Shown piece by piece: positions 1 to 64,000 of a stretch of 64,000 nucleotides of DNA. Under the pieces are notes generated by a model that saw nothing but the letters and a program-made list of their open reading frames with translations, searched no databases and was not told where the DNA came from. The stretch spans positions 32,001 through 96,000 of the IMG/VR virus record IMGVR_UViG_3300028591_000005; one strand, written 5' to 3'. Numbering within the stretch: the first letter of the stretch is position 1; every line of letters starts with the position of its first letter. The position numbers and the translations under genes are program-made. The DNA is from a virus (lineage: Duplodnaviria > Caudoviricetes).

Positions 1-1
1 G

Positions 2-2323
2 AATGATATTTTAAAAGGTTTTGATAGAGTTGCTAATACTTTAAAGCATTATGAAAAAATTACTAATTTACTTTATGGCGGAGATCAGATAGAGGCTGGA
101 AGGGCCTACCTTGATCAAATCTATTCAGCTACCTCCGCTAGTTCTTTAGCTAGACAAGATGTTTTAAGAAAAGAAATTGATGCACTTCAAAAGGAATATG
201 ATCAAATTCTTGCTTCTGGTGTTGCGGAAACGGATAAAGATCTTGTAGAACTTAAAGAAGCTATCCAGGATGCTGAAAGCTCTTTAGAGAGTGAGATTGA
301 GAATTATTTAGATGTTATTCAAAATCAACTCACTAATTCAATTAAGAGTATTATGAATACCGCTGATAAATTAATGACAAATGATAGAGGCATCAATCCT
401 GTAATTGAAAGATGGAATGATTCTAGAGATGCTGCTGAAGGATATTATGATGAAGTTGAGAGAGTTTATGAACTTGAGAGAATGGAATCGTTATGGGAAG
501 ATGCAATTAGTAAAACAAGTACCTTAAAGAATCAGCAATATCTTACTAATATAATGAATGAGCAATTAAAGAATTTGAGAGAGAAAACTAAATTATCTGA
601 ATATGATATTGGATTGGCTGAAAAAGAATTACAAATTTATCAGGCTCAAATGGCACTTGAAGATGCTAGAGCTAATAAAAATGCAATGAAACTTGTTCGT
701 AATGAGCAAGGTAATTGGGCATATCAATATGTTACAGATGAAGATGATATAGCTAGTAAGGAAGAGGATTTACTTAACAGTTTATATGAAAAATATGAAT
801 ATGTTAAGAATGCTAATATTCAAGCAACTGAAGATCTTCTTCAATTATATCAGACAGCTCAAGAAAGATTAACTGCTTTATTAGAAGAATATAAAACTGC
901 AGATGAAGCAAGACGTGCGGAAATAACTGAAGAATATGAATATTTATATAATTACTATTATGGACCAGAAGGATTAATTATTCAAAAAGCTACTGAAACT
1001 CATGATATGGAAGATGATTTAAATATTGCAGGAATGGAATTACTCTGGGATTTATATGAAACAGACATTGAGAATTATGATCTTATGATCGAGAGTGAAA
1101 AGGCTTTAATCGATGCCCTCCGCGACCATGATATTACAACTTTTAGAGAATTAATTGAAGCCGTTGCTACTGGTGATAATAGTTTATATAATCAGTTATT
1201 AGATAAAGTTACTCAAGTTACTGATGATAGCAGAACTGAATGGGAAGAACTTGCACATGAAATTATCGCAAATTGGGCAACTAATCCTGATAGTGTAAAA
1301 AATATTATAGTAGATGCTTATAACTCTATTATGCTTAAAGTTGCTGAATATGATTATGCTATTGCTTTAAGTGAATACAAGTCAGGCGTTGCTTGGAGTA
1401 ATATTACTGATCATGTATTATTAGCTCAATGGGCGGTTGATAGTGTTTATGATAGTGTTTGGAATGTAATTAATCAAACAGATGGTTTAAGTGATTTTAG
1501 AAATCGTGTAAATGCTATCGGAGATGCTTGGAATTTAGTTGCACAGAATATTGCTAATGCAACTAGTCAAATGACAGGTTTCTTACAATTACTTGGAGTA
1601 TCTGCTCAAGTTAATATACCCGATTATCAAAAAATATTAAATCCTATTGCTAATAATAAAACTTTTACAGCAGATTCTAATGGTGGTGCAGGGAATAGTG
1701 GTTTAACAAGTAGTGCTGAAAAAACTATTAGAAGACAGCGTCCAGAATATTATATTTTAGGACCTGATCAATCATTATATAATGGAGAACATGATGTTAC
1801 TCTTGCTTCTGGCTTTGGAAGCAAAGGTGCAGCTCTTCAATATATGGAAGAAGTCTTTGGAACTGATAGAGGACAAATGGGAAGTTATTATAGAAATGGT
1901 AGAATGTCTATATCAAGTTCTCCAGCAGCTTTATTAACTTATTCTCCTTATAGCGGTTATGCTAGTTATGATAAATTTTCTAGCGGAGATAATCATAGTA
2001 AATATTTAGATTCTACTTCACTTATATCTAGATTATTTAATGGTTTAGGTCAACTAGCTATTTCAACTGGAGTAGAAAATAGTCTTAATAATTCTATTGA
2101 AAGTAGTTTTAATAATCCTGAACTTATTGCATCTAATCCTTTTACTACTGTAGAATCTGCATTAGCAGGAAGTCTTGGCGGCGCTTCCTATATTTTTAAT
2201 GTAAATGCAGACTTTTCTGGTTTAACAGATGCTACAGCATTAAAAGATGCTTTAGAAAGTTTACCAAATTTGGCAAGTCAGTATTTAGGCACAGGGAGTG
2301 GCTTTGCAGGTAGTACATATTAA
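2..2323 (+). CDS. Tail tape measure protein, C-terminal part (5' truncated)
   Basis: Frame is open from base 2 (NDILKGFDRVANTLKHY...) into the 353..2323 ORF; long helical/coiled-coil protein with periodic aromatic residues, upstream of tail genes. Confidence 0.7.
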   Translation, partial: NDILKGFDRVANTLKHYEKITNLLYGGDQIEAGRAYLDQIYSATSASSLARQDVLRKEIDALQKEYDQILASGVAETDKDLVELKEAIQDAESSLESEIENYLDVIQNQLTNSIKSIMNTADKLMTNDRGINPVIERWNDSRDAAEGYYDEVERVYELERMESLWEDAISKTSTLKNQQYLTNIMNEQLKNLREKTKLSEYDIGLAEKELQIYQAQMALEDARANKNAMKLVRNEQGNWAYQYVTDEDDIASKEEDLLNSLYEKYEYVKNANIQATEDLLQLYQTAQERLTALLEEYKTADEARRAEITEEYEYLYNYYYGPEGLIIQKATETHDMEDDLNIAGMELLWDLYETDIENYDLMIESEKALIDALRDHDITTFRELIEAVATGDNSLYNQLLDKVTQVTDDSRTEWEELAHEIIANWATNPDSVKNIIVDAYNSIMLKVAEYDYAIALSEYKSGVAWSNITDHVLLAQWAVDSVYDSVWNVINQTDGLSDFRNRVNAIGDAWNLVAQNIANATSQMTGFLQLLGVSAQVNIPDYQKILNPIANNKTFTADSNGGAGNSGLTSSAEKTIRRQRPEYYILGPDQSLYNGEHDVTLASGFGSKGAALQYMEEVFGTDRGQMGSYYRNGRMSISSSPAALLTYSPYSGYASYDKFSSGDNHSKYLDSTSLISRLFNGLGQLAISTGVENSLNNSIESSFNNPELIASNPFTTVESALAGSLGGASYIFNVNADFSGLTDATALKDALESLPNLASQYLGTGSGFAGSTY

Positions 2324-2326
2324 TTT

Positions 2327-2360
2327 AAAGAGGAGGACAATGTCCTCCTCTTTTTCTTTT
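2327..2360 (+). terminator. Intrinsic terminator
   Basis: AAAGAGGAGGACA-a-TGTCCTCCTCTTT stem followed by T-tract. Confidence 0.8.
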
Positions 2361-2432
2361 TGGTCTTATTTTCGTAATTTACTTTAAAAAATTATGAAAT
2401 ATAAATATAGAGAAAAAAGGAGGCTTCCATTT

Positions 2433-5400
2433 ATGGGAAATGCAAATATAACAAATACAGTTTCAAATAATTTGCTTCAAACAATGAAAGCATTTGCAGA
2501 ATATGCTAAATCCACGTCAGATGGGGCCCTTATAGTTGAAGCTACTATTGTAGATATTATAGACGAAGGGGTAGGAGAATATTCTGTTGAATATTTTGGA
2601 AATACTTTTTCTGTATATTCAAACAATAGAGATTTAGTCTATTCCGTTGGGGATAATGTCTATATCTCAGTACCAGAAAGAGATTTCTCTAAAAATAAAA
2701 TTATAATTGGATTATCAAATCCTAAAGATGCGGTTTTTACTAATAACGATATCCAAACTATTTATAATGAAGTTAGTGATAATCTTATTACAAATAATCT
2801 TGGGATTATAGAATTATGTTCATATGCTGGCGATACGAGCGGAGAAACTTATGTTACAGAGTGTCCTCCCGCAGAATATGCAAAAATTTTAAATAATTAC
2901 AATACATTTGCATTAAAATGTAAAGTAAAAACTAGTTTACTTACAGAGCAACAGAATAGTGGTGTATATGGATTTACTTTATACTTACCTCTTGTTGTTA
3001 ATGCGGCGACAGGTGAAGGAATTACTGACATAGAATGGAAAGGTTTCAATTTAGATACTACGAATATGTTAGGTAATTTCTATCGTTTCGAAGAATGGAC
3101 TCCGCAAACTGTTTATTTTACATTAGATAATCAATATAAAATATCAAGTGATTATAGTCCAGTAATAACTTATTATTGTTATGGTTTTATAAAAGATGAA
3201 ACCAAAACAGATAAAGATATTTTTATTAAAGATATTTCATTATATGCGGTTGAAGAAATAACAACTGAAGATGAATCAGGTTATGGACTTACATTAAAAG
3301 CAAGTGAAGGTCCATATTTTGGAGCTTATTTTACTAATACTAAAATAATTACTCCTACTCTTAGGTATAATAAACGTCCAGTTAAACTTACAGAAAATAA
3401 TTGTGAGGTTTATTGGTTTAAAGAATGTGTAGATGTCCGCGGGGATAGTGAGTATTATAATACATATGGCGGATATGGATGGAAGTGTCTTAATGCTAAA
3501 GCTAATGTCGCTATGAATCCAGATGGAACGCAAAGCTTTACTTGGGTTACTAGTGAATTAACTAAAGAAATAAAAAGAACTGATGTAAGTATTTCTACTC
3601 ATTATAAATGTGTAATTATTTATAAGCAAACAAAAATTGCTGCAATGATTACGCTCAAAGATTTAGATACTAATAGAATTTTTGAATTAAATACAATAGA
3701 TGGAAATAATGTATTAATTAAAGATACTGGTTATGCGCATCTTGTTACTTCTGTTTATATTGAAGGTATTACAGATAAAGATGAATATAAAAATAGTATT
3801 ACTTATTCATGGATGCGATATAATAAAGATGGTGAATACATTAAAGATCCATATAGTTTCTTTGAAATTGTTAGATTTAATGAAAGAATAAATGATAGAT
3901 ATGAAACAGAGATAAAGTTTCCTGTTTATCAAATTGAAGAAGTTAATTATGTATATTGTTCTGCAACTTATTTAAATGAAGATTTAAATAAAGAATTAGT
4001 TGGAACAAGAAGTATTGCATTATTTACTTCTGAATTATTTGAATATAATTTAAATATTACTAATGATGATTTAATATATAAGTATGACGCAAATGGAGAT
4101 AGTCCTGCGGGAACCGCATATGATGGTCCTGGGACTTCAAAAGTTACTGAAATTGCGCCTTTGAATTATACCATCCGCACAGCAGATGGAAATGAATTAA
4201 GTGCTGAAGAATATTGCTATGTACATTATATGTGGATGGTTCCGAAGAATTCACTTTTCTCTATTGTTGGAACTCCTACAAGAGAAGATAGTAATTATTA
4301 TTATTTTGAAGGTTATGATAATCATAATCATACTGCAGCTAATTTAATGTATAAAATTGCTAATCGTTTTAATTTAACCAAAGCAAATGCAGCAATTATA
4401 TTACAAATTAAATTTAAAGATATAACTTTAACTGAAACTGCAAGTATTAGTTTTATAAAAGAGGGTATGAATGGAACTAATGGTACAGCATATTCCGCGA
4501 GACTTGTTTATGGCGGAGGAAGTGCTAGCTCTAGTGTTCCTTATGGAAAGTTAAATGAAAATGGCGAAGCTGTTAAATTAAAATTTGTTTATGTAACTAG
4601 TGATAATTCATTATGGTATTATAATTTTAATGATAAAACATTACACTCTTGGGATGAAGAAAAAAAGAGAATATATATACAAGTTTTTGAAAATAGTGAA
4701 GAATTAGTTTTCTGGCGTGATTTTCTTGTTGAATATAACATGTTTGATGAAAATTTTACGAATCCTTGTTTTGGAATAGGAAGTGTAGAAGGAGATAGTG
4801 TTATATTAAGGTTAAAAGAAACTCCTTCTAAAGCTAATTATCCTTGTAATATTTTACAAGCAAAGGTTAGAGTAAAACGTACAAATAGTAGTATTTCTAA
4901 TTCTGAAGAAATTATTTATGCTTATTATCCTATTGAATTAACTATAGTTGATACTAAATTAGATATAATTCCAACGATTGAAGGTGGCTTTGCGGAAGTT
5001 ATGTATGCTTCAGATGGAACTAATCCTTCATGGGACCAAACGGCTCCTTTTAGATTGGAAGAAAATCAAAAATTAAATATAGCTAATTATTATAATATAT
5101 CTTGGGTTGCACAGAATCATATTAGTCCTCATAGTGCATCTGATAAAGAAGTTTCTTTTGAGCCTGATAATAAATATGATGATGGCAATTCAAAAAACTA
5201 TGTTGCGGTTACTGCTAATTTTAAATCCGATATGCGGGAGTCAATTGAAGACACTATACAGAGTTTAGAAATAGATAAAGCTAGTCAACTAGAAGAAAAG
5301 GCTGCCGCCGCAAAAAATCTTAATTATCTTCAAGATTTTGCAAATCATTTTACATATGATGGTTGGATGGATGTATTAGATCAAATTAAACCAACATTAG

Positions 5401-7571
5401 ATATTCAAACTAATATGGTTTATAATCTTAAAGTACTTCAAAGTGCATCTACCGCATTAGAAGAATATATTCAAACACAAATTGAATATTCTTCTTTACC
5501 TATTGAAACAACTTGTGCAGAATTAATTGAAGAAGAAGAAAATTTAAAAGAATTTACAGAACAAGCAATAATTCAGACACAACATTTAAATGGTATAACT
5601 CCTTATTCTTTTGATGATTTAATTTCTTTAGAAAATTATTATCTAACTTGGAATAGCGAGATTAAAAATACTTATATTCAAGAATTAGGACTTAATACGG
5701 CTATTAGTTTTGAAGTTTTAATTGAGAATATTAATCAAACAATTAATAATTATCAAATTTATTATAATCAAATAGATACTTTAACTAATAGAAGTAATAT
5801 TAACATATATAGAAATTTTGTTGAAGATATTAAAAATACTTGTTCATATATTAGAGATGATGCATATCCGCAGTATATAGATTTAAGAGATAAGACATTA
5901 GCTTATCTTGATAAATTTAATGAATGTACTTCGATTAAAGACCTTAAAAATTATATAGGATTAATGCATCTTGATGTTTTAAATACTGCTTTTGTTTTAC
6001 AAGAAGGTTTATTACATCTTAAACAATATGTTATAGATGAATTAAATAATAAGCAAATTAAATGTCAAGAAAAATATGATGAAGATGTAAAACTTATAGA
6101 AAATTTAAATGCTGTTCTTGCGACTGAAAGCATAGAAATTTTCCATATTCGTCCTATTGTTATTTATTTTAATAGATATGAAATGAGTAATATTAACGCG
6201 TGGGACGGTAATAAATTAGAAACTGGTGATGGTAATTATTTATTAGCTCCTCAAGTAGGCGCAGGTATTAAAGACGAATCTAATAGTTTTACTGGTCTTA
6301 TTATGGGTCAGAGAATACTTGGTGCTTCTGTTGGTACAAGTAACAGTTCCCAGGTTGGTTTATTTGGGTATAGTAAAGGAAGACAATCTGTATTTATAAA
6401 TGCGGATACGGGTTCCGCAATATTTGGTGTTGCGGGAAATGGCGGTCAAATAGTTGTAGATCCTGCAACTAGTGGTAATTCAAGAAGCTTATTATATAGT
6501 AGTAATTATTGGGATACATATAATAATAAAACAGGATTACCAACAAATTATACCGATGCTAATAAAAAATATCAAGGAATATGTATAGATTTAAAACAAG
6601 GTGATATTCATCTTGGTAATGAAACTAGTAGAATATATTCTGGAAAACATGATATTTTAAGTAAAAGTGAAACAGGCTTTTATTTATCCCATGATGGTTT
6701 ATCTATTGGTGGTCAAGTTAAAATAGATAGTTCTGGAGTCATGCTTTTAGGAAAAGGTGCTGTTCTTGGAAATGGTACTTATTGGACTCTGAATGGGAGT
6801 GATGATGCAACACGTTCTTATATTGCGCATGGTACTACCTCATTTAATACTGGTAATAATTCTGTTTATTTAGGTACTGATGGAATATCGTTAGGTACTA
6901 ATAAATTTATGGTAACTAATGAAGGTGAACTTACATCAAAAGCAGGTCATATTGGCGGTATTAAAATTACTACAAGTTCTATTGAATCTGAAAACTTTAG
7001 CCAAAATACTGGATTCCAGATTAATGCAGATGGTAGTGCTACTTTTAGAAATATTCATGTTACTGGTTATGTTACAACATCTGAGTTTGAAACAGAAAAA
7101 ATTAGAGTTAATAATTTATTAGCTGAAAAAGCTACTATTACAGAATTAAATGCAGTAAAAATTGATGTAAGTAATTTAACTGCAGAATATGGTGAATTTA
7201 AATCAGCAACAATTAATAATTTGACTGTTTTAAATGAATTATCTGTAAAAACAATTACTACTGATAATATGGCTGTAAAAGTAAGGCTTGATGCAAGTCA
7301 AATAGTTTCTGGAACTGTTAGTGCAGATAGATTAAGTGCAGATGCTATTTATACTAAATTTTTAAGTGCATGTGCTGTATCGCCATTTCAAGGTACATTA
7401 TATATGGGTAATGGATATTTTGGTAATTTATATATGTATGATAATGGATATAAAAGAGTCCTTTATGAAGGATCTAATCAATATGTAAAGCATGATACTT
7501 ATACTATTGTTGCTTCAGGTACAGATGCTCAAGGCAGACCTGTTTCAATATCTGGTAGTGTTACAATTTGA
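2433..7571 (+). CDS. Large tail/baseplate protein (central fibre/spike-like C-terminus)
   Basis: ~1710 aa; AGGAGG RBS favours ATG 2433; beta-rich body, helical insert, C-terminal Gly-rich 'GHIGGIKIT' and 'AEKATITELNA' segments typical of tail tips; follows tape measure. Confidence 0.6.
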   Translation: MGNANITNTVSNNLLQTMKAFAEYAKSTSDGALIVEATIVDIIDEGVGEYSVEYFGNTFSVYSNNRDLVYSVGDNVYISVPERDFSKNKIIIGLSNPKDAVFTNNDIQTIYNEVSDNLITNNLGIIELCSYAGDTSGETYVTECPPAEYAKILNNYNTFALKCKVKTSLLTEQQNSGVYGFTLYLPLVVNAATGEGITDIEWKGFNLDTTNMLGNFYRFEEWTPQTVYFTLDNQYKISSDYSPVITYYCYGFIKDETKTDKDIFIKDISLYAVEEITTEDESGYGLTLKASEGPYFGAYFTNTKIITPTLRYNKRPVKLTENNCEVYWFKECVDVRGDSEYYNTYGGYGWKCLNAKANVAMNPDGTQSFTWVTSELTKEIKRTDVSISTHYKCVIIYKQTKIAAMITLKDLDTNRIFELNTIDGNNVLIKDTGYAHLVTSVYIEGITDKDEYKNSITYSWMRYNKDGEYIKDPYSFFEIVRFNERINDRYETEIKFPVYQIEEVNYVYCSATYLNEDLNKELVGTRSIALFTSELFEYNLNITNDDLIYKYDANGDSPAGTAYDGPGTSKVTEIAPLNYTIRTADGNELSAEEYCYVHYMWMVPKNSLFSIVGTPTREDSNYYYFEGYDNHNHTAANLMYKIANRFNLTKANAAIILQIKFKDITLTETASISFIKEGMNGTNGTAYSARLVYGGGSASSSVPYGKLNENGEAVKLKFVYVTSDNSLWYYNFNDKTLHSWDEEKKRIYIQVFENSEELVFWRDFLVEYNMFDENFTNPCFGIGSVEGDSVILRLKETPSKANYPCNILQAKVRVKRTNSSISNSEEIIYAYYPIELTIVDTKLDIIPTIEGGFAEVMYASDGTNPSWDQTAPFRLEENQKLNIANYYNISWVAQNHISPHSASDKEVSFEPDNKYDDGNSKNYVAVTANFKSDMRESIEDTIQSLEIDKASQLEEKAAAAKNLNYLQDFANHFTYDGWMDVLDQIKPTLDIQTNMVYNLKVLQSASTALEEYIQTQIEYSSLPIETTCAELIEEEENLKEFTEQAIIQTQHLNGITPYSFDDLISLENYYLTWNSEIKNTYIQELGLNTAISFEVLIENINQTINNYQIYYNQIDTLTNRSNINIYRNFVEDIKNTCSYIRDDAYPQYIDLRDKTLAYLDKFNECTSIKDLKNYIGLMHLDVLNTAFVLQEGLLHLKQYVIDELNNKQIKCQEKYDEDVKLIENLNAVLATESIEIFHIRPIVIYFNRYEMSNINAWDGNKLETGDGNYLLAPQVGAGIKDESNSFTGLIMGQRILGASVGTSNSSQVGLFGYSKGRQSVFINADTGSAIFGVAGNGGQIVVDPATSGNSRSLLYSSNYWDTYNNKTGLPTNYTDANKKYQGICIDLKQGDIHLGNETSRIYSGKHDILSKSETGFYLSHDGLSIGGQVKIDSSGVMLLGKGAVLGNGTYWTLNGSDDATRSYIAHGTTSFNTGNNSVYLGTDGISLGTNKFMVTNEGELTSKAGHIGGIKITTSSIESENFSQNTGFQINADGSATFRNIHVTGYVTTSEFETEKIRVNNLLAEKATITELNAVKIDVSNLTAEYGEFKSATINNLTVLNELSVKTITTDNMAVKVRLDASQIVSGTVSADRLSADAIYTKFLSACAVSPFQGTLYMGNGYFGNLYMYDNGYKRVLYEGSNQYVKHDTYTIVASGTDAQGRPVSISGSVTI

Positions 7572-7596
7572 CAAATATCAAAATTTTTGATATAAT
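7568..7596 (+). promoter_or_regulatory. SigA-type promoter (class I)
   Basis: TTGACA-17 nt-TATAAT with extended TG. Confidence 0.8.
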
Positions 7597-7623
7597 ATAA
7601 TAAAGAGATAAAAGGAGAGCATT

Positions 7624-7815
7624 ATGGAAGAACTTAAACAAAAACTTATAGAAGCATGCAATGAGAGTGGTTTACCTCTTGAAGCGATTTATTTTGTAAC
7701 AAAGGATTTATGGAGAGATGCTGAAGCTACGCTAAGAGATCTCCAGTCTAAACAGGCTCAACAGAATATTCAAGTAGAAGAAATTCCTAATGAAGACTCT
7801 ACTAAAGAAGATTAA
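7624..7815 (+). CDS. Small hypothetical protein
   Basis: 63 aa, AAGGAG RBS, own promoter. Confidence 0.65.
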   Translation: MEELKQKLIEACNESGLPLEAIYFVTKDLWRDAEATLRDLQSKQAQQNIQVEEIPNEDSTKED

Positions 7816-7843
7816 TTCTTTGGACTAATTAATTAAATTACTT

Positions 7844-7882
7844 CCCTTCGAGATTTAAATTTCTCGAAGGGAAATTTTTTTT
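7844..7882 (+). terminator. Intrinsic terminator
   Basis: TTCCCTTCGAGA...TCTCGAAGGGAA stem plus T-tract. Confidence 0.7.
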
Positions 7883-7910
7883 AATTAATTAATAAAGAGA
7901 GGTATTTACC

Positions 7911-8447
7911 ATGTGGGTAGAACTTTTAAAAGAATATTCTCTTCAAAGCATACTTATTGGCATTATTATGCTTGCACTTGCTTTGAAAGGAACGCTTGAT
8001 TTTATTGAATGGGCAAAAAATAAATATAAAATAAAATTTGACAATGATTATCAAAAGAAACAGAGCGAAGAATTATCTAAAGCTCATTATGAATCTTGTC
8101 AAAAGCAATATAATGAAACTAAAGAATTATATAATAATGTAGAAAAAAAGATTGATTCATTAACAGATACTGTAAATACTCGATTAGATAATATAGAAAG
8201 TTCAATAGATAGATTGACTGAATCAGATATGCATGATATAAAAGGTTGGATTGTAGAAAAACATCATATACTAATGAAACAGCAATGGGTTGATGATTTT
8301 ACTATGGATACAATAGAAAAAAGATATGCAGATTATAAAATAGAAGGCGGCAATTCATATATTAGAGGATTAATGGATGAAATTAGAGCATTGCCGCATG
8401 TAAGTGGTACAATTGATCTTAATAAAAAAGATGAGGGCGAAAATTAA
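7911..8447 (+). CDS. Membrane-anchored coiled-coil protein, holin-associated type
   Basis: N-terminal TM segment, coiled coil, C-terminal 'YADYKIEGGNSYI' motif of the kind seen in phage lysis-region proteins. Confidence 0.5.
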   Translation: MWVELLKEYSLQSILIGIIMLALALKGTLDFIEWAKNKYKIKFDNDYQKKQSEELSKAHYESCQKQYNETKELYNNVEKKIDSLTDTVNTRLDNIESSIDRLTESDMHDIKGWIVEKHHILMKQQWVDDFTMDTIEKRYADYKIEGGNSYIRGLMDEIRALPHVSGTIDLNKKDEGEN

Positions 8448-8464
8448 TTTTCGCCCTCTTTTTT
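8433..8464 (+). terminator. Intrinsic terminator
   Basis: GAGGGCGAAAA...TTTTCGCCCTC plus T-tract. Confidence 0.75.
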
Positions 8465-8557
8465 GTTGGTCTAATTTGTTTCATTTATTTTTTTAAAATC
8501 TTATATATAAAGATAAGAAATTTGTTTTTATGAATTTTATTGAGGTAGAAGGAGGAA

Positions 8558-11152
8558 ATGGATATGGCATCAACTAACTTATATCCACCTATAGTTGACA
8601 GTATTACGCCTGCTTTTATAGCTTCTGGCGATTCTAGTTACTGTAGACTTTATTTTTCTTTATCTAAATATTCTTCTTCCACTTCACCAATAAAATCAAT
8701 TCATATCTCTGTTATTAAACAATCTACAGGACAGAGTGTTGTTAATAAAGAGGACAATGCTGCAGCACAGCGTTTCCGCGCAACTGGAATTATTATTATA
8801 AATGGAACTCCTACTGCAGAAGATATCGAACGTAATTTATATTATGTAGATATTTTAAATGAAGACATTCAGTCCGGAGATATTAAAGGTTGGTATCCAA
8901 GTTGGATTTATAAAATGCAAATTAGACTTTCAGAAGTTCCTTATTCTCTTGAAAGTCAGATAGGTCAATCTGCTTGGTTGAATATTAATGCAAGTTATTT
9001 TTCCGAGTGGTCAACCTATTCCACAACAAAAGCAATTAGTAGACCACATATATCAATCCCTATATTGAATGATTTTGATAGTGAGGTTGGACAGAGTGCT
9101 AATAGAAATCAAGAGTATAATCTTAATTTAACTACTTTAGATTTAAATGGCACATATAGTAATGCAGATGAAAGTGAAACTTTATATTCATATAGATTTA
9201 AATTATATGACGCAGAAGATAATTTAATTGAGGATTCTGATATTCTTTATAGTAATCAATATTATAATCCCAATCAAATGCATTATTTATTTAAAACTGA
9301 ATTTAGAAATAGTAATCATTATAAATTAACTTTAAATTATGTTACTCTTAATAAATATGAGAGTAATCTTTATTTTAAATTATATATCAATGCAGCAATT
9401 AGCGATGTAACTCCTATGAAATTAGTTTCTGTTGAAACTATTAATACTATTGATGATGAAGAATATAGAAAAGATTTTAATAAGCAAACATTTCTTGAAT
9501 TTGAACAAGAAGAAGGTCTGGTTGGATTAAAACTTTATTCTGATGAAACAGGTATTTATAATGGAAATATCTGCATTAGAAGATCTGATAGTAAAGATAA
9601 TTTCCAAACATGGGAAGATATGAAAATTATAGTATGTATTAATCAAGTTATTAATAATCTTCCTATATATTTTGATAAGACTGCTGAAAGTGGCGTTTGG
9701 TATAAATATGGAGTTCAAACAATAGATACAGATGGTTATAGAACTAGATTAGTTGAAATTACTAAACCTATCTTAAGAGATTATGAATATTCTTATTTAG
9801 TAGGTGAAGGTGGTCGTCAATTAAAACTAAAGTATAATAATGTTATGAATAGTTATACTTATAATTATTCTGAATCTAAAACTGATACAATTGGCGGTAA
9901 ATATCCATTTATTACTAGAAATGGAAATATGCAATATCGCACAATTCCTGTAAATGGTTTGATTTCATTTAATATGGATGAAAGTCAATTATTTACAAAT
10001 GATTTAGATATGTATGGATATGCGGAAATCGCTAATCTTTATAATAAACGTAGACATGATGAATATTTAGGTGATTATGACTATAGAAAAGAATTTGATT
10101 TTAGAGAAAAAGTTCTTGCTTTTTTATATGATGGTAAACCTAAATTATTTAAGTCTGCAACAGAAGGCAATATAATAGTGCGGTTGATGCAGGTCTCCGC
10201 GCAACCAAATCAGACTTTAAATAGAATGATTTTTTCATTCACATCAACCGCACATGAAATAGCTGATGCGACTATTGAGAATTATTTAAAATATGGATTT
10301 TTTGAAGTTGGTGAATATGCAACTTCTTTTATAACTTACACTAGTCATATTGGTCAAATTCAATTAGATTGTAATTTTGGTGATAATATAATTGAAAAAA
10401 TTTGGCAAAAATATGATTTTTCAGATAGAAATGTAGCTGGATTAAAACAGACTTTACTTAAAATCCATGATTTAAAAATTAATTTTACGGATAAACCAAT
10501 TAAGGTTTACAATAATGTAAATGAACTTGTTTTAGGTAATAATATTTCTTATAATGGTAATATTATTACAATTCGTGCAGATAGGTCTAGAGAATATATT
10601 TTTGATGAAAATATTGATTTTGTTAAAACTGATTCTGTTGTTATTTTAGGCGGAGTTGAAAATATTTATAATGATAATAATGAAATAATTAATAATATTC
10701 ATATAGATGTCGATTTTATTTATGAAATGACTCAAGAACCTTATAAGGAAAGAGCCGTTAGAAATAAGATTACAGAGAGAGGAATGGGACAAATTTATGG
10801 TACTTATTCTTCTGGTTCAAGCATTTATAGAGATGTATATTATAAATATTATTACAATTGGGGAAATGAATCTCGATTTTTATCAGAAATAAATTGGACT
10901 TGTATTGAAGCAAATCCTGGGGCAATTTTCTTAATAAAAGACTTTTTAGATACTTCTGCATCAGAAGAATCTATGTATCATGAAATCAATCAAACAGGAT
11001 TATTAAATCTTGAAGGTCTTGGTGCTATTACTAATATTAAATACATTGGAATGAGAACTGCTGACGGAGGCATTGATACAACAAAAGATTGTGATGTTAT
11101 CGTTGATTATTCATATTATGTCACAATAAATACATATGAAGAGGAGGCATAA
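8558..11152 (+). CDS. Tail/baseplate structural protein
   Basis: 864 aa beta-rich; 'KTDTIGGKYPFITRNG' and 'DGKPKLFKS' distal-tail-like segment; synteny. Confidence 0.55.
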   Translation: MDMASTNLYPPIVDSITPAFIASGDSSYCRLYFSLSKYSSSTSPIKSIHISVIKQSTGQSVVNKEDNAAAQRFRATGIIIINGTPTAEDIERNLYYVDILNEDIQSGDIKGWYPSWIYKMQIRLSEVPYSLESQIGQSAWLNINASYFSEWSTYSTTKAISRPHISIPILNDFDSEVGQSANRNQEYNLNLTTLDLNGTYSNADESETLYSYRFKLYDAEDNLIEDSDILYSNQYYNPNQMHYLFKTEFRNSNHYKLTLNYVTLNKYESNLYFKLYINAAISDVTPMKLVSVETINTIDDEEYRKDFNKQTFLEFEQEEGLVGLKLYSDETGIYNGNICIRRSDSKDNFQTWEDMKIIVCINQVINNLPIYFDKTAESGVWYKYGVQTIDTDGYRTRLVEITKPILRDYEYSYLVGEGGRQLKLKYNNVMNSYTYNYSESKTDTIGGKYPFITRNGNMQYRTIPVNGLISFNMDESQLFTNDLDMYGYAEIANLYNKRRHDEYLGDYDYRKEFDFREKVLAFLYDGKPKLFKSATEGNIIVRLMQVSAQPNQTLNRMIFSFTSTAHEIADATIENYLKYGFFEVGEYATSFITYTSHIGQIQLDCNFGDNIIEKIWQKYDFSDRNVAGLKQTLLKIHDLKINFTDKPIKVYNNVNELVLGNNISYNGNIITIRADRSREYIFDENIDFVKTDSVVILGGVENIYNDNNEIINNIHIDVDFIYEMTQEPYKERAVRNKITERGMGQIYGTYSSGSSIYRDVYYKYYYNWGNESRFLSEINWTCIEANPGAIFLIKDFLDTSASEESMYHEINQTGLLNLEGLGAITNIKYIGMRTADGGIDTTKDCDVIVDYSYYVTINTYEEEA

Positions 11153-11158
11153 TAAATT

Positions 11159-13198
11159 ATGAGTGAAATTAATTTATTAAAAGATGCTTCTTTTTTACAT
11201 AAACTTAGTTCAGAAAATATAAAAGTATATTATGCAAAAATATTAATATTAGATAAAAATGAACAGCCTATAAGAGCGATTGAAGGTCGAATTTCAGCGG
11301 GTTCTATATCATTAAATGGTAATTCTAATGTCCGAAGAACTGGGAATATTACTTTTCTAGCAGAAGAAACTGAAAATGATTTAACAGATATAGATAATCT
11401 TCTTTCAATGAATAAGAAGATAAATATTTTTATAGGCATTGAAAATAATATTGATGATATACATGATAAAATAATATGGTTTAAACAAGGTATTTTTGTT
11501 ATAACGCAACCTAGTTTACAACATAATTCTAGTGGAGTTATAATTTCACTACAATTTAAAGATAAAATGTGTTTATTAAATGGAGAGTGCGGAGGTGGGC
11601 TTCCTACTTCCGTAACTTTTCATGAATATGATCAAATTATAGGTTATGATGATAATGATGGTAGAGGATATACTAAATATCCTAATAATCCTAATGTTTA
11701 TACCGTGTATGCTATTAATGGCGAAGACATGATGTGGGATCCTACTTATGGATGGTCTAAATCTAGTAAAAGTAGAGTTGGTGAAATAATGCATGTTCCA
11801 CAAAGAATATTCGATATAATACAAACATTGGTATGCAATTTTGGTGATGAAGCAATTGCTAAAATTATAGTTGAAATACCTTTAGAGATTAGAGCAATAG
11901 TCAGATATGTTGGTACTGAAACTTTGTTTTATAATGACAGTACTGGAGTATATACTGAAGATTCAGATGTTGTAGCTGAAAACCCTGGTTTATGGAGAAG
12001 TTTTAAGCACAATGAAGATTGCGGTTATGTATATACTGATTTTACTTATCCAGGTGAACTTATTTCTTCTATTGGTGAAAATATATGCTCTGTATTAGAT
12101 AAAATTAAAAATACTCTTGGTAATTGCGAATATTTCTATGATATAAATGGTAATTTTATTTTTCGCGAGAAAAAAAATTATCTTAATACTCAATATGATC
12201 CAGTTCAAAAACTTGATGAAAATGGATTTTTATTAAATAGTGAAAATTATTTTGTAGATTTTAGTAATACCAATAGAGCAGCATATACTTTTGAGGAAGG
12301 AAGCGCATTAGTAACATCTTTTTCAAATTCTCCTCAATATACGAATATCAAAAATGATTATCATATATGGGGTAAAAATGATGATAGCTTTGCTATTCAT
12401 TATCACGTGGCTATTAAAGAAAAGCCATTGCCGCCATATTCTGAAAGAGAAGTGGTTGCAGAAAGAGATGAAAAAGGTGATTATACAGGTGTGATTCATC
12501 TTGCAACAGTTAGAGATATTCCTTCTCAAATTTATAAATATACTCCTAATGATTGGAGAGCTGAATTATATATGAGAGGTCTTGATAAAAAGAAACTTCA
12601 ACAAAGACCTGATGTATATGAGCAAGAAATTCTTGATTTCTTTGATAGTATTTATGATATGCGAAAACAAGAATATAAGGTTGATATAGTTAATCATCCA
12701 AATGATTTAAAATACTGGATAGATTACATTAATCCATCTTTATTATATGACATATCTATTGATACGATTGGTACAAGAATTTATAGTTACCAAAAAGATA
12801 AAATTAAAAAGCTATATAATACTGATATTCCTAATATAGTGATAATTAATAATGCGGCAACCGCATTATCTCAAGCTACTGTAATTGCTAAATGTGAAGC
12901 TATAGGACAACCTTATTCGAGAGTACCTAAAAGTATTTATGATAAATTGGTTGTAGGCACTTATGGATATACTTCACAAGAAACAATGAGAGATTTAATT
13001 TATCAATATACTAGCTATAATTCTGCAATATCTATTGTAAGTATTCCTATTTATTATCTTGATGTTAATGAAAGAATTACAGTGCAGGATAGAGCTTCTG
13101 GAATATTTGGAGATTATGTTATTAACTCTATAAATCTTCCTTTAGATGCAAAAAATACTATGACAATTTCTGCATCAAAGGCATTAGAAAGAGTTTAA
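11159..13198 (+). CDS. Baseplate hub-like tail protein
   Basis: 679 aa; 'IEGRISAGSISLNGNSNVRRTG', 'EYFYDINGNFIF', C-terminal 'IPIYYLDVNERITV...YVINSINLPL' hub-type pattern. Confidence 0.55.
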   Translation: MSEINLLKDASFLHKLSSENIKVYYAKILILDKNEQPIRAIEGRISAGSISLNGNSNVRRTGNITFLAEETENDLTDIDNLLSMNKKINIFIGIENNIDDIHDKIIWFKQGIFVITQPSLQHNSSGVIISLQFKDKMCLLNGECGGGLPTSVTFHEYDQIIGYDDNDGRGYTKYPNNPNVYTVYAINGEDMMWDPTYGWSKSSKSRVGEIMHVPQRIFDIIQTLVCNFGDEAIAKIIVEIPLEIRAIVRYVGTETLFYNDSTGVYTEDSDVVAENPGLWRSFKHNEDCGYVYTDFTYPGELISSIGENICSVLDKIKNTLGNCEYFYDINGNFIFREKKNYLNTQYDPVQKLDENGFLLNSENYFVDFSNTNRAAYTFEEGSALVTSFSNSPQYTNIKNDYHIWGKNDDSFAIHYHVAIKEKPLPPYSEREVVAERDEKGDYTGVIHLATVRDIPSQIYKYTPNDWRAELYMRGLDKKKLQQRPDVYEQEILDFFDSIYDMRKQEYKVDIVNHPNDLKYWIDYINPSLLYDISIDTIGTRIYSYQKDKIKKLYNTDIPNIVIINNAATALSQATVIAKCEAIGQPYSRVPKSIYDKLVVGTYGYTSQETMRDLIYQYTSYNSAISIVSIPIYYLDVNERITVQDRASGIFGDYVINSINLPLDAKNTMTISASKALERV

Positions 13199-13221
13199 TA
13201 ACATTAGAAAGGAGTTAATAA

Positions 13222-14100
13222 ATGTCTTACGTGTTGAATCAATATAATCAACCTGTAGTAGACAAAAGTCCTGCTTCTTCTCCTGAGAATCAGATTTATA
13301 TGACTCAATTAACTGGAGGAACTCCTAAACGAAGACCTAGTAATATAGATAGTGGAGTTACCGGTTCTTCTAATGATTTATTTTATGATGAATGTGTAGA
13401 ATTAAATAGTCCATTACTTACAAATGTTAATTATTATTTTCATTGTAGAATAAAAAGATTAGAAGATCCTCAAGTATTTTTTATTTATCTATTAAATACA
13501 AATGCTTCGCCAGAAGAAAATCCGCCAACTCAATATTTAAAAACTATTACTGTTAGAGGCGGAGAACAAAATGAGCATACTGAATGGGTTGATTTTGAAT
13601 TAGTCTTTTCTCCTTTATTATCTTTTAATTGTATTTTATTTCAATTGCAAAGAACGATAAAGGATTATACAGATTATGCTGATCAAGGAGGTCGACACCC
13701 TTATATTTGTTATGAAGAACTTAGTAAAATTAATAATATCGTAACAAGTAAAACAGGTGCAAAAGCTGGATTATTTAAAATTGGTATTCAATCTAGACCA
13801 GGATTGATGATGTGTTTAAATAAAGAAGAAATACATATAGGTCGTAGCGGTATTTATGAAGTTAATAATGGGAAAATTGTTGTTGATTTCTTAAGTATTG
13901 TATGTGCGGCGACAGAAGATCCTATAATTGTTCCAGGTGAAGGTACAATGACTATGGAAGAATATCTTGATTATATTGGTAATCAAGAAGTCATTATAGA
14001 TAAAGATCATACAAATAGTACGTGTATATTTGATAATTCTAAAGAAAGAAAAATAGATGCTTTTACTTTAGATTATATGTATGAGGAAACGGAGGAATAA
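13222..14100 (+). CDS. Putative tail/baseplate protein
   Basis: 292 aa, RBS, within tail operon. Confidence 0.5.
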   Translation: MSYVLNQYNQPVVDKSPASSPENQIYMTQLTGGTPKRRPSNIDSGVTGSSNDLFYDECVELNSPLLTNVNYYFHCRIKRLEDPQVFFIYLLNTNASPEENPPTQYLKTITVRGGEQNEHTEWVDFELVFSPLLSFNCILFQLQRTIKDYTDYADQGGRHPYICYEELSKINNIVTSKTGAKAGLFKIGIQSRPGLMMCLNKEEIHIGRSGIYEVNNGKIVVDFLSIVCAATEDPIIVPGEGTMTMEEYLDYIGNQEVIIDKDHTNSTCIFDNSKERKIDAFTLDYMYEETEE

Positions 14101-14106
14101 AGGATT

Positions 14107-17100
14107 ATGAGTGAAATGAGTTCATTTTATGGCGGAAGACAAGGCGCTTCTTTCGTTATAGTGAAACGATTTGACGGAATCAATATTCCTCAAGTCGAAG
14201 GACAAGAGCAATATACTAATGCATTATATGCTATTAATTCTAGTACTAATAGTTTTTTATTGGTTTCCGCATCTGAAGGCGGTAATGTTGCTGTTGGTGA
14301 TAATGTTTATTTAATAAAAAGAACTAATGATAATAAAAATGATTATACTTGGCAAAATCATTTAAATGATGGTTCTGTAATTAATGGAGGACAATATAAC
14401 TTTCCGAAGAAAATGGCGGAAGGCATGGTCCAATGTTTTAGTCAAGGTGCAAAAAGTGCAAATGAAGTCAATTATGGTGAATATGTTATAATTGATACTA
14501 TTGCAGAAATGAATGATAGAAATAACCTTGATAATGGTAAAATTTTCCGTAGAGGAATGAATGTTGATACTGAACTTGCAGGAGCCGAATATATAGGTTG
14601 TATAGTTGGTCCTGAAGGTAGTAGTGTTGAATTAAGTCTTGTTCATTATGATGATATAATTGATGAAGCTACAGGCTCTGATGAATATACTGTTACAGAA
14701 CATGATTTAATTCCTGGCGAGCATGATGGTATTTATGAAGATGCTATTAAATATGCTTATGTAACTATTCAAGATGAATATGGAAATATTGAGGGTACTG
14801 AAGTAGGATTTAAAATTCCTACTCTTGTTCAAGATTTTTATGGTCAAGCGGTAAGTCCTTACTATAAATTGGCATTAATTGAACCAGATGAAGAACAATA
14901 TGTAGATGGAAAATGGAGACATCCATTTTATCAACGTTGGAAAATAAATATTCCTAAAGGTATTCATGGTAAAGATGCAGTTAATTTCCGCATTATTCCT
15001 AGAGTGACCATGTTAAAGGGATACTTTAATGAAAGTCATGGTACATATCTTTATAATTCAAAAGATTTAGCTCCTGACCATTTAATTGGTTTTGCGGATG
15101 ATCAAATTTTTAATACTATTATAAATTTAGAAAGTCAAAATACTGATTGGATAGAAATACAATATAATGATCCAAGATATCCTCACGTGTATGCATATAA
15201 ATCTCAATGTGGTATGGATACACTTTATTATGATGAAATTGATTATTCATCTGAGGTTATTGATACAGAATCTCATCCTATTGGTTTAATAAATACGATT
15301 GAAAGGGTACATTTATCTGATAATGGTATTTTAACAGTTTATTATCGTGGAAGTATGCTTCCTGAAGAACAAGCAGAAAAAATTCGTTGGATTGATACTG
15401 AATCTTCTACTGGTATTGTTATTGATCCAGATGGTTCAATGCATGTATACTATAATACAACACATGAGCCTAGAGGAAGTGCCGATCCTTATGAAAGAAT
15501 TGATACTCAAAATAGAGCACATGACCATGATGATTTTCCTTATATTTTAAAATGGATTTCAAATGTTACAATAGATGCAGTGGGTACAATTAGAATTTAT
15601 AATAATGTGAATCCTGATTCTCCTGCATATACTTTTGATAGATATATGAAGTGTATTAACAATGTTTATATTGAAAATACAACATCATCTTCTACAGATG
15701 AAGGATCAGGAGATCAAAAAATTCATATATCTTATAATACAGGTGAAAATGCAATTATTGGTAATCCTTTAAATTACATAATTGAAACTGCAGTAGTTGG
15801 AAGCAATAATTATAATGCACCATATGGACATTTAATAGTTTATTATGCGGATCCCCTATTAAGAGAAGTATATCGAGATAATTGGATTACTTTTCCTAGT
15901 TCAAAATATCCAGATAAAATTTGGACACAATGGGTAGATTTAGGACAAGTTGAAGGTCCAGCAGGTGGCATCCATATTCTTAAAAATGTTTATAGTATGA
16001 ATGAATTAATGGATGCTAATTATAATTGGATTCCACCAGAAAGATTAAGAAATGACGCTGGTGAGATTATTGATGATAAAGCTGCTGGATGGTCATGTAC
16101 ATATACTCCAGGTATTTTTATAGCAACAACTTCAAGTGATCCTGATGCTTTAAAGATAGTTGCAAATACAGTAATACCTAATGATGGTGAAATTAGACTT
16201 TCTATTGTTGAGAATGTAAATCCTAGTCAATTTCATGTAGGTGACTATGTAAAATTTGATCAAACTGATGATACTGAAATATTATGTTTCAATTATGAAG
16301 TTAATGAGTGGTATACAATAGGTTCTATATTTTCTGATAGTGATGTTGTTAAACAAATTGAAACTACTTCTGCTGAAGACTATGAAGTTCTTTTATCAGG
16401 TAGTGCAGATAATGTTACTAGATCAGAGAATGCTAGAAAAAATACTCAGTTAACATTTAATCCTGCTAATGGTAATTTAAAAGTTAATAAAATAAATAAT
16501 GTTTCAGTTGGCAATAATCCTAAATTTACAGATACTTGGAAAGCTAATAGTAGTTCTTCAGAAGGATATGTTGCGAGCGGAAATGGTCAAGTTAACAAAG
16601 TTTGGAAAACTGATTCTAATGGTATTCCTGCATGGAGAGAAGACGCAGATACTAAATACAATGTAGTTAGTAAAACTGCTGCAGGTCTTGCACCTCAATT
16701 GCCAAATGAAACTGGCACTACAAAATATTTAAGACAAGATGGTAATTGGGCAGCACCTTCCGCATATTCCTTTACTACTGGTGATAATAATGGTCAGATA
16801 AAAGTATCTCCTTCAGATGGAGATGCTTATAATGTTAATGTTAAAGGCTTAAGTAATTTAGCTTATATAGGAATTAATGGTTCTACTTCTCAGTATTTAC
16901 GCGGAGATGGCAGATGGATAGCTCCACCAAATGACAATACATGGATTCCTATGAAAGGTGCTACTAGTAGCGCAGATGGTACTGTAGGTTATGTAAATGC
17001 TGTTCCGCCAAGTAATGGATATAATACTAAATACTTAAGAGCTGATGGTAGTTGGGAGGTACCTCCTAATAACCAAGTTGCTCAAATTAATAGTAATACT

Positions 17101-17466
17101 ACTAATGCTGAATTAAGTGTATTATTATCATATTCAGCTACTGGTGAAACTGAAACTCAAGGTATTAGAAAGGATAGTAATTTAAAATATAATCCTTATA
17201 CTAATAATCTTACAGTTAGTAAAATTAATAACGTAGCTCAAAGAACTCCTTTATATGATCAAACTTTAAATTTTAATAATAATTTAGTAGCTACAATTGC
17301 GGTAACTGGTATTACTGCACAAACTGCAATTGAAGTTTATTTCCAAAATAGGGAAGTTGCAATAAATTCACAAGTAGTTGCTGAGACTGGAGCAAATGTA
17401 ATTACATTTACCGCACAATCTGCTCCAAGTGAAAATATAGTATGTAATATATACTTTAGAGATTAA
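14107..17466 (+). CDS. Tail fibre protein
   Basis: 1119 aa; three YLRxDGxW repeats (KYLRQDGNW, QYLRGDGRW, KYLRADGSW) and a duplicated 'VLLS...NP..NL.V.KINNV' segment. Confidence 0.7.
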   Translation: MSEMSSFYGGRQGASFVIVKRFDGINIPQVEGQEQYTNALYAINSSTNSFLLVSASEGGNVAVGDNVYLIKRTNDNKNDYTWQNHLNDGSVINGGQYNFPKKMAEGMVQCFSQGAKSANEVNYGEYVIIDTIAEMNDRNNLDNGKIFRRGMNVDTELAGAEYIGCIVGPEGSSVELSLVHYDDIIDEATGSDEYTVTEHDLIPGEHDGIYEDAIKYAYVTIQDEYGNIEGTEVGFKIPTLVQDFYGQAVSPYYKLALIEPDEEQYVDGKWRHPFYQRWKINIPKGIHGKDAVNFRIIPRVTMLKGYFNESHGTYLYNSKDLAPDHLIGFADDQIFNTIINLESQNTDWIEIQYNDPRYPHVYAYKSQCGMDTLYYDEIDYSSEVIDTESHPIGLINTIERVHLSDNGILTVYYRGSMLPEEQAEKIRWIDTESSTGIVIDPDGSMHVYYNTTHEPRGSADPYERIDTQNRAHDHDDFPYILKWISNVTIDAVGTIRIYNNVNPDSPAYTFDRYMKCINNVYIENTTSSSTDEGSGDQKIHISYNTGENAIIGNPLNYIIETAVVGSNNYNAPYGHLIVYYADPLLREVYRDNWITFPSSKYPDKIWTQWVDLGQVEGPAGGIHILKNVYSMNELMDANYNWIPPERLRNDAGEIIDDKAAGWSCTYTPGIFIATTSSDPDALKIVANTVIPNDGEIRLSIVENVNPSQFHVGDYVKFDQTDDTEILCFNYEVNEWYTIGSIFSDSDVVKQIETTSAEDYEVLLSGSADNVTRSENARKNTQLTFNPANGNLKVNKINNVSVGNNPKFTDTWKANSSSSEGYVASGNGQVNKVWKTDSNGIPAWREDADTKYNVVSKTAAGLAPQLPNETGTTKYLRQDGNWAAPSAYSFTTGDNNGQIKVSPSDGDAYNVNVKGLSNLAYIGINGSTSQYLRGDGRWIAPPNDNTWIPMKGATSSADGTVGYVNAVPPSNGYNTKYLRADGSWEVPPNNQVAQINSNTTNAELSVLLSYSATGETETQGIRKDSNLKYNPYTNNLTVSKINNVAQRTPLYDQTLNFNNNLVATIAVTGITAQTAIEVYFQNREVAINSQVVAETGANVITFTAQSAPSENIVCNIYFRD

Positions 17467-17478
17467 AGGAGATAAATT

Positions 17479-17727
17479 ATGAGAGCAATAACAAATATAG
17501 ATAATGGTTCCTGGACCGGCGCAGTCACCTGCGCCGTCGGGGACACTGATGTTACAATAACAGATAGTAAAATAAAAAGCACTTCAACAATTGATGTTTA
17601 TTCAGAAAGTGTAAGTGGTGATACTATTTCAATTAAAAATATAGCAATTATTAATGGTTCTGCTGTTTTAACTTTTTTTGAACCATTAACAGAACAAATA
17701 AAATTTAAATTGCATATAATTGCGTAA
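17479..17727 (+). CDS. Small tail-fibre-associated beta protein
   Basis: 82 aa; resembles the last ~70 aa of the upstream fibre (I...T.I(E/D)VY...LTF). Confidence 0.55.
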   Translation: MRAITNIDNGSWTGAVTCAVGDTDVTITDSKIKSTSTIDVYSESVSGDTISIKNIAIINGSAVLTFFEPLTEQIKFKLHIIA

Positions 17728-17741
17728 AGGAGAGATTGATT

Positions 17742-19268
17742 ATGGCTTGGATTATATGTAAATATGGATCTGGTGGAGGTGGCGGTGGAGATCGTCCTGA
17801 TGGTTCTACTGTTACTCCTGTTTCTGATGTACCTACATGGCTTAGATGTGGAGGTCTTGGTTCTAAAGGTTATACTACTCTTTCTCAAATATTATCAGAT
17901 GCAAATACTCTTAATGGGTTAATGAGTGATGCTAATGCTGTTAATTACTTAGTAAGATCTACCTCTTGGGTTTCTGATATTACTGGAAATCAAAGTGCAA
18001 TGACATATATTGGAGCTAATGACTATGCAGCTTATAAGTTATTAAGTAATAGTACATGGAGAACAGCTATTTGTAATAGTACATATTTTGAATCGGTATT
18101 AAATGTCAAAGTACCAACAATGACAAGCAATACTACTCCCGAAGGCCTGTGTGCTTATTCAAATGCTTATCCTAATAGTTATTGGAATGTCGCTTATAAG
18201 GTATTTGATGGAGATACATCATCAAATGGGTGGCTTCCTCCACAGAATAGTACAAATGAATATATCTACTATAAATTCAAAGATTCTGAATGTCTTGTAA
18301 TGATGCAGATAACATTTGCATTTGGATCAAGTCCAATTTCTCCTGTGCAGTTTGACGTAATAGGATCAAATGATGGTGTTAACTGGGTAGATATAGCTTC
18401 TGGTGAAAGTATTTCTGGTTCGGGTACTGTTAATGTACAGAAATATTATCCTGTTTCTACTTCTTATAAATATTTAGGTGTACGAAATACTAATATTTGG
18501 ATTGATACTAACGGAGCCCACTATACTGGATTAATGGGACTTCAATTCTATGGTCGTATATTTGGTAATATACAATCGTGGCTTAAAGCTGGTAAAGTAG
18601 ATAAAAATTATACTACACTAGAGCAAGTTCTTGCTGATAGTTCAACACTTCAGACTCTTATGGCATCTTCTGATGCAGTAGATTATCTTTCTGCTTGTGG
18701 TAATTGGGCTGATACTATATGTGCTAATCAAAGTGCTATGAATTATATTGGGCTTAATAATTATGCTGCTAATACTTTACTTGCTGATGCTTGTTGGTGC
18801 AATGCAATTGCTAATAGTGCATATATAGAATCAGTATTAAACGTTAAAGTTCCTGTTATGACAAGTAATACAGAACCTAGTGGAGAAGTAATATATACTA
18901 GTACTAGTGGAACCGATTATCCATGGCGAGCATTTAATCCTAGTATTAAAAGTGGTAGATATGTAAATGCTAATGCTGAAGGATATATAGGATATATATT
19001 TCCAAATCCAACAAAGGTATTTGTAGCTGATTTGCATATACATTCAGGTTATTACCATAAAGAAATGAAACTTCAAACGTCATCTGATGGTGGTAATTGG
19101 ATTGATTGTACAGATTATATTAATTGTCCAATTAACAGCAATGTAAAGATTACTAATAATAAATCCACTTTAAATAGATATTGGCGAGTATATGGTAGAT
19201 ATCCACAAGGTGGTCATCCATATGTTTACATGTCCTTTATGAATTTTTACGGACGTCAAGATGTGTAA
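17742..19268 (+). CDS. Receptor-binding-like protein with two tandem (helical repeat + discoidin/F5-8-like) modules
   Basis: Internal duplication ('YTTLSQILSD...ESVLNVKVPTMTSNT' vs 'YTTLEQVLAD...ESVLNVKVPVMTSNT'); 'GSNDGVNW'/'SSDGGNW' and 'FYG' discoidin-like motifs. Confidence 0.65.
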   Translation: MAWIICKYGSGGGGGGDRPDGSTVTPVSDVPTWLRCGGLGSKGYTTLSQILSDANTLNGLMSDANAVNYLVRSTSWVSDITGNQSAMTYIGANDYAAYKLLSNSTWRTAICNSTYFESVLNVKVPTMTSNTTPEGLCAYSNAYPNSYWNVAYKVFDGDTSSNGWLPPQNSTNEYIYYKFKDSECLVMMQITFAFGSSPISPVQFDVIGSNDGVNWVDIASGESISGSGTVNVQKYYPVSTSYKYLGVRNTNIWIDTNGAHYTGLMGLQFYGRIFGNIQSWLKAGKVDKNYTTLEQVLADSSTLQTLMASSDAVDYLSACGNWADTICANQSAMNYIGLNNYAANTLLADACWCNAIANSAYIESVLNVKVPVMTSNTEPSGEVIYTSTSGTDYPWRAFNPSIKSGRYVNANAEGYIGYIFPNPTKVFVADLHIHSGYYHKEMKLQTSSDGGNWIDCTDYINCPINSNVKITNNKSTLNRYWRVYGRYPQGGHPYVYMSFMNFYGRQDV

Positions 19269-19280
19269 AGGAGAGATAAT

Positions 19281-19544
19281 ATGTTAAGTTTAGAAGAAAG
19301 AGTAACGCATCTTGAGAATTATCTCAATGCATTACTCAATAAAATAAATAATGATGAATATTATATGAATACAGATATTTCTTCTAATCGTACAATTAAT
19401 TCTAAGCAGGAAACAGATATAGCAGATAATCGTACTGGAATAGAAGAAGCATATGAAACAACTCTTACTAATACAGATGATATTGCTGATGTAAGAACTG
19501 CACTTGAAGAAGTTTATGAAATGATTGCACCTGAGGAGGAATAA
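19281..19544 (+). CDS. Tail fibre assembly/coiled-coil protein
   Basis: 87 aa ending 'ALEEVYEMI'; typical partner of CD1375-like genes. Confidence 0.5.
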   Translation: MLSLEERVTHLENYLNALLNKINNDEYYMNTDISSNRTINSKQETDIADNRTGIEEAYETTLTNTDDIADVRTALEEVYEMIAPEEE

Positions 19545-19547
19545 TAT

Positions 19548-19709
19548 ATGGCTAGAATATATGCTACATCTTGTGAAAAAGATGGTAAAAATTTTTATAC
19601 TGTACCAAAATCACTTCAGAATAAAGTTGCAGCAATTATAGCTGCAGATGGCTATATTATTCAGGATGATGGTACTGTTATACCAGCTCCTATTGACGAA
19701 GAAGAATAA
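19548..19709 (+). CDS. CD1375-like small phage protein (not in ORF track)
   Basis: 53 aa MARIYATSCEKDGKNFYTVPKSLQNKVAAII..., GAGGAGG RBS; 'MA.IYA....G.....VP..L...V' pattern. Confidence 0.6.
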   Translation: MARIYATSCEKDGKNFYTVPKSLQNKVAAIIAADGYIIQDDGTVIPAPIDEEE

Positions 19710-19809
19710 AAGAAATAAGGGCAGATAAGAAGAATATCTTATCTGCCCTTGTAAAGATATCCATACAGATAGCTTCCAAGAATGAAAGGTTGTATGAACT
19801 TTACTTTAT
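19706..19809 (-). ncRNA. Candidate small RNA (promoter-hairpin-terminator, no ORF)
   Basis: Minus-strand TTGAAA-17-TATAAT at 19844-19816; transcript can pair GTAAA/TTTAC, TTCATACA/TGTATGGA, CTTTCA/TGGAAG, then terminator. Confidence 0.5.
19716..19752. terminator. Bidirectional terminator-like hairpin ending the tail operon
   Basis: AAGGGCAGATAAGA...TCTTATCTGCCCTT; T-rich tail on the minus strand. Confidence 0.75.
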
Positions 19810-20018
19810 ATAAATATTATAATAAAAATTTTGAAATTTTTCAATTTGATGATTCTTTTTATTTTTGTTAAATGAATTTTTTAATGAATAAAAATTGCAT
19901 AAAATCTTTGGACGAGAGCCAGGATTTTTTGCATATTTATGCAAAATTTTGTATAATTATTCATAAAAAAATTAATAAAAATTTTTTTAAAATTCATGAA
20001 AAATCACTATAAGAAAAT

Positions 20019-20047
20019 TTGACTAGTTCAAAAATTTTTGATATAAT
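20019..20047 (+). promoter_or_regulatory. SigA-type promoter (class I)
   Basis: TTGACT-17-TATAAT with TG. Confidence 0.75.
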
Positions 20048-20079
20048 ATAAGTATAAAGAAGAAAGGACTTTTATTTTT

Positions 20080-20613
20080 ATGGCTAATATTTTGGCTATA
20101 GATGCATCTACTAAACGTACTGGATATGCCTTTTTTAAAGACAATCAGATACAATATGGTGCTATATCTAGTTCATCTACATCTCCAGAAAAAAGAATCG
20201 GAGTAATGAGAGATGAAATTCTTAAAATTATTAAACAAGAGAATATAGATACAATTATTATGGAAGAAGTGCGTCCTGACGGTATGAATCAACATACTGG
20301 AAAACTTCTTACATGGCTACAAGGATGCATTGTAGTGGCTGTATTTGAATATAATAAAAATATTAAAATTGATTTTATAGGTGCAAGTACTTGGAGAAGT
20401 CGTTTAGGCTTACAAGGATATAGAGTATTAAGGCAAAAACAAAAGGAAATAGATATTGATTTTGCTAATACTACTTATTGTTTAAAATTATCTGCGGAAA
20501 TGGATGATGAAGCAGATGCTATTTGTATATTAACTGCATATAAAAGAGATGCGGCGGCCCTTGCTAATAAGAAACCTAGTGGTTCGATTGGCGAAGAAGA
20601 AAGTGCGTTCTAA
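20080..20613 (+). CDS. ruvC: RuvC-like Holliday junction resolvase
   Basis: 'ILAIDAST..TGYA', 'IIMEE', 'DDEADAICI' RNase H-fold acidic motifs. Confidence 0.8.
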   Translation: MANILAIDASTKRTGYAFFKDNQIQYGAISSSSTSPEKRIGVMRDEILKIIKQENIDTIIMEEVRPDGMNQHTGKLLTWLQGCIVVAVFEYNKNIKIDFIGASTWRSRLGLQGYRVLRQKQKEIDIDFANTTYCLKLSAEMDDEADAICILTAYKRDAAALANKKPSGSIGEEESAF

Positions 20614-20692
20614 AATTCTTTAGCTTGACATTTTCAAAAATTTTTGTTATAATATTTATAGAATAAAAAATATGTTACTGCTAAAGAATTTT
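20612..20692 (+). promoter_or_regulatory. Consensus promoter (20625-20653) enclosed by a perfect 13-bp inverted repeat
   Basis: AAAATTCTTTAGC (20612-20624) [TTGACA-17-TATAAT] GCTAAAGAATTTT (20680-20692). Confidence 0.7.
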
Positions 20693-20927
20693 TGGACAAA
20701 CGTAGTAAATTAATTACTTATATTTTTTATATTATTTAGAAGAAAGAAATTCTCTCTTTCTTTAATGCAAATTCTTTGCATTTAATTTTCCCTTTTATTT
20801 ATTTAATTTTATATTTCTTTCTAAATAGGGATTTTTATGCCTATTTATCAATTTGGATTTTTCTATCCAGGATCACACACTTTTTGTTTGAAAATTCTTA
20901 GAAGTAACGAGTTCTAAGGAGGAAAAA

Positions 20928-21386
20928 ATGAATAATTTTACGGCTAATTATGCCCAAAGAAACCAATTTTCCAATCCTTACTATAATGTAAACCCAACTT
21001 CAGTAGCCGGTGCTACAACGAACAATATCATATGGGTACAAGGAATTGAAGGTGCGAAGGCCTGGCAGCTTAATCCTAACAGTATGGTTATTTTATTAGA
21101 TAGCGAAGTTGAAGGGAAAATGTACATTAAGGTAAGTGACAATATTGGAATGAGTTCACTAAGAATTTTTAATTATGTAGAAGAAATACCTTCTACTAAT
21201 AATTCTGTAACTGTAAACAATGAATTGGATCTATCGCAATATGTGCGAAAAGATGAACTTCAAACATTGATAAAGGAGGTTATAGATAGTGAACAATCTA
21301 TATCAGGAACTGCGGAGGGGCCAAACTCAAGCAGCACAACCCCAGTTCCCGCAAAACCAAAGGTCGTTACCGTCCTTAAAAAGTAA
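20928..21386 (+). CDS. Conserved hypothetical protein, gene 1 of Cys/Gly-rich operon
   Basis: 152 aa; N/Q-rich N-terminus, 'WVQGIEGAKAW...LLDSE...YIK..D..G' core; AAGGAGG RBS. Confidence 0.75.
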   Translation: MNNFTANYAQRNQFSNPYYNVNPTSVAGATTNNIIWVQGIEGAKAWQLNPNSMVILLDSEVEGKMYIKVSDNIGMSSLRIFNYVEEIPSTNNSVTVNNELDLSQYVRKDELQTLIKEVIDSEQSISGTAEGPNSSSTTPVPAKPKVVTVLKK

Positions 21387-21576
21387 TATGACTCAAATTC
21401 AAGAACTTCTTAAAAATTCTAATCCTAATTCTATTGTTCAAACTCTTCTGAACAACAATCCAAAAATGAAAAACATTATGCAATTAATGAATTCAAGCGG
21501 AATGACTCCTAAACAATTCTTTTATCAATATGCACAACAGAATGGCATAGATCCAGAACAATTTCTTAACTCATAG
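21289..21576 (+). CDS. Q/N/M-rich small helical protein, gene 2
   Basis: 95 aa; GTG start with AAGGAGG RBS; ends 'FYQYAQQNGIDPEQFL'. Confidence 0.7.
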   Translation: MNNLYQELRRGQTQAAQPQFPQNQRSLPSLKSNMTQIQELLKNSNPNSIVQTLLNNNPKMKNIMQLMNSSGMTPKQFFYQYAQQNGIDPEQFLNS

Positions 21577-21588
21577 GAGGTAAATAAT

Positions 21589-22299
21589 ATGGGTGAAAGT
21601 GGACTTAGTGCTAGTGATGTTGCTTTATTAAGTGATAAGAATGGAATGGGCTGTTTTGGAGATTCTTCTTTCTTTTGGATTTTTGCATTATTAATTCTTG
21701 CAGGTGGCGGCTTCGGCGGACTTAACTGGGGAAATAATGGACTTGCTAATGCTATTGGTTATGAAAATTTAGCTACTTCGAATGAAGTTCAGAGAGGCTT
21801 TGATAATCAGAATTCTATGGCTAATCAGAGAGAAATTCTTGCAGCTGTAAATGATGCTTCTGCAAGAGGTATTGCTACTACAAATCAAGTTTATCACGAT
21901 GTAGTTTCTTATATTGGAGATAAATATTCTGAATTAGATAGAGACATTTTAGGAGTAGGTTCTGCTGTTCAGCAGTCAATAGCAAATCAGAATGAATGCT
22001 GCTGCTCAACTAAAATGCTTATTCAGGGTGTTGCTGCAGAGACTAATGCAAATATTGCACAGAATCGTTATGATGCAGCTCTCAATACTGCAGCTATTAA
22101 TGCTAATACTACAGCACAGACTCAAAAGATTCTCGATGCAATCACAGGAAATAGAATGGCAGATATGCAGCAACAGATAAATGCACTTGAGCTTCAGAAT
22201 CAACTTGCTTCTGTTGTACGTTATCCTAACAATACTTTTTACGCTGTACCATCTCCTTGTTTTAATACAGGATGTGGATGCGGATGCGGAAATATCTGA
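21589..22299 (+). CDS. Gly/Cys-rich coiled-coil protein with hydrophobic N-terminal segment, gene 3
   Basis: 236 aa; FFWIFALLILAGGGFGG, long helical region, ECCCS, C-terminal GCGCGC. Confidence 0.8.
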   Translation: MGESGLSASDVALLSDKNGMGCFGDSSFFWIFALLILAGGGFGGLNWGNNGLANAIGYENLATSNEVQRGFDNQNSMANQREILAAVNDASARGIATTNQVYHDVVSYIGDKYSELDRDILGVGSAVQQSIANQNECCCSTKMLIQGVAAETNANIAQNRYDAALNTAAINANTTAQTQKILDAITGNRMADMQQQINALELQNQLASVVRYPNNTFYAVPSPCFNTGCGCGCGNI

Positions 22300-22318
22300 T
22301 GAATAATTAATTAGGCTA

Positions 22319-22344
22319 GGGCGTCGTGTCTTAGACCGACGCCC
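22319..22344 (+). other. GC-rich intra-operon stem-loop
   Basis: GGGCGTCG...CGACGCCC in an AT-rich spacer. Confidence 0.65.
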
Positions 22345-22371
22345 GCACTTTATTTTTAAGGAGGAAAACTA

Positions 22372-22779
22372 ATGAGTAAATCAGCTATATATACTGCGAA
22401 TATGGCATCACAAGATGTTGCTATTGACGGAGTTATTAATCCAGGAACAGTAGTTAGACGTTTTGGGCCAAATGTGGCATTATCTGGAAATGCAATTCAA
22501 ATTTGTGGTCAAGGATATTATGATGTAGACGCTAGTATTACAGTAGCGCCAACTGCAGTTGGTAATGTAACAATTACTATGTATAAAGATGGAGTTCCAG
22601 TGCAAGGCGCGACTGCAACTGGATCGACCTCTACAGCAGATAATCCTATTAATTTATCAATTACATCTATGGTAAGAGAATTTTGCGGATGCTGCAATAG
22701 TATTTCTAATCTTACTTTTGTTTTAACAGGTACCGATTCTGAAGTATCCAATGTTTCTATTGTAGTAGAAAAATTATAA
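22372..22779 (+). CDS. BclA-CTD/C1q-like beta-sandwich protein, gene 4
   Basis: 135 aa all-beta pattern 'IQI..QGYYDVDASITV...ITMYKDGVPVQGA...LSITSMV...SIVVEKL'; CGCC motif. Confidence 0.5.
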   Translation: MSKSAIYTANMASQDVAIDGVINPGTVVRRFGPNVALSGNAIQICGQGYYDVDASITVAPTAVGNVTITMYKDGVPVQGATATGSTSTADNPINLSITSMVREFCGCCNSISNLTFVLTGTDSEVSNVSIVVEKL

Positions 22780-22802
22780 TAATCTTATAAAAGGAGGTAT
22801 CT

Positions 22803-23366
22803 ATGACAATAGAGGAAATCTTTAGCAATATAAGTCAGCATATGATTGAAGGTCTTATGGTACATTCTCAATTAAGTGATTACTTTGCTTTTATAGGATT
22901 AGACGGATATCAAGAATGTCATAAATATCATTATTTTGAAGAAAATAGTAATTATAAAAAGATATGCGATTATTATTTACATCATTATAATAAATTGATT
23001 TTAGATTTACCTTTTAAGAATCCTGCGGTTATCCCTACAAATTGGTATCAATATAATCGTCAAGATGTAAGTGCTCAAACAAGAAAAACCGCTGTTCAAC
23101 TAGCTTTTGAAACATGGGTTAATTGGGAAAAGGACACTAAAAAATTATATGAAAGATTATATCAAGAATTAATTAATTTAAATGAAATCGCTAGTGCAAA
23201 AGAAATATCTAAATATATTATTGATGTTGATGGAGAATTAAAAGAAGCTTATCAAGAACATCTTGAGTTATCTGCAATAGATTATGATATTTTAAATATA
23301 ATGCAAGAACAAAAAGATATAAAAAAGAAATATCATAAAAAATTAAAGGAGATTAGTTATGATTGA
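22803..23366 (+). CDS. Ferritin-like four-helix-bundle protein, gene 5
   Basis: 187 aa helical; E/H clusters HMIEGLMVH, HKYHYFEE, WEKDTK, DVDGEL. Confidence 0.5.
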   Translation: MTIEEIFSNISQHMIEGLMVHSQLSDYFAFIGLDGYQECHKYHYFEENSNYKKICDYYLHHYNKLILDLPFKNPAVIPTNWYQYNRQDVSAQTRKTAVQLAFETWVNWEKDTKKLYERLYQELINLNEIASAKEISKYIIDVDGELKEAYQEHLELSAIDYDILNIMQEQKDIKKKYHKKLKEISYD

Positions 23367-23529
23367 TATAAATGAAATAAATGAAGAAATTCATAAATTA
23401 GAAAATAGTAATTGTACAACTTATGATATATGTAAGAAATTGGCAATATTATATATTGTAAGAGATCATTATTCTAAAACAATGACTACTCAAACTAATT
23501 CTATGATGAAAACTGCTGCCTCAATTTAA
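23359..23529 (+). CDS. Small hypothetical protein, gene 6 (not in ORF track)
   Basis: 56 aa MIDINEINEEIHKLENSNCTTYDICKKLAILYIVRDHY...; AAGGAG RBS, overlaps gene 5 stop. Confidence 0.7.
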   Translation: MIDINEINEEIHKLENSNCTTYDICKKLAILYIVRDHYSKTMTTQTNSMMKTAASI

Positions 23530-23532
23530 ATA

Positions 23533-23577
23533 AAAAAAAATGCCTTGCTATATTAAAATAGCAAGGCATTTTTTTAT
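23533..23577. terminator. Bidirectional terminator at the convergence of + and - gene blocks
   Basis: A-tract-TGCCTTGCTAT...ATAGCAAGGCA-T-tract. Confidence 0.85.
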
Positions 23578-23585
23578 GCTTATTT

Positions 23586-24020
23586 TTATTTAGCACCAGT
23601 GCTTCCAAAACCGCCATCTCCGCGTTCTGTATTGCTAAGTTCATTAACTATTTGAAAATTATTAATTTTAAAATAGGGAATAAGAACTAATTGGGCTATG
23701 CGGGAACCGGCAGTTACCATTTGATGTTCAGTCGAGTCATTATGTAATGCGACTATTAATTCTCCACGATAATCTGAATCTATAACGCCTACAGCATTAG
23801 CAGGACGAAGTCCTTGTTTAGTAGCAATACCGCTCCTTGCAAAAATAGCTCCAAATAATCCTGAAGGTATTTCAACTGCAATTCCAGTTCCTATCTTTAC
23901 TGTTTCATGAGGTGCAATTGTTATATCTTTATCAGTTGCTGCATATAAATCCCATCCAGCAGCCTCTTCACTTCCTCTTGTAGGAATTTTTGCTAAATCA
24001 TTTAATAATTTAATCTTCAT
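23586..24020 (-). CDS. dut: Trimeric dUTPase
   Basis: AAGWDL, ARSG, GVIDSDYRGE, RIAQL, RGDGGFGSTG motifs. Confidence 0.95.
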   Translation of the reverse strand: MKIKLLNDLAKIPTRGSEEAAGWDLYAATDKDITIAPHETVKIGTGIAVEIPSGLFGAIFARSGIATKQGLRPANAVGVIDSDYRGELIVALHNDSTEHQMVTAGSRIAQLVLIPYFKINNFQIVNELSNTERGDGGFGSTGAK

Positions 24021-24297
24021 TTTCCTCTCCTACTGGCTCAGGAAACACCCCATCTTCAACATGGTAATTAACTTCAACAGTTCTATCAGGTTCTTTTATA
24101 TCATTAAATACTTTTGTTAATGTAAGTTTATAAAAAGTATCTACAACTTCACCTTTTGATTTTCTTTCTTTATATTCACTAACATATTTAGTAAGAGTAA
24201 ATCTTTTATCTTTTTTATTCTCTTCAATAAAATCTTTAACTTCTTTTTCAGTATCTACTCGATATGTTTCACAGGTACTTATAAGAAATTTTGACAT
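24010..24297 (-). CDS. Hypothetical protein
   Basis: 95 aa, coupled to dut. Confidence 0.65.
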   Translation of the reverse strand: MSKFLISTCETYRVDTEKEVKDFIEENKKDKRFTLTKYVSEYKERKSKGEVVDTFYKLTLTKVFNDIKEPDRTVEVNYHVEDGVFPEPVGEENED

Positions 24298-25051
24298 TAT
24301 TAGAATCTCCTTTCAATTCTGTTTCAAATTCTTCTATTAATTTTCTTACTTGAGAAAAATCATTATTTTGAGGTCTATCTAAATTTTTAGGAATTAATTT
24401 TAATAATGGAATATTGTTATTTATACAATATTCTTCTTTTTGTAAATCATATTTTTGTCGTTGTTCAAGTGGTACTTTATTAAACACAGAAAATTCTTTA
24501 AAATGCTGAGGACCTTGATATTCTATTAAGTAAAATAATTGATTATTATAAAAAATTGCAAAATCAAATCTTAATCTATTACCTTTATCACTTATAAGAT
24601 TATCAAAAGTATACTCTTTAATAAAAGAAATTTGTTGTTCATTAAGATATTTTTGAATACTTTGTTCTCCCATGGATTTCATACACCCACAAGATTTAGT
24701 ATCCCCATTCCTTAATCTTCTTCCACTAATAGATTTAATAGTACCACATAATTGACATTCACAAATCCAATGAATGCTATTGTCATTAAACTCTTTTGCA
24801 GGAGTTTGATCTTGTCTTAAAACTTTTAAAAATCCATAAATTTTTCCAGTTTCATCAATATAATTATTACAATGCTTACCACAAGAAGTTCTTTTTCCAG
24901 CTCTTAATTCGCTTCCATTAAAAATTTTTTGTTCACCACAAGAGCATTGACAAAGCCACATGGTTTTTCTCATATTTGATTCTCGAATGGGTTTTAAAAC
25001 TTTTAAAGCACCATAAATATTTCCTGTTTCATCTATAAGAGGTCTTGGCAT
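24269..25051 (-). CDS. Free-standing endonuclease (repeated CxC/SCG modules plus PD-(D/E)XK/Vsr-like domain)
   Basis: Two 'G.IYG.LKVL...W.C.C.CG...SCG' repeats; 'LRFDF...LIEYQGPQH'. Confidence 0.7.
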   Translation of the reverse strand: MPRPLIDETGNIYGALKVLKPIRESNMRKTMWLCQCSCGEQKIFNGSELRAGKRTSCGKHCNNYIDETGKIYGFLKVLRQDQTPAKEFNDNSIHWICECQLCGTIKSISGRRLRNGDTKSCGCMKSMGEQSIQKYLNEQQISFIKEYTFDNLISDKGNRLRFDFAIFYNNQLFYLIEYQGPQHFKEFSVFNKVPLEQRQKYDLQKEEYCINNNIPLLKLIPKNLDRPQNNDFSQVRKLIEEFETELKGDSNNVKISYKYL

Positions 25052-25065
25052 TTTATACCCCCTCT

Positions 25066-25335
25066 TTATCTCTCAATAATATTAATTTCTTTTGCTTCGT
25101 AATCATAGTCTGTTATTAATTCATTTTTAAATTTCATAACAAAATCTCGATTTCCGCATAAATTAATTCTATGCACATCATACATAGCACAATATCCATT
25201 AATATCATTTGTTACTTCATCAAGAGGTACGAAATCTTGTTTTACACATTCTCCATTTACATATATGTCAATTTCTTGTAATACCATAAATGGATGGAAA
25301 TTAACTATTAAATTATTAATATTCTTTTTATTCAT
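25066..25335 (-). CDS. Hypothetical protein
   Basis: 89 aa in operon. Confidence 0.6.
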   Translation of the reverse strand: MNKKNINNLIVNFHPFMVLQEIDIYVNGECVKQDFVPLDEVTNDINGYCAMYDVHRINLCGNRDFVMKFKNELITDYDYEAKEINIIER

Positions 25336-25338
25336 AAT

Positions 25339-25692
25339 TTAATCCTTTATATCTATAATTGCATTAGAATAGTCAAACAAATAATAAGCAAAATTTTCTT
25401 CTGTTTCAGGATCTCTAATCCAAATTTCATATGCTCCATCAGGCTGCTTGTCTATTAGAAGAACAAGTCCTCTATTCTTTAATGTAGGAATTAATTCTTT
25501 TACAACCTTTTTACTCTCATCTGTATCTACTGTGCGGAAGACTGTAAAATCATTTCTTTCTCTACACAAGAGCATCCAATAATCTTTTTCAAGCATTTTG
25601 GTTGCAACTTCGCATACTTTGCGATTGAAATTAATAGGATCCATAGGAACTTCATTAGCTATCATTTGTTTAGCCGCTTCATAAAGTGTCAT
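25339..25692 (-). CDS. Hypothetical protein
   Basis: 117 aa, AAGGAG RBS, class I promoter at 25722-25750. Confidence 0.65.
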   Translation of the reverse strand: MTLYEAAKQMIANEVPMDPINFNRKVCEVATKMLEKDYWMLLCRERNDFTVFRTVDTDESKKVVKELIPTLKNRGLVLLIDKQPDGAYEIWIRDPETEENFAYYLFDYSNAIIDIKD

Positions 25693-25727
25693 TTAAAAAT
25701 CTCCTTTTATTTTATATAAATATTATA

Positions 25728-27986
25728 TCATAATTTTTGAGATTTGTCAAATTGATATTGTTTACTATGAACATATCTATCTTTAACTTCTGCTTGTTTA
25801 CCTTTGTTGAATGCGGTTAGATAGTCGCCAGTGAGGTAGCCAGTCACCCGACGCAAACGTTGAATCTTATTGCATCCACACTCAGGACATTCTGCATCAA
25901 TTAATCCAGTATATCCGCATTCAGTACATAGATCATTAGGAAGATTTACTGCAAAATAAGGTATATCATGATCCATAGCATAATTAACAACAGTTTCAAG
26001 TGCATCAAGATTATCAATTACCGCACTTTCAAATTCTACATATGTAATACATCCCGCAGAACTATAACCTGTTAATTGAGATTCAATATCAATTTTTTCA
26101 AAAGGAGATATTTCTTTCCAAACAGGAACGTGCATACTGTTTGTAAAATAATCTCTATCACTTATATCTGGTATTTCTCCATATTTAGCTTTAAATTTCT
26201 GCATTGCAGTATAGCAAAGATTTTCTGCTGGAGTATAATATACACCAAAGTTAAGTTTATATTCCTCTTTAAATTTAGCGCAGCGATCTTTAAATAGCTG
26301 TTCGATACGCTTAGCTAATTCCATTCCTTTTGGTTCTGTATGATCACAACCGATAAGAATCTGAAGTGTTTCAGCAAGACCTATCTGACCTATAGCAAGA
26401 GTCCCATGTTTAAGGGCAGAACGGATTCCTTCTTCGGGAATATATCCAGCCATAGTTCCATTTTCATACATAAACTTCGCGGAAGATGGATCTTGTGAGC
26501 AGATATATTCAAAACGCTCAATAAGCATATCTCTAGCATCATGGATCATTTCGTCAAGAAGCTCCATAAAGCAACGCTCAAGTCGCTCTGGAAATGTAAT
26601 TATATCATAGCCTTTTTGCCATGCTAATTCTTTTGCTTCCATTGCTATTGTTGGAAGAATTATAGTCACAGGGCATATATTGCCACGTCCATCTTTAAGC
26701 TGGCCAAAACCATTTATATCCCAGCCATTCGCTGTGCGGCACCCCATTGTGGAGAAATAAGTCCTAGGGTCATTCTTATCATAACCTGCATTCCCGCTCC
26801 AATCGCAGTTAGCATAGTTAGGGTAGAGTCTTAATGCAGTAGATTTAAGTGCTAATCTATATAAATCATAATTTGGATCTCCAGGTTTACGATTAACACC
26901 ATTCATAAGTTGAAAAATACCACAAGGGAAAATAGGAGTTCTATGAAACTTACCTACTCCTTTAATACTTCCTTCAAGAAGTGCTTTAATTACCATTCTA
27001 CCTTCAGGTAAGGTACAAGTACCATAATTTATTGAGGTAAAAGGTAACTGATTTCCGGATCTAGACTGAAGAGTATTAAGGTTATGATACATTCCTTCAG
27101 CAGCTTGTCGAAGTTCTTTGGTAGTCATATCTATAGCATATTGATATGCATTAGGCTGTTCTTTATATAAAGAACTTTCAATAGATATTTTGTATAATTC
27201 TTCTTTATCATAAATTATTGAGTTGTTAGAAAAATATTTAATTCCATCTAAAAAGTGTTTAGCAAATGACCTTCTTACATATGGAACCATTGTCCAATCT
27301 AAGTGTGTCGCAGAAACGCCGCCAAATTGCTGTAAAGATTGTAACTGAAAGATTACTGCAACTAATTGAAATGCAGTATTAACACTATTCGCAGGACGAA
27401 TATCTGTTTGTCTTGTGTTAAATCCATTTGCAAGTAGATCGTCAAAAGGAACAGACAAGCAGTTATGCATACCAATAGCATAACTATCTAAGTCATGAAT
27501 ATAAATTTCATTATTTAGATGTCTTTCTCTTGATTTCTTAGACATACAATTATCAAGAGCAAATTCTTTCATTAAGACAGAATCAGCTTCGCCCTTGCGC
27601 CCACCAAAACTATGTTCATCAACATTTGCATTTTGGTTCTGAACATTACTAGCCTGAAGTTTTTCTTTAATAACCGACATCATATGGTTATTCCATTTCC
27701 GCTCATTATCTCTATCATGGCGGTATTCGATATATGCGGTTGCTACATCTTTTCTTTTAGTAGCCATAAGCCCATGTTCAACAAGAGATTGAATGTCATC
27801 TATTGTTAATTCATTGGGAGCGCCTTCCATATAACCTTCAATATAATCAGCTATATTCTGAGCCTTTTCTTCAGCATAGTCTGATGATTTTCCATCAACT
27901 GCAATAAAAGCTTTCATTACCGCATCTTTTATTTTCTGTGGATTGAATGGTTGACGAACACCATCTCTTTTAATTATATAATACAT
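25728..27986 (-). CDS. nrdD: Anaerobic (class III) ribonucleotide reductase with ATP cone
   Basis: N-terminal IIKRDG ATP cone, IYIHDLD, MGCRT, TPAENL, C-terminal CxxC..CxxC and RVTGYL glycyl-radical loop. Confidence 0.95.
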   Translation of the reverse strand: MYYIIKRDGVRQPFNPQKIKDAVMKAFIAVDGKSSDYAEEKAQNIADYIEGYMEGAPNELTIDDIQSLVEHGLMATKRKDVATAYIEYRHDRDNERKWNNHMMSVIKEKLQASNVQNQNANVDEHSFGGRKGEADSVLMKEFALDNCMSKKSRERHLNNEIYIHDLDSYAIGMHNCLSVPFDDLLANGFNTRQTDIRPANSVNTAFQLVAVIFQLQSLQQFGGVSATHLDWTMVPYVRRSFAKHFLDGIKYFSNNSIIYDKEELYKISIESSLYKEQPNAYQYAIDMTTKELRQAAEGMYHNLNTLQSRSGNQLPFTSINYGTCTLPEGRMVIKALLEGSIKGVGKFHRTPIFPCGIFQLMNGVNRKPGDPNYDLYRLALKSTALRLYPNYANCDWSGNAGYDKNDPRTYFSTMGCRTANGWDINGFGQLKDGRGNICPVTIILPTIAMEAKELAWQKGYDIITFPERLERCFMELLDEMIHDARDMLIERFEYICSQDPSSAKFMYENGTMAGYIPEEGIRSALKHGTLAIGQIGLAETLQILIGCDHTEPKGMELAKRIEQLFKDRCAKFKEEYKLNFGVYYTPAENLCYTAMQKFKAKYGEIPDISDRDYFTNSMHVPVWKEISPFEKIDIESQLTGYSSAGCITYVEFESAVIDNLDALETVVNYAMDHDIPYFAVNLPNDLCTECGYTGLIDAECPECGCNKIQRLRRVTGYLTGDYLTAFNKGKQAEVKDRYVHSKQYQFDKSQKL

Positions 27987-27995
27987 ATTTTCCTC

Positions 27996-28048
27996 CTAGA
28001 TATTGTTATTTTAAGGATTATAATATATATAAAAATTACAATATATTG
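27996..28048 (-). promoter_or_regulatory. Tandem NrdR-box-like sites upstream of nrdD
   Basis: CAATATATTG (28039-28048) and CAATATCTAG (rc of 27996-28005), the latter abutting the RBS. Confidence 0.55.
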
Positions 28049-28095
28049 ATTAATCAGTTTTGTTATAACAGTATTGTTATTTATTATCTTTATTA

Positions 28096-28449
28096 TCAAC
28101 ACCATACTTGAGGAGGTGCAGGAGGGTATGGAGTAGTTGATAGGGGCTGAAATTGATTATTAGGATCTGTATTTATAATTTTCATTGTAGATGGTATTAT
28201 AGTAGAATTCTTTTCTTTTTCTTCTAATTCTTTATATTTTCTCATATACCAGTCAGATTTCTTTAAATCTTCTTCACCATTCTTATCTGACGCACGATAT
28301 CTATACTTCCATACATTACAAAGGCAGAAATTCTTTACAGCTTCAACACCAAAGACGAGAACCATTTCGTCAATAGACTCCATACCGCCTTCTCTACAAT
28401 AATGTTTAGGATGATTAACTACATCATTTTCATTTGGGGATAATGCCAT
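28096..28449 (-). CDS. DUF3310 (SaV-like) protein
   Basis: 'DVVNHPKHY...ESID...NVWKY.YR...KNGEEDLKKS.WY'. Confidence 0.8.
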   Translation of the reverse strand: MALSPNENDVVNHPKHYCREGGMESIDEMVLVFGVEAVKNFCLCNVWKYRYRASDKNGEEDLKKSDWYMRKYKELEEKEKNSTIIPSTMKIINTDPNNQFQPLSTTPYPPAPPQVWC

Positions 28450-28450
28450 A

Positions 28451-28669
28451 TTATTTTATTTCCTCCTTAATAATATTCTTATCATTTGGACATAAATATT
28501 TTATAAGTTTAAATGAATGTTTCTCATAATCTTGAATATTATTACTTATTCCTATATCAGTAAATTTAGGAATATAAGTTTCTGCTATAACTTCTCTCTT
28601 TTCACAATTAGCTAAGCATATTTCATGTCTGCAAACAGGACAATACATAAAATCTTTACTTGGTATCAT
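28451..28669 (-). CDS. Small Zn-ribbon-like hypothetical protein
   Basis: 72 aa, CPVC and CPND. Confidence 0.55.
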   Translation of the reverse strand: MIPSKDFMYCPVCRHEICLANCEKREVIAETYIPKFTDIGISNNIQDYEKHSFKLIKYLCPNDKNIIKEEIK

Positions 28670-28718
28670 AAATTCTCCTTAAGGGTCCGTCTATGAAATT
28701 CATAGACGGAATCCCCAC

Positions 28719-31700
28719 TTATTCATTTTCTTCTTCTTCAACTACATCTTGTCCAGTAAATCTATCATGCTGGAGTGCGATTTCATCACCAAGCACCGCC
28801 GCAATCTTATATAACTGATGACCTTCTGTATTCTTATATGTTTTTCCTACGAAAGTATCTTCTCTTCTAAAGCCTGTAATCATCAGCATATTACCTCTCT
28901 TAAACCAACCTTTTTCAACAACCTTTTTAGTTCCATCAGGTTGAATCTGACTTATCTGCTTTTTAAACATAGCATAATAATCTCTAGTAAACTTTACATC
29001 TACTACTCCTGTTGTGGTTAAAAGAGTTACCATACATTTATTATCATTTTTTGCAAGGACAGTTCCCGCAATTCTATACAACTTATAAATAGGAATCTGT
29101 CTACCATTACGCTTATAATAATAATCAATTTGAGGTTCTTCAGATAATTCATTAAAATCAACAATACCATAACGTGCATTATTAATTTCTGCTAATTCAT
29201 GTTTTCCATAATAGAAACATAGTGAAGCCATTTCCCAAGCAGATGTATTTCCACTTGCATATTTATCCCAAACCTCTTTAAAAAGCATCATATTATATTC
29301 ATTAAGAATTTCATCATGATTTTCTTTAAGCCAATCTCTTGCTACATCCATATACTTCTGATAAATTTTATCCCACCTCATCTGAAGAATACATGTAGTT
29401 CCATTAATAACTTCAAGCCAATCAGAATATTCAGCTAAAAACTTTTCAAAGAAAGTTATACAACTATTATCAAAAGTATAATACAATCCAGATTTCTTGA
29501 ACTTCTTTAAATACTTATTGAAGTTAAATACTCTTATTTGCATTTCTAATTTTTCAGGAACAAGAGCATGTTCAATTAATCCATTAAAATTCTGCAAAGT
29601 TAATCTTTTCTTCGGTTCACAAGCAGAATAAAGATAATAAGCCATAATCTGCTTTCTATCTTTTAATACTGTTTCAACTTCATCAAAAGCTCCTGCTTTA
29701 ATTAAATTAATTACCGCAGTCTTAGTTAAAGGACATCTATTCATAAAATCTTTGATTCCAATATAAGGACGATTTGCTTTTATTTTTTCGATAACATCAT
29801 CGCCTATATTACTTAATGCCTTTAATCCATAAAGAATACGATTATGCTCAACATCAGGTTTAAAACCATAATCTGATGTATTTATATTTACTAAAGATAC
29901 TTTAATACCTTTAGACTTAATTGCTCCAATTGCTTTTGCAATCTTTGCATAATCAGAACCTTTTTCTTTCTTTTCTACTGTTCCGTCTTCATCTTCTTCA
30001 TATTCATCATTTTCAAGAGAACCACTATTAACTACAAGACAAGCAGTATCCCAATATATAGGATTCCACTTAGTTGCAATATACGCAGTTTGAAATCCAA
30101 TAAATGAATATGCAAGAGCGTGGATTACAGAGAATGAATAACCCATCTGAGGTCCAATACCGCAATCCCAAACATATTTTCCAAGTGCTGGACTTTTTGC
30201 TTGATCCAATACTTGCTGATGAAGTGCGGGAATCTTGCTCATTTGCTTCTTACCAACTATCTTACGTGCGGCATTCGCATCCTTAAGACTAAAACTACAA
30301 ATGTTTTCATCCATAAGCATAGTCATTAACTGCTCCTGACTAGGTGGAACTCCATGTGACTTAAGGAAATGAGGCTTAAGAGCTTCCATTTCCGCATCGG
30401 TAAGACCATATTTTTTCATTTCATCATACCAAAGATTAATATTATTCTTAAATCGAACATATTTATCCATTGGCTGTTCTTCACCATTATCTCCTGTCAT
30501 AAGACGCATCAAACCATTTGCATCTGCCATTTCAAGAATACTATGCGGTTTGATTTTCTTTGCCGCCTGAGAGCCAACAGTTGAATCAAACTGGAACAGG
30601 TCAAGAACTTTTACTTCCTGGATATTTTTCCAAATATCCTTATCTTCAATCGGAAGAACATTCGGATGAAAATATTTATTATAAACTTCTCTTAAAGTTA
30701 AATCTTTTTCAATTTCACCATTCTCTTGTAGAAACTGAATGGCTTGAACGAGTTTATCTTGGACCTCCGTAACGAGGAAGTCATATTTAGTTAATCCTGC
30801 AGCCTCACACATATGCAGATCATACTGAGTTATAACACTTCCCGAAGGAGTTTTCATGAAACATCCATGCTCATATGGATCTTCATCAAAAAGAATAACT
30901 CCAGATGCGTGAGAACCTCTACGAGAAATGAGTCCCTCGATACCAAGCATAATATCAAGAAGACCAGGATACTGATTAACTTCTGCAATAAACAATGCTA
31001 CGGGTTCTCTATTCTTATCAGGATTTCCATATACAACATCATGAAGATTCCATAAGAATCCTCTCTCTTGAGGAATTAATGATGACATATACTGCGCTGT
31101 ATCTACATCAATTCCATCAGGACACTCATCACTACGATATCCTCTGCAAGCAGTTTGAATTGCGGACTTTGTTGTTTCCGTACCAAAAGTTGCAATAAGA
31201 GTACAACCACAATTCTGCTTAACTACAGAGTCAATACCGTCTATAAAATTCTTTCCTCTCTCTTCTTTTATTTTCTGAAGAATAAGAGGACGCTTTGAAG
31301 GACAAAGGTCAAGGTCAATATCACCAAGCTCAAATCTCTCCTTATTAAGATAACGCCAGAAAGGAAGGTCCCACTCTATAGGATCCAACTGAGTAATACC
31401 AAGAAGATAATGGTTCAGACCTGAGCAAGATGAACCTCTTCCCGCACCTACCATACTTCCACATTCCCAGAATAAATCTACATAATGCTGAAGAGTGATA
31501 GGGTAAGAAAACATATTTGTATCTAATGCTTTACCTATTGTTCTCTTAATATCTGCTTCATATTCAAGACGAGAGATATATTCATCATTATCTTTTTCTA
31601 TTTCTTTTAATTTATCAAGACATTGATTAACCCAATATCTTTCATATTTATCATCTGATTCCAACATACTATAAAGAGTTGGATAAGTTTCTTTTATTTT

Positions 31701-32678
31701 TGCTTCTTGATTAGCTTGAGCAAATTTATATTTAGGATAATCTTTTACTTCAACTTTAGGAATTTGCTGGCTATGAAGAAGACTATAATCTTCTATTTTA
31801 TTATAAATCTCCATACTATTATTGCACATTACTTCATATAAATCAACAATAGAAGGAGTTAAATTTTCAATAATCTCAGCTTCTGTCTGAAGATATGCAT
31901 ATTCATAGAAATCTGCAACTTCACGCTCTCCGCCTTTAGAGTTAAGATATGCTTCATGAACATATCTATCTTCTTTTGTAAGATAATGTGCGTCAGAACC
32001 AATTTCCATTTTTACACCAAAGACATTGGAAAGTTCTGCAATTTTCTTATTTACAATTATCTGTTCTTTGTTTGCGGCGGGTGCTACTTCAAAATAGAAG
32101 TCATCGCCAAAAATATCTTTACACCAAAGAACAAAATCAACTATCTGCTGCTTATACTTTGCTTCTGATGCGGCGTCGCCGGTTCTGCGGGATGACTCTA
32201 ATCCTAAGATGCATGAACCGAGCTCTCCGCCAATACAAGCGGTTGTTGCAATAAGGTGTCCTGGATTCTCTTTTACAATTCTCTTTAGATCTTCTTTAAG
32301 AGTAGGTACTCTTTCAAGACCTCTATCATAATAAGAGTTAAGCCATGCAATAGAAGATAATCTTCTTAACTGACGATGACCTTCCGCATCTTTTGCAATC
32401 AAAATAAAGTGATAGTATTTCTGATTAGAACTTCTATCATTTGTTAAATATATTTCATTTCCTAATGCAATTTTAAAATTGGGATGTTCTTCTTTAATTT
32501 TCTGTGCATAAATGTTTATTTCAGGATGCGCTGACAATATTTCATGATCGGTAATACAAATACCTTTAAGACCTATTTCAATAGCTCTATCTATTAAATC
32601 TTTTGGTTTGTTTATACTATCCAAAATACGAACGTTGCTATAATGAGTATGTGAGTGGATCTCCATTCGAGATTGCAT
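28719..32678 (-). CDS. dnaE: DNA polymerase III alpha subunit
   Basis: PHP domain (HSHTHYS, ITDH), GAGRGSS, DIDLD, HASGV, KYDFL, YSFS..HA; GAGG RBS favours start 32678. Confidence 0.95.
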   Translation of the reverse strand: MQSRMEIHSHTHYSNVRILDSINKPKDLIDRAIEIGLKGICITDHEILSAHPEINIYAQKIKEEHPNFKIALGNEIYLTNDRSSNQKYYHFILIAKDAEGHRQLRRLSSIAWLNSYYDRGLERVPTLKEDLKRIVKENPGHLIATTACIGGELGSCILGLESSRRTGDAASEAKYKQQIVDFVLWCKDIFGDDFYFEVAPAANKEQIIVNKKIAELSNVFGVKMEIGSDAHYLTKEDRYVHEAYLNSKGGEREVADFYEYAYLQTEAEIIENLTPSIVDLYEVMCNNSMEIYNKIEDYSLLHSQQIPKVEVKDYPKYKFAQANQEAKIKETYPTLYSMLESDDKYERYWVNQCLDKLKEIEKDNDEYISRLEYEADIKRTIGKALDTNMFSYPITLQHYVDLFWECGSMVGAGRGSSCSGLNHYLLGITQLDPIEWDLPFWRYLNKERFELGDIDLDLCPSKRPLILQKIKEERGKNFIDGIDSVVKQNCGCTLIATFGTETTKSAIQTACRGYRSDECPDGIDVDTAQYMSSLIPQERGFLWNLHDVVYGNPDKNREPVALFIAEVNQYPGLLDIMLGIEGLISRRGSHASGVILFDEDPYEHGCFMKTPSGSVITQYDLHMCEAAGLTKYDFLVTEVQDKLVQAIQFLQENGEIEKDLTLREVYNKYFHPNVLPIEDKDIWKNIQEVKVLDLFQFDSTVGSQAAKKIKPHSILEMADANGLMRLMTGDNGEEQPMDKYVRFKNNINLWYDEMKKYGLTDAEMEALKPHFLKSHGVPPSQEQLMTMLMDENICSFSLKDANAARKIVGKKQMSKIPALHQQVLDQAKSPALGKYVWDCGIGPQMGYSFSVIHALAYSFIGFQTAYIATKWNPIYWDTACLVVNSGSLENDEYEEDEDGTVEKKEKGSDYAKIAKAIGAIKSKGIKVSLVNINTSDYGFKPDVEHNRILYGLKALSNIGDDVIEKIKANRPYIGIKDFMNRCPLTKTAVINLIKAGAFDEVETVLKDRKQIMAYYLYSACEPKKRLTLQNFNGLIEHALVPEKLEMQIRVFNFNKYLKKFKKSGLYYTFDNSCITFFEKFLAEYSDWLEVINGTTCILQMRWDKIYQKYMDVARDWLKENHDEILNEYNMMLFKEVWDKYASGNTSAWEMASLCFYYGKHELAEINNARYGIVDFNELSEEPQIDYYYKRNGRQIPIYKLYRIAGTVLAKNDNKCMVTLLTTTGVVDVKFTRDYYAMFKKQISQIQPDGTKKVVEKGWFKRGNMLMITGFRREDTFVGKTYKNTEGHQLYKIAAVLGDEIALQHDRFTGQDVVEEEENE

Positions 32679-32682
32679 TTTA

Positions 32683-33393
32683 TTATACCTCAATTTCTTT
32701 ATATGTTCTTTTATACCAAATATCATCAAAAGTACTTTTAGAAATTATTGAAGAATAATCTTGATAAACAATAAAAGCAGATTCTTTTTGCTGTCTTATT
32801 CGTATATCTTTTATTTGTTCTTCAGTTAAAAGTCTTCTTCCTTTAGCACCATTTGCTTTACCTAATGATTCATTTCTCTTTTTATTTTCTTCTGTATATA
32901 CTTCTGGCATAATATTTTGCCAAGTTCTTCCTAGCCAGACTCTGGCAAAACCACTTTCTGTAATTTTATCTTTAAATAATTCATAACATTCTTTTTTAGA
33001 AATTCCTTGATTATATAATTGTCTTATTTTTATTACATCTTCAGTTGTTAATTTTGCTCTTCCATTATTTTCACCAAGACAGTGTCCTTTTATGCTACCA
33101 CCATCTCCACCTAAACTTTCATTATAACCATTAATATAACTATCATAATATTGAATCCAATATTGCTCTCTTTCGCCCGATAGAGAATAATCTTTTAATT
33201 CTTCAATAACTTCGAAAGAAAAATTTTCTAATCCATATTTTCTCATAGCCCTATATAGAGTTTTATCATATTCTTTATGACCTTCTGTAAAAGCTAATCT
33301 TTGATGATCATGCCATCTTCGATCACTATCATTAGTTTTACCAATATAGCATTTTTGATTAATAAGATTAGTAATTTTATATATTCCTTGCAT
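32683..33393 (-). CDS. Free-standing GIY-YIG homing endonuclease
   Basis: GIYKITN...YIG, GYN..GG, repeated 'LTE..I..IR' DNA-binding modules. Confidence 0.85.
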   Translation of the reverse strand: MQGIYKITNLINQKCYIGKTNDSDRRWHDHQRLAFTEGHKEYDKTLYRAMRKYGLENFSFEVIEELKDYSLSGEREQYWIQYYDSYINGYNESLGGDGGSIKGHCLGENNGRAKLTTEDVIKIRQLYNQGISKKECYELFKDKITESGFARVWLGRTWQNIMPEVYTEENKKRNESLGKANGAKGRRLLTEEQIKDIRIRQQKESAFIVYQDYSSIISKSTFDDIWYKRTYKEIEV

Positions 33394-33483
33394 TTAAAAC
33401 CTCCTTTAAGTATCTTTCTTTTCATATGATTTGAAAAATACTCAAAGATAATTATAAAACTTTGACCTTTATTTTATATAAAT

Positions 33484-33512
33484 ATTATATCATATTTTTT
33501 AAAAAATGTCAA
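33484..33512 (-). promoter_or_regulatory. SigA-type promoter (class I)
   Basis: TTGACA-17-TATAAT, TG, downstream ATTTATATAA. Confidence 0.8.
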
Positions 33513-33577
33513 ATTTAATAAGGGAGAGCCAAAACTCTCCCATTAAAGAGGTGAAAACTTATGAATTATTAAATAAT

Positions 33578-33829
33578 TTAAAGATCTTTTATTTCTTCAT
33601 CAATTTCTTTTATTCGTTTAGTAATTACCTGCTTAATAGCAGATTTTAATTCTTCTTGTGTCTTTTTATCAAAAGAGATAAAAGAGATTTCTCCAACGCT
33701 ATTATAAAAAAATGATAATTTTTTTAAACGGATATGGGGATATGGATAACCAAATATTCTATCTAAAAAACATAATTTATCTTTTGATTCTAACAAATCT
33801 GTTGCTTTTTTATAATTTTCAATTTTCAT
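33578..33829 (-). CDS. Hypothetical protein
   Basis: 83 aa, AAGGAG RBS. Confidence 0.55.
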   Translation of the reverse strand: MKIENYKKATDLLESKDKLCFLDRIFGYPYPHIRLKKLSFFYNSVGEISFISFDKKTQEELKSAIKQVITKRIKEIDEEIKDL

Positions 33830-34269
33830 TTATTCTCCTTAATTGGATATTCCAATTCTTTACAATTAAAAAATCTTTGTAAAACTCCTCTTTCGCTACA
33901 TAAATTTTTAGGTGTTTCATAAACTATCAAAACAATAGTATCAGCATTAAATTTATTACAGCAATACTCAAATGCTTTTAAAGTTTTTTCTTTGTCAACA
34001 AGAGTATTGAGTAAATGTTCATATTCAATCATTGTAGGACATGCGGGAGCCAGCTCTCGGTGTTCACAGGGACATCCACATGTTCCATGGAGCTGAACTA
34101 TAAGCGGTTCATAGCGGAGCCCGCATACGATTCCTCTTTTGTCAATATAATATTCTTGACCTTCGGGAGGACGATACCATATTGGGTCACTTATACAAGT
34201 AGACACAGGAATCATATTTTTTGTAAAATTTCTTATTTGATAGAAATAACTTGTTTTAATATTTATCAT
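33826..34269 (-). CDS. DUF488-like protein
   Basis: 'IKTSYF...' N-terminus, 'IVLIVYETP...CSER' C-terminal motif. Confidence 0.5.
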   Translation of the reverse strand: MINIKTSYFYQIRNFTKNMIPVSTCISDPIWYRPPEGQEYYIDKRGIVCGLRYEPLIVQLHGTCGCPCEHRELAPACPTMIEYEHLLNTLVDKEKTLKAFEYCCNKFNADTIVLIVYETPKNLCSERGVLQRFFNCKELEYPIKENK

Positions 34270-34606
34270 TGTATTTTAAAAATATATCATAATTAAGCCA
34301 ATATTTTTCATCATGTTCTTTAATTTTATTTATATCTGTATACCAATCAGCTGCGGATATAAATAAAAAATCTCCAATTGTTTTAACACATCTATCATCA
34401 TATAAAAGAGCAATACAAGCAGCTCCTTTTAATTCTTTAATATCCTTTATTTTCAATATATTAAAAAGTTTATCAATATCTTCAGGATATACTGGAAAAA
34501 GACAACCTCCACTATTAAGTTTTAATTCAAGATCTAATTCAACAATATCATTTTCATTTTTGCGTAGCCACCAATTTTCTATTCTTGCATTAACTATATT
34601 TGTCAT
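34256..34606 (-). CDS. Hypothetical protein
   Basis: 116 aa, overlapping neighbours. Confidence 0.55.
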   Translation of the reverse strand: MTNIVNARIENWWLRKNENDIVELDLELKLNSGGCLFPVYPEDIDKLFNILKIKDIKELKGAACIALLYDDRCVKTIGDFLFISAADWYTDINKIKEHDEKYWLNYDIFLKYNDKY

Positions 34607-34845
34607 CTTAACTGAACCTCTCCAAGATTTAAATCATCATCTCTAAATATTTTATATCCATTAAATAAGGCGATACATTTATTAGGTTCATTTTTAGAAA
34701 TTTGTTGAAAATTTTTACTTAAAGAATATATAGTATCATTACTCATAATAAGAATAGGTTCATGTAAATAATGATATTTAAATTCTTCACATTTAGATTC
34801 TAAATTATTAATATTTATTGTAATAGGTAATTTTACTGTAATCAT
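34603..34845 (-). CDS. Hypothetical protein
   Basis: Start at 34845 (MITVK) via TAATG coupling. Confidence 0.55.
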   Translation of the reverse strand: MITVKLPITININNLESKCEEFKYHYLHEPILIMSNDTIYSLSKNFQQISKNEPNKCIALFNGYKIFRDDDLNLGEVQLR

Positions 34846-35063
34846 TATATGTTCCTTCCCTGGTTTATTCCAGTTATTATACATAATATAAGCCAAATAC
34901 CTGTAGAATATTTCCAAGAAAACTCCCAATTAAAGCATAGAGTTATAAGTTTTATAATACCACAAGTAGTTATCCAACTAAAAGCAAGAAATACAATCAT
35001 AGCAAGGATAAAAACAAGTCCATATATCCAAGCACTTTTTCCATTTTTTCTAATTTCACCCAT
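34845..35063 (-). CDS. Small membrane protein
   Basis: 72 aa with two hydrophobic segments. Confidence 0.55.
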   Translation of the reverse strand: MGEIRKNGKSAWIYGLVFILAMIVFLAFSWITTCGIIKLITLCFNWEFSWKYSTGIWLILCIITGINQGRNI

Positions 35064-35068
35064 AATTT

Positions 35069-35308
35069 TTACCCTATAAAATCTTTTAACTCCTGCTCTC
35101 CAAAGTTATTATATTTAATCTTTTTAATAGCGACTCTAGATGCGCTTCCAATATTAATTTTCTTTTCAACAGAAGCATTAATATATTTGAAAAAGGCAAG
35201 AATAAAGAATTTATAATCATAATAAAATTCTCTGCCAAGTATTCCATTTACAACTACACTGTACTTAGGATTTTTACACATTCTCTCTATCGCCCATTCG
35301 TCTCTCAT
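35069..35308 (-). CDS. Hypothetical protein
   Basis: 79 aa in operon. Confidence 0.5.
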   Translation of the reverse strand: MRDEWAIERMCKNPKYSVVVNGILGREFYYDYKFFILAFFKYINASVEKKINIGSASRVAIKKIKYNNFGEQELKDFIG

Positions 35309-35894
35309 TTTTATTCACCCCTTCTTTTAAGCTATGTTCTGTTTGATAATCTATTGTTAATCTATGATAATTTTCTACTTTTGCTAACATTCCAGTTTCA
35401 ATTAATCTACCTAAATTTGCGGGGTAGTATTTTACAACATTTGCTGCAAAATTTATATGTGTCACTTTATTACATCTTTCAGTTAAATGAAAATTAGGTC
35501 CTCCATGTTGATGTCCATGAAGATTTATACAAAAATCTTCAAGTCCAAATATTGGTTCATGACTTAAAAGAATCCTATCTGCAATAAAAAGTGGACCATT
35601 ATATATTTCATCAAAATGAGATGCAACTTTACTTAATACATCATGATTACCAGTAATAAGTACTTTGTAGCATTTAAGCTCATCAAGATATTCTGCATTA
35701 CCCACGTCACCTAAATGAATAAGAGTATCTCCTTTATGAACGAAACTTTTAATAAGTTCCATATGCTCCTGTGGAGATATCCACTCAGGATCCATGAGTT
35801 TACAATCAGAATCGTCAAAATGAGTATCTGATACAATCCACACAGAACCTGTTGCAGACCATCTTTGAAATTGTGGGTAAAGTGTTCTTATCAT
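35274..35894 (-). CDS. Calcineurin-like metallophosphoesterase
   Basis: SDTH, HLGD, GNHD, SHEP, HGHQH motifs. Confidence 0.9.
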   Translation of the reverse strand: MIRTLYPQFQRWSATGSVWIVSDTHFDDSDCKLMDPEWISPQEHMELIKSFVHKGDTLIHLGDVGNAEYLDELKCYKVLITGNHDVLSKVASHFDEIYNGPLFIADRILLSHEPIFGLEDFCINLHGHQHGGPNFHLTERCNKVTHINFAANVVKYYPANLGRLIETGMLAKVENYHRLTIDYQTEHSLKEGVNKNERRMGDRENV

Positions 35895-35952
35895 TTTTTA
35901 ATTCCTTTTTTATTATATAAATATTATAATATATTTTTTAAAAATTGTCAAA

Positions 35953-35983
35953 CTACCTCATTATGACAAGCTTCTCTGATGCA
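35953..35983 (-). repeat. Duplicate of helicase 3' end (ASEKLVIMR*)
   Basis: 31-bp direct repeat of 36259-36289 with three synonymous differences. Confidence 0.85.
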
Positions 35984-36232
35984 TTATATTAAATAAAATT
36001 CTGCTTTTCCTATATTAGCGCAAGACTTAAAACGTTCGGCAATTGCTTCTCGTCCCCAAGCACTTTTAGTAAATTCTGCATCACAATAAACTATGTTAAA
36101 TCTTTGACCTAAAAATATTGAAGTTGATTTAGGATTATATTTAGCTATTACAATTCTAAATCTATTATTGTTAATTTCTTTCCATTCATTCTCACCTTCT
36201 GTATATAATATATAAAGAATATTTTCTATCAT
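35984..36232 (-). CDS. Hypothetical protein in an inserted cassette
   Basis: 82 aa, GAGG RBS, flanked by the direct repeat. Confidence 0.6.
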   Translation of the reverse strand: MIENILYILYTEGENEWKEINNNRFRIVIAKYNPKSTSIFLGQRFNIVYCDAEFTKSAWGREAIAERFKSCANIGKAEFYLI

Positions 36233-36258
36233 TATTTATTTCCTCTTTTTATAATAAA

Positions 36259-37443
36259 TTACCTCATTATAACAAGCTTCTCTGACGCACGAGTAGCAGC
36301 TGTATATAGCCAACGCTGGTGTTCATCTTTTACAAACGGAAATTGTTCTTCTACAACCAAAACCTTATCCCACTCACTGCCTTGAGATTTGTGGCACGTA
36401 ATCGCGTATCCATATGTAAAAGCTCTAGGTGTAATATCTCCAATACGCATCTTAAGTTTACCAAGAGCATAGGATTCACGCCAATCAAGAAAAGGTTCAC
36501 CTGTTAATATTAAAGTTTTATCCATATCTACTTGAGAGAACTGTTCTCCATCTTCAGATATAAAATCTCCCTTAATAAGTGGGATGCGATGATTTCGCAT
36601 CTTAACATATCGAGGAGCATCTCTAAAAGTTTCAAATGGATTACGAATTATTCCAGTCATACCATTTACCAAGGCAAGTTCTCCAGAATTAGATATATCC
36701 TCCCAATAATTGCGAAGACAAATCATTTTTTCCCCGTCATGTGGCAATGCTCCTTCAAAACCTAATAAACTCCGCATTTGATTATTTATGTTTATCCTTG
36801 TAGCATTGGTAGCGCAGATAATTTGGTCTGCCCATTGAAGATGTCCAGTTACAAGTTCCTGCTTGGGAATAACCATGACCTCTTTACCTTGCATATAAGG
36901 AAGTTCTTCACCATTACGAATCTTCATCGTAAGCTGAATAATCTCAGACTCAGCCGCTTGACGCATAATCTCGTCAAGAAATACATGAGGATGGTCAAGA
37001 AGATCATGGGACTCATTCTTGTCAATCATCGGCAACTGACCAGGATCTCCTAAGAAGATGATAAATACTTTATGACGTAGAAGCATATCTATCATAGACT
37101 TAGGTACCATAGATACCTCATCTACAACTATAATAGTATACTCTAGTACCTGTTTAGGAATACGATAAAATCCACCGCCCGCACGAGGTACACTATCATA
37201 AAGCAATTTATGTAAAGTCATAGCATTTTCATTTCCTTTACGACGAAGCACTTCTGCGGCTTTACCAGTAAATGAAGCATATGCTACTTTTCTTTTGTCA
37301 ACATCAAGGGCTTCAATGATAAATTTAACTAGGGTAGTTTTACCACTACCAGCATACCCGGAAATTACTACATACTTTTCATTATTCTTATGTCTATCTA
37401 ATGCAATTTTAAGACCTTCTTCTTGTTTAGTAGTTAATGTCAT
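36259..37443 (-). CDS. SF1B (Dda/RecD-like) DNA helicase
   Basis: GYAGSGKT, VDEVSM, LGDPGQL, IMRQ, YAITCHKSQGSEW, LYTAATRA. Confidence 0.9.
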   Translation of the reverse strand: MTLTTKQEEGLKIALDRHKNNEKYVVISGYAGSGKTTLVKFIIEALDVDKRKVAYASFTGKAAEVLRRKGNENAMTLHKLLYDSVPRAGGGFYRIPKQVLEYTIIVVDEVSMVPKSMIDMLLRHKVFIIFLGDPGQLPMIDKNESHDLLDHPHVFLDEIMRQAAESEIIQLTMKIRNGEELPYMQGKEVMVIPKQELVTGHLQWADQIICATNATRININNQMRSLLGFEGALPHDGEKMICLRNYWEDISNSGELALVNGMTGIIRNPFETFRDAPRYVKMRNHRIPLIKGDFISEDGEQFSQVDMDKTLILTGEPFLDWRESYALGKLKMRIGDITPRAFTYGYAITCHKSQGSEWDKVLVVEEQFPFVKDEHQRWLYTAATRASEKLVIMR

Positions 37444-37517
37444 TTTTAATATCCTCTTCCATTTTTCTTACATAAATATTATATCATAATTTTTATAAAA
37501 AGTCAAAAAGGGAGACC

Positions 37518-38318
37518 TTAGTCTCCCTTTAAAACTATATCTAACAATTCTTCTGACAAATATCTCTCAAGAATTTTTAAATTATCCTGTCCAGTTCCTT
37601 TAAAGAATTCTTCTGCCACACCTCCGCCAATAGCACCAAGTGTATCCATATCACAAGGAAGTGACATTACATTTCTCATAAAACCTTCCCAATTATTTGA
37701 CTCAAGGAAACATCTCATGGCGGGAGCTACTGAACCTTGACAAGTAACATCCCATTTATAGATATCTCTCATTTCACTCAAGTCTAATGAAATAGGATAT
37801 TTATATTTATCTATATTACTGTAAAATCTTTTTATATAATCAAAGATTTCTACTTTTGTTTTTCCATGCTTTGCCGCCCATACACAAACTGCGGTAACGC
37901 ATGCTCCTTTGATTCCTTCAGGGTGGTTATGCGTCACCATTGCAGAGCGTTTAGTTTGCTCAACAACATCATTTATATCATCATAATATTCGCCAATAAA
38001 AGAGCATCGCATAGCAGAACCATTGCCAAAGGATCCATAAGGTTGAGGTTTTGGAGACTGAAGCCATTCTTTAAATTTAGGACCGTAGCCTGAAGTGTAT
38101 TTATTTCCAAATTCGTAATAAGCATTAAAAAAATCTGGATTCTTTGGGTTCTTAAGTATTGCATCTTTTGTCGCAATACTTAAGATAGTATCATCAGTAA
38201 ATCTACATTTATCTGTAAAAAGAGGCACATTCTGCCAGTCTAAATCTATTGGACGCATACGAGAAAACTCATATTGAGAACCGCTTATATCACCGAGTAT
38301 CGCTCCTATTAATGCCAT
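37518..38318 (-). CDS. ADP-ribosylglycohydrolase (DraG/ARH family)
   Basis: GAILGD, FTDDT, SFGNGSAMR, THNHPEG, DMDT. Confidence 0.9.
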   Translation of the reverse strand: MALIGAILGDISGSQYEFSRMRPIDLDWQNVPLFTDKCRFTDDTILSIATKDAILKNPKNPDFFNAYYEFGNKYTSGYGPKFKEWLQSPKPQPYGSFGNGSAMRCSFIGEYYDDINDVVEQTKRSAMVTHNHPEGIKGACVTAVCVWAAKHGKTKVEIFDYIKRFYSNIDKYKYPISLDLSEMRDIYKWDVTCQGSVAPAMRCFLESNNWEGFMRNVMSLPCDMDTLGAIGGGVAEEFFKGTGQDNLKILERYLSEELLDIVLKGD

Positions 38319-38514
38319 TTTGTTCCTCCCATATTTTAATTCCTTTTGCTATTTCTTCTGCTGAATTTACTTGAACACGAGACCAATCTGCATTAAGGAT
38401 AGCTTCATCCATGCACATTTCTATCATGTTCCATAATTCTTCTTCCCAATCTTCATCCTTAATCATCTCTGGTTTAGGATGTTCTTCGAAATAAGTACTA
38501 TCTAAATATACCAT
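38290..38514 (-). CDS. Small acidic hypothetical protein
   Basis: 74 aa. Confidence 0.55.
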   Translation of the reverse strand: MVYLDSTYFEEHPKPEMIKDEDWEEELWNMIEMCMDEAILNADWSRVQVNSAEEIAKGIKIWEEQNGINRSDTR

Positions 38515-38571
38515 ATTAAAATCCCCATTGACTTAATATATCTTAAGAGGAAGGTTTTTAATCTTCCTTTT

Positions 38572-39261
38572 TTAATCTTCTATATATTTCCAATGATATC
38601 CACCAGATGTTTGGTATATTCCTCTGCAAGCAGATGCAATATTTTGATGTTTAATTCCTAATTCTTGTTCTGCTTGTCTGGTTGATTCAAAAATTTTATT
38701 TAATTCTATACAAAAACATTTTTTACCTCTGCCATGTTTTTGATAATTAGGATTTTTATCTCCTTGCATATCTAAGCTATGTTGATGTTTCCATTCTTCT
38801 GTATGAATATGTCCTTTAAAAAGACTTTCTTGATTTTTCATTCTATCACTTAATTCTTCTTTAAATTTTTTACCATCTGCTGTTTTATACCATTCTTTTT
38901 TTATTTTACTTTGTTTAGTCTTCCATTCTTCAGAAGGAGTCCATCCGGACAAGCCATCTCCGCCTTCTGTATAATTATAATTATCCTTATCTTCGTAAGC
39001 ATTATAGTATTTTATCCAATATTTTTCTTTTTCATTAATAACTTTATCATAAATATTAAGAGGTACTTCTTCAATAATTTCAAAAGTAAAATTTTCTATT
39101 CCATATTGTCGAATACTATTATATAAATGTCTTTTATTTTCAATGTCATTTTTTGCAATACTTTTATGATGACTCCATCTATGCTCAATATTTTTTGCTT
39201 TGCCTATATATAAATTATGAGTAATTATATTTTCAATTTTATAAATACCAGCATGACTCAT
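38572..39261 (-). CDS. Free-standing GIY-YIG homing endonuclease (NUMOD3/NUMOD1-type tail)
   Basis: GIYKIEN...YIG, YN.TEGG, HTEEWK, 'FES...A...I...C.G...GGYHW'. Confidence 0.85.
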   Translation of the reverse strand: MSHAGIYKIENIITHNLYIGKAKNIEHRWSHHKSIAKNDIENKRHLYNSIRQYGIENFTFEIIEEVPLNIYDKVINEKEKYWIKYYNAYEDKDNYNYTEGGDGLSGWTPSEEWKTKQSKIKKEWYKTADGKKFKEELSDRMKNQESLFKGHIHTEEWKHQHSLDMQGDKNPNYQKHGRGKKCFCIELNKIFESTRQAEQELGIKHQNIASACRGIYQTSGGYHWKYIED

Positions 39262-39265
39262 TTAA

Positions 39266-41074
39266 TTAGAACCCCCATAATGTAAGTATATTTTCATCAT
39301 CTTTAATAACTTCATAATCAACCATAATTAGTTGAGGAGTTTTTTGAAAATTATAATCATTTACTACACATTTACATACTGCATTAATTTTACAAGGTTT
39401 AGATTGGAACATTTCAATCTCTTCATCTGTTCCACCAAACTGAATAATATCTGCCTTAGGTCCACAATACTTTAAAGTATTTGATTTCATTACTTTAAAA
39501 GTGTCATTATTTACAGGAATATTCTTTATATAAACATATGAGCGACCTATATTTTGTCCCCAGTAATCATTCATATCTGCAATTTCAAGAATTTTATCTC
39601 CATCTATTGAATTATAGTCCCAAACATAATCTACATAATAACTAGGTTCAGAAGAAAGATTTTCAAATACTTCATCAGTATAATCAATAAATTGATATAT
39701 ATATTCTCCTGCAACTTCTTCGCAACCCGGCAAATCATATCCTAGACCGAGACCAAATGCACCTTGATGTCCTTCTGCGAAAATACAACCGGGGGCCATC
39801 GCGCATATATCTTTAAACATCATATCCGCACCATATCCACGAGCAGAACCTTGATAAGAGATTCTTCCCTCATTATCAACTACTTTTGTTAAGATAGCAA
39901 CAGGACGCTGATACTTAGACATAAATTTATTCGCAATAAGTCCGGCGATATTTTTATCTACCTCTCCAGGTTCAAGTAAAAATAAAAGTACTTTATGATC
40001 CATCATATTATTCTTTTTAATCAAACCCTCAAGATGCTCAAGACCGGCCTCTTCCGCGCGAGTTTGTCTATTTTTAACATTCGTACAAGTTCTAATAGCT
40101 TGATCTACTCTTCGCTCTTGTTCACCTAATTTATGTCCACGTTTATTTGAAGGTATCATTTCAAATGCTTTAAATTGAAGCATAGATTGGAAGATTAATT
40201 CTTTCTCTTCTATTGTTCCGCTTCTTACAATAGCATTAACAAAAGGAACAATAAAAAATGCAGCGCCCATAGGTGAGAACTGAAGTCCATTAATATCAGA
40301 TGGTTTATAGTCTGCTTTTGACAATGGAAAACTATTCTTTTGAGCCATTTCATATATAAAAGGATTTTTAATATTTTTTTCTTTAAATCCTTCAAAAATC
40401 AAAGTTTTTGTTTCTATAGATGTCATTGACATCATATCACCCATGTTACCGAGAGCAACAAGGTCAAGATAATTATTGGCATAATTATTTCCGCCAATTG
40501 AGTCAAGATACCTACAAAATTGCCATGTAACACCAACTCCAGAAAGTTCCTTATTAGGGTAAGTTGAAAGTTGATTATTAATAACAATAGCATCTGATGA
40601 GATATGATCAGCTTCATGGTGATCAAGAACTAGTATATCAATTCCTTTTTTGTTGAGGGAATGGTGTTCATCATAATCGTTACTTGATGAATCAGGAAGA
40701 ATGACCATTTTATATGCTTCTGCGGTAGTTATGCAGTCATGGAGTCCATGGGCCTTATCATCATGAAGAAACCAATGAATATGATTTTCTACAAAAGAAG
40801 GAAAACAATCATGAAGATAGTTAATAAGAAGTGCGGAACTAGTAAATCCATCGCAGTCTGCATCAACTACTATTAATATATCATCATTCGCGGCAACATG
40901 GTTTATAAGCATCCTAGCACCTAAATTAAGAAATCCAGAACCTAATGCTGTAGGATCATTTACATCTGCCATTGTTGACTCTAAATATTTCTTTATATCT
41001 TTAATACCCCTATTATGAAGAACTTGGACAAGGGCTGAATTATATGTTGGTTGTTCTATTAAATGTGCTTTCAT
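39266..41074 (-). CDS. recJ: RecJ-like DHH ssDNA exonuclease
   Basis: DADCDG, LDHH, LSGVGV, GSAR, GHQGAFG. Confidence 0.9.
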   Translation of the reverse strand: MKAHLIEQPTYNSALVQVLHNRGIKDIKKYLESTMADVNDPTALGSGFLNLGARMLINHVAANDDILIVVDADCDGFTSSALLINYLHDCFPSFVENHIHWFLHDDKAHGLHDCITTAEAYKMVILPDSSSNDYDEHHSLNKKGIDILVLDHHEADHISSDAIVINNQLSTYPNKELSGVGVTWQFCRYLDSIGGNNYANNYLDLVALGNMGDMMSMTSIETKTLIFEGFKEKNIKNPFIYEMAQKNSFPLSKADYKPSDINGLQFSPMGAAFFIVPFVNAIVRSGTIEEKELIFQSMLQFKAFEMIPSNKRGHKLGEQERRVDQAIRTCTNVKNRQTRAEEAGLEHLEGLIKKNNMMDHKVLLFLLEPGEVDKNIAGLIANKFMSKYQRPVAILTKVVDNEGRISYQGSARGYGADMMFKDICAMAPGCIFAEGHQGAFGLGLGYDLPGCEEVAGEYIYQFIDYTDEVFENLSSEPSYYVDYVWDYNSIDGDKILEIADMNDYWGQNIGRSYVYIKNIPVNNDTFKVMKSNTLKYCGPKADIIQFGGTDEEIEMFQSKPCKINAVCKCVVNDYNFQKTPQLIMVDYEVIKDDENILTLWGF

Positions 41075-42174
41075 TAATAAATACTCACTCTCTTTTTAAA
41101 TAATTCTAAAAATATATCTTTACCACAATCAGTTGGAGATGACTTGAATCCAGTCAATCCTTCTTTATCCCAGATAAAAGATATTGTTACATAGCTACCA
41201 TATTTCTTATATATATTTTTTAAATTCTTTATTTTCTTCGCAGCATCATCATCATTTACATCTCTGAAATCATGATCTAATCCTACGATAATTTCATCAA
41301 CACCTAAGTTTATAAGAAGCCAAGCTTGATAATTTATAAACGAGCTTCCGCAAATTGCAACTGCTATGTTATTCTCTTGTCCAAACATTGTTGCATATTG
41401 CATAACTGATTTCTCAGATTCAAGAACGATTGCTTTTTTGAATTGTTTTATATGTTCTTGATTTTGATATAATCCATATAAATTAAAAGAAAGAGGATGA
41501 TTATACATTTTCCTTCCTATTTTCATAGGAAGATATTTTCCATATAATTCTGCATTCTCTTGTATAAGAGTTCGTTCTCTTACTCCTACTAATCTACCAT
41601 GCATATCTCTATGTGGAATTACTATGCCTTGATTCTTTGGGTCAAAGCATATTTCATAGTAATCCATGACATCTTGAGATATGTTGTCTTCTATCCATGG
41701 CAAAATTAAAGGATGCGGAAGATTTTTTAAAAATCCATCTTCATATTCTTTTAATTCAACAATTTGAGTTTCTAATTCTATATCTTTAATTCTACCAAAA
41801 TTTTCAATATAAAGCAAGTCTTCATCTCTTGACTGGCTTTGATCAAAATTATTAACAGGATTAAAACCAAAATATTTTGCAACAAAATCTATTGCTTGCG
41901 GGAGCTGGTATTCGCTGCCTAACTCTCGTGCTTTGACTTTTCGAACTAGTTCAAAAATATCAAAGGATTCACCACATTCTGTAAAGCAGTGAAACAAATG
42001 AGAATTATCATAATAATATAACTTATGACTATCACCACCATGACAAATAGTTCTAGATATAAGAATATTATTCTGGATATATGGATCTCCGCCCAACTCC
42101 GCAACCAATTCTTTTACTTGCAGAATATCAAGATTATTTTTTATTTCATCCTTATTGTAATCATAAATTGGCAT
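41074..42174 (-). CDS. dnaG: DNA primase (TOPRIM)
   Basis: CH..HC.TEC Zn motif, IVIPH, ESEKS, DHD; adjacent to helicase. Confidence 0.8.
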   Translation of the reverse strand: MPIYDYNKDEIKNNLDILQVKELVAELGGDPYIQNNILISRTICHGGDSHKLYYYDNSHLFHCFTECGESFDIFELVRKVKARELGSEYQLPQAIDFVAKYFGFNPVNNFDQSQSRDEDLLYIENFGRIKDIELETQIVELKEYEDGFLKNLPHPLILPWIEDNISQDVMDYYEICFDPKNQGIVIPHRDMHGRLVGVRERTLIQENAELYGKYLPMKIGRKMYNHPLSFNLYGLYQNQEHIKQFKKAIVLESEKSVMQYATMFGQENNIAVAICGSSFINYQAWLLINLGVDEIIVGLDHDFRDVNDDDAAKKIKNLKNIYKKYGSYVTISFIWDKEGLTGFKSSPTDCGKDIFLELFKKRVSIY

Positions 42175-42213
42175 CTGTAAAGAACTCCTAGTTAACTGTA
42201 GCTAAATAAAAAG

Positions 42214-43755
42214 TTAAAAAGCGGATTCATCTTCGACTTTGATTTTTAACAAAGGCAAATCGATCACGTTATAAGCCCAATCTGTTACAAATATACCATC
42301 AAAAGTACAAGTACCTGTATTTGTTACCATCCAAATATAAATACCTTTTTGTTTATTTCCTCTATTTTTATAGACACTTTGTTTAACATTAGGAATAGGT
42401 AAACCATTCTTATTGCAAAATGGAGTTATCTTTTCCAAATCTTCTTTTCTAACTTCAAGAAGAATACTACCAAAGTCAATTCTATCTGCAATTGCTTTAG
42501 AACCTCTTAAGAGATTCTGGTCCGGAGTTTCTGACGTCTGATAATCTGCATTAAGCTGAGTGCTTGAAAGAATAAATACTCCTTGCTGTACAGTAATATC
42601 CTTTAATTTTGACGACATAAGGAAAAGGATATTATCTTCGCGGAGATTTTTTACTCCACTTTTTCCGCCAATTTCAGTTAATATTTTTGCAGATGAATGA
42701 ATATAATCAAAGAATACATATTGAACTTTATGTTCTCTAATATATTTCTTAATTATAGTTTCAATGTCTTCCATTGAGAAATCAGGTATACATATAAAGT
42801 ATATTTTACTTTGCTTTAATAATATTTTCGCTTTCTCAATACGTTCCCATTCTCCAGCATAGTAATCATGCATTAAGATATGGTCTTCTTCAACTCCTGC
42901 TATATTCGCAATAGCTGATACCTGGATTTCATCAAGGTCTTGCTCTGTTGCAATAAATAAAGTTGATTGAGGTGCGCCTAAAGTCTTCCATTTATTTTCT
43001 TTAATATCATATCTTTGTGAACAACCAATTGTGATTGCATCACTTATCATATTTCTTGTTTTTCCTACATTAGTTGCCGCAGATCTAAGATAAAACTTGC
43101 TTAATCTTGCACCACGTGTAACAGTTGTAAGATATATATCAGATAGAGGATAACCGACAGCAGGTACTTCGGCAAAGGAATCAATAAGCGAGTCAATTCC
43201 GTCACCTACCTGACATCCATCATCAGCAACATCCTCTACAAATTTCATTTTAATTTCATCAATCTTATCATTAATTTTATTATAAATATCTGATAAGGTT
43301 GCCGCATCAAGCCAATCTTCTTGCTCTTGCTTTCTTTTTACATTAAGAATTTCATTAGGATCATATATATCAGCAAGATCCATTCCTAAATTTTCATATG
43401 CACGAAGAAGTGTCATCTTCTTCATTCTTTTATAATAATAATTGAAAGTATTTGGATTGGCGATTTCCGCACTCTTAAGTAAAAATTGCTGACCATTTTG
43501 TGCTTTATATGTAGCAAGCATCTTTGGTCTTTGAGTTAAATAATCTTCAATTGCGGGAAGTGTTATTTCCTTAGCTCCGAGTTGCCAAAGATTATATATG
43601 CAACCAAATACTATTTTATGAAAATCATCATAAAAATCTTCGCTGTTAAATTTATACTCGTCATCTTTTTCAAATAATTTAGGATTTTTATATACGCATC
43701 CAATCACCTGGACAAGGTTTGATATTTCAGCATATTTACTACTCTTCATCTTCAA
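42214..43755 (-). CDS. dnaB: Replicative DnaB-like helicase
   Basis: SAATNVGKT Walker A, IATEQ, FFDYI, STQLN, LRGSKAIAD, KNR. Confidence 0.85.
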   Translation of the reverse strand: MKMKSSKYAEISNLVQVIGCVYKNPKLFEKDDEYKFNSEDFYDDFHKIVFGCIYNLWQLGAKEITLPAIEDYLTQRPKMLATYKAQNGQQFLLKSAEIANPNTFNYYYKRMKKMTLLRAYENLGMDLADIYDPNEILNVKRKQEQEDWLDAATLSDIYNKINDKIDEIKMKFVEDVADDGCQVGDGIDSLIDSFAEVPAVGYPLSDIYLTTVTRGARLSKFYLRSAATNVGKTRNMISDAITIGCSQRYDIKENKWKTLGAPQSTLFIATEQDLDEIQVSAIANIAGVEEDHILMHDYYAGEWERIEKAKILLKQSKIYFICIPDFSMEDIETIIKKYIREHKVQYVFFDYIHSSAKILTEIGGKSGVKNLREDNILFLMSSKLKDITVQQGVFILSSTQLNADYQTSETPDQNLLRGSKAIADRIDFGSILLEVRKEDLEKITPFCNKNGLPIPNVKQSVYKNRGNKQKGIYIWMVTNTGTCTFDGIFVTDWAYNVIDLPLLKIKVEDESAF

Positions 43756-44257
43756 ATTCTCCTAAATCAAATAATTTTCTTTTAGTTCCGCGTTTCTGCG
43801 GTGGTTTTATAATGATTTCTTTTATCTGCGTTAATAAACTTTTATCTTTATTTGCTTGTTGAGCCATAAATAAATTATAGTAATAATTATAAGCATCTTG
43901 ATAACAATATTCAATAATACCAATGCCACCATTGGTTTTGTCAATTGAATTATGCTTTACATCAAAGAAATATACAAGTGATTTTAACATACCACTATAA
44001 CTATACCCATTTGTTTCTTTGAATTTTTTTATTTGCTTATTTATTAATGCCCAATTTGCTTTATCACCAAATAATTGATTAATATAATCTTTTAATTTTT
44101 GCAATTCAGGATCAGCCTTTTCACCTAGTGGTACAAGTTCTCCGCTAGGCTCGCACTTATAATGAGCATATCTGCGGGCACCATGCTTTACCGCTTGTAT
44201 AACATTTGTGTCGAAAGTTTCTCCACATATCGCACACTTAACTAGATGTTTTGCCAT
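43739..44257 (-). CDS. Zn-binding protein coupled to helicase (possible loader)
   Basis: CAIC...HYKC; overlaps dnaB start. Confidence 0.5.
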   Translation of the reverse strand: MAKHLVKCAICGETFDTNVIQAVKHGARRYAHYKCEPSGELVPLGEKADPELQKLKDYINQLFGDKANWALINKQIKKFKETNGYSYSGMLKSLVYFFDVKHNSIDKTNGGIGIIEYCYQDAYNYYYNLFMAQQANKDKSLLTQIKEIIIKPPQKRGTKRKLFDLGEFEDEE

Positions 44258-44408
44258 CCTTATTTAGCTCCTCTCCGCACCAAGGACAATATTTTATTCC
44301 ATAAATTCTATAATCTGGATCATCACATTCAGTTTCTTTTATCTCAAAATACCATTCTCTAGTTAAGGGATACCACCAGCACTTAGGATGATTACATTTT
44401 TCTTTCAT
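44238..44408 (-). CDS. Small Zn-ribbon protein (not in ORF track)
   Basis: 56 aa MKEKCNHPKC...IKYCPWCGEEL..., GAGG RBS, promoter at 44440-44468. Confidence 0.65.
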   Translation of the reverse strand: MKEKCNHPKCWWYPLTREWYFEIKETECDDPDYRIYGIKYCPWCGEELNKDGKTSS

Positions 44409-44502
44409 AAAATATTACCTCTTTTTATTATATATAAATATTATATCATATTTTTTTAAAAAAGTAAAGTGGGAAGCGTATTAATCGCTTCCCACATTTT
44501 TT

Positions 44503-45531
44503 TTATGCCTTAACTAAATCCTTTAATTCAGTAACAACAAGGTCAATTGCTTCAACCTGATCTCTTGTTGCATCTTTAATTTTCTTTCCTTTGCCGAGAT
44601 ACTTTTCAATGCACTGAGTAATTCTAGGCTGCCAATATTCTGCAAATTTCTTTCCTTCTTCTGTTTCACCAAGAGAATCTGAAGAACCGGGAATATTTGC
44701 AATAATACTAGTAAACTCTCCCATAAGCTGATCAAAATCAAGAGTAGAAGTAGTATCAATATGGACATTTTCTCTCTTGTCAGTAAAGAGTTCTGCTCCA
44801 TCTTCTTCCATCTGCTTATCAAGAGCATCACCAATTGCCTTTACAAGATTATCATAACTTAAATCTATATAATCGGGAGTATACTTAAAACGGGAACCAG
44901 CTTCATATCTTGAAGTTCCACGCATAAACATAACTACCTTTTCTTTTCCATCATCGCCAGGAACTGAACGAGTATAACCTATAATATCACACATTCTCGC
45001 AAGAACATTATTTGCTCTCTTATCAAGAGTAGGTACAATTTTATTAAACTCAGTTCCATTTTCATTCTTAAAAGTTTTATCTGTTTCATGAGAAATAATA
45101 ACAAGACCATATCCCATCTGAACAATTTGGCGAAGGCACTCGTCGAATTCTTTTTCAACTAAGCCATATCCCTTACCATAAGGAATATCTCCTACTGCAT
45201 CTACGTTATTATTATTACAGATATACTTTGTACAATAATCATATGCAATATCCGCTGTATCAACGATTATTGTTTCAAACATTTCTTTTGCTTTATCTTC
45301 CTTAAGCTGTCTAAGCACCTGTCTAAACTCACTCCATGAATTAATAGGCTGGGCCATTGCTCCTGGAATTGCTGAATAACCCTTTTCAAAAGCTAAAAGA
45401 AAATGCTTAGGGAACTTAACTGCGGTAGTTGTCTTACCGGTCTTCCATCCGCCATAAAGGAAGACACTATATCCGCGCATGTCTCGACTCACCTGATGAG
45501 GTTGTACACTAAAAATATCAATTGAACCCAT
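44503..45531 (-). CDS. AAA_24/Sak4-like ATPase (recombination)
   Basis: YGGWKTGKTT, IIVDT, IISH; next to SSB-like gene. Confidence 0.75.
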   Translation of the reverse strand: MGSIDIFSVQPHQVSRDMRGYSVFLYGGWKTGKTTTAVKFPKHFLLAFEKGYSAIPGAMAQPINSWSEFRQVLRQLKEDKAKEMFETIIVDTADIAYDYCTKYICNNNNVDAVGDIPYGKGYGLVEKEFDECLRQIVQMGYGLVIISHETDKTFKNENGTEFNKIVPTLDKRANNVLARMCDIIGYTRSVPGDDGKEKVVMFMRGTSRYEAGSRFKYTPDYIDLSYDNLVKAIGDALDKQMEEDGAELFTDKRENVHIDTTSTLDFDQLMGEFTSIIANIPGSSDSLGETEEGKKFAEYWQPRITQCIEKYLGKGKKIKDATRDQVEAIDLVVTELKDLVKA

Positions 45532-45665
45532 AATCCAAAATTCCTTTCAAAAATTTCTAAACTCTATTTTTATTTTCATTTTTCGAGCGTCTGCGTTCCA
45601 AGCTCAATTATTTCTATATAAACTGAAAAGGAGGAGCAAAAGCTCCTCCCTCATTATTATTTATA

Positions 45666-46616
45666 TTAGAAATTAAAGCCGCCTGCTGCAGCGGTAGCAG
45701 TTGATGCTGAAGGAGTTGCAGCAGCTGCCTTAGATGCCTGATATTCATCCTGTCTCTTCTTAATATCAGCAAGATAAACCTCACGATCAGCCATAGCCTG
45801 CTTGATATCTTCCTCAGTAATTCCGTTCTCAGCATCACCAATCTCGTAAGTCTCCTTTGCAGTTCCAGTGATGACCCACTCTTTAAGAGTTCTTGTATAC
45901 TCCTTAACAGCAGCCTCACCAAATGCGGATTCCTCTTCTCTTCTTGTTACGATAGTCTGGCTCTCAATGTTTCCCCAAACCTTGGTAAATACAAGATTCT
46001 TAGGAGATGCATCAAAGCTCTCAAAATACTTAATTCCACCACTATTCTTAACAACAAGTTCAACAGGAAGAATTGCATTTCTAAAATTGAATACAGCTCC
46101 CTTAACTATAAGATAATCTGCATCAATATTCTTCTCAGGATCTGCCTCAATAAGACGAGTTCCATTAATAAGCATATCAAATTCAAACTTACTTCTTGCA
46201 GATTCTTCATCAAGCTTTGTAACTACAGTTACGAAACCACCATCATTTCTCTTTGCAGAAACAAGTGTTTCCTCACCATCACGATTGCTATAAAAATCAT
46301 TAAGACCAAGTGCAGTATCAACCTTAACCATGGTTGCATTATCGAAACCATCATTTACGACAGTCTTATACTTGCCCTCAACAATACCCTTGAGTACATT
46401 AAAAGTTGCATTTACAGTTCCCTTTGAAGTGGTAGCAGTTACATAAGTAAAATTAATAGTAACTACATTAAGTCCCTTATCATCTGTTGCAATATCAAGT
46501 GTTCCACCGATATACTCAGTTCCAGGATGCTTTGATCCTTCTCCGGTAACCTTAATTGCAAGATCATGATTATAAATTCTTCCACTTACTCTCTCTCTGT
46601 TAATAGCCTTCTTCAT
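45666..46616 (-). CDS. Putative single-stranded DNA-binding protein
   Basis: 316 aa beta-rich, Ala-rich linker and aromatic C-terminus (GGFNF), strong codon bias, position by Sak4-like gene. Confidence 0.55.
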   Translation of the reverse strand: MKKAINRERVSGRIYNHDLAIKVTGEGSKHPGTEYIGGTLDIATDDKGLNVVTINFTYVTATTSKGTVNATFNVLKGIVEGKYKTVVNDGFDNATMVKVDTALGLNDFYSNRDGEETLVSAKRNDGGFVTVVTKLDEESARSKFEFDMLINGTRLIEADPEKNIDADYLIVKGAVFNFRNAILPVELVVKNSGGIKYFESFDASPKNLVFTKVWGNIESQTIVTRREEESAFGEAAVKEYTRTLKEWVITGTAKETYEIGDAENGITEEDIKQAMADREVYLADIKKRQDEYQASKAAAATPSASTATAAAGGFNF

Positions 46617-46686
46617 TTTAAACTCTCCTTAAAAAAATATTAATTTAATTTCTATAATAATATTATAACAAAAAATTTCAAAAATG

Positions 46687-47058
46687 TCAAGTTTCATCAG
46701 GATTTACGGTAACGCCCTTATCTGTAAGGCTATAAACTACAGGATTTTCACCCATCTTCTCCGCATAACCATCTGAAACTAACTTTCTTAAAGCACCAGA
46801 TGCGGTTCTTGAAGAAATTCCAAGTCCTTCACCAATATCTTTTGCTTTAAAAAGATTATTATATGTCTCCTTGTTATCCTGCATATACTTGAGTACTATA
46901 ATTCCATTAGGCGTAAATGCAGGCTTCTCCTTATCTCCAGTTGCGTTAAGTCCATTCCAATAATCAAGAGCATCAGAAGAAAACCATTCTTCTACTGAAT
47001 TTCCTGTTTTTTCAATAGCTCTTTTTACTTCATTAATAAAACATTCTTTCTTGCTCAT
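46687..47058 (-). CDS. Winged-helix DNA-binding protein
   Basis: 'AKDIGEGLGISSRTASGALRKLVSDGYAEK...YSLTDKG'. Confidence 0.75.
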   Translation of the reverse strand: MSKKECFINEVKRAIEKTGNSVEEWFSSDALDYWNGLNATGDKEKPAFTPNGIIVLKYMQDNKETYNNLFKAKDIGEGLGISSRTASGALRKLVSDGYAEKMGENPVVYSLTDKGVTVNPDET

Positions 47059-47129
47059 TATAATCTCCTTGAAAAATAAAATATTATTTTTTTACTATAT
47101 AATAATTATATCATAATTTTTGTAAAATT

Positions 47130-47831
47130 TCAAGTTTGATTATAAAACAAGAATTCTTCCGCATATGGGAGAGTTTTGCACCAATCCACAAACTGATGCC
47201 ATTCTGTTAATTTATGAGAACTTCTCCAGTGAATTATATTGCGGAGAACAGCATAATCCGCAGTCCAAGTTCTTGTTTGAAGCCAAGATTCTGGAAGCCA
47301 ACGAATAAGCTCTTTCCAATATCTTCTATCTTTTGTTTCAAGATATTTTAAACGAAGTTCTTCACAATATTTTATAATATTCTCAAAGCCATAATTAAGT
47401 GGCTGTCCATTTAATTCCATCCATTCATTAAGATCATCTGTTTCAAAACAATCAAGAGTGATTGGTGTACTAGCTAACTTATGCATAGTTGAAGTAGAAT
47501 TAGCTGTAGTTCCAACTTTGTAAGTATCTAGCTCCTTCCAAAAATATAATGGAGCTGTTATATCTACACTTACAAAAATTTGACGAAGAAACTTATCATT
47601 AGGACTTCCCGCTTTAATCATTCTCTGCGCGAGGTTCATATCATTAGGACCAATACCTAAAAACGTACAATCTTTAGAATTTATATCTAAAGCCTGATGA
47701 AAGCATTTATTCTCATTTTCTTCAGTATCTTCATACCACATTGTATCGCCTTTAGCATAGCTTTCCATAGGATGTCGGAGGCCGTGCATCGCATTTTCCC
47801 AATTCCCTGTCCAACTTCTTTCAAATTTCAT
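47130..47831 (-). CDS. Divergent ThyX-like protein
   Basis: 'KFLRQI.V...I.AP', 'LPES...R', 'R..HKL.EW' resemble the ThyX scaffold; canonical RHR motif absent. Confidence 0.5.
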   Translation of the reverse strand: MKFERSWTGNWENAMHGLRHPMESYAKGDTMWYEDTEENENKCFHQALDINSKDCTFLGIGPNDMNLAQRMIKAGSPNDKFLRQIFVSVDITAPLYFWKELDTYKVGTTANSTSTMHKLASTPITLDCFETDDLNEWMELNGQPLNYGFENIIKYCEELRLKYLETKDRRYWKELIRWLPESWLQTRTWTADYAVLRNIIHWRSSHKLTEWHQFVDWCKTLPYAEEFLFYNQT

Positions 47832-48475
47832 TATATTACCTCTTTAGCAATTTCATCTACGAAACCTTTTTCTATTCCATCTTCCGCCGTATACCAAACA
47901 TCATCTTTCTTAATATCACTATACTCTTCTTCTGTTATTAAACTGTTCTCAATAACAATATCTTTAAGTTGTTTTAATTGACGCTTATAAAAGGCAGTAT
48001 AATTTTCAAATTGCGATGCAGTACCGCCATTTGATGTTGCTCCTTCATGGAATAAGAATGATGCATGAGGATATGCGATTCTCTTATGTCCACAAACAAA
48101 AGCAAAGAACCCACCTGAATAAGCACATCCAATACATATTGTCCAAATAGGTGTTTGAGACATCTTTATAGAATCAATAATAGTAAAAGTATCTGTAAGA
48201 TATCCGCCATTTGAATCAATATATATTTTGATGGGTTTTCTTTCTTCTATTGGAATATTATGTTTTTTATCATAATCATTCCAAAATTTAATATATCCGC
48301 TAATAGAAGAACCAACTCCATCATCTATATCATAAAGATATACTTCTCTATTAAGAGCACCATCAAGGTTAATTATATCTTCAAAATTTTTAGTATCTTC
48401 CTTTATATTTTGAGGAAGCTGTTTCATTAAATCTTCGAGGTCTATTTCAATATTATCAATGATACTATTTGACAT
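47831..48475 (-). CDS. clpP: ClpP-like serine protease
   Basis: IYIDSNGG, AYSGG (Ser), FLFHE (His), D.W.TAE...GFVDEI. Confidence 0.8.
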   Translation of the reverse strand: MSNSIIDNIEIDLEDLMKQLPQNIKEDTKNFEDIINLDGALNREVYLYDIDDGVGSSISGYIKFWNDYDKKHNIPIEERKPIKIYIDSNGGYLTDTFTIIDSIKMSQTPIWTICIGCAYSGGFFAFVCGHKRIAYPHASFLFHEGATSNGGTASQFENYTAFYKRQLKQLKDIVIENSLITEEEYSDIKKDDVWYTAEDGIEKGFVDEIAKEVI

Positions 48476-48489
48476 AAGCCCCTCCTTTA

Positions 48490-49434
48490 TTATTTATTTC
48501 CACGATTTGAATTATATCCAAATTCATATGAATTATATAAATTTATATAATACTTTTCTTTTTCGTTTAATTGTTCTCTAGGGCATTCCTCAAGAACTTC
48601 AAAAGCAAAATTCCAAATACCATCTTCTTGCATTGCTTTATAAAGTTTATTACCTGCGGGAGTATCTATTCCAAGACCGCATTTCACATGATCAGTCCAG
48701 CGATCTTTGATGCTAACTGCTTGTCCAATATAGCACTCTTTTGTTTTAATATTAGTAATCTTATAAATACCTGTCTTATCACTAATACCCACGACATTAG
48801 CAGAAAGTGACTTTAATGGTTTTTGGAACCAGGTCTGCCAGATTAACATACTAAGTACTCGTGGTTTATTCAATGAAGGTTTAAGATTTTCTAACTTTGC
48901 TATATCAGATTTATCTGCATCAGATATTGGAACACAATAGAAAGAAATATTATTTTCAAGTTCTTTTTCTCTTCTTTGTGCTTCAATTGCGGCGGCCCGT
49001 GTTGAGCGGATTTTATCTAGATCTGCACGACACTCATCTGCTTCCCGCATTAATTTAAGTTGGAGATTAGAATATGCAGTATTAAGAGCATCTATCTCCA
49101 TATCATGCTCTTCTTCTGCTTCTTTATACTGATTCTCAAGTACACTTACATAATTTTCAAAAGCTTCTTGAGATAATCTTTTTTGATTTTCAAAAGAATT
49201 TGATAATTCTTTTTGTATTGTATTTAAATGTTCCTTTTTATTATCAATTTCTCTTTGCAAAGCATCAGAGTTTGATTTTTCAAGGGCAATATTTTTTTGT
49301 AATGTATTATATGTATTTTGTAATTCTTCATTCTGTATTTTTATTTCATTATCATATTGTAATTTATGAGTTATACAATAAACAGAAATAATAATACAAA
49401 GAATTACAATTATTATTAAAATAATATCAATCAT
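48490..49434 (-). CDS. Membrane-anchored coiled-coil GIY-YIG nuclease
   Basis: N-terminal TM helix, ~130 aa coiled coil, C-terminal GIYKITN...YIGQA...GYN. Confidence 0.75.
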   Translation of the reverse strand: MIDIILIIIVILCIIISVYCITHKLQYDNEIKIQNEELQNTYNTLQKNIALEKSNSDALQREIDNKKEHLNTIQKELSNSFENQKRLSQEAFENYVSVLENQYKEAEEEHDMEIDALNTAYSNLQLKLMREADECRADLDKIRSTRAAAIEAQRREKELENNISFYCVPISDADKSDIAKLENLKPSLNKPRVLSMLIWQTWFQKPLKSLSANVVGISDKTGIYKITNIKTKECYIGQAVSIKDRWTDHVKCGLGIDTPAGNKLYKAMQEDGIWNFAFEVLEECPREQLNEKEKYYINLYNSYEFGYNSNRGNK

Positions 49435-49482
49435 AATAATAAAAAAATGGCTGAGTTCTTATAAAGAACTCAGCCTTTATTA

Positions 49483-49776
49483 TTACTCAGCCTGAGCTGC
49501 ATCTGCTGCCTTTGCTGCTGCATCATCATATGCAAGTCCTGCTTCGGTAGCCTTGATAAACTTAACAGTCTTGTGAGTACCATCCTCAAGTTCGATCTCA
49601 GCGGGAATTCTCTCTGCATATCCCTTTCTCTGAAGACCAGAGGTAACGATACCGTCAACTGACTTCTTCTCCATACCAAGTGCCTCAGCAATATCAGCTG
49701 CTGTCATGTTCTCATCCTTGTTATCCTTAAGATAATTAAGAACTACTAAACTCTTCTCACTTACTGCCTGTGCCAT
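49483..49776 (-). CDS. Winged-helix DNA-binding protein (paralogous to 46687-47058)
   Basis: 'VLNYLKDN...TAADIAEALGM...V.G...LQRKGYAER'; two tandem promoters. Confidence 0.75.
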   Translation of the reverse strand: MAQAVSEKSLVVLNYLKDNKDENMTAADIAEALGMEKKSVDGIVTSGLQRKGYAERIPAEIELEDGTHKTVKFIKATEAGLAYDDAAAKAADAAQAE

Positions 49777-49859
49777 AATAATTTTTCTCCTTTTTAAATA
49801 AAAAATTAATTAATTAAATAAATTCTATAAGTGATAGGTTTTATCACTTTTCATAAATA

Positions 49860-49978
49860 ATTATACCAAAAATTTTGTATGTTGTCAAGTCATTTTCAAT
49901 TTTTGATATAAAATTTTTTCAAAGAATATTTTCTATCTCTTATAAAAATATTATACTAAAAATTTTTACAAAAGTCAA
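49860..49978 (-). promoter_or_regulatory. Two tandem class I promoters
   Basis: TTGACA-17-TATAAT (49888-49860) and TTGACT-17-TATAAT (49978-49950). Confidence 0.75.
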
Positions 49979-50073
49979 GTTTTTTGAAAAATTTTTAATT
50001 ATGAAAAATGAGGGAACTATCATATTATATGATTAAACCTCATTATCATTTTACTTCTTTTGCCCAAAGGCAA

Positions 50074-50182
50074 CAATACGGGTAAGGATTTGCACCTTAC
50101 ATGATTGGCTTTTATGTACATTTGCCCGAACCAACCTAATCGTTCCTCGGCTAACAGCGTCTACCTATTCCACCACCGCATT
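50074..50182 (-). ncRNA. tRNA-like RNA with non-canonical anticodon/variable region
   Basis: Acceptor AATGCGG/CCGTATT, Leu-type D arm TGGTGGAATAGGTAGACGC, T arm GTAAGG-TGCAAAT-CCTTAC; ~56-nt middle lacks a 5-bp/7-nt anticodon arm; no CCA. Confidence 0.65.
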
Positions 50183-50273
50183 TTTTTAATAGGCTGTCTC
50201 TTAAATTCCACTTAGCTACAGCGTTATACGAACTCGCCACTATCACATTGGCTTCCACAGTCTGTCGTAGCAC

Positions 50274-50585
50274 CTATTCTTTAATCTCTATCATATAATC
50301 CATACAGCTCCAACCACCATCAGCTTTTACTTTTGTAATTATTTTATCATAATATGAAATCAATTCATGATTTTCTTCGTCCATTTTTCCATGATGATAC
50401 CAAGCACATGCTTTTGGATTAAAATAATCTGTTCCGATAGAAATTCTGCCCCATTCAGTTTTATCAGATAATATAGCATTAACAAATTCTTCTACAGTAA
50501 TATTATTATAATGTAATATTACTTCATAAGGGGCAGTACAATCTCCTCTTGTTCGACCACATTGTTCTAATTCAAATATTTTCAT
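50274..50585 (-). CDS. Hypothetical protein
   Basis: 103 aa, promoter at 50611-50639. Confidence 0.6.
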   Translation of the reverse strand: MKIFELEQCGRTRGDCTAPYEVILHYNNITVEEFVNAILSDKTEWGRISIGTDYFNPKACAWYHHGKMDEENHELISYYDKIITKVKADGGWSCMDYMIEIKE

Positions 50586-50650
50586 ATGCTCTCCAATTTA
50601 TTCTATAAATATTATAACAAAAATTTTCTAAAAAATCAACTTAAGATTTA

Positions 50651-52591
50651 TCAATATAGTCTATATAATTCTTCTTCTGAAATAACAGGAATACCGAGTC
50701 TTTTTGCATCAGCGCTCTTTCCAGTAGTGCTATTCTTGTCATTACATATAAGATATGTAGTCTTAGAAGAAACTGAACCGGTTACCTTGCCACCATGAGC
50801 TTCGATTTCCGCTTTAATATCATCACGCTTTTTACTGAGCTTGCCTGTAATAACAAAGACTTTATCTTTAACACCTTCAGACTGAGCAACCTCATTTGTC
50901 TCTACCGACTTAAAGTTAAGCATTTCCGCAATCTCGTCTGCCTCAGTATAATCAAAAGAGTTAATTGCTTTACTCATTTCAGGACCGAATCCATCAAAAG
51001 CCGTCCAATCTCCACCAACCGCATCTCTGAAATCTTTCCATGTTGGATAATACTTTACGATTTCTTTGGATATAGTTGATCCAACAAGTGGGATACCCAA
51101 TGCTGATATGAAAGCCTGTACTGATGTTCCAACTCTTGCGGCGTCAATAGCCGATAAGATTTTCCCGACAGAAGCTTCTCCAAAACCTGCTTTTGATACC
51201 CATTCAGCTTTATGTTCATTAAGTCTAAATATGTCTGCAAGTCCATTTATCCAGCCCCATTCAATTAACTTCTCTATTGTTTTAAGAGAAATACCTTTAA
51301 CGTCAAGACCTTTCTTACCAAAAAAATGGTCAATTCTATTTGCGAGTTTTCCTTCACATGCTGGATTACTACAAATAATAGTAAGAACTCCGCTATCTGA
51401 TTCAATAATATCTGTAGGTTTTCCGCATATAGGACATACATTACAAAATCCACTATTAAGAGTATGGTCATGAACTATATCATTTCTTTCTGCTCTTGAT
51501 ATTTGAGGAATTATCTGATTTTGTTTAACAACCCAAATTTTCTGATGTTTCTCAGGAAACATACCAAGAGTTTCTCTCATTATCGAAAGATTATGCATAG
51601 ACGCTCTTTCAATAATACTATCACCTGTATCAATAGGTTCAAATATTGCTACTGGTGTAAGAACTCCAGTTCTACCCATAGTCCATTCTATATCAAGTAA
51701 TTCAGTTTCATATTCTTCGTCATAAAATTTATAAGCAAGTCCACCGCGGAAATGATGTTCCGTATTTCCTAATGATTGATAATACTTACAATCATTATAT
51801 TTAATTACTAATCCATCAATAGGATAATGTAAATCTTTTGCAATTTCTTTTAAAGTATAAAAATCATCTTCAGTGGTGTAGAATTCATCTTTATCTTGAA
51901 ATAAAAACGGTACATTTTTAAACCCTAAATTGCATAAAGCATAAAGTTTATCAGAAAGAGTTTTTTCTGGCAATCCCTGGATACAATCCCATGCTATAAA
52001 AGATAAGCCACTATTACGATTTTCATTAGCATTAAGACGCCTGATAGCACCTGCCGCATAGTTTCTTGGATTGGCAAAATCATTTGAAAAATTCTTTTCA
52101 AAAGTTTCAGTATCACAAATAATTTCACCATCAACTATAAGAGTATCTTTAAATGGAATTTCTATAGGAACATTTTTTACAGTAATAATATTATGAGTAA
52201 TATCTTCACCTACTGCTCCATTTCCTCTTGTTTCTGCGGAAACAAGTTTTCCATCTTCATATTTTAAAGAAGCGGTAAGACCATCCATTTTAAGCATTGT
52301 AATAACTTCATTAGCTTTTTTAAATTCATTCACTTCTGATATTTCTTTTGTCTTAGCTAATGAAAGCATAGGATGATTATGTGCAACTTTATTTAATTTA
52401 GATACTTCTTCAAAATGAATTTTTTGAGTAGGGGAATCAGGATATATGATTCCTTCTTCCTCTTCCATTTTTACAAGTTTAAAATAAAGTTCATCCCACT
52501 CTTTATCAGAAATTGCGGGATGTCCTGCATCATATAACCTTGTATATTCATTAAGTTTATCTATAAGTTCTCTTATTGTATATTCAGGCAT
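50651..52591 (-). CDS. ligA: NAD-dependent DNA ligase
   Basis: HPMLSL, KMDG, TRGNG..GEDIT, NPRN, DGLV, GRTG, Zn finger, HhH, BRCT; start MPEYT likely. Confidence 0.95.
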   Translation of the reverse strand: MPEYTIRELIDKLNEYTRLYDAGHPAISDKEWDELYFKLVKMEEEEGIIYPDSPTQKIHFEEVSKLNKVAHNHPMLSLAKTKEISEVNEFKKANEVITMLKMDGLTASLKYEDGKLVSAETRGNGAVGEDITHNIITVKNVPIEIPFKDTLIVDGEIICDTETFEKNFSNDFANPRNYAAGAIRRLNANENRNSGLSFIAWDCIQGLPEKTLSDKLYALCNLGFKNVPFLFQDKDEFYTTEDDFYTLKEIAKDLHYPIDGLVIKYNDCKYYQSLGNTEHHFRGGLAYKFYDEEYETELLDIEWTMGRTGVLTPVAIFEPIDTGDSIIERASMHNLSIMRETLGMFPEKHQKIWVVKQNQIIPQISRAERNDIVHDHTLNSGFCNVCPICGKPTDIIESDSGVLTIICSNPACEGKLANRIDHFFGKKGLDVKGISLKTIEKLIEWGWINGLADIFRLNEHKAEWVSKAGFGEASVGKILSAIDAARVGTSVQAFISALGIPLVGSTISKEIVKYYPTWKDFRDAVGGDWTAFDGFGPEMSKAINSFDYTEADEIAEMLNFKSVETNEVAQSEGVKDKVFVITGKLSKKRDDIKAEIEAHGGKVTGSVSSKTTYLICNDKNSTTGKSADAKRLGIPVISEEELYRLY

Positions 52592-52811
52592 CTCGTTCTT
52601 CCTTTGCTCTTTCTTTTTCAATTATTTGAAAATGTTTTGCATATTCTTCGGGATATTCTTCTTTGAATTCCTTATATAATTCTTCAAATTCTTCATTCAT
52701 TTTCTGATAATGAAAAATCATTCCAGCATGAATTTCAACATTTCTAATACACTCGTCAATTGTATGTAAACCACATTCTTTTCCAAACTCAATACAATTT
52801 TTTAATGTCAT
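52584..52811 (-). CDS. Hypothetical protein
   Basis: 75 aa, promoter at 52839-52867. Confidence 0.55.
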   Translation of the reverse strand: MTLKNCIEFGKECGLHTIDECIRNVEIHAGMIFHYQKMNEEFEELYKEFKEEYPEEYAKHFQIIEKERAKEERDA

Positions 52812-52918
52812 ATTTTTCCCCTTTCATCTTATATAAATATTATATCAAAAATTTTATTAAAAATCAAAAAATGGGGATAGACCTAAGTCTATCCCCTAAT
52901 CGCCGCTTTTCAATTAAA

Positions 52919-53599
52919 TTATCTAGTTTCAAACCAATGATCTTCTATCTGAAGATGATTGTTTGCCCATTCAAATCTACCTCTCGCAAAATATACGTAA
53001 TCATGTGGATTGCATCCAATGCCTTGTTCTTCCATATATTTTTCAAAAGCAGACTCAGGTGTATCTCTAACTATATAAAGTATAATTTTCATATTGTCAA
53101 TTGATTCTTGAGATACAACATTTCTTGCTTCCCAGGTGGTAAACTGACCTTCTGCACTTAATACTCCATAAATTGTATTTGGATAATATTCACTTATCAA
53201 TCTATTAAGTATTACTTCAATAACTGCTCGTCTACCATCTTCACATTGATTTCCTGCTTCAAGAACTGCAATTCTACATATTAAATCAATATCTTCATCA
53301 GATAAAGAATTGATTATATCATAGTAATAAGTATTTAGTTCTTCTATAACTTTTTCTTCAACTATTTCAACAATTTCTACTTCTTCTATTTCTATAGAAT
53401 TTAAAATAGCTGAAGCGCCTCCGTGTGGAAGCTTAATTGGCTCATCAATTACAGACTCTACTTCTGCAATTTCAGATTGGCTAGTTTCATTTTGCGGTTG
53501 CCAGTCTATACGTTCTATTACTCTAGATACTCCGAATCCAAAAGCAAAGGAAGCTAAACAACAGCAAATGATGAAAAGCCGGGTCTTGACTTGCATCAT
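52919..53599 (-). CDS. SleB/CwlJ-family (Hydrolase_2) cell-wall hydrolase with N-terminal anchor
   Basis: 'LICRIAVLEAG...AV..VILNR...YPNTIYGV...QF', terminal 'IEDHWF'. Confidence 0.8.
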   Translation of the reverse strand: MMQVKTRLFIICCCLASFAFGFGVSRVIERIDWQPQNETSQSEIAEVESVIDEPIKLPHGGASAILNSIEIEEVEIVEIVEEKVIEELNTYYYDIINSLSDEDIDLICRIAVLEAGNQCEDGRRAVIEVILNRLISEYYPNTIYGVLSAEGQFTTWEARNVVSQESIDNMKIILYIVRDTPESAFEKYMEEQGIGCNPHDYVYFARGRFEWANNHLQIEDHWFETR

Positions 53600-53732
53600 T
53601 ATTTTCCTCCTATATTGAGCGGCTAAATATATATGATTTTCAAATAAATAAAATTATAAAAATCATACCATATATTATATATTATAACATAAATTTTTAT
53701 AAAAGTAAAGAGGTGGCATCGCCACCTCTTGA

Positions 53733-56087
53733 TTAAATCTTTGTTATAGATATTACTTTATTATCTTTTATTAACATATTTCCAATGCCCGCCTTGGTCA
53801 AGAGAGGAATATCTTGTGCAGAAATGCATATGCTAGTTTTATTTCCGCATATAAGCACATTATCTTCATCAGATACCATTGTTGCACCTATAAGAATACC
53901 ATTTGCAGTAGAAGTCTTATAAATAATAGTACCTTTTCCGCCACGAGTTTGAGTTAAAAATTCTTTTAAAGCAACTTTCTTACCGATGCCAGTGCTTGTG
54001 AAGATTGCAACTTGATCAGTATCTTTATGAACAGACATCGCTGACACCACATAGTCGCCTTCCGCAAGTTTAATTGCTTTAACACCTGTAGCTACTCTAC
54101 CGATAGGAGTAATTGCCGTAGTACCAAATCTGATATTCATTCCATCTTTTGTTACAAGAATAATATCTTCATCATCTTGGAAGAGAATCTTAACTACGCT
54201 ATCTTCTTCTGCGACCTTAAGAGCTGCGATTCCAGCATTTTTATTTGTTTTAGTATATTCTTCAAGATAAGACTTTTTAATAATACCATTCTTCGTTAAG
54301 AAGAAAATGTATTTAGGAAGAGTCTTTCTGTGAAGAGAAGTGATTGCAATAATCTTTTCATCATTCTCCAATTTAACAAGAGATGCAATAGGAACACCTT
54401 TCGAGGTATTAGTTCCATCGGGGATATTATCTACAATAGTACGATACATCTTACCCTTATTAGAGAAGAACATGATATAATCAACTGTATTCGTTTTGAC
54501 TACATCAAAAATTACATCATCTACAGATTTTACGCCCTTTCCGCCTTTCTTTTGTACCTTAAATGCGGAAACCGGTACTTTCTTAATAAGACCAGATTCT
54601 GTAGTGATTACAACAACATCTACGGGAACTACTTCTGCAATCTCTTTTTCTTCTTTTGGAACTTCAATCTGAGCCAACTGAGTACGTCTTGCATCACCAT
54701 ACTTCTTAACAATTGCTTCAAGACGCTCTCTTATCATTTTTAATTGCTCTTCTTTTGACTCAAGAAGTAAAATATAATAATCAATCTGTTCACTTAAAGC
54801 CTGAGCTTCTTTTGTCAACTCAAGTTTATCAAGCTTTGTTAACGAACTTAATCTCATGGCTAAGATTGCTTTAGCCTGTCTTTCAGAGAAACCTAACTGA
54901 ATTAATTTCTCTTTAGCTTCAGCACTATCCTGACTACCTTTGATCAATACAATAACGTCGTCTATATTCGCAAGAGCCTTAAGTAAACCAGAAACAACCT
55001 CAGCTCTATCCTTAGCTTTCTCAAGTCTTGTATTTGTTTCTTTAATAAGACAGTCTATATTATGATTAATATAAACTTCAATAGCCTGTTCAAGATTTAA
55101 TTCAGTTGGTGTCTTATTGATAAGAGCAACCTGATTATAAGATATTGAAGTTTGAAGGTTTGTTTTAGAGAAAAGCTTTGCAGCAATAGCTTCAGGGTTA
55201 ACGCCTTTTTTACATTCGATAACGATTCTTAAACCATTCTTATTACTTTCATCACGAACTTCATCTATACCTTCTATTTCTTTTGCATCACAGACTTCGC
55301 CAATCTGAGCTAAAATTCCTTCAACAGTTTCGCCATATGGAATCTCATAAAATACAAGGTTATTCTTCTCAATTTTGTAACATCCTCTTACTTTTACAGA
55401 ACCATGTCCTGTTCTCATAATAGCGGGAATGTCATTTTTATTTATAATAAGTCCACCTGTTGGAAAGTCAGGTCCAGGTAAAGTAACTGCTTTTCCATCC
55501 ATGCTGTCATAAATAGCCTGAGCAACCTCTTTTAAATTATGAGGAAGCCAATTACAAGCCATTGCAACACCAATACCTGTGTTTGGATTACATAAAAGAT
55601 TAGGGAAGATTGAAGGAAGCGTTTCAGGCTCTTCCATTGTTTCATCATAATTAGGAATAAAATCTACATTTCTTTCTTTTAATCCAACAAGAAGACCATC
55701 TTCCGCAATCTTACTAAGCCTTGCTTCAGTATAACGACCTGCAGCAGGACCATCACCCATCTGGTTTCCATTTGAACCATGCCAATCAATAAGAGGATAT
55801 CTCAAAACCCAAGGTTGAGATAATCTTACCATTGCACCGTATATTGCTGCATCTCCATGAGGATGATATTTACCCATAACATCTCCATAGATTCTTGCAC
55901 ATTTTACATGGGGTTTATTAGAAGTTCTTCCTTCTTCAAACATAGACCAAAGAATTCTTTTTGCAACAGGCTTAAGACCAGATCTTGCATCAGGTATCGC
56001 CCTGTCAGTATTACAAGCTACCGCGTATTCAATAAAATTTGTACCTAGTTCATTTTTTACATCATTTGTATCAAAAATTTCACTCAA
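53733..56087 (-). CDS. gyrA: Type IIA topoisomerase/gyrase subunit A
   Basis: RAIPD..GLKP, YHPHGD, AAGRYTEARL, PDFPTGG; beta-pinwheel CTD with QKKGGKG. Confidence 0.9.
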   Translation of the reverse strand: MSEIFDTNDVKNELGTNFIEYAVACNTDRAIPDARSGLKPVAKRILWSMFEEGRTSNKPHVKCARIYGDVMGKYHPHGDAAIYGAMVRLSQPWVLRYPLIDWHGSNGNQMGDGPAAGRYTEARLSKIAEDGLLVGLKERNVDFIPNYDETMEEPETLPSIFPNLLCNPNTGIGVAMACNWLPHNLKEVAQAIYDSMDGKAVTLPGPDFPTGGLIINKNDIPAIMRTGHGSVKVRGCYKIEKNNLVFYEIPYGETVEGILAQIGEVCDAKEIEGIDEVRDESNKNGLRIVIECKKGVNPEAIAAKLFSKTNLQTSISYNQVALINKTPTELNLEQAIEVYINHNIDCLIKETNTRLEKAKDRAEVVSGLLKALANIDDVIVLIKGSQDSAEAKEKLIQLGFSERQAKAILAMRLSSLTKLDKLELTKEAQALSEQIDYYILLLESKEEQLKMIRERLEAIVKKYGDARRTQLAQIEVPKEEKEIAEVVPVDVVVITTESGLIKKVPVSAFKVQKKGGKGVKSVDDVIFDVVKTNTVDYIMFFSNKGKMYRTIVDNIPDGTNTSKGVPIASLVKLENDEKIIAITSLHRKTLPKYIFFLTKNGIIKKSYLEEYTKTNKNAGIAALKVAEEDSVVKILFQDDEDIILVTKDGMNIRFGTTAITPIGRVATGVKAIKLAEGDYVVSAMSVHKDTDQVAIFTSTGIGKKVALKEFLTQTRGGKGTIIYKTSTANGILIGATMVSDEDNVLICGNKTSICISAQDIPLLTKAGIGNMLIKDNKVISITKI

Positions 56088-56967
56088 TTAAATACTCCTC
56101 TCCTAACAACATTTCCAATGTCATGTTATCTCTTTCCCAATAAGGAATTCTGACTAAAGGAATATTATTATCTTTTGCATATTTATTTTTTATTATATCA
56201 TTATTTTTTGTTTCTGTCAAATTATGTGTAAAATATTCTTGTTCTTCAAAATGTTGAATTCCATCAAATTCAATCAATCTAATTAAATTATCATTTTGAT
56301 ATATTCCAAAATCATATCTAAGTGGTTTTATATTTTTTAAATCATTAAAGGTAATTTGTTCTTGATACTGAATATTATTTTCTTCAAGTATCTTTTTAAT
56401 GTTCATTTCACCTATTGATGTTTTTATACAACCACAAGATTGAATTCCACCTCTTTTTAATTGATAACCAGCAACTTCTTTTTGATTACCACAATCGCAT
56501 TGACAAACCCAATACATATGAGATCCATCTTTCATTGAAGTTGGATACATAGCAATTAGTTTACCAAATCTTTGTCCTTTTAAATTTTCATACGTTTTAT
56601 GATAAGGACAATTTTGTTTACCGCAGCTATTAACTTGTCCACCATTTAAATTATTAGAAGTAACTTCATGTTCATTTCCACAATCACATTTGCATTTCCA
56701 AACGATACTTCGATGAAATCTTTTCCCAGTATCTTCTATTACTGTTAAATGACCAAATCTTTGTCCTACTAATCTGGTACTTAATGTAATTTCTTTTTCA
56801 GGTATTAAACTTTTATCTTCAATTACTTGATAATCTCCATCACACCAAGTACCAATTCTAGTAAGAATATAGCCTTTATTTTTCATTGACTCAACAGTTC
56901 GATTAAAAGATCTGTGTACTGTATTAGGTGAATAATTATATTTTTCACAAAACTCTTTTAATGTCAT
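56080..56967 (-). CDS. Free-standing endonuclease (CxC repeat plus PD-(D/E)XK/Vsr-like), paralogue of 24269-25051
   Basis: 'GQRFG.L...W.C.CDCG...SCG' x2; 'LRYDF...LIEFDGIQH'. Confidence 0.7.
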   Translation of the reverse strand: MTLKEFCEKYNYSPNTVHRSFNRTVESMKNKGYILTRIGTWCDGDYQVIEDKSLIPEKEITLSTRLVGQRFGHLTVIEDTGKRFHRSIVWKCKCDCGNEHEVTSNNLNGGQVNSCGKQNCPYHKTYENLKGQRFGKLIAMYPTSMKDGSHMYWVCQCDCGNQKEVAGYQLKRGGIQSCGCIKTSIGEMNIKKILEENNIQYQEQITFNDLKNIKPLRYDFGIYQNDNLIRLIEFDGIQHFEEQEYFTHNLTETKNNDIIKNKYAKDNNIPLVRIPYWERDNMTLEMLLGEEYLIE

Positions 56968-57056
56968 AATATATTTTCCTCCTTATTTTCTCTGTTACAA
57001 TAATTGAAAATATATTATGCAAAATTAATCACTGTTGACAAAAATTGCATAAAATT

Positions 57057-57353
57057 TTACTTATATTCATCTTTATGAAGTAAAAGATAGTTATAAAGTT
57101 TCTCAGTATATTCATCTAATGTATCGTTATTTAAATCATAGAAAGAAAAATTTAATTTTTCTTCTAAATAATTTAAAATATCTTTACTTTTAATTTTATC
57201 AATATCAAATACTTCGCATATTTTATCATGTAGCTCTAATCTATGCTGTTCAAGTCCATACAATGCAAAGATACCACCTTCGTTAAGTTGAACCATAGTA
57301 GCCGCTAAATGAATATATTCTTTAATTAATTCTTTTGGACTTCTTTCTATCAT
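57057..57353 (-). CDS. Hypothetical protein
   Basis: 98 aa after gyrB. Confidence 0.55.
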   Translation of the reverse strand: MIERSPKELIKEYIHLAATMVQLNEGGIFALYGLEQHRLELHDKICEVFDIDKIKSKDILNYLEEKLNFSFYDLNNDTLDEYTEKLYNYLLLHKDEYK

Positions 57354-57359
57354 ATCTTA

Positions 57360-59270
57360 TTACTCCTGATTGTATACAGCCTCCTTTGAATGTTCTTTTA
57401 TATAAGACTTACGTGCGGTGACGCCAGTTCCCATTAACTGTTCAAAAAGAACACTTGTTGACTGAGGATCCTCAACCGTAATCTGCTTAATAATTCTATT
57501 ATTCGGATCGGTCAAAGTTTCTTCAGTCTCTTCTACGTCCATTTCACCTAAGCCCTTCATACGCTTTAACTCGTATTTCTTTCCACCTTTATAGTTAGCT
57601 CTCCATTCATCAAGTTCTTTATCATTCTTAATATACTTACTTTCTCCATTAGAGAAAATAATTCTATAAAGAGGTGGAACACCTGCATATATATAACCGT
57701 CTTTAATTAACTCAGGACAGAAATTCCAAATAAATGTATAGAAAAGATTCTTAATGTGAGCACCATCAACATCCGCATCAGACATAATGATAATCTTTCC
57801 ATAACGAAGATCTTCCTTATCGTAAGTAATCTTCATTGTCTTTGGATCAATTTTTAAACCAAAAGCATCAATCATTGTCATAATTTCTGCATTCTTTTGA
57901 ATCTGTGCAAGAGTTGCTTTCTGAGTATTAAGAATCTTACCTCTTACGGGCATAACAGCCTGGAACTCATTATTTCTTGCCATCTTAAGGTTTCCGGAAG
58001 CCGAATCACCCTCTGTGATGTAGATTTCACATTTCATTCTATCTTTAGAGTAACAGTCAGCAAGTTTTGTATCGAACTTGATTACTTTCTCTTTCTTTTT
58101 CTTTTCTGTTTCACGAGCCGCGTCTCTTGCTTTCTTAGCAGCTTCCCGCGCCTTTCTTGCACTGATTGCTTTATCAAAAATAACCTTTATATCTTTTTCA
58201 TTTATTAAGAGCCAATTAGTTAATGAATCAGTTATAAAACTAATTTCAGGCTTTGTCTCAATCTTTGTGACACGTGACTTTACTTGCGCATCATACGACA
58301 CAGATGGAGCAGTATAGTTAAATACAATGTAGATACCTTCCTGGATATCATCGCCCGTAAGGTTTTCATCCTTCTCTTTAAGCCAACCACGCTCTCTGAA
58401 AAACTTGTTCATTTCTCTTGTAAGAGTAGTCTTAAGCTGAGTGATATGAGCACCCGTGTCTGTTAAACCTGTATTTACATATGGAACAATAGTAGATGAA
58501 TAATTTGCGGTATAGGTTAATACAAGATCAAGCTTGTACTTATCTTCCTGACCATTAACTACAAGTCTATTGTTGATAATTTCTTTATCCTTAACCGCAT
58601 CATCAACTAAATCATTAAGACCATTTTTTGATGTAAATGTTTCTTTTGTACCATTATAATCAAGATTAATAATAAGTCCAGGACATAAACAACTAATAGT
58701 CTTAAATAATGTGCGAATTTTATTTATTTCAACTTCAGTATGAGTGAAAAATTCTTCTGAAGGCTGCCATTGAACAAAAGTGCCAGAAGATGTTTTATCA
58801 GCCATTGCTTTTTCAACTCGACCTTCAAATACACCCTCTTTAAAGCTAATGGCTTCCATTTTCCCATCTCGCCATGTTCTAACTCTTAACCAGTGGCTAA
58901 GGAATGTAGTAATTTTACTGCCAATACCAAAAGAACCAAGAGAAGTTCCTTCATAACTACCATCTTCACGATACTTTCCAGAAGTATTAAGTACACTAAA
59001 AGCAGCTTCAAGAATTGTTTTACCGTCTTCACGAATACTATTAGGAATAAAACCTTGTCCATAATCTTGTACAGTTACAATATCTTTATCAATGGTAACA
59101 TCTATCTGATTACCATGACCTGCATTGAATTCATCCACAGCGTTAGAAAAAATTTCGACAAGCAACTGTGTTGAATAGGTAGTATCACCTGCATAAACTC
59201 CTGGACGTAATCTAGTAAATTGCAATGGATCTAGTGATTCAATTGAATTTTCATCATATAATTTACCCAT
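57360..59270 (-). CDS. gyrB: Type IIA topoisomerase/gyrase subunit B
   Basis: EIFSNAVDE GHKL, EGDSA, PVRGKILN, DADVDGAHI, KGLGEM. Confidence 0.92.
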   Translation of the reverse strand: MGKLYDENSIESLDPLQFTRLRPGVYAGDTTYSTQLLVEIFSNAVDEFNAGHGNQIDVTIDKDIVTVQDYGQGFIPNSIREDGKTILEAAFSVLNTSGKYREDGSYEGTSLGSFGIGSKITTFLSHWLRVRTWRDGKMEAISFKEGVFEGRVEKAMADKTSSGTFVQWQPSEEFFTHTEVEINKIRTLFKTISCLCPGLIINLDYNGTKETFTSKNGLNDLVDDAVKDKEIINNRLVVNGQEDKYKLDLVLTYTANYSSTIVPYVNTGLTDTGAHITQLKTTLTREMNKFFRERGWLKEKDENLTGDDIQEGIYIVFNYTAPSVSYDAQVKSRVTKIETKPEISFITDSLTNWLLINEKDIKVIFDKAISARKAREAAKKARDAARETEKKKKEKVIKFDTKLADCYSKDRMKCEIYITEGDSASGNLKMARNNEFQAVMPVRGKILNTQKATLAQIQKNAEIMTMIDAFGLKIDPKTMKITYDKEDLRYGKIIIMSDADVDGAHIKNLFYTFIWNFCPELIKDGYIYAGVPPLYRIIFSNGESKYIKNDKELDEWRANYKGGKKYELKRMKGLGEMDVEETEETLTDPNNRIIKQITVEDPQSTSVLFEQLMGTGVTARKSYIKEHSKEAVYNQE

Positions 59271-59322
59271 AAATATTTATTTTTCTCCTATTTTTATTTA
59301 TAAATATATTATAACATAATTT

Positions 59323-60078
59323 TTATTTATTTTCAACATCAATAACAAATTCCCAATATAATTTTTCACCTGTTATTGGATGTTTACCAGCACTTTTATG
59401 TTCATTTGATGAATTACATACTCGTCCAATAGAACAAGCAGTTGCAAGACCACACCATCTTGCAGCATCCATCATTGTTTCAAAAATTTCTCCTGTATTA
59501 ATACATTTAACCTTTTTACCACCTTTACTTTTTCTATTTTCAGACATTTTTTCTAATGATTCTTTTGTATGATGTTTACCATAAAAAGGATGCTCTTCAC
59601 CAGCTCTTTTTCCTTTTCTATGTTCGGAAATTAACTGTTTTGATTCTTCAGTATGATGTTTGCCATAAAAAGGATTATTTTCTCCTGAAAATAATTCAGA
59701 CATAAGTTCTCGTTGTTTTTGAGACCAATGTTTACCCCTTTGAGAAATAGAATTAGATTCACCAATTTTCTTTTTTGTTTCTTCGGAATGTCGGAAATTT
59801 TTCCCTCCATCCGTAATATTATATCCAAAATTTTCATCTGTAGAATTATAAAATTTAATTAATTCTTGTTCTTTTTTATTAGCTTCTTCTACAGTTAAAT
59901 TAGTGTATAAAATAATATGTTCAAAATTATCCCAACCATATTTTAAAATTGCATTATAAAATCTTGGTGAAGTTTCATATCCTCTACCATTATCCCATCT
60001 TTTTTCAGGTTTTTGACAAGTTTGTCCTATATAAACTTTTCCATTTATTTTATTTTTATGAATATAAATTGTATACAT
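59323..60078 (-). CDS. Free-standing GIY-YIG homing endonuclease with NUMOD3 repeats
   Basis: YTIY...VYIGQT, GYNITDGG, repeated (N/H)PFYGKHHT.ES. Confidence 0.85.
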   Translation of the reverse strand: MYTIYIHKNKINGKVYIGQTCQKPEKRWDNGRGYETSPRFYNAILKYGWDNFEHIILYTNLTVEEANKKEQELIKFYNSTDENFGYNITDGGKNFRHSEETKKKIGESNSISQRGKHWSQKQRELMSELFSGENNPFYGKHHTEESKQLISEHRKGKRAGEEHPFYGKHHTKESLEKMSENRKSKGGKKVKCINTGEIFETMMDAARWCGLATACSIGRVCNSSNEHKSAGKHPITGEKLYWEFVIDVENK

Positions 60079-60173
60079 AATTATTCCTCCTTATATATTA
60101 TATATTAAAGGAAGATTTTCTATTGAAACACTTTGACCATTGATGTTATTTATATAATAAATTTTAATAAAAA

Positions 60174-60665
60174 TCAAGTAATAATATTATATGTTTTAAT
60201 CAAACGTTTATATTTTAAATTATTGTCACTTGCAAGAGCATCTACTATTTCATTTCCAAGAACTCCCGCATGACCGCTACATTTTTTAATAATATACTTA
60301 ATATTGATAAAATTAAGTAAATTATATAATTCTTTAACTAAATCAAGATTTTCAATAGGTTTATTCTTTGTTCTAACCCATCCTGCGGCAGCCCATTTCC
60401 AAATCCAATCATTACACATATTAACTACATATGCAGAATCGGAATATATTTCAAATTCATCATCATTTTCTGTCGTTTTTAATATGTAATTAATAGCATT
60501 AATCATTGCTCTTAATTCCATCCTATTATTAGTTGTATTTGGATGTAAAGCTTTTTCATAATATTTAATACAAGGTAATCCATCTTTTGTTTTTAATTCA
60601 AGTACAGCATAACCGCCTGGTCCAGGATTACCTGAACATGCACCGTCTGTATAGATTGTTCGCAT
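60174..60665 (-). CDS. rnhA: Ribonuclease HI
   Basis: IYTDGACSGNPGPGG, TNNRMEL, SDSAYV, GHAG..GNE..D; AGGAG RBS favours start 60665. Confidence 0.93.
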   Translation of the reverse strand: MRTIYTDGACSGNPGPGGYAVLELKTKDGLPCIKYYEKALHPNTTNNRMELRAMINAINYILKTTENDDEFEIYSDSAYVVNMCNDWIWKWAAAGWVRTKNKPIENLDLVKELYNLLNFINIKYIIKKCSGHAGVLGNEIVDALASDNNLKYKRLIKTYNIIT

Positions 60666-60827
60666 TAGTTTCTCCTTCTGTAAGAAGCTTCTCATTTATT
60701 CTACTATTATTATAACAAAATTTTTATAAAATGTCAAGTTGTTTGAACGTAGACTTCTCTAAAATTGAAAAGAAGATTTTGACAATAAAAAAATGCTGCA
60801 CAGATTTAACTCTGTGCAGCATATTAA

Positions 60828-61067
60828 TTATTCTTCGTCGCCTCTAACCGCATCGAATGTTTTTTCAATCATATCATTATATTTCTTTTTAGATACAGAA
60901 ACAAATGAAGTAAGAAGAGTTTCAATTGCAGCTAAGGTTGCAATTAATTGCTCACCATATGGAATATTCCAAATATTAATAATTGCTGTAATAAAAATTA
61001 CAATAGGCCCAATGTAACGAGCAATAAACTTAAGTACATCATACACTTTACTATTTTCAAATATCAT
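60828..61067 (-). CDS. Holin (two TM, Dp-1-like)
   Basis: 'KVYDVLKFIA...W.IPYGEQ...T' with two hydrophobic segments, coupled to endolysin. Confidence 0.75.
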   Translation of the reverse strand: MIFENSKVYDVLKFIARYIGPIVIFITAIINIWNIPYGEQLIATLAAIETLLTSFVSVSKKKYNDMIEKTFDAVRGDEE

Positions 61068-62416
61068 TAGGGTGCTCCTTTCCGGCCTTCAGCCTTTCCA
61101 AACATTATATAATGTGCATAATACATTTCTCTATTATCACCAAAAGCAGCTACAATATCAGGATATGCATTGGAATAATAAACAGGATCAAATTCAGCAG
61201 AACCTTGCCTAAATTCTTTCATTCCATTATTTTGAAAATGTAACCAAAGTGCATTAATATCATTTCCAAAAGCAGCTTTTAAATCTGCATAATGATCTGA
61301 ATAAAATGCAGGATCAAAAACCGGACTATAATCATATCCATTAATAATGAAACCAGTAGGAGTTTCAAGCTGCTGATTGACTGCAAGTGCAATATTAGGC
61401 ATACACATCATCAGGAAGTTGCCAGGACATGCTTTAGATGCAAACCATCTATGAACAGCCATATTTTGAAGTGAAGCATTTCCTACAAGTTTTGGATTAT
61501 TAGACCATAAAAGTTTAGGTATTCCGTTTCTCTTACAGATATCCGCACAAAGATTAATAATAGAAGTCATTGCTTGAGAGGATACATACCAGTCAGGTCC
61601 GAGAGTTGTATTACTTACTTCTATTGTTATTGAGCGATGGTCATAATCTGAACCTGTCCAACCATTGCATGTTTTATCTCCACCTGTTGTCCATGCTCTA
61701 TATTTCTCAGGAACATACTGCCAAATTTCTCCATTAGAAGAAATTCCATAATGTGAAGATGCTCCGCGCTTAGGATTAGCAAAAAGTTGACCGCATCTTT
61801 TTGCATCATAAGTACCTGCCATACAATGAATAATAATTGTATCAATTTTGTATTTACGTTGTGCAGTGTAGTTAGGTGACCACATAACACCAGTTACTAA
61901 TTTACTATCAGCTACCATTGTGCCTCCTTGATCATATTTTGTTAAATTCCATTTATCTATTACAGCCATTAAATTATCTACATAATTAATAGAAGTTGCA
62001 TAACCGCTATTTTTTAATGCTTGTAAGTATTCTCTCGGAGTTGTTGCAGTTTTTGCTGCATTATATTTACCACTATCAATAAATTGATAATATCCTTGAA
62101 CTCCAGTGTGCATATCTAAAAATTGGAACCATTTTGTAGTTATTGTATAATAACTTCCATCAGGTCTTTGTTCTGCGGAAGTTTCTGTGAAAAAGCCTGA
62201 ATTACAAGTTACTCTATTTTCTTTATATTTAAGTCCAAAATAATTATTTCTGTCATTATGAAGACCTTTATCAGAAGTAACTTTATTAGATGTGCCATAC
62301 CCAGATTCAAGACAAGCTTGAGCAATAATTGCAGAAGCTACACCCCAACCTAAATAATCTCTCCACGCAACCACATGAGGAGCTATTGAGTTAATAAAAT
62401 CTTCTTGTTTACTCAT
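61067..62416 (-). CDS. Endolysin: glucosaminidase + amidase_2 + repeated cell-wall-binding module
   Basis: AQACLESGYG/NNYFGLK/GYAT; IIIHC, ASSHY, SITIE, HRWF..KACPG; two 'FDP..Y...Y.D..AAFG...H....G..E.R' repeats. Confidence 0.88.
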   Translation of the reverse strand: MSKQEDFINSIAPHVVAWRDYLGWGVASAIIAQACLESGYGTSNKVTSDKGLHNDRNNYFGLKYKENRVTCNSGFFTETSAEQRPDGSYYTITTKWFQFLDMHTGVQGYYQFIDSGKYNAAKTATTPREYLQALKNSGYATSINYVDNLMAVIDKWNLTKYDQGGTMVADSKLVTGVMWSPNYTAQRKYKIDTIIIHCMAGTYDAKRCGQLFANPKRGASSHYGISSNGEIWQYVPEKYRAWTTGGDKTCNGWTGSDYDHRSITIEVSNTTLGPDWYVSSQAMTSIINLCADICKRNGIPKLLWSNNPKLVGNASLQNMAVHRWFASKACPGNFLMMCMPNIALAVNQQLETPTGFIINGYDYSPVFDPAFYSDHYADLKAAFGNDINALWLHFQNNGMKEFRQGSAEFDPVYYSNAYPDIVAAFGDNREMYYAHYIMFGKAEGRKGAP

Positions 62417-62438
62417 TTTACCTCCTGTTCCACGACAA

Positions 62439-62462
62439 ATAGCCTTGCTTTCGCAAGGCTAT
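62439..62462 (-). other. GAAA-tetraloop hairpin before the endolysin RBS
   Basis: ATAGCCTTGC-GAAA-GCAAGGCTAT on the minus strand. Confidence 0.6.
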
Positions 62463-62486
62463 AAGTCAGTTTATTATTAAATTTAT

Positions 62487-63998
62487 TTATTTCTTAATAT
62501 AAATATAACCAGATGATAAACCATTAAGTTCTGTTAAATTATACCAACTATGTCTTACTGTACTACCGACAGTACCACAATGTGAACCAACTTCTCCTTC
62601 ATTTGTTACTTGAAGCTGATCAAAATATGTTTTAAAACAGATTCTATATAATTTACCACTTTCAAATCTACTACTTCCATGAAGAACAATTTTCTCAACT
62701 CTTACTCCTGGGTCAGGATAATTATTTTCATTATAGTTAGCAATAGTATAGGTTTTACCATCAGATAACCTAACTTGAGAGACTTCAGGATGCCAATCTC
62801 CAGTTACGCTAAATGCACTTTCTTCAAAAGCATCATATTGAACATCAAATTTAGTAGAGGCAGTCTCATTGGTATATGATTCCCATGTATATCCACCATG
62901 ACCATTAGGTGTTCCTATTTCATATGTAAGTCCAATTTTAACAGATTTTGGATCGAATCCTTCAAAATATGTATAAAATACCATTTCAGAGCCATTAAAA
63001 ATATAAGGACTTCCCATACTATAAGCACTATTTTCAAATATGTATGTATTTGAATTAATTCTTTCTTGTCTAAGATTAAGAATAGCGCCAGTTACTTCGG
63101 GAATATAGCCAGTTGAGCAAGTATTAATGCCTACATCAACGATTGCATTTAAATTTGAATCCCATACATCTAATTGAAGTTTTATATCATAGAACTTATC
63201 TAAGTCAAAAATGGAGGCTTCATCTTTAACCATTTTGACCATTTCATAATCACCAATATTACCAAAGTTAGGGCAAGTACCAACAACATATGAATGCCAT
63301 GTACTTTCTCCTCTAGCTCTATAATAAAGAGTAGTCCAATATGATAACATAGGTTCTTGGTCTGCAGAATCTACATGATAACCTTTATTTTCAAGAGCCG
63401 TTTTAAGTGCGGCGATGAACTCAGGAGTCATTTTACCAAGCCTAAATGCTTCAGTACCTCTACGAAAACCGCCACCGTCGATAATGAATGGAGGAGGTGA
63501 TGGAGGTGCAGCAGTAATTTTTATAACATCCCAATTAATATCTTGTCCTTGATAATCATAATATGACCAATTTTCAATTTCATAGGGATGATTTCTAAGT
63601 CTATTATTACCAACAGTAGGACAATGATAAGAAAGATTGTTATCTGATAAATCACCTTGGTGAGTACTTACCGTAATAACATATAAATCTTGTGTAATAT
63701 CTTGTGCTAAGGTTACTTGAACACTAGGTATACCAGTAGTTATTTCAAAAGCATTAACATATGCGGATGCATCTGTTCCATCTGCAAATCTATAGTAATA
63801 TTTTACAGTAGAAGCATCTACAAAAAATGTATCATATGCTGCTCCTAATACTCTAGGATATGTATGATCTCCAAGGCTAACAAGAACAGATTGATATGCG
63901 GTTCCCGCACGACCTTGAGCACCACCATTTGAAATAAAACTAGAATCAAGTGTTGAAATACCAATACCTGATAATGTAGTAAATTTACATTCTAAAGC
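62487..63998 (-). CDS. Large beta-rich, probably virion-associated protein (5' truncated)
   Basis: Frame stays open from 63998 into the 62487..63431 ORF; Pro linker APPSPPP. Confidence 0.6.
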   Translation of the reverse strand, partial: ALECKFTTLSGIGISTLDSSFISNGGAQGRAGTAYQSVLVSLGDHTYPRVLGAAYDTFFVDASTVKYYYRFADGTDASAYVNAFEITTGIPSVQVTLAQDITQDLYVITVSTHQGDLSDNNLSYHCPTVGNNRLRNHPYEIENWSYYDYQGQDINWDVIKITAAPPSPPPFIIDGGGFRRGTEAFRLGKMTPEFIAALKTALENKGYHVDSADQEPMLSYWTTLYYRARGESTWHSYVVGTCPNFGNIGDYEMVKMVKDEASIFDLDKFYDIKLQLDVWDSNLNAIVDVGINTCSTGYIPEVTGAILNLRQERINSNTYIFENSAYSMGSPYIFNGSEMVFYTYFEGFDPKSVKIGLTYEIGTPNGHGGYTWESYTNETASTKFDVQYDAFEESAFSVTGDWHPEVSQVRLSDGKTYTIANYNENNYPDPGVRVEKIVLHGSSRFESGKLYRICFKTYFDQLQVTNEGEVGSHCGTVGSTVRHSWYNLTELNGLSSGYIYIKK

Positions 63999-64000
63999 AC

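What the first reader, a model, noticed from the sequence alone, without database searches (positions are those of the whole stretch)
20928..23529. Self-contained six-gene operon resembling a spore-surface or disulfide-linked fibre kit in a lytic phage
Seen: six tightly coupled + strand genes between their own promoters and a bidirectional terminator, unrelated to the tail or replication genes either side. Gene 3 has a hydrophobic/Gly segment (FFWIFALLILAGGGFGG), a long helical region, ECCCS and a terminal GCGCGC (8 Cys). Gene 4 is all-beta with CGCC. Gene 5 has ferritin-like E/H clusters. Genes 1 and 2 are N/Q-rich. Established: Cys-rich disulfide-crosslinked proteins, BclA/C1q-type trimeric domains and ferritin-like (CotJC/CotF-type) proteins are components of Firmicutes spore coat, exosporium and endospore appendages. 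Inference: the phage encodes a polymerising structure, either decorating infected cells or spores or encasing virions, with gene 3 as bulk subunit, gene 4 as tip/adhesin and gene 5 as redox or crosslinking helper. I recall similar clusters in gut Clostridia phages without an assigned function; that is not verified here.
Basis: partly seen in the sequence, partly recalled or inferred. Interest (0 to 1): 0.88.

Follow-up and report, generated by a model that had tools for sequence, protein, structure and literature searches.

The report
Portable phage stalk-and-knob accessory cassette

Summary
Six + strand ORFs (20928-23529) lie between a perfect sigma-70-type promoter (20625-20653) and a bidirectional terminator (23534-23575).

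Two fold guesses were right:
- Gene 4 models as a BclA-CTD/C1q jelly-roll (Z 18.4).
- Gene 5 models as a classical five-helix ferritin (Z 20.3), closer to Ftn/Bfr than to CotJC.

Genes 1-3 have no Pfam, NCBIfam or PDB relatives, yet the families are large: more than 7,800 gene-3 clusters and 1,207 gene-1 representatives.

In 11 independent loci, genes 1-2-3 always occur together and in order.
- A Cys-motif beta protein follows in 10 of them (BclA-like in 8).
- The fifth gene varies (ferritin-like, DUF7841 or other).
- Gene 6 is lineage-specific.

The module sits at the end of late operons, beside tail-fibre or holin/endolysin genes. In TAG-recoded relatives gene 3 is TAG-gated.

My best reading (about 0.4) is a late-made, Cys-linked helical stalk (gene 3) carrying a C1q-like knob (gene 4), acting on the envelope or the virion. 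The spore-kit reading is neither supported nor excluded (about 0.07).

Earlier notes of this scan describe the same cassette on other DNA.

The parts
20625..20653 (+). Promoter of the operon, TTGACA-17-TATAAT with TG extension
   Evidence: 12/12 consensus match. The same promoter class occurs 16 times in the window against 2 expected, mostly before - strand replication genes.
20654..20927 (+). Leader of about 275 nt, structured, ending in the AAGGAGG ribosome-binding site of g1
   Evidence: RNA fold z-score -3.46 against shuffles. No Rfam family at E<=1.
20928..21386 (+). g1: N/Q/P/Y-rich N-terminus, conserved core (WVQGxEGAKAY..PNS.V.L.DSE..YIK..D..GM..LR.F.Y.E), then a YVxKDEL helix
   Evidence: phrog_21718, E 9e-16. 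1,207 representatives at E<=1e-3. Alignment A3. No Pfam or PDB match.
21289..21576 (+). g2: small N/Q-rich helical protein with a GTG start, overlapping g1 by 98 nt
   Evidence: Shine-Dalgarno AAAGGAGG 9 nt upstream. Its N-terminus is conserved in L003, and a g2-like gene sits in the same position in all 11 loci read.
21589..22299 (+). g3: acidic N-terminal peptide, hydrophobic/Gly-rich segment, about 150-aa helical region with an invariant CCC, and a conserved tail VVRYP..Y...PFC..CGC
   Evidence: phrog_16490. More than 7,800 clusters, all viral or metagenomic. 124 IMG/VR stretches. Invariant columns in A4/A5. No PDB or Pfam relative.
22372..22779 (+). g4: stand-alone BclA-CTD/C1q-type jelly-roll with a conserved CxCC loop
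   Evidence: AF2 pLDDT 93.4. Z 18.4 to BclA CTD, 18.2 to F-BclA, 16.4 to BxpB. Foldseek E 1e-8. Stand-alone phage look-alikes reach TM 0.9. The prophage orthologue hits Pfam BclA_C at E 8e-9.
22803..23366 (+). g5: ferritin-fold protein (four-helix bundle plus a fifth helix) with invariant H13, H21, H43, E47, E109
   Evidence: AF2 pLDDT 95.3. Z 20.3, rmsd 1.7 A over 161 residues to 5ls9. Alignment A2. Present in 5 of 11 loci.
23359..23529 (+). g6: 56-aa ORF overlapping the end of g5, specific to this lineage
   Evidence: Called as a gene in the identical contigs L102/L103. Absent from L003 and from all distant loci. No family match.
23534..23575 (.). Bidirectional intrinsic terminator shared with the convergent dUTPase gene
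   Evidence: 18-bp stem with T-runs on both strands.

Best explanation
The operon is one copy of a portable, undescribed accessory module of phages of gut and rumen Bacillota.

Composition:
- The fixed core is g1-g2-g3.
- A small Cys-motif beta protein nearly always follows. Here it is a BclA/C1q-type knob, g4.
- A variable fifth gene comes next. Here it is a ferritin-fold protein, g5.
- g6 is a local addition.

Inferred mechanism:
- The proteins are made in the cytoplasm late in lytic infection. None has a signal peptide.
- g3 is tethered through its hydrophobic, Gly-rich N-terminal segment, probably to the cytoplasmic membrane. Its short acidic N-tail suggests an N-out, C-in topology.
- The helical body of g3 carries the g4 knob. 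The two are coupled through their conserved Cys clusters (CCC and C..CGC in g3, CxCC in g4), either as a shared metal site while reduced or as disulfides once exposed by lysis.
- g1 and g2 are adaptor or assembly factors.
- g5 is an optional metal-handling add-on.

The assembly acts at the cell envelope or on the released particles at or after lysis. It is not a spore-specific kit.

Shown: the genes, the folds of g4 and g5, conservation, gene order, genomic position and TAG gating.

Inferred: tethering, the g3-g4 contact, the chemistry of the Cys clusters, and the site and purpose of action.
For: Conservation. g1-g2-g3 occur in the same order in 11 independent loci, 30-62% GC, from a 36-kb contig to a contig of about 190 kb, and in prophages:
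- window
- L003
- L010/L099
- L014/L105
- L048/L107
- L089
- L093
- G307 prophage (hhalign 96% for both g1 and g4)
- G255
- G275
- G810

Cys partner. The gene after g3 carries a CxCC-type motif whether it is BclA-like (8 loci) or an unrelated Cys-rich protein (L014, G255). The motif is the only part that aligns. CCC and the C-terminal Cys of g3 are invariant or nearly so.

Knob fold. Z 18.4 to BclA CTD.

Precedent. CC motifs couple ENA fibres to C1q-headed tip fibrils (PMC12357932, read).

Late expression and position:
- The module lies directly after holin and endolysin genes in G307, after endolysin and holin genes (one 80-aa ORF between) in G255, and after endolysin, a holin-like ORF and the small regulator in L089.
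- It lies after a holin in L010.
- It lies after tail-fibre genes in the window, L014, L048 and G810.
- g3 of L026 has two in-frame TAGs. Several other loci also have in-frame stops that translate through as TAG=Q. Such genes are thought to be translated only late (PMC9523058).

In vivo presence. RNA-library contigs from sheep gut hold exact pieces of g1, g3, g4 and g5.
Against: - There is no direct evidence that g3 and g4 touch.
- g3 was not folded. Its many invariant polar residues (RGFDNQN, DKYxELxRD) suit a compact helical domain or an enzyme-like site as well as a stalk.
- The hydrophobic segment has no flanking positive charges, so membrane insertion is uncertain.
- L089 lacks g4 altogether, so the knob is dispensable.
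- In this phage the operon has an early-type host promoter. It lies 37 kb from the lysis pair at 60828-62416.
- DNA carry-over in the RNA libraries is not excluded.
Confidence: 0.4

Rival explanations
1. Lysis-associated membrane complex. g3 is a T4-T-like or i-spanin-like single-pass membrane protein. Its soluble partners g1, g2 and g4 tune lysis timing or help breach an outer layer, such as an S-layer or thick wall, at the end of infection.
For: - The module lies directly downstream of holin and endolysin genes in the G307 prophage. That lysin carries an SLH domain.
- It also lies downstream of the lysis genes in G255 (one 80-aa ORF between) and L089 (a small regulator between), and directly after a Hol44 holin in L010.
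- The architecture is an N-terminal hydrophobic segment plus a helical region with conserved Cys, as in Rz-type i-spanins (from my own knowledge).
- Firmicute lysis cassettes are known to hold extra proteins of unclear role, such as XepA and XhlA (from my own knowledge).
Against: - This phage has a canonical glucosaminidase-amidase lysin (61067-62416) with an adjacent 79-aa two-segment holin-like gene (60828-61067), 37 kb away.
- No lipoprotein partner or lipobox is present in the cassette.
- In the window, L014, L048 and G810 the neighbour is a tail-fibre gene, not a lysis gene.
- The hosts look monoderm.
Confidence: 0.2
2. Receptor masking or superinfection exclusion. This would be a membrane-tethered complex made from a host-type promoter. 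It blocks entry of further phage, or stops progeny from being lost on cell debris, like Llp of T5 or Cor, which are encoded next to receptor-binding genes.
For: - The unit is moron-like, with its own consensus promoter of the early class and its own terminator.
- It lies beside tail-fibre genes in several phages.
- It travels between unrelated phage backbones.
Against: - Four or five co-conserved genes is far more than known exclusion systems need.
- The partners lack signal peptides.
- TAG gating in relatives points to late, not early or lysogenic, expression.
Confidence: 0.12
3. Virion component. In this reading g3 and g4 form a fibre or whisker, or an ejection device, on the particle. The hydrophobic Gly-rich N-terminus would then be buried, or used to enter the host membrane.
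For: - The module is embedded in structural gene blocks, on the same strand as tail-fibre genes.
- C1q-type knobs are common tips of phage fibres.
- The genes are TAG-gated like structural genes.
Against: - In prophages the module lies after the lysis genes.
- In this phage it has a separate host-type promoter.
- I found no fusion of g3 or g4 to any known virion protein.
- No cultured phage carries it: tblastn of g3 found only one unannotated 6.7-kb record among 50,697. No proteomic data exist.
Confidence: 0.15
4. One reading: a kit whose products are laid onto host spores or cells, or polymerise around virions, as a disulfide-linked coat or fibre.
For: - g4 is closest to the exosporium proteins BclA, F-BclA and BxpB/ExsFA.
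- The proteins are Cys-rich and low-complexity and lack signal peptides, as in mother-cell coat assembly.
- Fifth genes in relatives are R/D/Y- or G/Y/R-rich.
- The integrated copy in G307 shares a 443-kb contig with spoIVA, and G255, G259 and G275 also carry spoIVA.
- The phage also encodes a SleB/CwlJ-type Hydrolase_2 protein.
Against: - The promoter is sigma-A type, not sigma-E or sigma-K, in a phage without an integrase.
- Late lytic gating is seen in relatives.
- No spore-coat, exosporium or Ena Pfam family matches any gene.
- g5 is a true-ferritin look-alike, not CotJC or CotF.
- Four bins that hold the module lack spoIVA. This is weak, since at least one of them is a binned phage contig.
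Confidence: 0.07

Closest known systems
BclA C-terminal domain and the F-BclA tip of Bacillus exosporium and F-ENA appendages (PF18573; PDB 1wck, 3tyj, 9h38)
   Same: g4 has the same jelly-roll: Z 18.2-18.4, rmsd 1.8-2.0 A over 123-126 residues, 16-21% identity. A prophage orthologue reaches Pfam BclA_C at E 8e-9. In ENA systems, Cys-Cys motifs couple such knobs to their fibres (PMC12357932).
   Different: g4 is a stand-alone 135-aa domain with no collagen-like stalk and no exosporium leader. It is phage-encoded, and the window protein itself gives no Pfam hit. Its presumed stalk is a separate helical protein with a hydrophobic N-terminus.
ExsFA/BxpB exosporium anchor proteins (PDB 8d02, 7r1m, 9h3d)
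   Same: They are stand-alone C1q-type proteins of similar size, which bind a peptide of a partner fibre. Fold match is Z 15.3-16.4.
   Different: No sequence relationship was shown. No ExsY/CotY-type lattice partner is present. The context is a phage late operon.
Prokaryotic ferritins (Ftn/Bfr; PDB 5ls9, 3kx9, 3qz3)
   Same: g5 has the four-helix bundle, the long B-C loop and a fifth helix. Z is 20.3, rmsd 1.7 A over 161 residues. Conserved His/Glu lie on helices A, B and C, with Asp/Glu on D.
   Different: There is no Pfam Ferritin hit. The conserved set (H13, H21, H43, E47, E109, E145) is not the canonical E / ExxH / E / ExxH ferroxidase pattern. Cage formation and iron binding are untested.
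Rz-type i-spanins and the T4 holin T (single-pass phage membrane proteins with large helical, Cys-bearing domains)
   Same: g3 has an N-terminal hydrophobic segment, a long helical region and conserved Cys. It is often encoded beside lysis genes.
   Different: There is no homology, no o-spanin or antiholin-like partner, and no positively charged flank. The phage has its own lysin-holin pair elsewhere, and the hosts appear monoderm.
Phage morons (self-contained promoter-gene-terminator inserts)
   Same: The operon has its own consensus promoter and terminator, sits between functional modules, and moves between unrelated phage backbones.
   Different: It holds five or six co-ordinated genes rather than one or two. 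In other phages it is part of the late operon and TAG-gated, which does not fit lysogenic expression.

Membership tests
BclA_C / C1q-TNF jelly-roll (g4) | Ten-strand jelly-roll fold of the C1q/TNF type | tested here: met
   AF2 pLDDT 93.4. Z 18.4, rmsd 2.0 A over 126 of 135 residues to 3tyj/1wck. Foldseek E 1e-8.
BclA_C / C1q-TNF jelly-roll (g4) | Sequence match to Pfam PF18573 above the gathering score | tested here: inconclusive
   The window g4 gives no hit at E<=1. The G307 orthologue scores E 8.3e-9 and 35.8 bits against a cut-off of 38, and it aligns to the g4 profile at 96% probability.
BclA-type exosporium glycoprotein | N-terminal exosporium-targeting leader plus a collagen-like GXX stalk before the knob | tested here: not met
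   In the sequence the jelly-roll starts at about residue 5, with no GXX repeats. The Pfam Collagen model does not match.
BclA_C / C1q-TNF jelly-roll (g4) | Homotrimer | not tested
   No homo-oligomer model was run. The single complex job gave no verdict.
Ferritin (Ftn/Bfr) (g5) | Four-helix bundle with a long B-C loop and a short fifth helix | tested here: met
   AF2 pLDDT 95.3, helices 3-30, 34-62, 91-125, 129-158 and 163-182. Z 17-20.3 to 17 ferritin/bacterioferritin representatives.
Ferritin (Ftn/Bfr) (g5) | Canonical ferroxidase ligands (E on helix A, ExxH on B, E on C, ExxH or ExxE on D) and a Pfam PF00210 match | tested here: not met
   No Pfam hit. The invariant residues are H13, H21, H43, E47 and E109, with E145 and D141 nearly invariant. 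This is a different pattern, and a metal site is still possible.
CotJC / Mn-catalase and CotF spore-coat ferritin-like proteins (g5) | Match to the Mn_catalase (PF05067) or Coat_F (PF07875) model, or best fold match to them | tested here: not met
   No Pfam hit. Mn catalase 1jku scores Z 13.3, 7 units below the ferritins.
Ena endospore-appendage subunits (DUF3992, DUF4183) | Pfam domain match in a cassette protein | tested here: not met
   No hit for g1-g6. No hit for the Cys-rich type-B proteins of L014 and G255.
Ena endospore-appendage subunits | Conserved CC motif used for covalent coupling between subunits | tested here: inconclusive
   CCC in g3 and CxCC in g4 are conserved. Whether they form disulfides cannot be tested with these tools.
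Two-component spanin | An i-spanin plus an outer-membrane lipoprotein partner with a lipobox | tested here: not met
   No cassette protein has a signal peptide or a lipobox Cys near its N-terminus (sequences).
Holin | Small membrane protein encoded with the endolysin and matching a holin family | tested here: not met
   g3 matches no holin family. A separate 79-aa holin-like gene abuts the lysin at 60828-61067. Relatives carry PF16079, PF05105 or PF04531 holins as well as g3.
Moron | Own promoter and terminator, inserted between modules | tested here: met

The most novel reading that the evidence does not exclude
The module builds a new kind of phage-made material. Signal-less, Cys-rich and low-complexity proteins (g1, g3, g4 and the variable fifth gene) would assemble in the cytoplasm on a hydrophobic anchor and harden on lysis. 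The result would be a coat or fibre layer on virions, on cell debris or on host spores. That would be a viral counterpart of spore-coat or exosporium assembly, aiding persistence or adhesion in the gut.
Probability: 0.12. Interest if true: 0.9.

Novelty: categorically new. Interest (0 to 1): 0.62.

Why it matters
A fixed-order gene module sits in thousands of rumen and gut phage genomes. It spans 30-62% GC, contigs from 36 to about 190 kb, and both virulent and temperate phages. Yet it has no described function, no Pfam family for its three core proteins, and no cultured representative. It is therefore one of the larger coherent blocks of phage 'dark matter' in anaerobic gut systems.

It joins a BclA/C1q-type knob, conserved Cys clusters and, often, a ferritin-fold protein. 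Working out its role would add a new step to the late phase of infection of gut Bacillota, whichever reading holds: envelope complex, particle decoration, exclusion device or coat-like material. It would also annotate many thousands of hypothetical proteins.

The G307-type prophage, in a Clostridia genome that carries the sporulation gene spoIVA, offers a tractable entry point.

Tried and rejected
- **Complex prediction.** g3 residues 56-236 x3 plus g4 x3 gave no verdict (score 0.00). It was rebuilt with code-11 sequences only.
- **Python.** The machine was lost. A systematic tblastn synteny table over the 80 IMG/VR loci could not be made, so synteny was read by eye in 11 loci.
- **Cultured phages.**
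  - blastn of the operon against cultured and deposited phages found nothing.
  - tblastn of g3 found one unannotated 6.7-kb record.
  - tblastn of the 1119-aa tail protein found nothing.
- **Sequence searches against solved structures and named clusters.**
  - g1, g3 and g5 and the profiles A3 and A4 gave nothing meaningful against PDB sequences. The best was E 0.018, to a coiled-coil HR1 mimic.
  - The Atlas 'named' search for g3 gave no usable hit.
- **Pairwise profile comparisons.**
  - The g5 profile against DUF7841 proteins showed no relationship.
  - The g4 profile against the type-B Cys protein aligned only at the CxCC motif.
- **Rfam** on the leader and operon found nothing above noise.
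- **Host assignment from MAG labels** was rejected.
  - The labels are incoherent: Alphaproteobacteria, Bacteroidales, Saccharibacteria, Atopobiaceae.
  - The g3 profile was not found in 300 other Coriobacteriia or 400 other Bacteroidia genomes.
  - The G810 contig is a whole phage.
  - So the spoIVA-negative bins are not proof of non-sporulating hosts.
- **'The cassette replaces the endolysin'** was rejected. The lysin and a holin-like gene lie at 60828-62416.
- **Double-glycine bacteriocin leader in g3.** I considered the resemblance of LSASDVALLS and dropped it, because the GG site is not conserved.
- **More loci.** Pattern-based searches for g1 and g4 in IMG/VR found only 1-2 loci, and the A3 alignment was too diverse to search with.
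- **Literature.** I found no paper on DUF7841 or the three PHROG ids, and none describing the cassette.
- **RNA-library contigs** cannot rank expression or exclude DNA carry-over.


Full report
**1. The observation**

Six + strand ORFs occupy 20928-23529 exactly as described.
- g2 most likely starts at GTG 21289, 9 nt after an AAAGGAGG, so it overlaps g1 by 98 nt. The same N-terminal extension is present in the relative L003.
- A 12/12 TTGACA-17-TATAAT promoter with a TG extension lies at 20625-20653.
- An 18-bp-stem bidirectional terminator lies at 23534-23575, shared with the convergent dUTPase gene.
- About 275 nt of structured leader (z -3.46) precede g1. No Rfam family matches it.

The window is bases 32001-96000 of a complete 145,977-bp virus record with terminal repeats. 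The record has no tyrosine integrase. Upstream lie tail genes, an XkdX-like ORF and a RuvC-type resolvase. Downstream, on the other strand, lie dUTPase, NrdD and a PolIII-alpha-type polymerase.

**2. What the proteins are**

No Pfam or NCBIfam model matches any of the six. Only PHROGs of unknown function match: g1 phrog_21718, g3 phrog_16490 and g4 phrog_20016.

*g4.* With a 25-row alignment, g4 folds with pLDDT 93.4.
- It is closest to the C-terminal domains of BclA and F-BclA: Z 18.2-18.4, rmsd 1.8-2.0 A over 123-126 residues.
- BxpB/ExsFA follow at Z 15.3-16.4, and C1q/TNF proteins at 14-16.
- Stand-alone look-alikes of about 135-145 aa occur in many uncultured gut phages at TM 0.9.
- Its conserved CxCC lies in the least confident stretch of the model, at residues 104-111.

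*g5.* g5 folds with pLDDT 95.3 into a four-helix bundle with a long B-C loop and a fifth helix.
- True ferritins and bacterioferritins fill the first 17 ranks of an all-against-representatives search. Z is 17-20.3, and the best match has rmsd 1.7 A over 161 residues.
- Dps proteins follow at about 14-15.6, and Mn catalase at 13.3.
- Its invariant residues are H13, H21, H43, E47 and E109, with E145 and D141 nearly invariant. They lie on all four helices but are not the canonical ferroxidase set.

*g3.* The g3 family is very large: more than 7,800 clusters at 90% identity, all viral or metagenomic. Its features, in order along the protein:
- a short acidic N-terminal peptide with an invariant Asp;
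- a hydrophobic, Gly-rich segment without flanking positive charges;
- conserved polar motifs (RGFDNQN, DKYxELxRD);
- an invariant CCC;
- a conserved tail, VVRYP..Y...PFC..CGC.

*g1.* g1 has 1,207 representatives at E<=1e-3. It has a conserved core of about 55 residues behind a Q/N/P/Y-rich N-terminus. Neither protein, nor the profile of either family, matches anything in the PDB sequence set.

**3. Conservation as a cluster**

I read 11 independent loci by eye, because the script machine was lost. They are the window, L003, L010/L099, L014/L105, L048/L107, L089, L093, and the genome-derived G307, G255, G275 and G810.

| Position | What is there | Loci |
|---|---|---|
| g1-g2-g3 | present, in this order | all 11 |
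| Next gene | BclA/C1q-like | 8 |
| Next gene | unrelated 121-133-aa Cys-rich protein; only the CxCC motif aligns | 2 |
| Next gene | absent | 1 (L089) |
| Fifth gene | ferritin-like | window, L003, L048, L089, L093 |
| Fifth gene | DUF7841, PF25223 (Pfam hit in two, by eye in G810) | G307, G255; G810 |
| Fifth gene | G/Y/R-rich protein | G275 |

- The G307 next gene hits Pfam BclA_C at E 8e-9, and hhalign gives 96%.
- g6 occurs only in near-identical contigs.
- A small HTH or Sigma70_r4 gene directly precedes g1 in L089 (E 3e-7) and probably in G810. The window has none.

So the core is g1-g3 plus a Cys-motif partner. The 'six-gene' unit is a local elaboration.

**4. Where it sits and when it is made**

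- In G307 the module directly follows a PF05105 holin and a C39_2-SH3-SLH lysin, at the end of a prophage. The prophage is integrated next to smpB and RNase R on a 443-kb contig.
- In G255 it follows an NlpC/P60 lysin, an XhlA-like ORF (identified by eye, no Pfam match) and a Phage_holin_1 gene, with one further 80-aa ORF before g1. It precedes the integrase.
- In L089 it follows a GH25 lysin, a holin-like ORF and the small Sigma70_r4 gene.
- In L010/L099, a 143.5-kb relative of this phage, it follows a Hol44 holin.
- In the window, L014, L048 and G810 the upstream neighbour is a tail-fibre gene.
- Several relatives need TAG read as an amino acid inside g3. L026 has two TAGs. Such genes are thought to be translated only late in infection (PMC9523058).

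In this phage, however, the operon has a promoter of the class found 16 times in the window against 2 expected. Eleven of those copies lie before - strand replication genes, and only one lies inside the 19-kb tail block. The phage's own lysis pair lies 37 kb away: a glucosaminidase-amidase at 61067-62416 and a 79-aa holin-like gene at 60828-61067.

Sheep-gut RNA libraries contain exact contig pieces of g1, g3, g4 and g5. This is consistent with transcription but does not prove it.

**5. Hosts**

MAG labels of the g3 hits are taxonomically incoherent. With the g3 profile:

| Class sampled | Genomes with a match |
|---|---|
| Clostridia | 4 of 399 (plus the seed) |
| Bacilli | 2 of 399 (plus the seed) |
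| Coriobacteriia | 0 of 300 others |
| Bacteroidia | 0 of 400 others |

The wording should be 'not found in those searched'.

SpoIVA is present in G307 (on the same contig as the prophage), G255, G259, G275 and G001. It is absent from G810, G1087, G004 and G005. However, the G810 contig is an entire phage genome. So those bins say little about the host.

I conclude that the hosts are Bacillota. I could neither confirm nor refute the statement in earlier scan notes that many hosts cannot sporulate.

**6. Interpretation**

The data fit a portable late accessory module. Its conserved chemistry has three parts:
- a hydrophobic anchor on a helical, Cys-bearing protein;
- a Cys-motif partner, usually a C1q-type knob;
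- two small N/Q-rich proteins.

By analogy with ENA fibres, where CC motifs couple fibres to C1q-headed tips (PMC12357932), I favour a stalk-and-knob assembly joined through the Cys clusters. None of the partners has a signal peptide. The N-tail of g3 is short and acidic, so assembly on the cytoplasmic face of the membrane, or on particles, is more likely than secretion. I put this at about 0.4.

| Rival reading | Confidence |
|---|---|
| Lysis-associated membrane complex | 0.2 |
| Virion component | 0.15 |
| Receptor masking or exclusion | 0.12 |

The ferritin-fold g5 is optional and may be a separate metal-handling add-on.

**7. Novelty**

I found no paper on the cassette, on DUF7841 or on the PHROG ids. 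No cultured phage carries g3. The scan's own earlier notes describe the same cassette on other DNA and reach a similar 'stalk-and-knob, not shown to be spore-tied' view. Those notes are not independent evidence.

As a system it matches nothing described, although g4 and g5 belong to known fold families.

Noticed in passing
window 52919-53599 (-): A 226-aa protein with a Hydrolase_2 domain (SleB/CwlJ-type cell-wall hydrolase, E 1.5e-9) sits among the gyrase and ligase genes, away from the lysis pair.
   Followed up: no
window 60828-62416 (-): This is the canonical lysis pair: a 449-aa Glucosaminidase + Amidase_2 lysin whose stop abuts a 79-aa holin-like gene with two hydrophobic segments. It lies downstream of a fibre-like gene on the - strand.
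   Followed up: partly
window, 16 sites (e.g. 7568, 20019, 20625, 25722, 33484, 46662, 60709): There is a family of near-perfect TTGACA-17-TATAAT promoters with a shared A/T-rich spacer ending in TG. It occurs 16 times against 2 expected, mostly before - strand replication genes.
   Followed up: partly
window 20654-20927: The operon has a leader of about 275 nt that folds better than shuffles (z -3.46) and has no Rfam match.
   Followed up: partly
L026 6169-6171 and 6397-6399; also L017, L022, L046, L050, L065, L072: Relatives carry in-frame TAG codons inside g3, so they are TAG-recoded phages. The contigs reach 181-190 kb.
   Followed up: partly
L099 11128-11520 and 12128-12388; L101: The called genes just after g4 in the 143.5-kb relative contain stops under table 11. 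One contig matches the g3 query only with TGA=W, so this lineage may be TGA-recoded.
   Followed up: no
L115 8542-9111 (-), L116 8393-9175 (-), L127 4528-4992 (+): DUF7841 (PF25223) proteins take the place of the ferritin-like gene in three loci (Pfam hits in L115 and L116; L127 by eye). Some have R/D/E/Y-rich low-complexity N-termini.
   Followed up: partly
L089 7133-7366 (+); L127 2467-2673 (+): A small Sigma70_r4 or HTH gene directly precedes g1 in some phages, which suggests a dedicated regulator. The window has none.
   Followed up: partly
G005 (Lachnospiraceae MAG), six contigs: One 3.8-Mb bin holds six separate g3-like matches on different contigs, so several cassette-bearing phages were binned together.
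   Followed up: no
window 59323-60078 (-): A GIY-YIG/NUMOD3 homing-endonuclease gene lies between the RNase H and gyrase B genes.
   Followed up: no
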